A DNA stretch of 64,000 nt from Euprymna scolopes (GCA_053919585.1 CM132790.1); one strand, 5' to 3'. Positions 1 through 64,000 are shown, numbered from the stretch's first letter. Numbers and translations: made by a program. Notes: generated from the letters alone by a model not told the origin.

Positions 1-470
1 ACCCCATAATTTTATTATACCATATTTCTTCAAACTGAATCATAATTATCAAAGTGTACTTACGCAGATAGATATGAAAAGTCTTCATTAAAGTTTGTGC
101 CTATTTCCATTCTATGGAGGCCAGGCGCGAACGCAGAGCCCACAATTTTATCATGTCATTCCTATTTAAGTTAAAACATACTTATCAAAGTATTCTTATG
201 TACATCTATATCAAAAACCATTTTAAACTTTTTTTTCTTTTTTTTTTTTTAATTTTTTATTTCCATACTTTGTGGACCATGCGCGAACGCAGACCCCACA
301 ATTTAATGAACCACCGTTCTGCCAGATCAAACATACTCATTCCTGTGTCTCGATACATCTTCTATCATTATATGTAATCATTTTTTGTTTGTTTTAATAG
401 TTAACCATATAGGAGCCTATTCGTGACCAGACACACACCCACACAGACATTTAGCTTTATATTATAGATT
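1..470 (-). mobile_element. Non-autonomous Helitron-like (Lep1/HINE-type) element end
   Basis: Ends in (CA)-microsatellite plus 'acatttagctttatattatagat' (A|TC 5' end on - strand), the architecture of non-autonomous Helitrons. Internal duplicated motif gcgcgaacgcaga-cccacaattt at ~125 and ~281. Confidence 0.4.
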
Positions 471-1210
471 ATATTGTACGCATTATGTAGTAGTGATTTC
501 AAAAGTTTCAAAAATATGTGACGTAAGATGCATTAGCAAGGATCGAAACCAAAGCATATAGCTATCTGACCTTATCCGTAACGCTCTCACCAAAGTTTAT
601 TCGCATGGAAATCGTAATACTTTTTTACAGGTATGAACGTATATTGGCGCTTGCATGTAAATAACCAGTTTAATTGATTGACGTCAGCCTGATTCCAACT
701 TATTTGTAATTTACAAATTTTATGACTAAAGACCTAATTGAATTTGTTCTACAAGAACAAACTACCTATATATTCACTTTTCAGTCTAAAGAAAGAAAAT
801 TGCCGAAGAGATTTGTTAACAACAACAACAACAACAACGACAACATCAACAACAGAAACGTAACTTTTATATATAGACTTGTGTGCCCACGATTAGAATC
901 GAAATTAAAGCATGTCGCTCTTCAGCCTTACTCATTACCGTCTTTACAATGTTCTACCGCATACAAAAACTAAAAGATAACGTTGTGAAATATATAAATT
1001 TATATCTGTGTACGCGAAAAAGAGCAGTTTAAGTTTACTTATACCAAACTTTTTTTTTTTCAATTTGAACATGTAGCAGCTTTTTTATCGGCTGAAGCCC
1101 AAATCGAATTTGTTCGAAATACACTATGCATATGATTCAAGTCTGTATACCAATCATTGACGGGTGAGTTTGGTAGAGCCTTTTCTTCGTCAGACGGACA
1201 GACAATATCA

Positions 1211-1267
<57 letters not shown>

Positions 1268-1409
1268 TTTAATAATATAAAAAGTAGTCCTGATGAATCG
1301 AAAATCGCGTTTTTATCTACACTCTCTCACTGGCCCCCTTTTATAACAGCTTTTGTCATTTCCTGCCAGAATAATGCATCAAGCCGAGAGTGGGAAGGAT
1401 CTTTAATCG

Positions 1410-1481
1410 GTATTATCATGCGTGCATTTTATGTTATTATCATGCGTGCATTTTATGTTATTATCATGCGTGCATTTTATA
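1410..1481. repeat. 24-bp tandem repeat x3
   Basis: ttatcatgcgtgcattttatgtta repeated three times. Confidence 0.9.
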
Positions 1482-1599
1482 TATTTTACGAAAGTTGTTC
1501 AAAAAAAAAATGCTTTTTATTTTTAGCGAAAAACCAAAACATTTAAGTGCTACGAAGACAGGAGCGGTACCATTAAAACGTGCTTAATTTCGTGCTTAA

Positions 1600-1601
1600 G
1601 A

Positions 1602-1671
<70 letters not shown>

Positions 1672-2316
1672 GCTGTTGTTGCTGTTGTNNNNNNNNNNNN
1701 NNNNNNNNNNNNNNNNNNNNNNNNNNNNNNNNNNNNNNNNNNNNNNNNNNNNNNNNNNNNNNNNNNNNNNNNNNNNNNNNNNNNNNNNNNNNNNNNNNNN
1801 NNNNNNNNNNNNNNNNNNNNNNNNNNNNNNNNNNNNNNNNNNNNNNNNNNNNNNNNNNNNNNNNNNNNNNNNNNNNNNNNNNNNNNNNNNNNNNNNNNNN
1901 NNNNNNNNNNNNNNNNNNNNNNNNNNNNNNNNNNNNNNNNNNNNNNNNNNNNNNNNNNNNNNNNNNNNNNNNNNNNNNNNNNNNNNNNNNNNNNNNNNNN
2001 NNNNNNNNNNNNNNNNNNNNNNNNNNNTAATTTATTATTATTATTGATTTTGTTATTTTTATTATTATTATTGTTGTTATTGTTATTAGTATTGTTATTA
2101 TTGTTATTATTATTATTATTGTTATTATTGTTATTATTTATATTATTATGTTATTATTGTTGTTATTGATATTATTATTATAATTATCATTATCAGTATC
2201 ATTATCATCATTACTATTATTTTCATTATCATTATTATCATTATTATTATTATTATTATTATTATCATCATCATTTACATTATCATTATCATTATCATCA
2301 TTATCATTATCCTTAN
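1600..2316. repeat. (TTA)n/(TTG)n/(ATC)n microsatellite region broken by N gaps
   Basis: Direct inspection. The poly-Leu ORF here is an artefact. Confidence 0.95.
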
Positions 2317-2649
2317 NNNNNNNNNNNNNNNNNNNNNNNNNNNNNNNNNNNNNNNNNNNNNNNNNNNNNNNNNNNNNNNNNNNNNNNNNNNNNNNNNNNN
2401 NNNNNNNNNNNNNNNNNNNNNNNNNNNNNNNNNNNNNNNNNNNNNNNNNNNNNNNNNNNNNNNNNNNNNNNNNNNNNNNNNNNNNNNNNNNNNNNNNNNN
2501 NNNNNNNNNNNNNNNNNNNNNNNNNNNNNNNNNNNNNNNNNNNNNNNNNNNNNNNNNNNNNNNNNNNNNNNNNNNAATTCACTTTTTTCAGCCTTTTTTA
2601 TGCCTAGATCGCCCAATTTTTTTTCACTCACATTTCTGACGCCACTAAG

Positions 2650-2860
2650 AAATCGACTAATTTATCTCGGAACTATGCTGACATAAATTGCATCAGTTTA
2701 GTAAAATGAATGTTAATCGACTCACTTTTTTCTTCGTATAGAAATTCAATGACGCATCTCTTGTTCTGTCCTACGTCTAAGGCCGCGGTTGGTTTCTTAG
2801 AGTCGCACGTAGGCAATATCTGCAAGAAGAAATATAAAACCTTCAGCTTATCAATTAGTT
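2650..2860 (-). mobile_element. mariner transposase N-terminal fragment
   Basis: KRCVIEFLYEEKSESINIH resembles the mariner HTH start (QRAVIEFL...IH). Confidence 0.45.
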
Positions 2861-4081
2861 TAGTCATCAGAACAATTCAATTTGCAATATGCTATGATGT
2901 ATGGGGGTGTAAAGCAGGATTTATTTTTGGAACGTTCCTTGTATATCGATGCATTTAAAGTAAGTTACCTGTGTACATTTATGTAATATCCTAAACTTAT
3001 AATTGGATTATCATATATTTTAAAACATAGCTTATAGCTTCAAAGGTGGTTAATACAGGTTATATTTAGCTTAATGTATTCTTATGCAAATAGAGAAAAA
3101 TGGGAGAAACTTGCGAATCTTCAGTTATATCTGAGTTTAAATGCGTTTTACAAAGTATATTTTTAGAATCGTATATGAAAATTAAGATGTTTCAAATTTG
3201 GATTGAATGCTATCCATTGTAATTAGATATTAATATAAAAGTTTTCGCCCAATTTTAATTTCGTCCTAAGAACTCTTAAATATATTTAATAAATTACGGA
3301 TTTCTTTAGGGATAAAATAATGTAATAGATTTTAATGTAAATACAATAAGGAAACAAAACCGAAATTTTAATCTTCGTTATTCCCCAATTTCATTTTAGC
3401 CTTTATGAAATTCGTTTATATCACACTCTCTATTTCAGTAGACTATAATTATTAATATAAGCTCATTACCGTAATTTACTTAGAAAATAGACAATAGCTT
3501 ATATTCGTTTCTAACTAACTGCATTTATACAAACGGTTTCTGGCAGAGTCTTTGCTAGCTACATGCGCATGAAAAGAAGGATTGTCAATTGGAGATCTTT
3601 CGAGAATTGTGACTGCAATATGATCGATATGTTTCTTCAAAGCAACATTAAGAAATCCATGTCTATAAACAAGCAGAAACATAAGAGAAACAAGATGAGA
3701 ATGACAGTGATATGCTATCAAAGAGATAAACCAATCCAAATGGTCGCTCGTAAAAAGCACTTCCACTCGGTTTACGGATTCATTATCTGTGCACATTACA
3801 ATTTGCCCCTTTTCAATGGGTATTTTTACAGGATGTGAATGAGTTTATGACTTCATAAAAGATGCCAACTTTATCAGCCATCCTGGAAATTGGAATTTTA
3901 TGACGTTATGAACGATAAAATGTTCTTAAATGTTAGTTAAATGCTACAGCTGAATATGAGAATGTCTTAAAAGTAAAAAAGTAAACATTAAATAGAATGA
4001 GGAAAATTTAATTATCGAGCTATTTAAACCTTATGAACGGGTAACCTGGAACAGAATCCATTATCTAGTAGCAATCTTCTC

Positions 4082-4122
<41 letters not shown>

Positions 4123-4152
4123 CATAATAGGCATACACATACATATATAATA

Positions 4153-4509
4153 CGGTTTGGTTTGGTTTGGTTGTTTTCGTTTTACGGCATATCAACTCTT
4201 TTCGGGTTATTTAATGGCGAATCCAAAGATTTTGAAGACATTTTTTTTTAATAGAATATATTTGTTGTTTTCATGTCGGTTTCTATTTAACCCATAGTTG
4301 GGACCCTAACAGGTGCTGCTACTTCGGGTCAGAGTGGACCTGGGAGCAATGGTAATTAAAGGGTGGCTCCACACTCCCCAAAGCCCACAAGCTGGGGCCT
4401 CACCACTGGATATAATTTAAGGTCATATCCAGGACCCCCATTGAGGGACTTTTACCCTCTGCAGGGGGGGGGGGCAGTCGGCGTATTCTAATGCCCCACC
4501 GACAGGGCC
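4153..4509 (-). mobile_element. SINE-like short interspersed repeat with (AAACC)n tail
   Basis: GC-richer body starting gccctgtcggtggggc on the - strand (…ccattgctcccaggtccactctgacc…) and ending in a ggttt-repeat tail. It resembles an abundant invertebrate RTE-related SINE (recognition from memory). Confidence 0.55.
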
Positions 4510-5225
4510 TATATAACAAGGATTTATATATAGTATGTATATATACATTATATATATATATCAATCTAAATAGCAAATAAAAATATATAGTATTAAAATT
4601 TCTAATTAGTGAAGATATGTACTCGTACATATATCTGTCTTTTTCGTCCTATATTTTAGAATATATGTATATATGGTAACTGCTATATCTTTGTGAAAGA
4701 AAAACAAATCAACACAAGATTATAATGCTTCATCCTGGACTAGTTTTTAAGGAGAACAGATTATATCCGTTTTCTCACGGAAAAGTTTTATATAACTCTA
4801 ATACTCAGAGATAACCAACAAACGCCTCATATTGTGACCCAGTTAATAATAGGATTTGCATTGACTTTTAACCATAAGGAGGCTTGTGTTTGACTAGATA
4901 TTACCTTCACGTCAATTTCTGTGTATAAAAATAGAATTATTATTATTAAACCCTTGCAGATCGTCTCCCCTCCAAATATCAGATATAATACATTAGATAT
5001 CTTCGGAAATTTTGTCAGTTTTAAAAATGATTATTAGCAGCTGATAATGTACCTGGAATTATAACCAAGAAGGGAAACATACAATTGCTAATACTTAAAT
5101 TCTCTATCAAATCATAGCTGACGGAACAAAAGCACGCTAACACCGTGAAGTAAATAAAGGGTTCCGCTCGAAATTCTATCCAAATTTCCGAGTTCGACGT
5201 AAATATTCCCGAGTTCAACAAGATA

Positions 5226-5320
5226 GCCCTAACGAAGGTCGGAGGATACATCGATCAAAACGTTGTGAAAATTTCACTCAAGATGAGAAAAGTAGTCCGA
5301 TGAATTCAAATAATACGAAG
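5226..5320 (+). ncRNA. Decayed type I hammerhead ribozyme in a short repeat
   Basis: cTAACGAa-ggtcgg-aggataca-tcgatc-AAAAc-gttgtg matches CUGANGA/stem II/GAAA with core mutations. It is followed by the aagatgag..agtccg tail shared with 60390-60500. Confidence 0.45.
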
Positions 5321-7015
5321 GAGGAACTAATACCTAAATTCCTGTTCCATCATATTTAAGGATCGTGTCCTGACAACTGTCTTTTAATAATGCATTGCTT
5401 TTGCATCCTCATCGTTGCAATACCTGCATTATTTGAGATATATCAAGCCACATCTGGGTTTTTTTTTTAATTTTGCATATACTTATATGGGGTGACAAAT
5501 TATAAGCCGTGAAATCTGCAGAGACTCACATCCATTCAAAATTAAGCGGAATTACATTCGTACAATTTGCTTTCCTATTCCAAGAGACAGCAGAGCTAGA
5601 AATGGTTCTTATTAAACAGGACTTGTGTTTCGATTCTTAAGAGGAAATTCCTAAATGCTAGCGTTACAGAGTTGTTTTCTGAATCTATCTCTTCATAATA
5701 TGTATATTCCTGAACGCCCATAAAATGCACTAACGCACATTCACTTCTGGCACCTAAGATATATTAATGATTTTATTTTGTACATTTTTCCATTAAGAAG
5801 AACATTAGTGTTGACGCTCATTATATTCTTTACGAGTTTTTGGTCTGAGCCACGCGCCACACATCGTCTGCCTCTCACAAGTCTGTTATGAAGCATTGCG
5901 TCGCAATGTAACTCTGAGCTACATCATTAAGTTTTTATTCACGCCAAGTAAATAATATTGTGGCTTGAACGTAAGGAGCTACTATTTGTGACCATGTCTA
6001 CGGAGACATTATGAAGGGAATTGAGCACTTTACTCTTTGTTCACATTACATTTAAATTTATGCATCTTATTACAGTATGAGAAGCAGGACAATTAAAAAG
6101 ATTTCAAAATACATCAGTTCGTGGACAAAAAAAACTATTAAATTCAAAGGTTTTCCGGCGCCTAGAGACGTTTGTCTGTAAAGCGTGGAATTTAACGGCT
6201 TATCGAATTAATGAGATAAGTCGAGGGTATTTAGTTCGAGGGAGTGCAAGTGTAATACTTATGTCAGAGCTCGTTCCAACAAAGTAATAGTCGAACAAGT
6301 CTTGCTATGCAACATTATAGCGATGGGACAGGGGTTATAGCTTATTTTATCGTGCAGGATCTATGAGGAAGAAACTCTTTTTTACCTTCTCTAAGCTGAA
6401 GGGACTAGTGATAGATGATTAAACAAAGTCGTAGAAACCGTAGATTTCATACGATACAGGATATTCTCAGCTGTGTGTAGTTTTCTAGCACGGTACGGAG
6501 AGTTCAGCTTCGTTGCAGCAGGATTTGCAACGTTTCAGTACATTGTTTTTTAATCCACATTGACTCTGAATATTCGTCCGAGTAGTTTGAACGGGTCTCT
6601 TAGGTAGTGTAGTATTAGATAGAGCTATCAGTTGTTGAGATGCTTTCTTGTAATTAATAAATAAAAAAGCTTATTCTTAGCAGAATTAAAAGACACAATA
6701 GAATTACGTTCCCATTCCACTGGATGTTACTCTCCAAGGTTTCATGCAATGTCTTTAATATGTGTACATTGGTTTTCCTCTTCCGGTGCGTTATAATGCG
6801 TGGTGTAATCAGCAAGCATTACCATTCCGGACACAACTTTTAGATTAGTCTTTTATGAGTTTTAGGAATAAAAATGAAACACATCCAAAATAATGGCATG
6901 CTTTTTAGATGCTTTTTAGATGGAGGCCATATAGGACAAACTGAATATTTCTCTTGTCTAAGAAGGAACAGATTTTATAAAGCATTCGTTAAGTAATACT
7001 GTATGATTTAGATGT

Positions 7016-7238
7016 GTGATGTCAAATGGCCTATTGATGCGTCAAGTGTGGGGTACTGTGTGCTTGTCACCTTCCTCTTCCAGTCCCTACCGCTGGCTAG
7101 CCTAGGCAAAAAGGAAGCAGAGTGCGTAAGTCTTCCCTGCCAGTACATAGCCTCTCCATAGGAAAGCTCCATGTAGTGCCTCCCCGCGGCGACACATGTA
7201 AATTGAGTACCTTGCGGACTCAAGAAGAACTACAGGAG
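7016..7238 (+). ncRNA. HDV-like ribozyme fold at RTE 5' end (catalytic C apparently lost)
   Basis: P1 gtg(a)tgtc 7016-23/gacacat 7191-97; P2 ctcc(a)tgtagt 7167-77/actacaggag 7229-38; P3 gcc/ggc with L3 tccccgc; P4 ttgagt/actcaa. Confidence 0.7.
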
Positions 7239-7826
7239 ACTCGGAGGTGGTCTGCCCCCAGATATGCGGCATGCCAGGCCCATCGTTGTATGGACAAGCC
7301 CTGATGCCCATGAACAGGCCCCCAGCTATGGGTAAATACTACCACTGCCTTGTGGTTATTCGTTGGTTCGATAAAGGCTAAGGGAGTAAATCCTAACAGA
7401 AAATCTGGAGTGTAACCCCACAGGCAGACAAGTGCTGTACTCAGCCTTGCTCTGGTAGCTACTGCAGTCAACCTGGTGCCCGACGTACTGGTACTTCCAT
7501 TCCTCTGGGCAACATCAGCAAGACCGAGAGGGGGATTCTGACGATTGGGCAACCCAGTCTCTCCACAGATCCGCCCTGGCCAGCACCCTGGAGAGAAAAC
7601 TTCAGCTATGCATCTGTATAGGACTAAACAGGGGAGCGACAGTTACCGGTTATAAGCCTACAGCTCAATTGGCGTACAGCTGGGCGCCAGGGGTCGGTCC
7701 TAACGGTGGGAGAAGTTATTTAATTTCATTGGACAGCTACCGCCCGCCACAAAGCTGAGCAGCCCTCAGTCAGTAAGGTGCTATCCCGCCACTGGCCACC
7801 TACCCTACTGGGTGCGTAGGGTATAG

Positions 7827-10800
7827 GATGATTCCAACAAGTGGCCAGTAACCATTGCACCAAACAAAACCAAAAGAAACACAAAGAACCCAACACTCAG
7901 GCTAGGGTGCTGGAATGTTCGTACTATGACGACTAGTCTATCTGCCGACATACGCAACATCTCCGATATTCGAAAAACTGCCATCATCAACAACGAGCTA
8001 TCGAGACTCAAAGTAGACATCGCTGCACTCAAAGAAACACGCTTAGCTGACACCGGATGCCTAAAGGAATCGGACTATACCTTCTTCTGGCAAGGAAAAC
8101 AGGAAGAGGAGGTCCGGTAACACGGTGTTGGTTTCGCAGTCAGAAACTCACTGCTTCAGAACGTACAACTCTCTGATTCAGCTACTGAGCGCCTAATCTC
8201 ACTACAACTGAACACCACAGATGGAACAATTAATCTATTATGTGTGTACGCCCCAACACTCGCAGCGCCTGACGACATCAAGGAGCACTTCTACACACAG
8301 CTGGATAGCACCATCAAGGCATTTCCACAAAATGAAGACCTGATTATACTTGGGGACTTTAATGCACGTGTGGGTGGTGACAACGATGCATGGCCGAGCT
8401 GCCTTGGTAACTTTGGAGTGGGCAAATGCAATGGTAACGGTCAGCGCCTTCTAGAACTCTGTGCCTACCATGACCTCTGCATTACCAACACATTCTTTGC
8501 TGCCAGACCGCATCACAGAGTGTCCTGGAGACATCCCAGATCAGGGTGTTGGCACCAGCTCGATCTAATCATTACTAGACGAAAGTACCTCAAACATTTT
8601 CTGATGTCTAGAGCCTACCACAGTGCTGATTGTGATACAGATCATTCCCTAATATGCAGCAGAGTCAAACTTCAGCCCAAAGATTTCTACCACACTAAAC
8701 AGGAGGGTGTTGCCCGTATTGATGTTAGCAAGACCACATACTCAGATCGCAATGCGAAATTCAATGAGATGTTAACCTCCACCTTCAAAGGAGATAACAC
8801 CCGGACTGCATCTGAACAGTGGGAAACACTGAAAAATGCCATCCACTCTACAGCTCTCAAAGTCTTTGGGAGGAGGACAGGTAGAAAACGCAATGACTGG
8901 TATGATGCCAACTCTGCTACCCTCAACCCTCTGGTTGAGGCAAAGCGTTTGTCCTTGCTCTCATACAAGGCCAACCCATCTCCTACATCGCTGGCTGCAC
9001 TGAGGCTTTCCAAAAGGGCAGTTCAAAAGGCTGTAAGAGAAGCTGCAAACAACTACTGGATGGAGCTCTCCAAGTCTATCCAGCATGCAGATGATACAGG
9101 AAATATAAAAAATATGTATAACGGGATCAGGAGAGCTACAGGACCCATAATTAACAAAACTGCTTCACTGAAGTCTAAATCGGGTGAACCCATACTAGAC
9201 AGCTAGACAGATGGGTTGAACACTACTCCGAGCTTTACTCCAGGGAAAACATGGTACATCAGTCTGCCCTGGATGCCATTGATCGTCTACCACTGATGCA
9301 TGAGCTCGATGAGGAGCCTTCCATAGAAGAACTATCCTGGGCAATAGACAGACTGCCATCAGGAAAAGCCTCAGGAAAGGACTATATTCCAGCTGAGGTC
9401 TTAAAAAGTGGAAAGGCTAGCCTGCTTGAGCCCCTCCATAGTCTTCTGATACAGTGTTGGAGAGAAGGCTCAGTGCCTCAAGGCATGAGAGACGCAAATA
9501 TCATCACTCTCTACAAACACAAAGGGGACCGCGGTGACTGCAACAACTACCGCGGTATCTCACTGTTGAGTTTCGTTGGCAAGCTATTCGCACGTATAGT
9601 ATTACTACGACTAAACGTTCTTGCTGACCGAATCTACCCAGAATCTCAATGCGGTTTTCGTTCAGAGAGATCAACAATCGATATGATCTTCTCCCTACGC
9701 CAACTGCAAGAGAAGTGCAGAGAGCAAAACCAGCCTCTGTATGTTGCCTTCACAGACCTGACCAAGGAATTTGATCTCGTGAGCAGAGATGGACTATTCA
9801 AAATTCTCCCACTGATCGGATGCCCACCAAAACTCCTCAGCATCATAAGATCCTTTCATGATGGCATGAGGAGCACTGTGCAATTTAACGGTGGCATGTC
9901 TGCTGAGTTCGGGGTGAGGAGTGGTATCAAACAGGGTTGTGTGTTGGCCCCAACACTCTTCGGCATCTTCTTCTCCCTACTCCTGAAGCATGCTTTCAAG
10001 AACACAACGGATGGTATCTGCTCTTCAACATCGCCAGACTCCGCTCCAGGACAAAGACCAGAACAGTTCAGATAAGAGACATGCTGTTTGCCGATGATGC
10101 AGCTATAGCATCGCATCAGGAAGATGGTCTTCAAAGACTGATGGACAGGTTTGCTAATGCTTGCAGCCTGTTCGGTCTCACCATCAGCCAGAAGAAAACT
10201 CAAGTCATGGGACAAGCAACCGCCTCCCCACCCAGCATCACAATCCAAGGCACACCACTAGAGGTCGTACGCCAGTTTCAATATCTAGGCTCCACTACTT
10301 CAGATACCCTCTCATTGGGCGTGGAGCTAAACAAAAGGATTGGAAAGGCATCTACAACCCTCTCTAAACTAACTAAAAGAGTCTGGGAAAACAGGCACCT
10401 TACCACCTCCACCAAGATGACCGTCTACAGAGCGTGCATCCTAAGTGTTCTACTGTATGGGAGTGAATCCTGGACTACATACTCAACACAAGAGAGGAAA
10501 CTCCAGGTCTTCCATATGAGGTGTATACGTAGGATACTTGGTATCACATGGCAGGACAGAGTGAGTAATACTGATGTTCTGCAGAGAGCGGGCATCCCAT
10601 CCATTTACTCCCTACTGCGTGAGCGACGTCTTCGCTGGCTGGGCCATGTGCGCAGGATGGATGATGGGCGCATCCCTAAAGACCTTCTCTATGGCGAGCT
10701 TGCCTCAGGCTCAAGAAAGAGGGGGCGACCCCACCTTCGCTACAGGGATGTCTGCAAGCGTGACATGAAGGCTCTCTCGGTGGACAGGAATACATGGGAA

Positions 10801-11046
10801 GCCTCTGCAGCTGACAGAACTGCCTGGAGGAAAATGATACGCCAGGGGATTATCATCAGCGAGAGGACCCTCCATGTTGAAAATGCTGCAAAGAGAGCTA
10901 GGAGAAGAGCGAGTGTACAGGCGGAACAGCCGGACGAAGCGGCAAATTGCATAACAACCTTCGTATGTCAAGGCTGTGGCAGACTATGCAAATCAAGAAT
11001 TGGTCTCTACAGTCACACAAAAGGATGCAAACAGGCAACATCTTAA
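7827..11046 (+). pseudogene. RTE APE-RT-zinc finger ORF, disabled
   Basis: ORF pieces 7926-8120, 8244-9206, 9251-10075 and 9937-11046 are collinear. Lesions: stop at 8118-8120, frameshift ~9200, deletion plus frameshift ~10020. C-terminal CQGC..H..C finger. Confidence 0.93.
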
Positions 11047-12179
11047 TACGGCGCTGATCCATAGTCGTTTCGACTGACGGATGCCACACACACCATGATT
11101 TAGAAAACCTTTGTGCCATACCCTGTCAAATGATTAAGATATATTCAGGACTACCGCCATAGTGTTGCAAGAAAAGATCTCCTTTTCTTGTAAGAAAAAC
11201 ATTAGATGAGTAAAAATAACCGAGATTCGAACCTTGTAAGCAAGATTCAGAAATAGGGTCAGAAATGGAATTTAGAATTTCGATTGTTCAGTTTTAACAT
11301 AAAATAGTTTAGATATGTTGATTGTTCAATTCTTTTATGAAATCGGAATTAAAATAAGGTCAGTTAAAAGAACGACCAATAGAAAATTAAAAACATATTG
11401 AAAAAAATGTTAGGTCGAAAAATAAGTTAGTAAGAATTCTTGTCTGCAGACATGTGCGAAGCACGCATGTTCAGGCCACGTGGGTCATTCACATTTTTGG
11501 ACATGCGTAAGACGTCATGACAGAAATGAATTCTCAATATAGGAGCTAGAGCCGAAGAGAGTGAGACAGCCAGGTAGACAGAGACAGATGGGTAGACAGA
11601 GTTGGAGAGAGGAGGCAGTCGAGCAGTCCCTTTGGAAGTGAAGCGTTAGAAAGTTTTAATCATGTAGTCGACTTTAAATTCCTGGATGTCATCATTGCTA
11701 CCGGTCAAATGTAATAAAAGAACACATCATATTTGGTAATGCGTCTTCGTGTCGTTGATTCTACCAAATTGAAGGTAATGTGAAATAATCGTTTGTATGA
11801 ACTTTGTGTCTTCTCATCTTAATGAACTTTGTTCCCACTCATCGTTATTATTGTGTATAAGTCATCTAAGAAATGTGTCCCCCTCTCCATCTAAGTAATG
11901 ACTGTCCCCTCCTGTGTCATAAGAACTGATAATCCTCCTCTGTACATATATGTTATAAGAACCACAGACAGTAATATGTATAAATGTCGTTCTCCTCTCT
12001 TTTCGCCCCTCATCAATATACATGTCCGCCGTCTCTAGTAAATATGAATGTCCCGATCCTTTCTCTTTAAAAGACCCCAACTACACAATAATAGCTTTCT
12101 AGAAGAATCAGCTTGACTTATTATATAATTCCGGTTGCAAAAATGTCACATATTGCGGAGGTGGCGAACTAGCGCTTGA

Positions 12180-12930
12180 TTAATTAATAACTTTTAGCGA
12201 AGATTATTGTGGTGGATATTAAATCACCAAATACATATACTTGAGCGCTAGTATCGAAGTCGATTGCTGCATCTATTCTGTCATAGGCATAGTTGATAAG
12301 GTATAATATTAATCGAGGGTCGAGAGTAGGGAAAATATAAGTAACTAATGCAATATTGCACAGATTGTCTAAAACATATGAATGGCTGGTCATCTGCCTC
12401 CTGTTTGTGTTCTCTAGTTAAGATGAAGGTATTGGAAATATAGACTACAATCTCGTGTATGTGCCTGTCTGAATCATTACCATACGGTGGGACGTATTCA
12501 CTCATATATAAGTCAGCAAAGGAAATAGAGTAGTGTGAGTTAGTTTCAATCATTGCTAAGATATCATGAGTTTGCAAGAATAAATGATTCAGCATCGTTT
12601 TCATAAGTTCTCAGCATACCGACATTTCTTAAAGCAAGCTCCATTAGATTCTGCGAATAGCTTTTTTGTTCATGAGTGCGTCTCTGGTTTAATCGCTTTT
12701 TGTTGTTGTTGTCAATTTATTTAATGGTTTCAACTTTAGGGTTTGTCAAAGTGGGTTTGTTTGATTCCAAACATGCACACACCACTAGTACTTAAAATAA
12801 TTACATAATGCGAAACGTTGTAACCCACGATTCTTCGTTCCTAGGATTGTTGACTAGTATCACTACAACTGGAAGGCAATTTAATTCATAGGAGTGTTGC
12901 CTAATATCATTATAACTGCAAGGCAATTTG
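12180..12930 (-). mobile_element. Old CR1/Jockey-group LINE 5' part (APE endonuclease remnant)
   Basis: DILAMIETN and VYVFGD-L APE motifs, homologous to the APE of the copies at 17.2 and 26.1 kb. Confidence 0.6.
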
Positions 12931-13481
12931 TATACTAGCTCTGTACAATGGCGAATTCCGTTCAGTTTATATGTTTTTCTCTGTTTCTATTTACATTATA
13001 GCCTAACGTATAGTAAGCCGTTGTCTCGTACAGTTTATTCTCACTGATATATCAAAGCTCAGATTGTGTAGAAATGTTGATCGCATAATTGAAGTTTGGA
13101 GTATTTCACTCTATACGATCAGGGATTATTTTCACATTCACGATAGATTATTCTCGTTTTGTTTTTTTGTTGTTGTTTTTTTCTGCTGTCCGTACATATT
13201 ATGCTTTTCTTATAATATAATTGACATTAAATTTCATTTTGTTTTGAAAGGTGTGGAATTGTAAACGGAATATAAAATACGTTACATAAGAAACAATTGA
13301 ACAAACAATATATTAAGTATATATTAAGTTTTTAAAAAAAGACGAATACGCATTTATTTTTTAAACAGTGTTTTAATCTTGAATATTTTGTGGAAAATTG
13401 TATTATTTCAATTTATAACCATTGATACTATTGATTTTATTTATTGCCATTATATTATGGAGTTTAATTTATGCCGATTAA

Positions 13482-40204: not shown

Positions 40205-41202
40205 TATCGTGAATTCAAACATGGCCGGAAGTCTGTGGAAACAGCTCCCAGACTGGTCACCCCCTCCCTTCTGCCATTGATGAGGAATCTGTCTGTCAAG
40301 TTGAGGCTGCCATTTTGGAAGATCGACGCATTACTATTCGTCAAATAGCTCAAGATATCAAGATTAGTACAGGGTCTGTGGAAACTATCATTCATGAACA
40401 TTTGCATATGCATAAAGTGTCTGTCAGATGGATTCCCAGGTTGCTCACACCATTCCATTCCAGAAGCGAGAACGCGTCGAGTGCTCGAGGATGAATTTGG
40501 AGATGTGCCAAGAAGATGAGTCAAAGTTTTTTCAAAAGATTGATTACACAGGATAAAACCTGGGTTCATCACTATAATCCAGAGACCAAAGCCCAGTCAA
40601 TGCAGTGGAAGCACTTGGACTAACCACCTCCAAAGAAGACAAGGGTGCAGCCCTCCGCTAGCAAGGTCATGCTCACAGTCTTCTGGGACCAGGACGGAGT
40701 ACTGATGACAGATTTCCTGGCAAAGTGTACCACAATTACAGGAGCCTATTATACTTCACTTTTCAGGAAATTAAGGGAAGCTATCAAAATCAAGAGGCGG
40801 AGTAAGATAAGCAAAGGTACCCTCCTCCTGCAGGATAACGCTCCGGTCCACAACTCGCATTTTTTTACGCAGTCGCCAGATCAGAAGCACGGGCGTGTGG
40901 TTATGAAAACTCCCCCATCCTCCCTACTCTCCTGACCTTGCACCCTCTGACTTTCACCTCTTCCCAGCCATGAAGTTGTTTGTGAAAGGAAAGCGTTTGA
41001 AAGTCTGAAGTGACGTCGGGGTTGGAGGACCAACCTGGGGTGTTCTTCAAAAACGGTCTCCAGAGCTGCATCAAACGATGAGAGAAATGCATAACTCTGG
41101 GTGGTTCCTATGTAGAGAATGACTAATAACTGTGCTAAGTTTCGTTGCTTTACTACTACTACGGGAAGTGAGTCAGGGGCATTACTTATTGAACGCCCCT
41201 CG
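40205..41202 (+). mobile_element. mariner (DD34D) transposon, 5'-truncated, disabled
   Basis: WIPRLL, ITQDKTWVHHYNPETK, KVMLTVFWD, LLQDNAPVH, PYSPDLAPSDFHLF; right TIR …ttattgaacgcccctcg|TA. Confidence 0.92.
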
Positions 41203-41204
41203 TA

Positions 41205-43055
41205 TGTTCCCACACCGAAGTATGATAACAAGCCCCACTGATACCCATGGTTCAGTACAGATTGTGCAGCTGCCATTGCAAGACAACATGAATTTCGCCG
41301 GTTCGTACGTCATGTCAAGTAAGTAAAAATTGATAGATGCTAGAAATCATTGAGAAAAATAGTTACAGACAAAGCTGCACGGAATGCATAGAATCGTAGA
41401 AGAAAGGAACTCGTGATTTCTGGAAAATTTATAATAGTGTAATGAAAATAAAATCAATCAGTAATTCTTCTACTAACACAACAATCAGAAGGTCCCATAC
41501 ACGGAAACAGAGAAGGCATAACTGCTTGCCCAGCGATTTGACTCCAACTTAACCTTAGAACCAACAAAGAAATCACTCCTAATTTCCCTATTCGGATTGA
41601 AGCTCCAATTTATGGTCTGGAAATTATCCCTACTCATGTCTGTGATATCATAAAGGTTTAGACACCTCCAAGGTGTGTGGGCCTGATCTCATCTCTGCTA
41701 TACTAAATAAGAAACGCTTAGGAGAGCTAACCCCATACTTCCCAAATTCTACAACAATTACCTTGTTGAGTTTTGCTTTCCTAATAACTGGAAGATGTCC
41801 TCTGTCGTACCATTATAGAATAATTCTGGTGGAAGGACTGACCATATTAATTATTGTCCTATCAGAGTTCTCCCCCTCTTTGCTAAAATCTTTGAGACTT
41901 TAAGCAATCGGGCTCTAGTCTATCATCTCGCAAAAGCTAATCTTCTCTCTGACAAACAATATAAATTTTAACAATGTCATTCTACTGCAAATATTTTAAC
42001 AGTCATCTCTGAGCGCATATAACATGCATTGGATTAGGATGACGAAACCAGAGCTGTAGCCCTTAATATATTCAAGGCCTTTGACAAAGACTGGCAGGAA
42101 GGACTGTTAATAAAAATACTAAATATAAGTATATCCTTTTTTGGCAATTGGACAATCTACAGGGTGGTCAAAAAGTCAGGTAACATGTTAAAGGTAGAAA
42201 AAACAATATGATCCATTATAATCTCTATTCATTTAATATTATTTGTTTAAATATTTGAGTGTAATATATAAACTACCCCTCCTGATTTCTGGCTTTGGGG
42301 CTATGTAAAGGATAGCGTTTATGGCAAGAACCCTGATACAATAGCGTCTTTAAAGTTATTTATTGAAGAGGAGATTGCGCGGATATCAGCTGACATGATT
42401 ACACGTGTTACACAATCAGTGGTTAATCTCTTCCAGCGATTGATAGAGAGAAATGGACGACAATTAACAAAATAAACATATTTCATGTTTGTTTCATTTT
42501 ATATTTCAATGTATGGTACTTAAATATACGTGTATTGCTAATATCGTTTTTCTTTAAAATGTTACCTGACTGTTTGACCACCCTGTAGATTGTCATTCAT
42601 GAACGTACATACAAACAGCATAGAATTAATGCGGGAGTGTTTCAGGAATCGATTCTTAAACTACTATTATTCATAACCGCCCTCCCTGATAATATTGCGT
42701 TTAAGATGGGTATATTTGCTGATGATACAATGTTCTATAACATAGAAGAGGAAAGAACTAATGTACATAAATCTAAGACAATGGCAGAATCCTTAGACAA
42801 TGACCTCTAGACCGTAATGGAATGGAGTCGTTTAATTTATTGCTAGTAAGACTAAGCTTCTTTACTTTAACAAATACACGAAGCCTTTTCAACCACCGAT
42901 ATCCATGAAAAATAACTCCCTATATGAGAATTCTGTCTTACAAGGCATTGGCTTAACATTCACATGTAATATGAACTAGAATAAATGAATTGAGGACTTT
43001 GCGAATGCTGCTGAAAGGAATGTGGTTTCCCTCTACCGTGCTAGAAGACTAATCA
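41205..43055 (+). mobile_element. Older CR1/Jockey-group LINE fragment interrupted by a Tc1/mariner derivative
   Basis: PWFSTDCAAAI, KAFDKDW, INAGV.Q.SIL and FADDT remnants. Confidence 0.8.
42160..42585 (+). mobile_element. Internally deleted Tc1/mariner (maT/rosa-type) element with TIRs and TA TSD
   Basis: TIRs cagggtggtcaaaaagtcaggtaacat / atgttacctgactgtttgaccaccctg; internal PDFWLWGYVKDSVY. Confidence 0.9.
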
Positions 43056-43170
43056 GTTTCCTAAATGAATTAACAAAATATATCTTGTCTACAATCGGGA
43101 CACTATTAACATTTAAACGGAATAAGCTTATATAATTCTATTATGTGACAAAATATTTTATAATATTTTA

Positions 43171-43219
<49 letters not shown>

Positions 43220-43339
43220 GCAAATATTATAAATATAATTAAAAAGCAACGGAGACACTTTGCTTTATGATTCTTTTTTTTTTTAATTTTTCGATTTTCC
43301 ATATAATCTTTTTGTGTCAGAATCAAAAATATTAATAAA

Positions 43340-44150
43340 ATTTCCATAGTTGTTGCTGCCACGAGCGCTTTCGATTCGTCCACGAATCGTCATCAGGTGT
43401 TGAAGTAAAAGTGTGACAGAGCGAAAATGAGAATTAAAAGTGAAAACTAAAATATACAGTAAACGGCGATGAGTTTAAATATATAGAGTCGATGACAAGT
43501 CGATTAAAAACTCGAATATTAAAATCAGCAAGTTCCTGGACACCGTTAACAAAGACCGTCCAATACGAACTATGCAAGACATTTTCGAATGTTGCTGCTT
43601 TTTTCGAATGCAATATCATTTATAGTAGCTTAAGGGGTTCTAATATATGACGCTTCAAGAATGTTTAATTTTGTAATCTTATTTTAATGTTGTATAATTT
43701 TTATGTTGTCAACGAGGACCTTTCTAAGATTGGAGGGGGATACAGTTGTTCTTTTATCAAATGTTTATATATAGCATTAGTATTATTAAGATACATGGTT
43801 ATTCGCCAGGACAATATTGTCGATATATGCCCAATGTGTGTATTATTTTCGGAGTTACATTTTGCCATAAGCGTTTGAATTTATACACTAAATTGGTTTG
43901 TTCCAACGTTTTTATGGCCGGTGGAAAATTGTTTTTAATAACAAGATTTTATGTTCTAAACATTTTGTAGTAGAGATTAAATTTAATTTTAGAATTACTG
44001 TCAAAAGGCGTCAAGTATCGATGTATGATATTTTTGCTTGAATTTTCTTCGATTCTGAAGTTAAGCGTCATTTGATTTTGATAAAATATATTAATGGGGT
44101 TTTCATTGCGCTGTTGCCTAATATTATTATTATAGTTTTCAAAAGATTGT
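43340..44150 (-). mobile_element. Penelope-like element 3' part (GIY-YIG + pLTR)
   Basis: The - strand encodes TNLVYKFK, HIGHISTILSWRIT and KLNILEASYI, with a hammerhead downstream. Confidence 0.75.
43360..43399 (-). ncRNA. Minimal type I hammerhead ribozyme
   Basis: cac-CTGATGA-c-gattcg(tgga)cgaatc-GAAA-gcgc-TC-gtg; palindromic stem III AGCGCT. Confidence 0.8.
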
Positions 44151-44195
44151 AGCATTCGTTTTATTTTTACAAGATGTACAAATAAACAAAAAATA

Positions 44196-44245
44196 CTTTA
44201 TTCCGCCGAGTTTCGAAAAATTCAATCCTTCTCATAATAGGACAG
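44196..44245 (-). ncRNA. Decayed hammerhead, same family as 58195-58245
   Basis: ctgtcct-attatga-gaagg…tttc-gaaa-ctcggcgga-ata. Confidence 0.5.
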
Positions 44246-45631
44246 AGGTTTGACAAAATATACAATAAATTTCGCAGGTTAATGCATTGAAAGAAACTAC
44301 AAATATTAAAATAATCATACTTGCTCCAAAAATGTTAATAAACAGTTAGTGAAAGTTTATAGGGATGCAAAATGATTAAGAAAGCGGGAAGCGTGAAAAA
44401 GAGAAAAGGGATAAGGTAAAAATCCAAGGAATAAGAGAATAATCCAAACTTAGTCCATTGATATTCTATTGGTAATTCATAAGGAACAGGACAACAGAAT
44501 TAGAGATATCAAGGGTACATTAGAGCTTCTAGAAAAAATCAGATCATGAAGAAGTGAAGTTCCAATGTTTTTATGAAAAATTTTTTTAAGTAACGGATAA
44601 GGCCAATTTTTAAGTAACGGATAAAGCCAATAATAAGTGAAGATTCAAAAGATAGCAATAGCATATTGAAATTAATGTTGAAAAAGAGGGTTATAATAGA
44701 AATATAGAAAATGAAAAAGAAAGCGAAGAACAGAGAATAGGAAGAAAAAATAGTAAGAGGACGATAAAAGAGGGGGGGGGAAGTAACATAGACATAGTTT
44801 AGAGAAACCAGGAGTAAGAAAAGGGAAAGGGGCATATAGAGAATCATCGTTATAAGCCTATTTTTATAAATATATAAATTATATTATAATTATTAAAATA
44901 ATATAATTATAATATAAATATTATAATTATTAAATTATATATTTTTTATAATTATATTAATATAGGTCGGTTGACGTCAATTTGACCCATACGTGAAGAT
45001 AATTGTGTAGAGTAAATAATTTAGATTTATTTATTTTAAAATTCGAAAGATGTTAAAATGGTTGGGCGGTTTACAGATGATGAGAAATTGTTTAATAATG
45101 TAATGTTTATTTATAAATGTCCGTATTACATATATACGTAAACAAATGTATACATGCATGTACACGTATATTAAATAAAATAGAAAATGTACAATAATAG
45201 AGGATAAGAAATGAGACTAAAGAAGTCAACTCTCTTACAACCAATAGGAAAATACACATGTAATTATACACGTACATATATATGCTTACATACACCCACC
45301 TATAGACACATACAGACACTCAAATATTATGTATCAAACTAAAAAAAATACATATACGTAGATATACCACCAGTATAGTATACAGCAGCTCCTTTATTCT
45401 CACAAAGATAAAAAAAACAATGAATAAAGAGGAACAGAAGAAATTTCTTATCTTAAAAAATTTATAGCCTGAGGTTTAAAAGGCGAGTTAAGTAATTTAG
45501 AATTGGTTATATTTGATTTTGTTCTTATATTTACATTGGAAAAACCGTCCGCTTTTGGAATTGATTATGTTGATACTTTAGAAGACGTAATTACAATTAT
45601 TGCTTCAGATATGCAAGGGTAACAAGATTTT

Positions 45632-46440
45632 ACAAGGTACTTTAAATAAGTTTCCAGACTTTTGTATACAGAAATTAAAAATTTTCGAAGACACTTAAAC
45701 ATTCAATATGTGATTGCCATACATGTTTGGTAGATGACAGACCAACCTTTATGGTTTCAGCTTTAACTGAACAGCTACAGTAGGAATTAGAATACAGCCT
45801 ACGAAAATCTCATTGCCACAGCTGGTGAATTTCAAAAATGCAATCTGGACGTGAGGACGCCTTTTTTTTTTTACATGGGTGTCACCACTTATCAAGGCCC
45901 AGAGGCCACTCGAGGATAAGGGTTAATAGGTATTACGCCTTAGAAAAATGATATTCAATAACATTTTGTTTTAAACTTGGGAAAATGGCAAAGAAACGTA
46001 TGGAATGCTTCAGAATGTTTTTAAATAATCTTGCATGTATGGAGCATTTGTTTCGGAGTGGCAAAAGAATATCAATGGAAGAAAGGAGTCTGTGAGTGAG
46101 AAGGAGAAATGTGGGAGGAGTAAGAAAGTCATTACATTAGAGCTGATTAACCAAATAAGGACTTTTATGGATAAGGACCGCCGTGTGTCTATAGAGACAA
46201 TAAGTGCACGGGCTGATGCCATTGTGATAACCGTACGCACAATTATTAACAAAGGGGCTGAATATGCGAGAGATTTGCGCGAATATATCAGTTCACAACT
46301 CTATACTTTTGACAAACTATTAGATCAAAATGAGAATCAAACAGTTCTTTGCCCTTCATATAGTCCAGACTTTGCTCTCTGTGACGTTGGTTATTTTCTA
46401 TGCTCAAACAAAACCTTAAAAACTGATATCATCCAATGCC
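45632..46440 (+). mobile_element. Decayed mariner, same family as 52679-53602
   Basis: TIR-like aataagtttccagac, shared 5' leader (caatctggacgtgaggac), DRRVSIETIS and PSYSPDFALCD. Confidence 0.8.
45862..45934 (-). mobile_element. 73-bp LINE 3' tail inserted into the mariner
   Basis: Poly-T plus accacttatcaaggcc…gataaggg, flanked by direct repeat acgcc(tt). Confidence 0.8.
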
Positions 46441-46659
46441 AGCAAAAATATGTGACTGGAAAAAGCATATGTCTGCTAGCAATTATATAAATATGACTAT
46501 ATTAATNNNNNNNNNNNNNNNNNNNNNNNNNNNNNNNNNNNNNNNNNNNNNNNNNNNNNNNNNNNNNNNNNNNNNNNNNNNNNNNNNNNNNNNNNNNNNN
46601 NNNNNNNNNNNNNNNNNNNNNNNNNNNNNNNNNNNACATCGGTACCATATGATATAATA

Positions 46660-47375
46660 ATATTACTGTCGATAAAGTATATTTGTCGATCGTAAATTGG
46701 TTCGCTTATATCGATACCGATGTCTTTCTGACCTCCTTTAAAATTTAAAAAGCCATATATGATAATAGCAGGGTGACCCGATGATCGGGGAATGTGTCAC
46801 ACTTTTATATTTATATTGTTATGAAATCGGTGAAATCGACCATTTTTCAGTCAATTCATGGTCTGCTCTACATGAAGACCAATCGCGGTGCACCAGTAGA
46901 AAACTTACATATCTCTCGCAGCGACTTGGTTCGTAATACATTGCAATCGACATTGCACTGTAGAGAACCTACTGTTGATTTCGTATTTTTTTATATTGTG
47001 GTTTGAATGCAAAAAATGTTTAAAATGCAAATGTCAAGTATCATACTCCAATTGCGCATTTTGAATGCGCCCCTTTCATATCAAATAATTTACTGTAGAG
47101 TATATATATTGAGCCTTTCGGCTCGCACCTGTCATGTTAGGCTTTGTAAGGTGCTTATAATGGTCGAAATTGTCTGTACCTTCTTTAATTGGCTTATCTC
47201 GATTATCGATATTTATCACATACATTCCAATACAACATATATCTTAGAAGAGTAAAGTACCATCGTGTGAGATTTCATAAAAATCGGCGTAGCCGTTTAC
47301 GAGTACATTGGGAGCGAACTCACAGACACACAAACATACAGACAAACTTACTTGTATGTAGTAGTAGAGATAGAT
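46660..47375 (-). mobile_element. Non-autonomous Helitron-like (Lep1-type) element
   Basis: tttcataaaaatcgg…cagacacacaaacatacagacaaac…tagtagagat terminal architecture. Confidence 0.45.
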
Positions 47376-48676
47376 ATATTAAATTATTTATTTATACTTG
47401 GACAATTTGTTGGATTTCTTTTCCACAAGCACCACGCAGTATAAAAGCGAGATGGATGCGTACAACGTAGCAAGAGAAAAGTGCATATTTTCTTTAAATG
47501 ACACGACATTATGTAGAAACTTAAATAAAATTATGTTGTTTTATTAATTGTTATATTTACAAATTTGTTATGAAACCTTTTCATAATGATAGTAATTGCA
47601 AACTCAGAATGTATGTCATTACTAAACGCACGATATTTTTATGACAGTGGTAATGCTTATTTAAAAAAAGAAGTGTGATTTGGAATTATTCCCAGCTATG
47701 TGCTACTAACTAGCAATGATATTACTTTACTGAAGGTTTTATTAATTATTTCAAAATAGAAATACCCACGGATCTTGTGCACGTAAAAGACTATGTATAC
47801 ACACGTATCCCTATGCTGATATATTACATGACTCCCAGGAGTAGATGCATACAGGTATTATCTGGATTTATTTTCAACGTCTGTATCATATAGTGTCGTG
47901 CACCATTTTTCATTTAGATTTCGGTTGCACTTAGTGATTATGGCATATAAAAGAATGTATCAATGTACTAAGTAATACACCAACATTAAATGGACAAATG
48001 AAATCGTAATAAATATTAGGGGTGGTCTAGAAAAATTGAATTTGGTAAAGCGAGAGGAAAAAAAACTACCACTATTAAACCAATTATGTCCCCCTCTTTC
48101 CTCCTTCCTCTTCTCACTTTCTTCTCTCTTCCATCTTCTTCCCCTCTTTTCTTATCCCCATCTCCCTCCTCTTCCATCTTTCCCTTTCTTTCTTACACCT
48201 CCTATTCCCCTGCCCCTCCCCTTCACAGTTCCCTAGATGCTCAAGAAATGGCCAATAGAGCCAAGTAAATCGAAGCCTTTTCGCAGAAAGAAATAGAAAT
48301 ACTGTAATAAAACAGATAATAAAAAGAATTAAAAAATACTTTTGCTCTTATAACTCTCGGACTGGCAGCGAGCAGTAGACAGGCGAACCACACACTTGGT
48401 TAAGATAACATCTACATACGCTTTGGCCTTAAAACCTAACTCCTCAACCCCTCACCCCACCAACTCCATTCCCTAACACCAACATGAAAATGAATAAGTA
48501 CATGGGCAAATAAGTGAATAAACAAATAGAAAATAAATAAATAAACAAATCCGCACCCAATCAACCCTGTTCTCCGCACAGCTGAACTTCACCCACCTGA
48601 CCCTTTCAACAAATAAACCTTTCGTTGAGAGTTGATTTTCGTTTTTTATTAAGAATTCGACTTTTGAATATCAGCA

Positions 48677-48748
48677 TTGTTGCCTGAAGAGGTCTCTACT
48701 TACTGAAAACGAGAAGACCGAAACATGCTCATGGCTGTGTAGCAACAA
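48677..48748 (+). ncRNA. Type I hammerhead ribozyme with intact core
   Basis: Stem I ttgttgc/gcaacaa; CTGAAGA; stem II ggtct/agacc; GAAA; stem III acatgc/gc(t)gtgt; GUA cleavage triplet ending at 48741. Confidence 0.8.
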
Positions 48749-49049
48749 ATTACTGCTTATGTGAAAACAGTATATATATGGCATAATCTTGTTGAGGCAC
48801 CGATGTCGCTCAGATCACTGTAGTTAAAGTCAACAACAATGAGACTAGTCAGTATTAAAATGAGTGACTATTTCGGAATTCCAGGTGCTGAATGTGCTCT
48901 CTGCTTATCTCCGCATTGTTTTCAGTAAGTGTTAGGCTTTTTGCAAATTCAAGAGTGGTGAGGTTGTGGATTGCGCACATCTTGCATCACAGTTTCACTC
49001 GCCGCTACCCTTCAGGATGTCTACTGTGTCTTGAGATTTTACAGAGGCA

Positions 49050-49133
<84 letters not shown>

Positions 49134-49196
49134 CACACGATTCCTTTTGATACTTATTAAAGAAAATGAAATTATTCTTCTGAATTATTTTGCATC

Positions 49197-49392
49197 TTTT
49201 TTACACAGTGGTCACCACTTATCAAGGCCCGGAAGCCACTCAGCGATAAGGGTTATTGCAAGTACATTACGTTAGTGTGGAGATTTGATGAAGTGTTTAC
49301 TTAAGGGGGCGGTCCATTAGGAATTTGTTAACGTTGGACTTGAACACATCAAAGTTGTAGTCAGGTGGGAAGCAGGCAGACGGAACAGAGTT
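49197..49392 (-). mobile_element. Short 3' fragment of the CR1/Jockey-group LINE
   Basis: Near-identical to 33950-34135 and to the reverse complement of 13970-14165. Confidence 0.9.
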
Positions 49393-50246
49393 CTAGATAT
49401 CAACTTTCGTTTCTTGACTTGAGTCGATTTATATATTAACTTTCTTATTTTTCTTTTCTTTTTGTCCTGCTTTATATATATTTTATAATTGAACTTTAAT
49501 ATATATATTTTTTTAATTTTTGAAAATATTTTTTATCTTATTGAAGTTCTCTTAAAAAACATTTGAATATTTTTTATCTTTTAAAATATTTTTAAGCTTT
49601 TTATAATTTCATTTTCTCATATATTGTTTTCTAATTTTTTTTCTGTCGCTCCACTCTTTTATATTCATCATATAACTCCCGTATGTTTTTTTTTAATTCT
49701 AATGTCAATATTTTCTATTTCAAATCTGAATGTTTTCAAGGTTGATATTGTCTTGTTACTTTAACATTTGTATAATGCCACTTTTGCTTATTTCGTAACG
49801 AGATGCATTTACCTTTGAAATGTCATGATCTAAAGTGATTTCTTCATTATTTAACTTTCTATAGCCCTTATTTACTTAATAATATAGTAAATTTCCTACG
49901 CAACTTTGCTCTTTTTCTACTTAAATTATNNNNNNNNNNNNNNNNNNNNNNNNNNNNNNNNNNNNNNNNNNNNNNNNNNNNNNNNNNNNNNNNNNNNNNN
50001 NNNNNNNNNNNNNNNNNNNNNNNNNNNNNNNNNNNNNNNNNNNNNNNNNNNNNNNNNNNNNNNNNNNNNNNNNNNNNNNNNNNNNNNNNNNNNNNNNNNN
50101 NNNNNNNNNNNNNNCAAACCTATACATATATACATAATCAATTGATTTATCTTTTCATAAAATAGTTATCCACGTAAAATAAAATAGATAAAAAAACAAC
50201 AATATACTTGTATATATATGACTTTATAATTATATATGCACACACG

Positions 50247-50277
<31 letters not shown>

Positions 50278-50278
50278 G

Positions 50279-50312
<34 letters not shown>

Positions 50313-50321
50313 CATATATAC

Positions 50322-50646
50322 ATTTCCCCAAAACTCTTGCTTTGATAGAGAGGGGACTGAAACTTGCTGCTACCGTTTCAAATGATCTGAAGTTACAGCA
50401 AGTTGAGACTTGATTCTAAATATTTCTCATATGTTATATCTCTCCTCTGTTGAAAATAGGCATGATTATAAAATCTTTAATATCACATAATCCTTATATA
50501 CCGTGAAATTTACATTATAGAAGGGAGATATAACATATGATTATTATTTGGAATCATGACTCACCTTGCTTATATTACTGATCATTTGAAACCATAGCAG
50601 AAAATTTTAGTCTCATCTCCATCAAAGTCAGAGGTTTGGGGTAAAT
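50322..50646. mobile_element. Palindromic MITE-like element (~130-bp arms)
   Basis: atttccccaaaactc..ctttgat..tttcaaatgatc..catatgttatatctc is mirrored at 50515-50646. Confidence 0.75.
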
Positions 50647-50929
50647 ATTAGATATTTTCAATCCATATGCAAACATAGGGATAGAAATGACTATGGTTAC
50701 ATACATTTCTAGTCACTATGAAAAAAGAATAAAACAGGTATGATAAGTGTTTGTTTGTTTTTTCTACGTGTATTCAGTATATGCAGTCCAGAATTCCGGG
50801 ACGATGAATCCCAATATCTTACAAATACTTTGAAAAGTTTGCAATAGCTCACATATGTTGTATTAAATACAAAGAAAAAAAGCCACACGAATATTTTTCA
50901 GGATAAATAAGCGAAAATCATACAAATCT

Positions 50930-51430
50930 AATATTTCTTTAATTAATAGACATCTTTTACCTACACACATTAATATTACAATAATTTGCAACAAAACAAA
51001 CTAGGAATTTGTTTAAACAAACAAGGAATTCCAATCATACAAACCATACCAAAACTATAAAAAAAAAGATTAGAAACAGCAAAATATCTTTAGAATAAAC
51101 TAATTCCTAATGCAGACGTATACACTGTTCCTTGTAAAATTGGCATCATATATACGTTAGTAAAACCCAACGTAGATTAGGGGAATGCTCAGTGAACAAA
51201 AAAGACATATAACAAATAGCAATTCTCTAAATGCATTATTCTCTCATTCATTGCAGCATAATCATACTTTTGGTGTCTAAAAAGCAAAAATAGTTAAAAT
51301 TAATTCAAATAAATCACGACAGAGATTTCTTTAATCCGCGCTTATGCAAATTAAAGCACAATTAAACAACGTAGAGATTTCTATAATGTATCGCTATATA
51401 TAAATAAACTACTATTAAAAGATCATAATT
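50930..51430 (+). mobile_element. Penelope-like GIY-YIG remnant
   Basis: DVYTVPCK…IYVSKTQRRLGE.LSE.KR (GIY-YIG type). Confidence 0.6.
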
Positions 51431-51622
51431 TAATCTTAGACAGAGATTAACTCTCTCTCACCATGTAATACACCACATATAATAATTAACTCATATAATC
51501 CGCCAATGAACTACATGACAAAAAAATACACTCATTTATGTTACGCCTCCATATTTAATTATAACAGACATTATTGTTCTAATAAGAATATGAATTGCAT
51601 CACATCTTTTAAATATATTAAC

Positions 51623-51864
51623 ATTCGGGACAAGATCAAAGTGTAGTATCTGTTCCGGCAGATGCTGCAAGCTATGACTAGCTATGACTAGCTATGACTA
51701 GCAAAGACCAGATGTGGGGGCAACCCCACATGCCTGACCTTTAACCAGCTCCCATTTCCCACCTCTCGGGAGCTGGTCCCCTTTTTCCCTTCCCCCTCCC
51801 TTCACTCCTCACATTAAAAATTGGCCTTGTGCCTAATTTGCTCGGTGGGGGAGCAAATAAATAC
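51623..51864 (+). mobile_element. U2 snRNA-headed short retroposon with 20-bp TSD
   Basis: TSD catcttttaaatatattaac at 51603-22 and 51865-84; head aagatcaaagtgtagtatctgttc (U2); GC-rich hairpin body; aaataaata end. Confidence 0.8.
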
Positions 51865-52532
51865 CATCTTTTAAATATATTAACGGCTATATGACGTTAT
51901 AAAAATATATATTACTCTCTTTCACAATGTTATACCTTTTGTGAATTTCCAACGAATTTTTCGTTTCTGAAACAAAAAGATGTCATACATTTCATTACAT
52001 CAAAAATATATTTTCAAATATTCTACTGGTATTTTATTTTCTTAATTTATTTCATCTAGAAGAAGTCTTACAATAAAGATGAACACATACCTTGGTTTGT
52101 TCTTTTTTATCTCTCTATATCCTCGGAATTANNNNNNNNNNNNNNNNNNNNNNNNNNNNNNNNNNNNNNNNNNNNNNNNNNNNNNNNNNNNNNNNNNNNN
52201 NNNNNNNNNNNNNNNNNNNNNNNNNNNNNNNNNNNNNNNNNNNNNNNNNNNNNNNNNNNNNAAGTTTAATATATTTGCATTTCCATAGCGATTTGATTCC
52301 GTACGAGACTGCCAATGGAAGATACATTTCTTATAAAATGTGTGTGTATATTATATATTTATGTGTTAACTGAGTAAATGAGAAATGCAAATATATGAAA
52401 CAATAACAGATATATTTTTGAGGAATTTTAAAATATAACTTCGTGCTGTTAACACTTATTACACTCATAAGTCTAATAGTAATTCGCATATTTATTTTAA
52501 GAGTTTAATCTAGCATTTAAATATTAAAATGT

Positions 52533-52568
<36 letters not shown>

Positions 52569-52678
52569 AAAAGCTTAAAGACTCGTTCATTAGTTTAAGA
52601 TATTTTAATATATAAACATACTTAACTTCATTGATATACCCTTTATCCTTAGACATGCCTAATGTTATATCTACATAC

Positions 52679-53602
52679 GAGGTGCCTTAAATAAGTTTCC
52701 AGATATTTTTCGGGTAGTCACTTTTATTGCTAGTACATACATTAAACTCTAGTCACCCACGAAGTAATCTCCTCTGGTTGCAATGCACTTGTTGTACCGT
52801 TCAAACAACTTTTGTAAGACCCCAAGGAAGTCCTCTTGTGGGAACGTATCAATGAGCCTTGTCACAGCCACTTTCATCTCTTTGATCGTTTTTTATCGAC
52901 AGCCTCTATGGTTTTCCTTGTGCTTAGGGAATAATCAAAAATCACCGAGGACAAAGTCTGAACTATATGTAGGGTTGGTAACTGTTTTGGTACCTATATT
53001 TGTCAAACAATCTCTGACAAAGATAGAGCACCTTTGGGATAAACTTTGCTTAAATCTTCCACATCTTTAGTTCCTCGTCAATAATGGTGATTATAGTTCT
53101 CACACTGGCATACGACTGTGCTCTTATTGACACACGACGGCCCTTATCTATAAATCCTTATATGGGCAATCCACACTTGTGTTCTGACTTCCTTACTCCT
53201 CCCACACTTCTTATCATCCCTCACTGACTTACTGACTTCCTTGAATCTCTTGTGCGACTCAGAAACCGATGCTCGATTCATGTAAGATGGTCTTATAGCA
53301 GTTTGCATCATTCCATGCGTTTCCTTGGCATTTTTCCAAGATTAACCCGAATTTATTGCATATCGTTCTTCTAACGTGTCCTCACGTCCAGATTGTATTT
53401 TGGAAATTCAGCAGCTGTTACAATCAGGCTTTAGTATGGTACATTTCAATTCCTGCTGTAGTTGTTCATTTGAACTTGAAATCACAAAAATTCGTCATTC
53501 ATCTCATAAGATGAATAGCATACTGAATTTTCAAGAAGTCTAGAATGAATTTATTTCCTGTAAAAAAAATATAAAACTCTGGAAACGTATTTTAGGCACC
53601 TC
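52679..53602 (-). mobile_element. Internally deleted mariner with both TIRs
   Basis: TIRs gaggtgccttaaataagtttccaga / tctggaaacgtattttaggcacctc; transposase remnants on the - strand. Confidence 0.85.
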
Positions 53603-54781
53603 ACATATCAATCCGATATTTTATTGGTTTCAAAAAATCTGAAAATGTAACAAGGCATATAAAACGATGGAATATAATAGTTATCTATAAACAAGCTGAA
53701 TGTTTGTTCAAGACAATTTTAAACCTGGCGAAGGTAGACATCATAATGTTCTCCCCTGGTAGCAGGTAATGTCAGGGAGCAGAAACGCAAAATGGTTCCC
53801 CTTTCTTCTGTTGGGACGAAAGAGACTATGGTTCTGTATTTACTTTAATAATGCTTGATACAATAGTCGAATCTTGCTGTAGTTGGAAATATACTTATCG
53901 CAAGCAGGAAATATGTGGTGAAAATAACCAGGATGGGAATAGAAATCAAAATAAAGAGGCAGATAATACATATGAACTGAATAGAAATAACTTTCGCTTC
54001 ATTTTCAAATGCTGAATTTACATAAATATATTAGGTTTGTCATTATACGATACAAATACATAAACAGTATCTCAAATGATAGATTTGATCGATTGGCGAT
54101 CACTACCAGCGAATCATATACGCTTTCCACATCCAGTAAAATATCACACGTCTCGCGTTTTCTTTACATTTTGTTGTTATCTTTGTTTGGTATTATTATC
54201 ATGCTTGCATTTCTTCTTTCTTTTCTGTTTCTATCCTCGTTTCTCATATTTGAAGCAAGCGCACGAAGCGGCCTACTCGACGGTAAATGAGTAGTAAATG
54301 CTGCTGAAGGAAAACATCTGTTGAGAGACAGCCAATCTTGCCTGTCTTCCAGTTTGCGAAACACTTCAGCGAACGCCACAATGGAATGCTCGCTGTCCTC
54401 ATTACAACCGCCATCAATGTAACGCGAAACTCGGCGCACGCTTCACTTAAATAAAAAAAATATTCTCAACCGTTACTTTATATTTACTTTCTTTTTTTCA
54501 TTTCTATCTCGCGAGGGCGCTCTCTTTTACNNNNNNNNNNNNNNNNNNNNNNNNNNNNNNNNNNNNNNNNNNNNNNNNNNNNNNNNNNNNNNNNNNNNNN
54601 NNNNNNNNNNNNNNNNNNNNNNNNNNNNNNNNNNNNNNNNNNNNNNNNNNNNNNNNNNNNNNNNNNNNNNNNNNNNNNNNNNNNNNNNNNGTAATCTCAC
54701 CATACAACACCGTTTGATTTACTCCCAAAAAAGAGATTTAAAAATTATTGCGTCGGTGTAAAATGGAAAAAGAATTTTTTT

Positions 54782-54834
<53 letters not shown>

Positions 54835-54872
54835 CGGGTTCTGGTCCTGGCTTGAGGTAGTTGCCTGTCTAG

Positions 54873-54916
54873 CCGCACTAATGAGCTTTGGTACAGCGAA
54901 ACAGTACTGTATATGG
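54873..54916 (+). ncRNA. Type I hammerhead with G5A core change
   Basis: ccgca-CTAATGA-gct(ttggtac)agc-GAA-acagtactgt-A-tatgg; palindromic stem III. Confidence 0.6.
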
Positions 54917-54918
54917 AT

Positions 54919-54971
<53 letters not shown>

Positions 54972-55137
54972 CCTCCGTTCAACTTAGAAATGCAACGGAT
55001 ACTCTCTGTTAGGATAGCTGCATGTGTAATTGTGAGGCAAGGGTTGCGCATTCTTCAACTTCACTTCTGCTGAATGGGCACTGGTTGAGTTCAATGACAA
55101 GAAGTACTAGAAGTCTGGAACCAATGCCACGATTAGC

Positions 55138-55186
<49 letters not shown>

Positions 55187-55299
55187 GTATATATATATAT
55201 GTAGCTAAATTTATATGTATATTATGCTACATATGTATATATGTAGCATATGTATACATATGTAGCATATATCTATCTCTATATATATAAATATATATA

Positions 55300-56252
55300 T
55301 ATGGTGACTGCCACTTCTTTACAGAAGACGGCCAACCCTCACGATACGATGGCGTGTGAGTGAGTCCGCATATGATTCCACATAGCCCCACCCGGCCTGC
55401 ACAGTTTGCCGCATATTCTGCAAGATAACCTTGTTGGTGACCACCCCCCTCCCTCCCGTGCTCCCAGTTCATGTCCCGCGTGTGTAGTTCCATGACTCTT
55501 GAGGCCTGCCTTTGACAGGCACACCCTGCCGCATATCCCGCACGAGTACGCGGGGTCGAGATCAAAGTCCTCTGTATCCTCTCGCTTTCGTAAGGCTCGC
55601 TTTATAGTGGCGTGCTCAACTCTCAAAACCTCAAAATTCTCACATCCCGCGTAGACGTAGCGCCTCCAACTTTCCCGGTCTTCAGCCATCTCTTCCCACC
55701 TTGTTATTTCTATGCCAAGTGCCCGCAGGTTTCCCTTAACTACATCTTTGTACCTTTTCCGAGGTTTGTGATTGGGTCGTTTGCCACATTCAAGCTCCCC
55801 ATAGAACAATTGCTTAGGTATCCTATAATCCTCCATTCTCACTACGTGACCCGCCCATCGAGTCTGGTTTCTAAAGACTCGAGCCTCTATGCTGAATGTG
55901 CTCGCCTTCTTGAGCACCTCTTCATCGGACAAGAGAGCTTGTTTGGTGACATTAAATATCCTGCGTAGGCATGTCTGGTGGAATCTTTCCAGAGCCTTGA
56001 TATGACAGCGATATGTCGTCCATGTTTCCGAGCCATATAGGAGGACAGGTAGTACACAAGTCTCGTATACCTTTATCTTTGTTTTGAAGGTCAGGGCTCT
56101 ATCTGCCCACACTCGTTTTTCGAGATTACCAAAGGCCTTACTTGCCTTATTGATCCTTCCTAAGATTTCCTTATCGAGGGTTCCGTCGCTCGATATAGTA
56201 CTGCCAAGATATACAAAGTCATCAACGGTGCCCAGTTTCGTTCCATTTACAC

Positions 56253-56255
<3 letters not shown>
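55300..56255 (-). mobile_element. 5'-truncated RTE-clade LINE (RT thumb + two C2H2 fingers), reading frame open
   Basis: FVYLGS, VLLYGSETWT, RWAGHV.RMEDYRIPKQLFYGEL; CGIC..H..H and CRIC..H..H; tail runs into (TA)n. Confidence 0.92.
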
Positions 56256-56311
<56 letters not shown>

Positions 56312-56317
<6 letters not shown>

Positions 56318-57804
56318 ATGCAATAATTATCCGATACAAAGCAAAGCGTTGATTTATTTTTATTACACGAAAACAAAAACAGTTACAAAGTGCTATTCTA
56401 ATGTGTTTTTGTATGATAAATAAAGATTTTCTTATCAAAAATCTGATATAATTACGCATTCCCTAGATGATTACATAAATGCCATATCTAAAGTTTAAAA
56501 AAATATCCAACACAAAGAAAAAATATGTATTAGTTTTTTAGTAGTATGACCCTTATTCGCCATAACAGCTTCCAAACGTAACAAATGTTAACTGGAATTT
56601 CATCCCACTTATCTTGGTAAATTCGTTTAAGTTCTGTCATATTCCTCGAATCTCTCTTTTATACCATCAACTTCAACTCTCGCTACAGGTCTTTAATTGG
56701 GTTGAGATCAGGTGATTGGCTTGGCTATCCTAATACCTTTATTTACTTCTCCCGAAACCAGGCAGTAGTTTTTCCTGCTGGAATATCCAACCATTAGGCA
56801 ACTTCGAGAGATTATCGTGAAATATAGCCCGATGCAGATGAGAATTCACTTTCTCTTCTATGATGTGAATTTTTCCAGGGATGGCTGAAAGGGAACTACC
56901 CTAAATCATTATACTTCTACCTCAAAACTTCACTGTAGGGATGGTATTCTTTGGGTCAAACGCTGAGTTCTTCTGTCTCCAGACATGACTTACATTATTT
57001 CGACCAAATAATTCAGTTTTCGTTTCGTCTGACCATAATATTTTATCCCAAAACCTTGAAGGTTTCTCCAAATGTTCTTTGGAAATTTGGAAAATTGTAG
57101 ACGGTTCTTGATAGGAATTGGCTTTAACAAAGGAGTTTTTCTTGGTTGCCGCGATTGGAATCCTTGCTTTCGAAGAACTGTCCTGATTGTATTCTTGCAT
57201 ACACGTATCCAAGATTCTTCTGATGTATTCTGGAGTTCAGAACGAGTTATTCGTGGATTTTTCTTCATTACACGGACCAAAAGTCGAGCCATACGGTTAG
57301 AAATCTTGGAACGACGCCCTGAACGTAGCAGATTTGAAGTGTACTGGTATGACTTCCATCTATGAATCGTGTCACCGACGGTCGAAATTGAGATATTCAA
57401 TATTGTTGAAATTTTTCTATGCCCTTAACTATCCATGCGTAGCTGAACAATTAATTTTCCTGACTTTTCTCTAGTTTTAGACATTGTATAAAGAGTATGA
57501 CTACAATGAGCAAAATAAATAATACGTTGTCAAGAGTTATCTGGATTTACGTACATCTCTGAACCATTACATCACAAATATTTGGCTAATTAAAACGATT
57601 TCCTTTGTGTTGAATACTTTTTGAACCTTAGATATGACATTTATGTAATTATCTAGTGAATGCATAATTATATAAGATTTTTTATACGAGATTTGTGTTT
57701 ATCATACAAAAATACATTAGAAAAGCACTTTATTATTGTTTTTGTTTTCGTGTTATAAAAATGAATCAACTTTTGGCTTTGTATCGGATAATTATTGCAT
57801 CCAC

Positions 57805-57806
<2 letters not shown>
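56312..57806 (-). mobile_element. Tc1 (DD34E) transposon with ~210-bp TIRs, inserted in (TA)n
   Basis: Long TIRs starting (c/t)agtg.atgcaataattatccgataca; transposase from ATG ~57484 with RSGRRSKIS, ILWSDETK, PTVKF and SQSPDLNPI; disabled. Confidence 0.93.
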
Positions 57807-57862
<56 letters not shown>

Positions 57863-57869
<7 letters not shown>

Positions 57870-58338
57870 AAACAGTTAATAAAATATGTTACAAAAACAC
57901 TTTGAAATGAGTTAAAAACATATTTAATCTGAAAAGGAAACACTAGATAAATTGATTGTCCTTAATCCGCGGAGTTTCAAAGTTTTAACTTTCTTGAAGT
58001 TTTACATTTGGATTTTACCGTCACTGGATTTTTTATCTTCCACCAGACTATCAATTCATGTGTAATCACCTTTTCCTTCACCATATTCCCTCTGCTTAAC
58101 TTTTTTTTTGTTTTCAAGTAAGATCTTTGACTTACTAGTTGTTTCATCAAATAGTTCTGCATGAAAAATCCGATCACGCATTTTGCTAATTCCTGCCCTC
58201 TGATGAGAAGGAAATTATTTCTTCGAAACTCCGCGGATTAAGGACTATCCATTTATCTAGTGTTTCCTTTTCAGATTAAATATGTTTTTAAGTCATTTCA
58301 AAGTGTTTTTAACATATTTTATTAACTGTTTTGCTCAT
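57863..58338. repeat. ~120-bp inverted repeat pair (inverted pLTR-like)
   Basis: 57863-57982 is the reverse complement of 58221-58338. Confidence 0.85.
58195..58245 (+). ncRNA. Type I hammerhead ribozyme (stem III mismatch variant)
   Basis: gccct-CTGATGA-gaag(gaaattattt)cttc-GAAA-c-tccgcgga-tTA-aggac. Confidence 0.7.
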
Positions 58339-58505
58339 ATTATTTTGTTAACTGTTTGCTCATATTATGAGCTTTATTTCCTATTTGGTTTTATCGATCT
58401 TTTACATCTGGCTGAGATAATTTTATAAATATTAATTCTTTAATATTTATAATATACTTTAATTTTACCACCTTGGATCATTTTGGTAAATTTAATTGTA
58501 ATTTT

Positions 58506-58577
<72 letters not shown>

Positions 58578-58702
58578 TGCAGGTACACTTAATACCGCGG
58601 GGAGATGAATGCCTCTTCCTCTCATAGTTTCAGGTCATCTTGAGCCAAGTGTAATACCTGTTAGCTTCCCTCACAAACTATGGAGGGTTACTATACTTTG
58701 AG

Positions 58703-58768
<66 letters not shown>

Positions 58769-58770
<2 letters not shown>

Positions 58771-58800
58771 TAGAATTTCGGCGCGGCTTTGCTCGCGCCC
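58769..58800 (-). mobile_element. Helitron 3' terminus (GC hairpin + CTAG|T)
   Basis: - strand reads ggcgcg-agcaaagc-cgcgcc-gaaatt-CTAG-t. Confidence 0.5.
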
Positions 58801-60354
58801 TATGTATTGTTCATAACTGTAGGTGCATATGTATATATATTAAAAAGTGAGACTCATGTCCTGTAAACCTACATCTAAAACTTCAAGTGTTTTTCGATGT
58901 CCTAGAACGTAAAAGACCTGAGTGCAAAACAGTTATTGTCGCAAGAGAGCTCGCTAGTTACAGCATAGACATTGCGGCATTGTCTGAAACACGCATGATT
59001 AATTGGTGGAAGTTGGTTCGTGATACTCTTTTTGTTGAAGTGGGTCCAGTATACTGCTTTTTATGAGAAAGAAACGCAATCGAGGTTAAAGCGAGAAGGT
59101 AGGATTGGCTGTACACTGAGGTCCGATTATCATGATTTGGTCACTTACACAACCGAGCTGTGTAAATGACAGAATCATGATAATGCGTCTTGTACACAGT
59201 CGGTAAATGATGATTTTATCTGTATATGCCCCTTCCATGGTTCATTACGAAGACAGCATCACAACGTTTTACCGCGATCTCAGCCGTGCTGTCTCTTCTA
59301 TTCCCTCATCTGAAAGGATCTCTCTCATGGGCCATTTAAATGAAGGGTGGGTAAAGATTACCATATCTGGGACTCCCTCAGCCAGTTAGGTGTTAGTTAG
59401 GTCAACAGTAATGGTCTTCTCCATCTATGCACTCAATTTGACCTTGCAGTTACATTTTTTCAGTGTTAAAGAAGGCCAACTAAGGTCACTTGATTGATTA
59501 CATTATTTCCAGGAGGGCAGACTTGCAAGCTTTTTGTAGTGTGCGTTTCATGCGTGGAGCGTAATGCAGCACATCGCATTTTAGTATGGGAGAAGCTGAA
59601 ATCTGTATAATGAGGAAGTGTAGATCAGGTTGAGTTAAGATTCCCAAGCGGGTAGACGTATCCAACCTAAATGATCTGTACGTGAAAAACTTCGATCCGT
59701 AATTAATTCTACTGTTGTCAATGGATCGATGTTTCATTTTTAAAATAAACTCTATGATTCAAGTGTAGATCTTCTTGACTTCCGCAGATCTAAACATCAG
59801 AATTTGTTTGATGATAATTACTCTGAAATAACTCTAATGTGCTAAAAGTGAGTTGTATCATAAAATGTTTTCTGCTTCTCATGAAAATCGAGAATCACTT
59901 CAACAGTTACAATATACAAACGTAATGCCTTCTCCAAAGATAACTCCATTAAATTAAAAATCACTGGTGGACTAAACTCTCCAGTCGAATTCAGATGTCT
60001 TCGATCGTAAAGACTCAAAGTGCATGCACCATTTGTTAAAAAGAAAAGCCTTTGTCCTCAAGAATTATCAGTATTTCCCCTACTCCTACACAGAAGCTTA
60101 TTCATGAAATGTTTGAGTTCCCATCTGAGAACGAAATTAGAGATGCAATCAAGGAAGTAAATATTGGGAAGAGCCCACGGCTTGATGGTAATCCTCTGAA
60201 AGTCTTCTTACGTGAGGTGATAAGCTTGTTCATAAAATTATTCATCGTATTACTGATGTCTGGGAGAGTGTTCCCGTCCATCAGGAGGGGGTTGATGTAA
60301 TTCTTATATCATTGGATAACACAAGGGAAGGACATAGGTGGATAGTTATCGGTG

Positions 60355-60940
60355 GATAGTTATTTAATTAATTGCAATTAATTGAAATGAGTATTTTTTT
60401 ATTTATTATTTAGTTATTTATTACTGACTCTTATCCTCATTTCTTTTAATTGTTGTTTTACCACGTTTCAGTGTACTATTCCTCTGGTCTTCATTAGATT
60501 GTAACCTCGACCGGATAGGAGCTCCGAATCTCCTAACTACATCCTCAGTAATTACTGCCTTCAATATTTGTTATCACCTAAATAACAACTAAAAGATGAG
60601 GATAATAGTCCGTAATAAATAAATTAATAAATAATACACATTATTCATCTCAGTAATGAATTCCAATTAATTGATAATATACCATTCGGTACGGACCTGA
60701 CAATGAAAGATCAGATAATAAATAAACGTGGATTTATAAGACCAAAAAACCTTGATCGCCCCTTTGGGGCCTGTGGCGCAGTGGATAGAGACGATGAGTT
60801 TCTAGGGTTCCAGATGAGCATTGTCCGAAGATGTGGTTTTAATCCTCCCCAAACCAGCCAGAGACTTAGTTAGCCAAAACGTGGTGAGACGACAACAACT
60901 ATGGAAGGCAGTAATTATTGAGGATGAAGTTTCTATTCAA
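60355..60940. mobile_element. Composite insertion of short repeats (decayed hammerheads, inverted segments, tRNA-derived head)
   Basis: Decayed HHR on the - strand at 60460-60498. 60385-60460 is inverted relative to 60580-60655, and 60536-60570 relative to 60885-60930. Confidence 0.55.
60766..60850 (+). pseudogene. tRNA-Arg(TCT)-like pseudogene/SINE head, intron apparently retained
   Basis: A box TGGCGCAGTGG, anticodon context tttcta, extra segment after the anticodon, B box GGTTTTAATCC. Confidence 0.45.
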
Positions 60941-62755
60941 TAGGTTGGTAAAGTATATTTCTCTCTTATTCTAGAAAGTCAAAGTGGCTTTCGTCTTGGG
61001 AGGAGAAATGCAGTGAACACCGTATTCCATTTTGTCAGGTTTTTGTTGATCTAGCCAAGGCAATGGACACGATGAACAGAAATGCCCTATGGTAATTCTA
61101 GGTAGGTTAAGATGTCCGTCTCAATTTCTACGGTTACTCGGTGAGCTCCACACTAGTATGAAGGCTCGCCTAAACTTCAATTGATGTCTATCAGATACCA
61201 TATCAGTAGACAATGACGTATAGCAGGTTGATATAACAGCACCTTCACTTTTTAAAAAATTATTTAGCAACTATGCTTTCCCATGCCTTTAAAGCTTGTT
61301 TTCTGGATGTTTGTTTACGTTTCAGAACTAAGGTAAAATCTCTGATTGTTGTTTTGATGCTTCTACAAGAATCTTTCAGCACCTGGTTCGGGAATTGCTC
61401 TATGCAGATGATGCTGATCTTGTGGTCCATAGTAAGGAAGCTATGCAGAGTATCATGGATTTGTTTTCACGGGCCTGTAGATCTTTTGGGCTTACTATCA
61501 CCTTAAAAAAGCTAAGGTCATATTCACGCCTCCATCTTGTAGTTTGTACATAGACCAAAATATTTTTGTCAACAACAGGCTTGCTGTGGTTTAAATCTTC
61601 GTGTATTTCAGTAGCACTTGTTAGAGATGGAACCCTGGATACTGAGGTTAACTACAGGATACAGCATGCCACTAAAGCTTTTGGTAGCTTAGAGACGTGG
61701 ATATGGTCTGGCAGGTATAGCCCTTTGTACAAGATTTGTGTCTATCAATCATGTATATTACTATCCTTATTTAACTCTTTTGAAGTCTCGACATCTTATG
61801 GTAGACATATAAAGGTCATGGGGAAAGTACACCATAAATCTCTAAGACACATTCTGGGCATCAAGTTGAACTCTTTTACACCTAATAAGGATGTTCTCAT
61901 GCGAGCTGACGTACCATGCATTGAAAATGTTATTATACGTAAGTAGATGAGATGGGCTGGACATCTATCTAGGAGGGATGATTAGAGGATATCCAAGTGC
62001 TAGTTTTATGGCGAAATTATACAAGAAACGAACAACACAAACCAAAGGAACGCTTCAAGGGCAACATCACGTGTAATCTAAAAGCTCTCGGTATTGACGT
62101 GTCTAGCTGGGAGGGTTTGTCCAGTGATCGTAGAAAGTGGCGCTCCATGGTTTATCATGGCTCTGATTGTTTCGAGAAGAAAAAGTTGACTGTGCAAAAA
62201 TTAAACGTGATATCCGGAACAAACATCTATCAGTTCTGTCAGAGTCTTTCGTGACGAACAACGTTTGTGATTTATGCGGTAAAATTACAATATCTGAGGC
62301 CGGTCTAGCTAGTAATAAGCGATGACATGGAAATCAGTCTTTCTTGGACGGAGAAAATACGGTCGAGGACAGATGTTATGTTTGCTCTATGGTCTGCAAA
62401 TCAAGCGGCGGTCTGAAGCGTCATATGAAGGTCCACAGTAAAACAGTACCAGTCAGCATCCCTGAATCTCAGCATAAGTGCGACCTCTGCAACAAAATGT
62501 GTAAAAGCAGAGCTGGCCTGAACAGTCACCTTCGTTCTCACAGAAGATAGAAACTGCACTTTGATCACATCTCCACATGTATATATGTATATGTGTATAA
62601 ATCTATAAAATAAAAAATTAAATAATAAAATAAAATATTATAAAATGAATAAAATAAAATAACAAAAATATTTTTAAAAGACATGGAAATGGATAAATAA
62701 TCTACAATAAAGAAAAGGAAAGATAGCCTACTTCTCTCAAGACGTGACAATCACC

Positions 62756-62821
<66 letters not shown>

Positions 62822-62997
62822 TAAAACGTACCAGCATTTTTCCGATTCTGATGCACTTACCGATTCCGTTATAAATTCCACATTCCGATACAATTACTGA
62901 TTCGTTTTGAATTTGCAAATATAGTGTCGTTATGTACAGGGGGTCGATTGATGTTAAAAATATGTAAGATATGCATATATTTTCGCAAACGTAATAT

Positions 62998-63025
62998 ACT
63001 AGCATGCAGTCCGGCATTGCCCGGT
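62998..63025 (-). mobile_element. Helitron 3' terminus
   Basis: - strand reads ccgggcaatgccgg-actgcatg-CTAG-t. Confidence 0.4.
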
Positions 63026-63149
63026 AGTACAATAATCTTAAACTCGCAAAACCACCAGAGAAGTTGATGTTGAACTCGAGGTCGACCATTTAACAGTCGT
63101 CCCCCATTTAAAGAAAATAGAGAAGTCAAAGTTAGAGAAATAGGCGCCC

Positions 63150-63876
63150 CATGAATTGAACAATAATTAAAATATCGTAGTTTTAATGTGTCTTCTACGC
63201 TCCTACTGCGCAACAAAAACGACCAATTCTTCCAGTGGATTGTAATGTGTGATGAGATGTGGGTCCTCTATGACAACCAGCGACGTTCGGCACAGTGGTT
63301 GGATGCCGGAAAAGCTCCACAACGCTTCCCAAAGCCGAATTGCACCAAAAAATAAAGATTATGGTGACTGTTTGGTGGTCTGCAGCCGTTCTCATTCATT
63401 ATAGCTACTTGAATCCGGGAGAAATATTATGGCTGAGAAGTACTTCCGACAATTTGACAAAATGCACAAAAGCTTCAACGTATGTGCCCGAGATTGGTCA
63501 ATATGAAGGAATCAATTTGCACATTGCTCAACTGACCGTGCAGAAGCTGAGGGAATTGGGATACGAGACTCTGCCTCATCCGCCATATTCACTGGGCTGT
63601 TTGCCCACCAATTATTACTTTTTCAAGTATCTCGATAACTTCCTACGCCAAAATTGCTTTAAAAACAGAGATGATGCAGAATCGGTATTCAATGACTTGA
63701 TCGCTTCCAGAACTCCAGATTTCTATGCTAATTAGATAAATAAACATGTTTCTCGTTGGCAAAAATGTGTTGATTCTAATTGTTTCTATTTCAATTAATA
63801 AAGTTTATTATGAAAGGATTCATAATTTTTTTTTAAGTTGAACGCCAAAAATGACATTATTTTTGCACCAACCTAA
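63150..63876 (+). mobile_element. mariner (Hsmar1/cecropia-like), 5'-truncated
   Basis: IVMCDEMWVLYDN, MVTVWWSAA, HPPYS..LPT.YYFF; right TIR ttatttttgcaccaacctaa|TA. Confidence 0.9.
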
Positions 63877-64000
63877 TATGTAGTACAGAAATACTCTATA
63901 TAGAAAGTTTATCAACAAAACTAATTTGTGACAAGTTAACGAACTTATGAAATTCGATTAAATTTCAAATTAAACATTGTAAACACATAATATTCTCCGG

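What the first reader, a model, noticed from the sequence alone, without database searches (positions are those of the whole stretch)
51603..51884. U2 snRNA-headed short retroposon with a perfect 20-bp TSD: candidate U2-derived SINE or non-autonomous partner of a U2-targeting LINE
Seen: a 242-bp insert between exact 20-bp direct repeats. It starts with ttcgggacaagatcaaaGTGTAGTAtctgttc, the U2 5' region including the branch-point recognition sequence. It then switches to non-U2 sequence with (gctatgacta)x3, three GC-rich hairpins (atgtgggg/ccccacat, accagctccc/gggagctggt, tttgctc/gagcaaa) and an aaataaata end. Known: U2-specific non-LTR elements (Keno, Utopia) insert in this part of U2, and U-snRNA-headed SINEs (SINEU) are described from crocodilians. 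Inference: this is an RNA transcribed from a U2 promoter and retroposed by TPRT. The target start (ATCTTTT) resembles U2 ATCTGTT, hinting at off-target cutting by a U2-specific endonuclease. An invertebrate U2-SINE family of this kind would be new to my knowledge.
Basis: partly seen in the sequence, partly recalled or inferred. Interest (0 to 1): 0.8.

Follow-up and report, generated by a model that had tools for sequence, protein, structure and literature searches.

The report
U2-headed retroposon, off-target solo copy
This 242-base insert is a young copy of a very abundant short retroposon whose front end is a piece of U2 spliceosomal RNA; the family normally lands in that same U2 sequence, and this copy landed by mistake in a look-alike site.

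Summary
Observation confirmed; interpretation largely supported. Window 51623-51864/5 is an insertion. 22 paralogous "empty sites" in the genome carry the duplicated 19-20-mer once.

- **Head:** bases 10-33 equal nt 24-47 of this genome's own U2 (24/24). The rest is not U2-like.
- **Abundance:** the body-specific 33-mer occurs 33,509 times and the tail 19-mer 57,009 times.
- **Target:** 76% of tails are followed exactly by ATCTGTT, which is U2 nt 39 onward, the published Keno/Utopia site. These units stand in head-to-tail arrays inside the U2 heads of other elements.
- **This copy:** its target was T|ATCTTTT, a near match. That motif occurs at 1.6e-4 per position in the window. It is a rare solo, off-target insertion and shows that the head travels with the RNA.
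- **LINEs:** the 764-bp tandem U2 gene array holds 7.1-7.6 kb LINEs with apurinic/apyrimidinic-type endonuclease (APE) and reverse transcriptase (RT). Their nearest reviewed relative is Xenopus Tx1. They carry a U2 nt 1-47 leader and a 3' motif shared with the retroposon tail.

Not shown: the exact partner LINE and how the element is transcribed. The head differs from the genuine U2 5' end, which argues against a present-day U2 gene as source.

This scan had already reported the same system on other windows of this genome. I found no publication of it outside crocodilian SINEU (U1/U2-headed SINEs).

The parts
51604..51622 (+). 5' copy of the target-site duplication (19 bp; 51603 'c' makes it 20 but is probably coincidental)
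   Evidence: Exact repeat. 22 paralogous empty sites carry it once, 21 of them with T at the preceding base.
51623..51631 (+). Diverged remnant of U2 stem-loop I (ATTCGGGAC). This copy lacks about 10-18 nt found in the longest heads of the family.
   Evidence: Real U2 has TTTTGGCT here. Other copies and run contigs extend upstream as ...TTCTTGGC(C).
51632..51655 (+). U2-derived head core: identical to nt 24-47 of this genome's U2, including the branch-point recognition sequence GTAGTA
   Evidence: 24/24 match to the U2 of the 764-bp array. Weak whole-model Rfam U2 hit of 23.4 bits, below the threshold of 46.
51647..51648 (+). Intact landing site GTAGT|ATCTGTTC inside this copy's own head (U2 nt 38|39); still unoccupied here
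   Evidence: In 15 of 16 sampled close copies and in 43,135 genome places a family tail is joined exactly here.
51656..51669 (+). Leader-body junction CGGCAGATGCTGCA; resembles the LINE 5' end just after its U2 leader (CAGTGCT)
   Evidence: Local alignment of the retroposon 5' end to the LINE 5' ends.
51670..51699 (+). (AGCTATGACT)x3 microsatellite-like block, variable between copies (0-3 units)
51700..51806 (+). Subfamily-A-specific body: two GC-rich hairpins (51712-31, 51744-77) and a pyrimidine tract with TTTTT
   Evidence: 33,509 copies of the 33-mer 51700-51732. Not similar to U2 nt 48-192 beyond shuffles.
51807..51865 (+). 3' tail shared with subfamily B and older subfamilies: CTCCTCAC..., core GGCCTTGTGCCTAA (51823-36), hairpin TTTGCTC/GAGCAAA, end TAAATACC
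   Evidence: Shared at 93-100% with B units. The same order of motifs ends the U2-array LINEs. Similarity to the LINE 3' ends is z = 5-5.6 against shuffles. One compensatory change in the mini-hairpin.
51866..51884 (+). 3' copy of the target-site duplication

Best explanation
The insert is one young copy (0.9% from the consensus of 16 close copies) of a non-coding, non-autonomous retroposon family, here called subfamily A.

Structure: a 5' module copied from the first ~47 nt of U2 snRNA, a family-specific body, and a ~60-nt structured 3' tail.

Proposed mechanism: a U2-site-specific LINE of the L1/Tx1 group (APE endonuclease + reverse transcriptase, Keno-like) recognises the tail. It nicks the bottom strand at T|ATCTGTT (U2 nt 38|39) and copies the RNA by target-primed reverse transcription (TPRT).

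Each copy carries that same U2 sequence in its head, so each copy is a new landing site. Elements therefore pile into each other head-to-tail. The 5' junction is made seamless by homology between the incoming head and the resident head.

The window copy is an off-target event. The enzyme cut a look-alike site (T|ATCTTTT) in an older dispersed repeat and the second nick fell 19 bp downstream, giving the duplication. Because there was no resident head, the copy shows the element's own head, slightly 5'-truncated.

Shown: it is an insertion with a duplication; the family size; the identity of the head to U2; the junction statistics; the LINEs in the U2 array with the U2 leader and the shared 3' motif.

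Inferred: which LINE does the work; recognition of the tail; how the 5' end is joined; how the element is transcribed.
For: - Insertion and duplication: exact repeat; 22 empty paralogous sites, control 0; empty-form joint in run contigs.
- Family: >=51 scored matches from 98% down to 70% identity; 33,509 body 33-mers; 57,009 tail 19-mers; summed contig depth in the millions over the element against 0 to a few tens of thousands in the flanks.
- Head: 24/24 identical to this genome's U2.
- Site specificity: 15 of 16 close copies and 43,135 of 57,009 tails (76%) are followed by ATCTGTT. The arrays were read directly. The published 3' flank of Utopia and Keno starts at U2 nt 39 (PMC4640811).
- Off-target look-alike: T|ATCTnTT occurs at 1.6e-4 per position in the window.
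- LINEs: 4 of 4 large gaps examined in the U2 array hold 7.1-7.6 kb elements with U2 nt 1-47 + CAGTGC at the 5' end and ...AAATACC or ...AATAAA at the 3' end. ORF2 = Exo_endo_phos + RVT_1 + zf-RVT. The best reviewed structural match is Xenopus Tx1 P14381, E 4.6e-62. There are 20,690 first-look ORF2 candidates, many with intact frames.
- Tail: the core GGCCTTGTGCCTAATTT is identical to the L051-type LINE (LINE51), and the tail is similar to both LINE 3' ends at z = 5-5.6. The motif order is the same with different stems.
Against: - The exact partner was not found. The two LINE lineages captured share only about 60-70 nt of diverged tail, and their own 3' junctions are at U2 nt 1 and nt 22, not nt 39.
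- Clade assignment of the LINEs rests on a structure search and domain order, not on a tree with Keno references.
- Part of the 43,135 junctions arose by tandem duplication rather than by separate insertions. Three A units and two B units within one array are identical. So the 76% overstates independent site choice.
- Only one off-target site was examined.
- Element-matching contigs in polyA RNA runs do not prove transcription of the element as a unit.
- No promoter was identified.
Confidence: 0.8

Rival explanations
1. One reading: each such RNA is made from a genuine U2 gene promoter. An element sits in a U2 gene, is co-transcribed as U2 5' end + element, and is then retroposed.
For: The LINEs in the array sit directly behind the promoter + U2 nt 1-47, so co-transcription from the U2 promoter is plausible for them. 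It could also have created the head originally. No internal promoter is known for U2 (PMC4494074).
Against: - The family head differs from the genuine U2 in nt 1-23 (ATTCGGGAC and ...CTGTTGTTCTTGGC against ...TTCTCGGCCTTTTGGCT). The masters therefore carry a diverged head.
- Among about 100 consecutive array units listed, the only interruptions are LINE-sized gaps. None is retroposon-sized.
- About 96% of intact U2 nt 26-47 sites lie outside U2-gene-like contexts.
Confidence: 0.12
2. A one-off or recurrent template-switch chimera: the reverse transcriptase jumped from a LINE or retroposon RNA onto U2 snRNA, as in human U6/L1 chimeras. On this reading there is no real family with a U2 head.
For: Template switching onto snRNAs is documented and was proposed for the birth of SINEU heads (PMC4494074).
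Against: - The same junction and the same diverged head are shared by all sampled copies across subfamilies 70-98% identical.
- There are tens of thousands of copies.
- The head ends at the same U2 position (nt 47) as the LINE leader.
Confidence: 0.03
3. Essentially a satellite. Units spread and multiply at the DNA level (unequal crossing-over, segmental duplication), and the window copy is a stray monomer.
For: Identical A and B units within one array. Regular spacings of 194-218 bp and a 281-bp periodic run.
Against: - The window copy is a single unit with a 19-20 bp target duplication and clean empty paralogous sites.
- 5' ends vary between copies.
- Copies are dispersed on all large contigs.
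- The tail is related to LINE 3' ends.

DNA-level amplification adds to retroposition; it does not replace it.
Confidence: 0.05

Closest known systems
SINEU (U1/U2 snRNA-headed SINEs of crocodilians; Kojima 2015, PMC4494074)
   Same: Short non-coding retroposon with a U2-derived 5' head and no recognisable internal promoter. It has internal T-runs that argue against Pol III. It has a target preference shared with Tx1-group LINEs. LINEs in the same genome carry the same snRNA-derived 5' end.
   Different: - No poly(A) tail; it ends in a structured tail ...AAATAAATACC.
- It shares a 3' motif with LINEs, whereas no LINE sharing the SINEU-1 3' end was found.
- Its target is the U2 sequence itself, including its own head, not a Mariner transposon. 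It therefore self-nests into arrays.
- The host is an invertebrate (mollusc by run labels).
- Sequence relatedness to SINEU-1/2/3 could not be tested.
Keno (U2 snRNA gene-specific Tx1-clade LINEs; Kojima and Fujiwara 2004, as cited in PMC4494074 and PMC4640811)
   Same: LINEs with APE endonuclease + RT inserted in U2 genes. The retroposon tails join at U2 nt 39, the reported Keno/Utopia position.
   Different: - Keno is reported from vertebrates, lancelet and hydra, not molluscs.
- The two LINE lineages read here join at U2 nt 1 and nt 22.
- They carry a U2 nt 1-47 leader that travels with them to non-U2 places (120 leader junctions on many contigs).
- No tree with Keno references was possible.
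Utopia (NeSL-group, restriction-like endonuclease, U2-specific; PMC4640811)
   Same: Same target stretch of U2, occasional tandem insertions, and off-target insertions at look-alike sites. 20-bp duplications are reported for the reptile families.
   Different: Utopia has a PD-(D/E)xK endonuclease and a single ORF. The LINEs seen here have an N-terminal APE domain and two ORFs.
R2 and its short internally deleted derivatives (SIDEs); R1/R2 co-transcription with the target (known from the literature; discussed in PMC4494074)
   Same: Site-specific element living in a tandem RNA gene array. Upstream target sequence on the RNA helps a precise 5' junction. Short non-coding derivatives use the LINE's 3' end.
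   Different: R2 removes the upstream rRNA with a ribozyme and stays confined to rDNA. Here the target-derived leader is kept, so the target site is exported across the genome.

Membership tests
SINEU (Kojima 2015) | Short (<500 bp) non-autonomous retroposon present as a multi-copy family | tested here: met
   242 bp, target duplication, empty sites, 33,509 body 33-mers.
SINEU (Kojima 2015) | 5' head derived from U1 or U2 snRNA | tested here: met
   24/24 identity to this genome's U2 nt 24-47. Longer heads span about nt 1-47.
SINEU (Kojima 2015) | 3' poly(A) tail | tested here: not met
   All copies end ...AAATAAATACC directly at the target.
SINEU (Kojima 2015) | Sequence homology to the SINEU-1/2/3 consensus sequences | not testable with these tools
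   No Repbase sequences were available.
Keno (U2-specific Tx1 LINE) - asked of the LINEs L051-L054 | APE-type endonuclease plus RT | tested here: met
   Pfam Exo_endo_phos 4-230, RVT_1 508-759, zf-RVT 977-1032.
Keno (U2-specific Tx1 LINE) - asked of the LINEs L051-L054 | RT falls in the Tx1 clade | tested here: inconclusive
   The best reviewed structural match is Xenopus Tx1 P14381 (E 4.6e-62, 23% identity), ahead of mammalian L1 ORF2 (18-19%). No phylogeny with Keno references.
Keno (U2-specific Tx1 LINE) - asked of the LINEs L051-L054 | Specific insertion in U2 snRNA genes | tested here: met
   All 4 large gaps examined in the 764-bp U2 array hold such a LINE flanked by U2 sequence.
Keno (U2-specific Tx1 LINE) - asked of the LINEs L051-L054 | 3' junction at U2 nt 39 | tested here: not met
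   These LINEs join at U2 nt 1 (L052-54) and nt 22 (L051). The retroposon tails do join at nt 39, which points to a further LINE lineage that was not captured.
Utopia (NeSL group) | Restriction-like (PD-(D/E)xK) endonuclease C-terminal to the RT, single ORF | tested here: not met
   N-terminal APE domain and two ORFs.
Classical Pol III SINE | Head from tRNA, 7SL or 5S RNA with an internal promoter | tested here: not met
   No tRNA, 7SL or 5S hit in the Rfam scans. The head is U2. There is a TTTTT tract inside the body at 51782-51786.
Non-autonomous, internally deleted LINE (SIDE / Bov-A type) | Both the 5' and 3' parts derive from the partner LINE | tested here: inconclusive
   5': same U2 leader end point plus 7 identical bases (CAG, TGCT, one gap). 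3': about 60-70 nt similar at z = 5-5.6. The middle is unrelated.

The most novel reading that the evidence does not exclude
On this reading the U2 head is not a promoter. It is a portable landing pad and a homology handle.

U2-specific Tx1-like LINEs and their short dependants keep nt 1-47 of their target on their own RNA, so every new copy plants a new target. About 96% of intact U2 nt 26-47 sites in this genome now lie in elements, not in U2 genes. That has turned a small gene-bound niche into a self-expanding one that builds arrays and satellite-like blocks.

This would also explain where snRNA heads of SINEU-type elements come from: target read-through or duplication capture rather than template switching.

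If the genome is a decapodiform cephalopod, as its size and its 46 large contigs suggest, it would also mean that the 'near absence of SINEs' reported for that group is an annotation gap.
Probability: 0.45. Interest if true: 0.75.

Novelty: new variant of a known kind. Interest (0 to 1): 0.6.

Why it matters
snRNA-headed SINEs are published from crocodilians only. How they get their heads and how they are transcribed were left open in that paper.

This genome holds the short elements, their landing site and leader-bearing LINEs side by side, young and in large numbers. The origin of the head can therefore be tested directly: target-derived leader against template switch.

It is also a clear case of a site-specific retroelement that escapes the limit of a low-copy target by exporting the target. 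That has consequences for array and satellite formation.

It also bears on repeat annotation. Such elements are missed by head-based SINE classifiers, and published cuttlefish and squid analyses report almost no SINEs.

The window copy contributes the clean boundaries, the size of the target duplication and one off-target site.

Tried and rejected
- An Rfam U2 search of the whole genome failed twice. The vertebrate-type U2 30-mer gave 0 hits. The version with the extra A found the real genes.
- U2 homology beyond the head is rejected. The Rfam hit over the whole insert is 23.4 bits, below the threshold of 46. There is no U2 hit on A, B or C bodies in a larger scan, and the bodies score no better than shuffles against U2 nt 48-192. 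My first impression of Sm-site-like stretches in subfamilies B and C is therefore unsupported.
- No copy of the two LINEs lies in the window or in the 30 retroposon loci.
- The exact partner LINE was not found. I did not try to get them by other routes.
- ORF2 homologues are unnamed. ORF1 has no Pfam match.
- Homologous LINEs from other assemblies: one place gave no DNA but shows tandem ORF1-ORF2 units every ~6.8 kb. Two others (L055, L056) have no U2 motif or shared tail.
- Literature hits for 'SINEU' in an octopus paper were the word SINEUP.
- Rejected readings: DNA transposon or MITE (no terminal inverted repeats, LINE-like tail); tRNA-type SINE; chance repeat.

Full report

Yes. The 20-mer CATCTTTTAAATATATTAAC stands at 51603-51622 and again at 51865-51884, enclosing 242 nt. 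Outside a 35-bp minisatellite and two pairs near 23.2-23.6 kb, it is the only exact direct repeat of 19 nt or more at 100-600 bp spacing in the window.

The decisive test was an empty-site probe: 13 nt of left flank, one copy of the 20-mer and 14 nt of right flank.
- It matches 22 places in the genome at <=3 mismatches; the reversed control gives 0.
- So the flanks belong to an older dispersed repeat whose other copies are uninterrupted and carry the duplicated stretch once.
- Contigs of three public runs also contain an empty-form joint, 51607->51869.

In 21 of the 22 empty sites the base before ATCTTTT is T, not C. The family tail ends ...AAATACC even where the base before the cut is T. The duplication is therefore most likely 19 bp, and the 20th base is probably a coincidence.

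**2. Is it a family?**

- A search of the window's own 5.9-Gb assembly returned copies from 98% down to 70% identity on many contigs.
- A 33-mer specific to this subfamily's body occurs 33,509 times at <=2 mismatches.
- The last 19 nt of the tail occur 57,009 times exactly.
- Laid on public runs, the element has summed contig depths in the millions, against 0 to a few tens of thousands in the flanks. The shared tail is the deepest part.
- Sixteen close copies differ by 3.3% pairwise. The window copy is 0.9% from their consensus. The AGCTATGACT decamer varies from 0 to 3 units.

I call this unit subfamily A. Two other types share its head. Subfamily B has a different body and the same 58-nt tail. 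Subfamily C has a different body and a related tail ending ...AAATAGG. An older subfamily is also present.

**3. Is the head really U2?**

The vertebrate-type U2 30-mer has no match in this genome. The form with one more A does, at >1,400 places. Most lie in a 764-bp tandem array on contig 9, from which I read the full U2.
- Bases 10-33 of the insert equal U2 nt 24-47 at 24 of 24 positions, extra A included.
- The first nine bases (ATTCGGGAC) are a diverged stem-loop I.
- Other copies and run contigs continue upstream as ...CTGTTGTTCTTGGC(C). The full head is thus a diverged copy of about U2 nt 1-47, and the window copy lacks its first 10-18 nt.
- Beyond nt 47 nothing is U2-like. The Rfam whole-model hit is 23.4 bits against a threshold of 46. 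Bodies of A, B and C give no hit in a larger scan and score like shuffles against U2 nt 48-192.

**4. Where does the family land?**

In 15 of the 16 close copies the tail ...AAATACC is followed at once by ATCTGTTC, which is U2 nt 39 onward, belonging to the head of another element. Reading two loci shows arrays of the form head(1-38)-A-B-A-B..., every junction being tail|ATCTGTTC.
- Genome-wide, 43,135 of the 57,009 tails (76%) are followed by exact ATCTGTT. The hits cluster at 194-218 bp spacing.
- This is the position given for Utopia, whose 3' flanking U2 sequence starts at nucleotide 39 and is said to be identical to Keno's (PMC4640811).
- An older subfamily joins at nt 27.
- Caveat: within one array three A units are identical and two B units are identical. 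Arrays also grow by tandem duplication, or from one master, so 76% overstates independent site choice.
- Intact U2 nt 26-47 22-mers number 40,307, against 1,426 U2-gene-like 27-mers. About 96% of the intact landing sites are therefore not in U2 genes.

**5. The window copy**

It is the exception in the sample: solo, in non-U2 DNA, with a long duplication. Its reconstructed target...CATCAT|ATCTTTTAAAT, shares T|ATCTnTT with the U2 site ...GTAGT|ATCTGTTC. That motif occurs at 1.6e-4 per position in this window, so a chance match in register is unlikely.

Since no resident head was there, the copy shows that subfamily A RNA carries its own head. In composite loci the leftmost head can belong to the host element. 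Several subfamily C hosts have only 3-5 bp duplications such as TAC. That suggests a different enzyme or cutting geometry for C.

**6. The LINEs**

The U2 array has gaps of 7.9-8.4 kb. All four that I fetched hold a 7.1-7.6 kb element.
- 5' junction: U2 nt 47|CAGTGC.
- 3' ends: ...AAATACC (one copy ...AAATACA) joined to U2 nt 1 in three copies; ...AATAAA joined to U2 nt 22 in the L051-type copy.
- Two ORFs. ORF2 (1,149 aa) has Exo_endo_phos, RVT_1 and zf-RVT.
- In two copies the 47-nt leader has GGTCAAGATC where the array U2 has GGCTAAGATC. The leader|CAGTGC junction occurs 120 times on many contigs. So the leader travels with the LINE.
- The ORF2 C-terminus has 20,690 first-look candidates. 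All 131 scored were >=94% identical, many with full-length frames and many about 7 kb apart.
- An AlphaFold model (pLDDT 82) is closest among reviewed proteins to the Xenopus Tx1 149-kDa protein (E 4.6e-62, 23% identity). Mammalian L1 ORF2 follows at 18-19%.

The retroposon shares features with these LINEs:
- the end point of the U2 leader and the next bases (CAGATGCT against CAG-TGCT);
- a pyrimidine tract;
- the core GGCCTTGTGCCTAATTT (17/17 with the L051-type LINE);
- the order mini-hairpin, TAA, terminal hairpin, TAAATA.

Similarity to both LINE 3' ends is z = 5-5.6. The terminal stems differ in sequence but are kept. The mini-hairpin shows one compensatory change, GGC/GCC to GAC/GTC, between families. 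The last ~25 nt do not match, and these LINEs do not join at nt 39. The true partner is therefore a lineage I did not capture.

**7. Mechanism**

Shown: insertion with target duplication; family size; a U2-identical head; tail-to-nt 39 junctions; APE+RT LINEs in U2 genes with a U2 leader; a shared 3' motif.

Inferred:
- A Tx1-like LINE recognises the structured tail.
- Its endonuclease nicks T|ATCTGTT.
- Reverse transcription is primed from the nick.
- At U2-type targets, the cDNA end that is complementary to the head anneals to the resident head and gives a seamless junction.
- At the look-alike site the second nick fell 19 bp downstream.

Transcription is open. U2 has no internal promoter, and a TTTTT tract argues against Pol III. 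The diverged head argues against today's array genes as source, and no retroposon-sized interruption is seen in about 100 listed array units.

**8. Comparison with what is known**

- SINEU: U1/U2-headed, crocodilians only, poly(A) tails, no LINE sharing the SINEU-1 3' end, Mariner target, transcription unexplained (PMC4494074).
- Keno is reported from vertebrates, lancelet and hydra.
- Mollusc repeat surveys list Tx1 as common but mention no U2 targeting or snRNA heads.
- Cephalopod papers report almost no SINEs in Decapodiformes.
- Run labels ('mollusc metagenome') place the genome among molluscs. The size and the 46 large contigs suggest a decapodiform cephalopod, but that is a guess.
- This scan's earlier reports on other windows of the same genome describe the same system. 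I re-derived the points used here independently.

**9. Limits**

- All own-genome searches are used.
- Only contigs, not raw reads, were available for the runs.
- There is no Keno reference for a tree.

Noticed in passing
window 22435-22499 (-), 24031-24198 (+), 24415-24545 (-): Three older copies (77-90% identical) of the related U2-headed subfamily C. One begins GGCCTTCGGGCCAAGATCAAAG, a fuller head.
   Followed up: partly
window 24570-25091: A 35-bp-period minisatellite directly beside the subfamily C copy at 24415-24545.
   Followed up: no
window 50323-50448 / 50519-50644: Inverted repeat with 126-nt arms, 79% complementary, 70 nt apart. Possibly a MITE or foldback element.
   Followed up: no
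window 51354-51407 and 51975-52082: The flanks of the insert are themselves moderately repeated (summed contig depth of thousands to tens of thousands). The insert sits in an older dispersed repeat with at least 22 paralogous copies.
   Followed up: partly
G000 contig 9, about 168.87-168.97 Mb (loci L036-L054): Tandem array of U2 snRNA genes with a 764-bp period; the genome holds more than 1,400 U2-like hits in all. About 4 in 100 listed units are interrupted by 7-kb LINEs.
   Followed up: partly
L032 1414-1551 (-): A different short element headed by genuine-looking U2 nt 1-66 (Rfam U2 76.7 bits, above threshold). It is preceded by a related tail, ...GGCCTTGTGCCAAATATTGCCG...CGGCAATTAAATATATACCCC, joined to U2 nt 1 after a short CATCATATAT stretch.
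   Followed up: no
L035 about 1531-1848: The 3' end of an L051-type LINE (81% identical) joined to U2 nt 22-53 at a place that is not a U2 gene.
   Followed up: no
L015 1918-3151: Array in which A-B dimers are repeated with zero differences. This points to very recent tandem duplication or repeated copying from one master.
   Followed up: partly
G000 contig 1, 30311135-30313135: Eight or more subfamily A body hits at an exact 281-bp period: a satellite-like block built from this element.
   Followed up: no
L056 about 790-815 and about 7370-7395 (contig from another public assembly): A LINE whose ORF2 region is 68% identical at DNA level. The same 21-nt stretch CACCTGTGAACTGCGTGTCTT lies before its 5' end and after its 3' end. 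It has no U2, so relatives elsewhere may use another target or leader.
   Followed up: no
ENA sample ERZ21867824, 31.5-kb contig (no DNA served): ORF1-ORF2 pairs of a 62%-identical LINE repeated head-to-tail about every 6.8 kb in another assembly.
   Followed up: no
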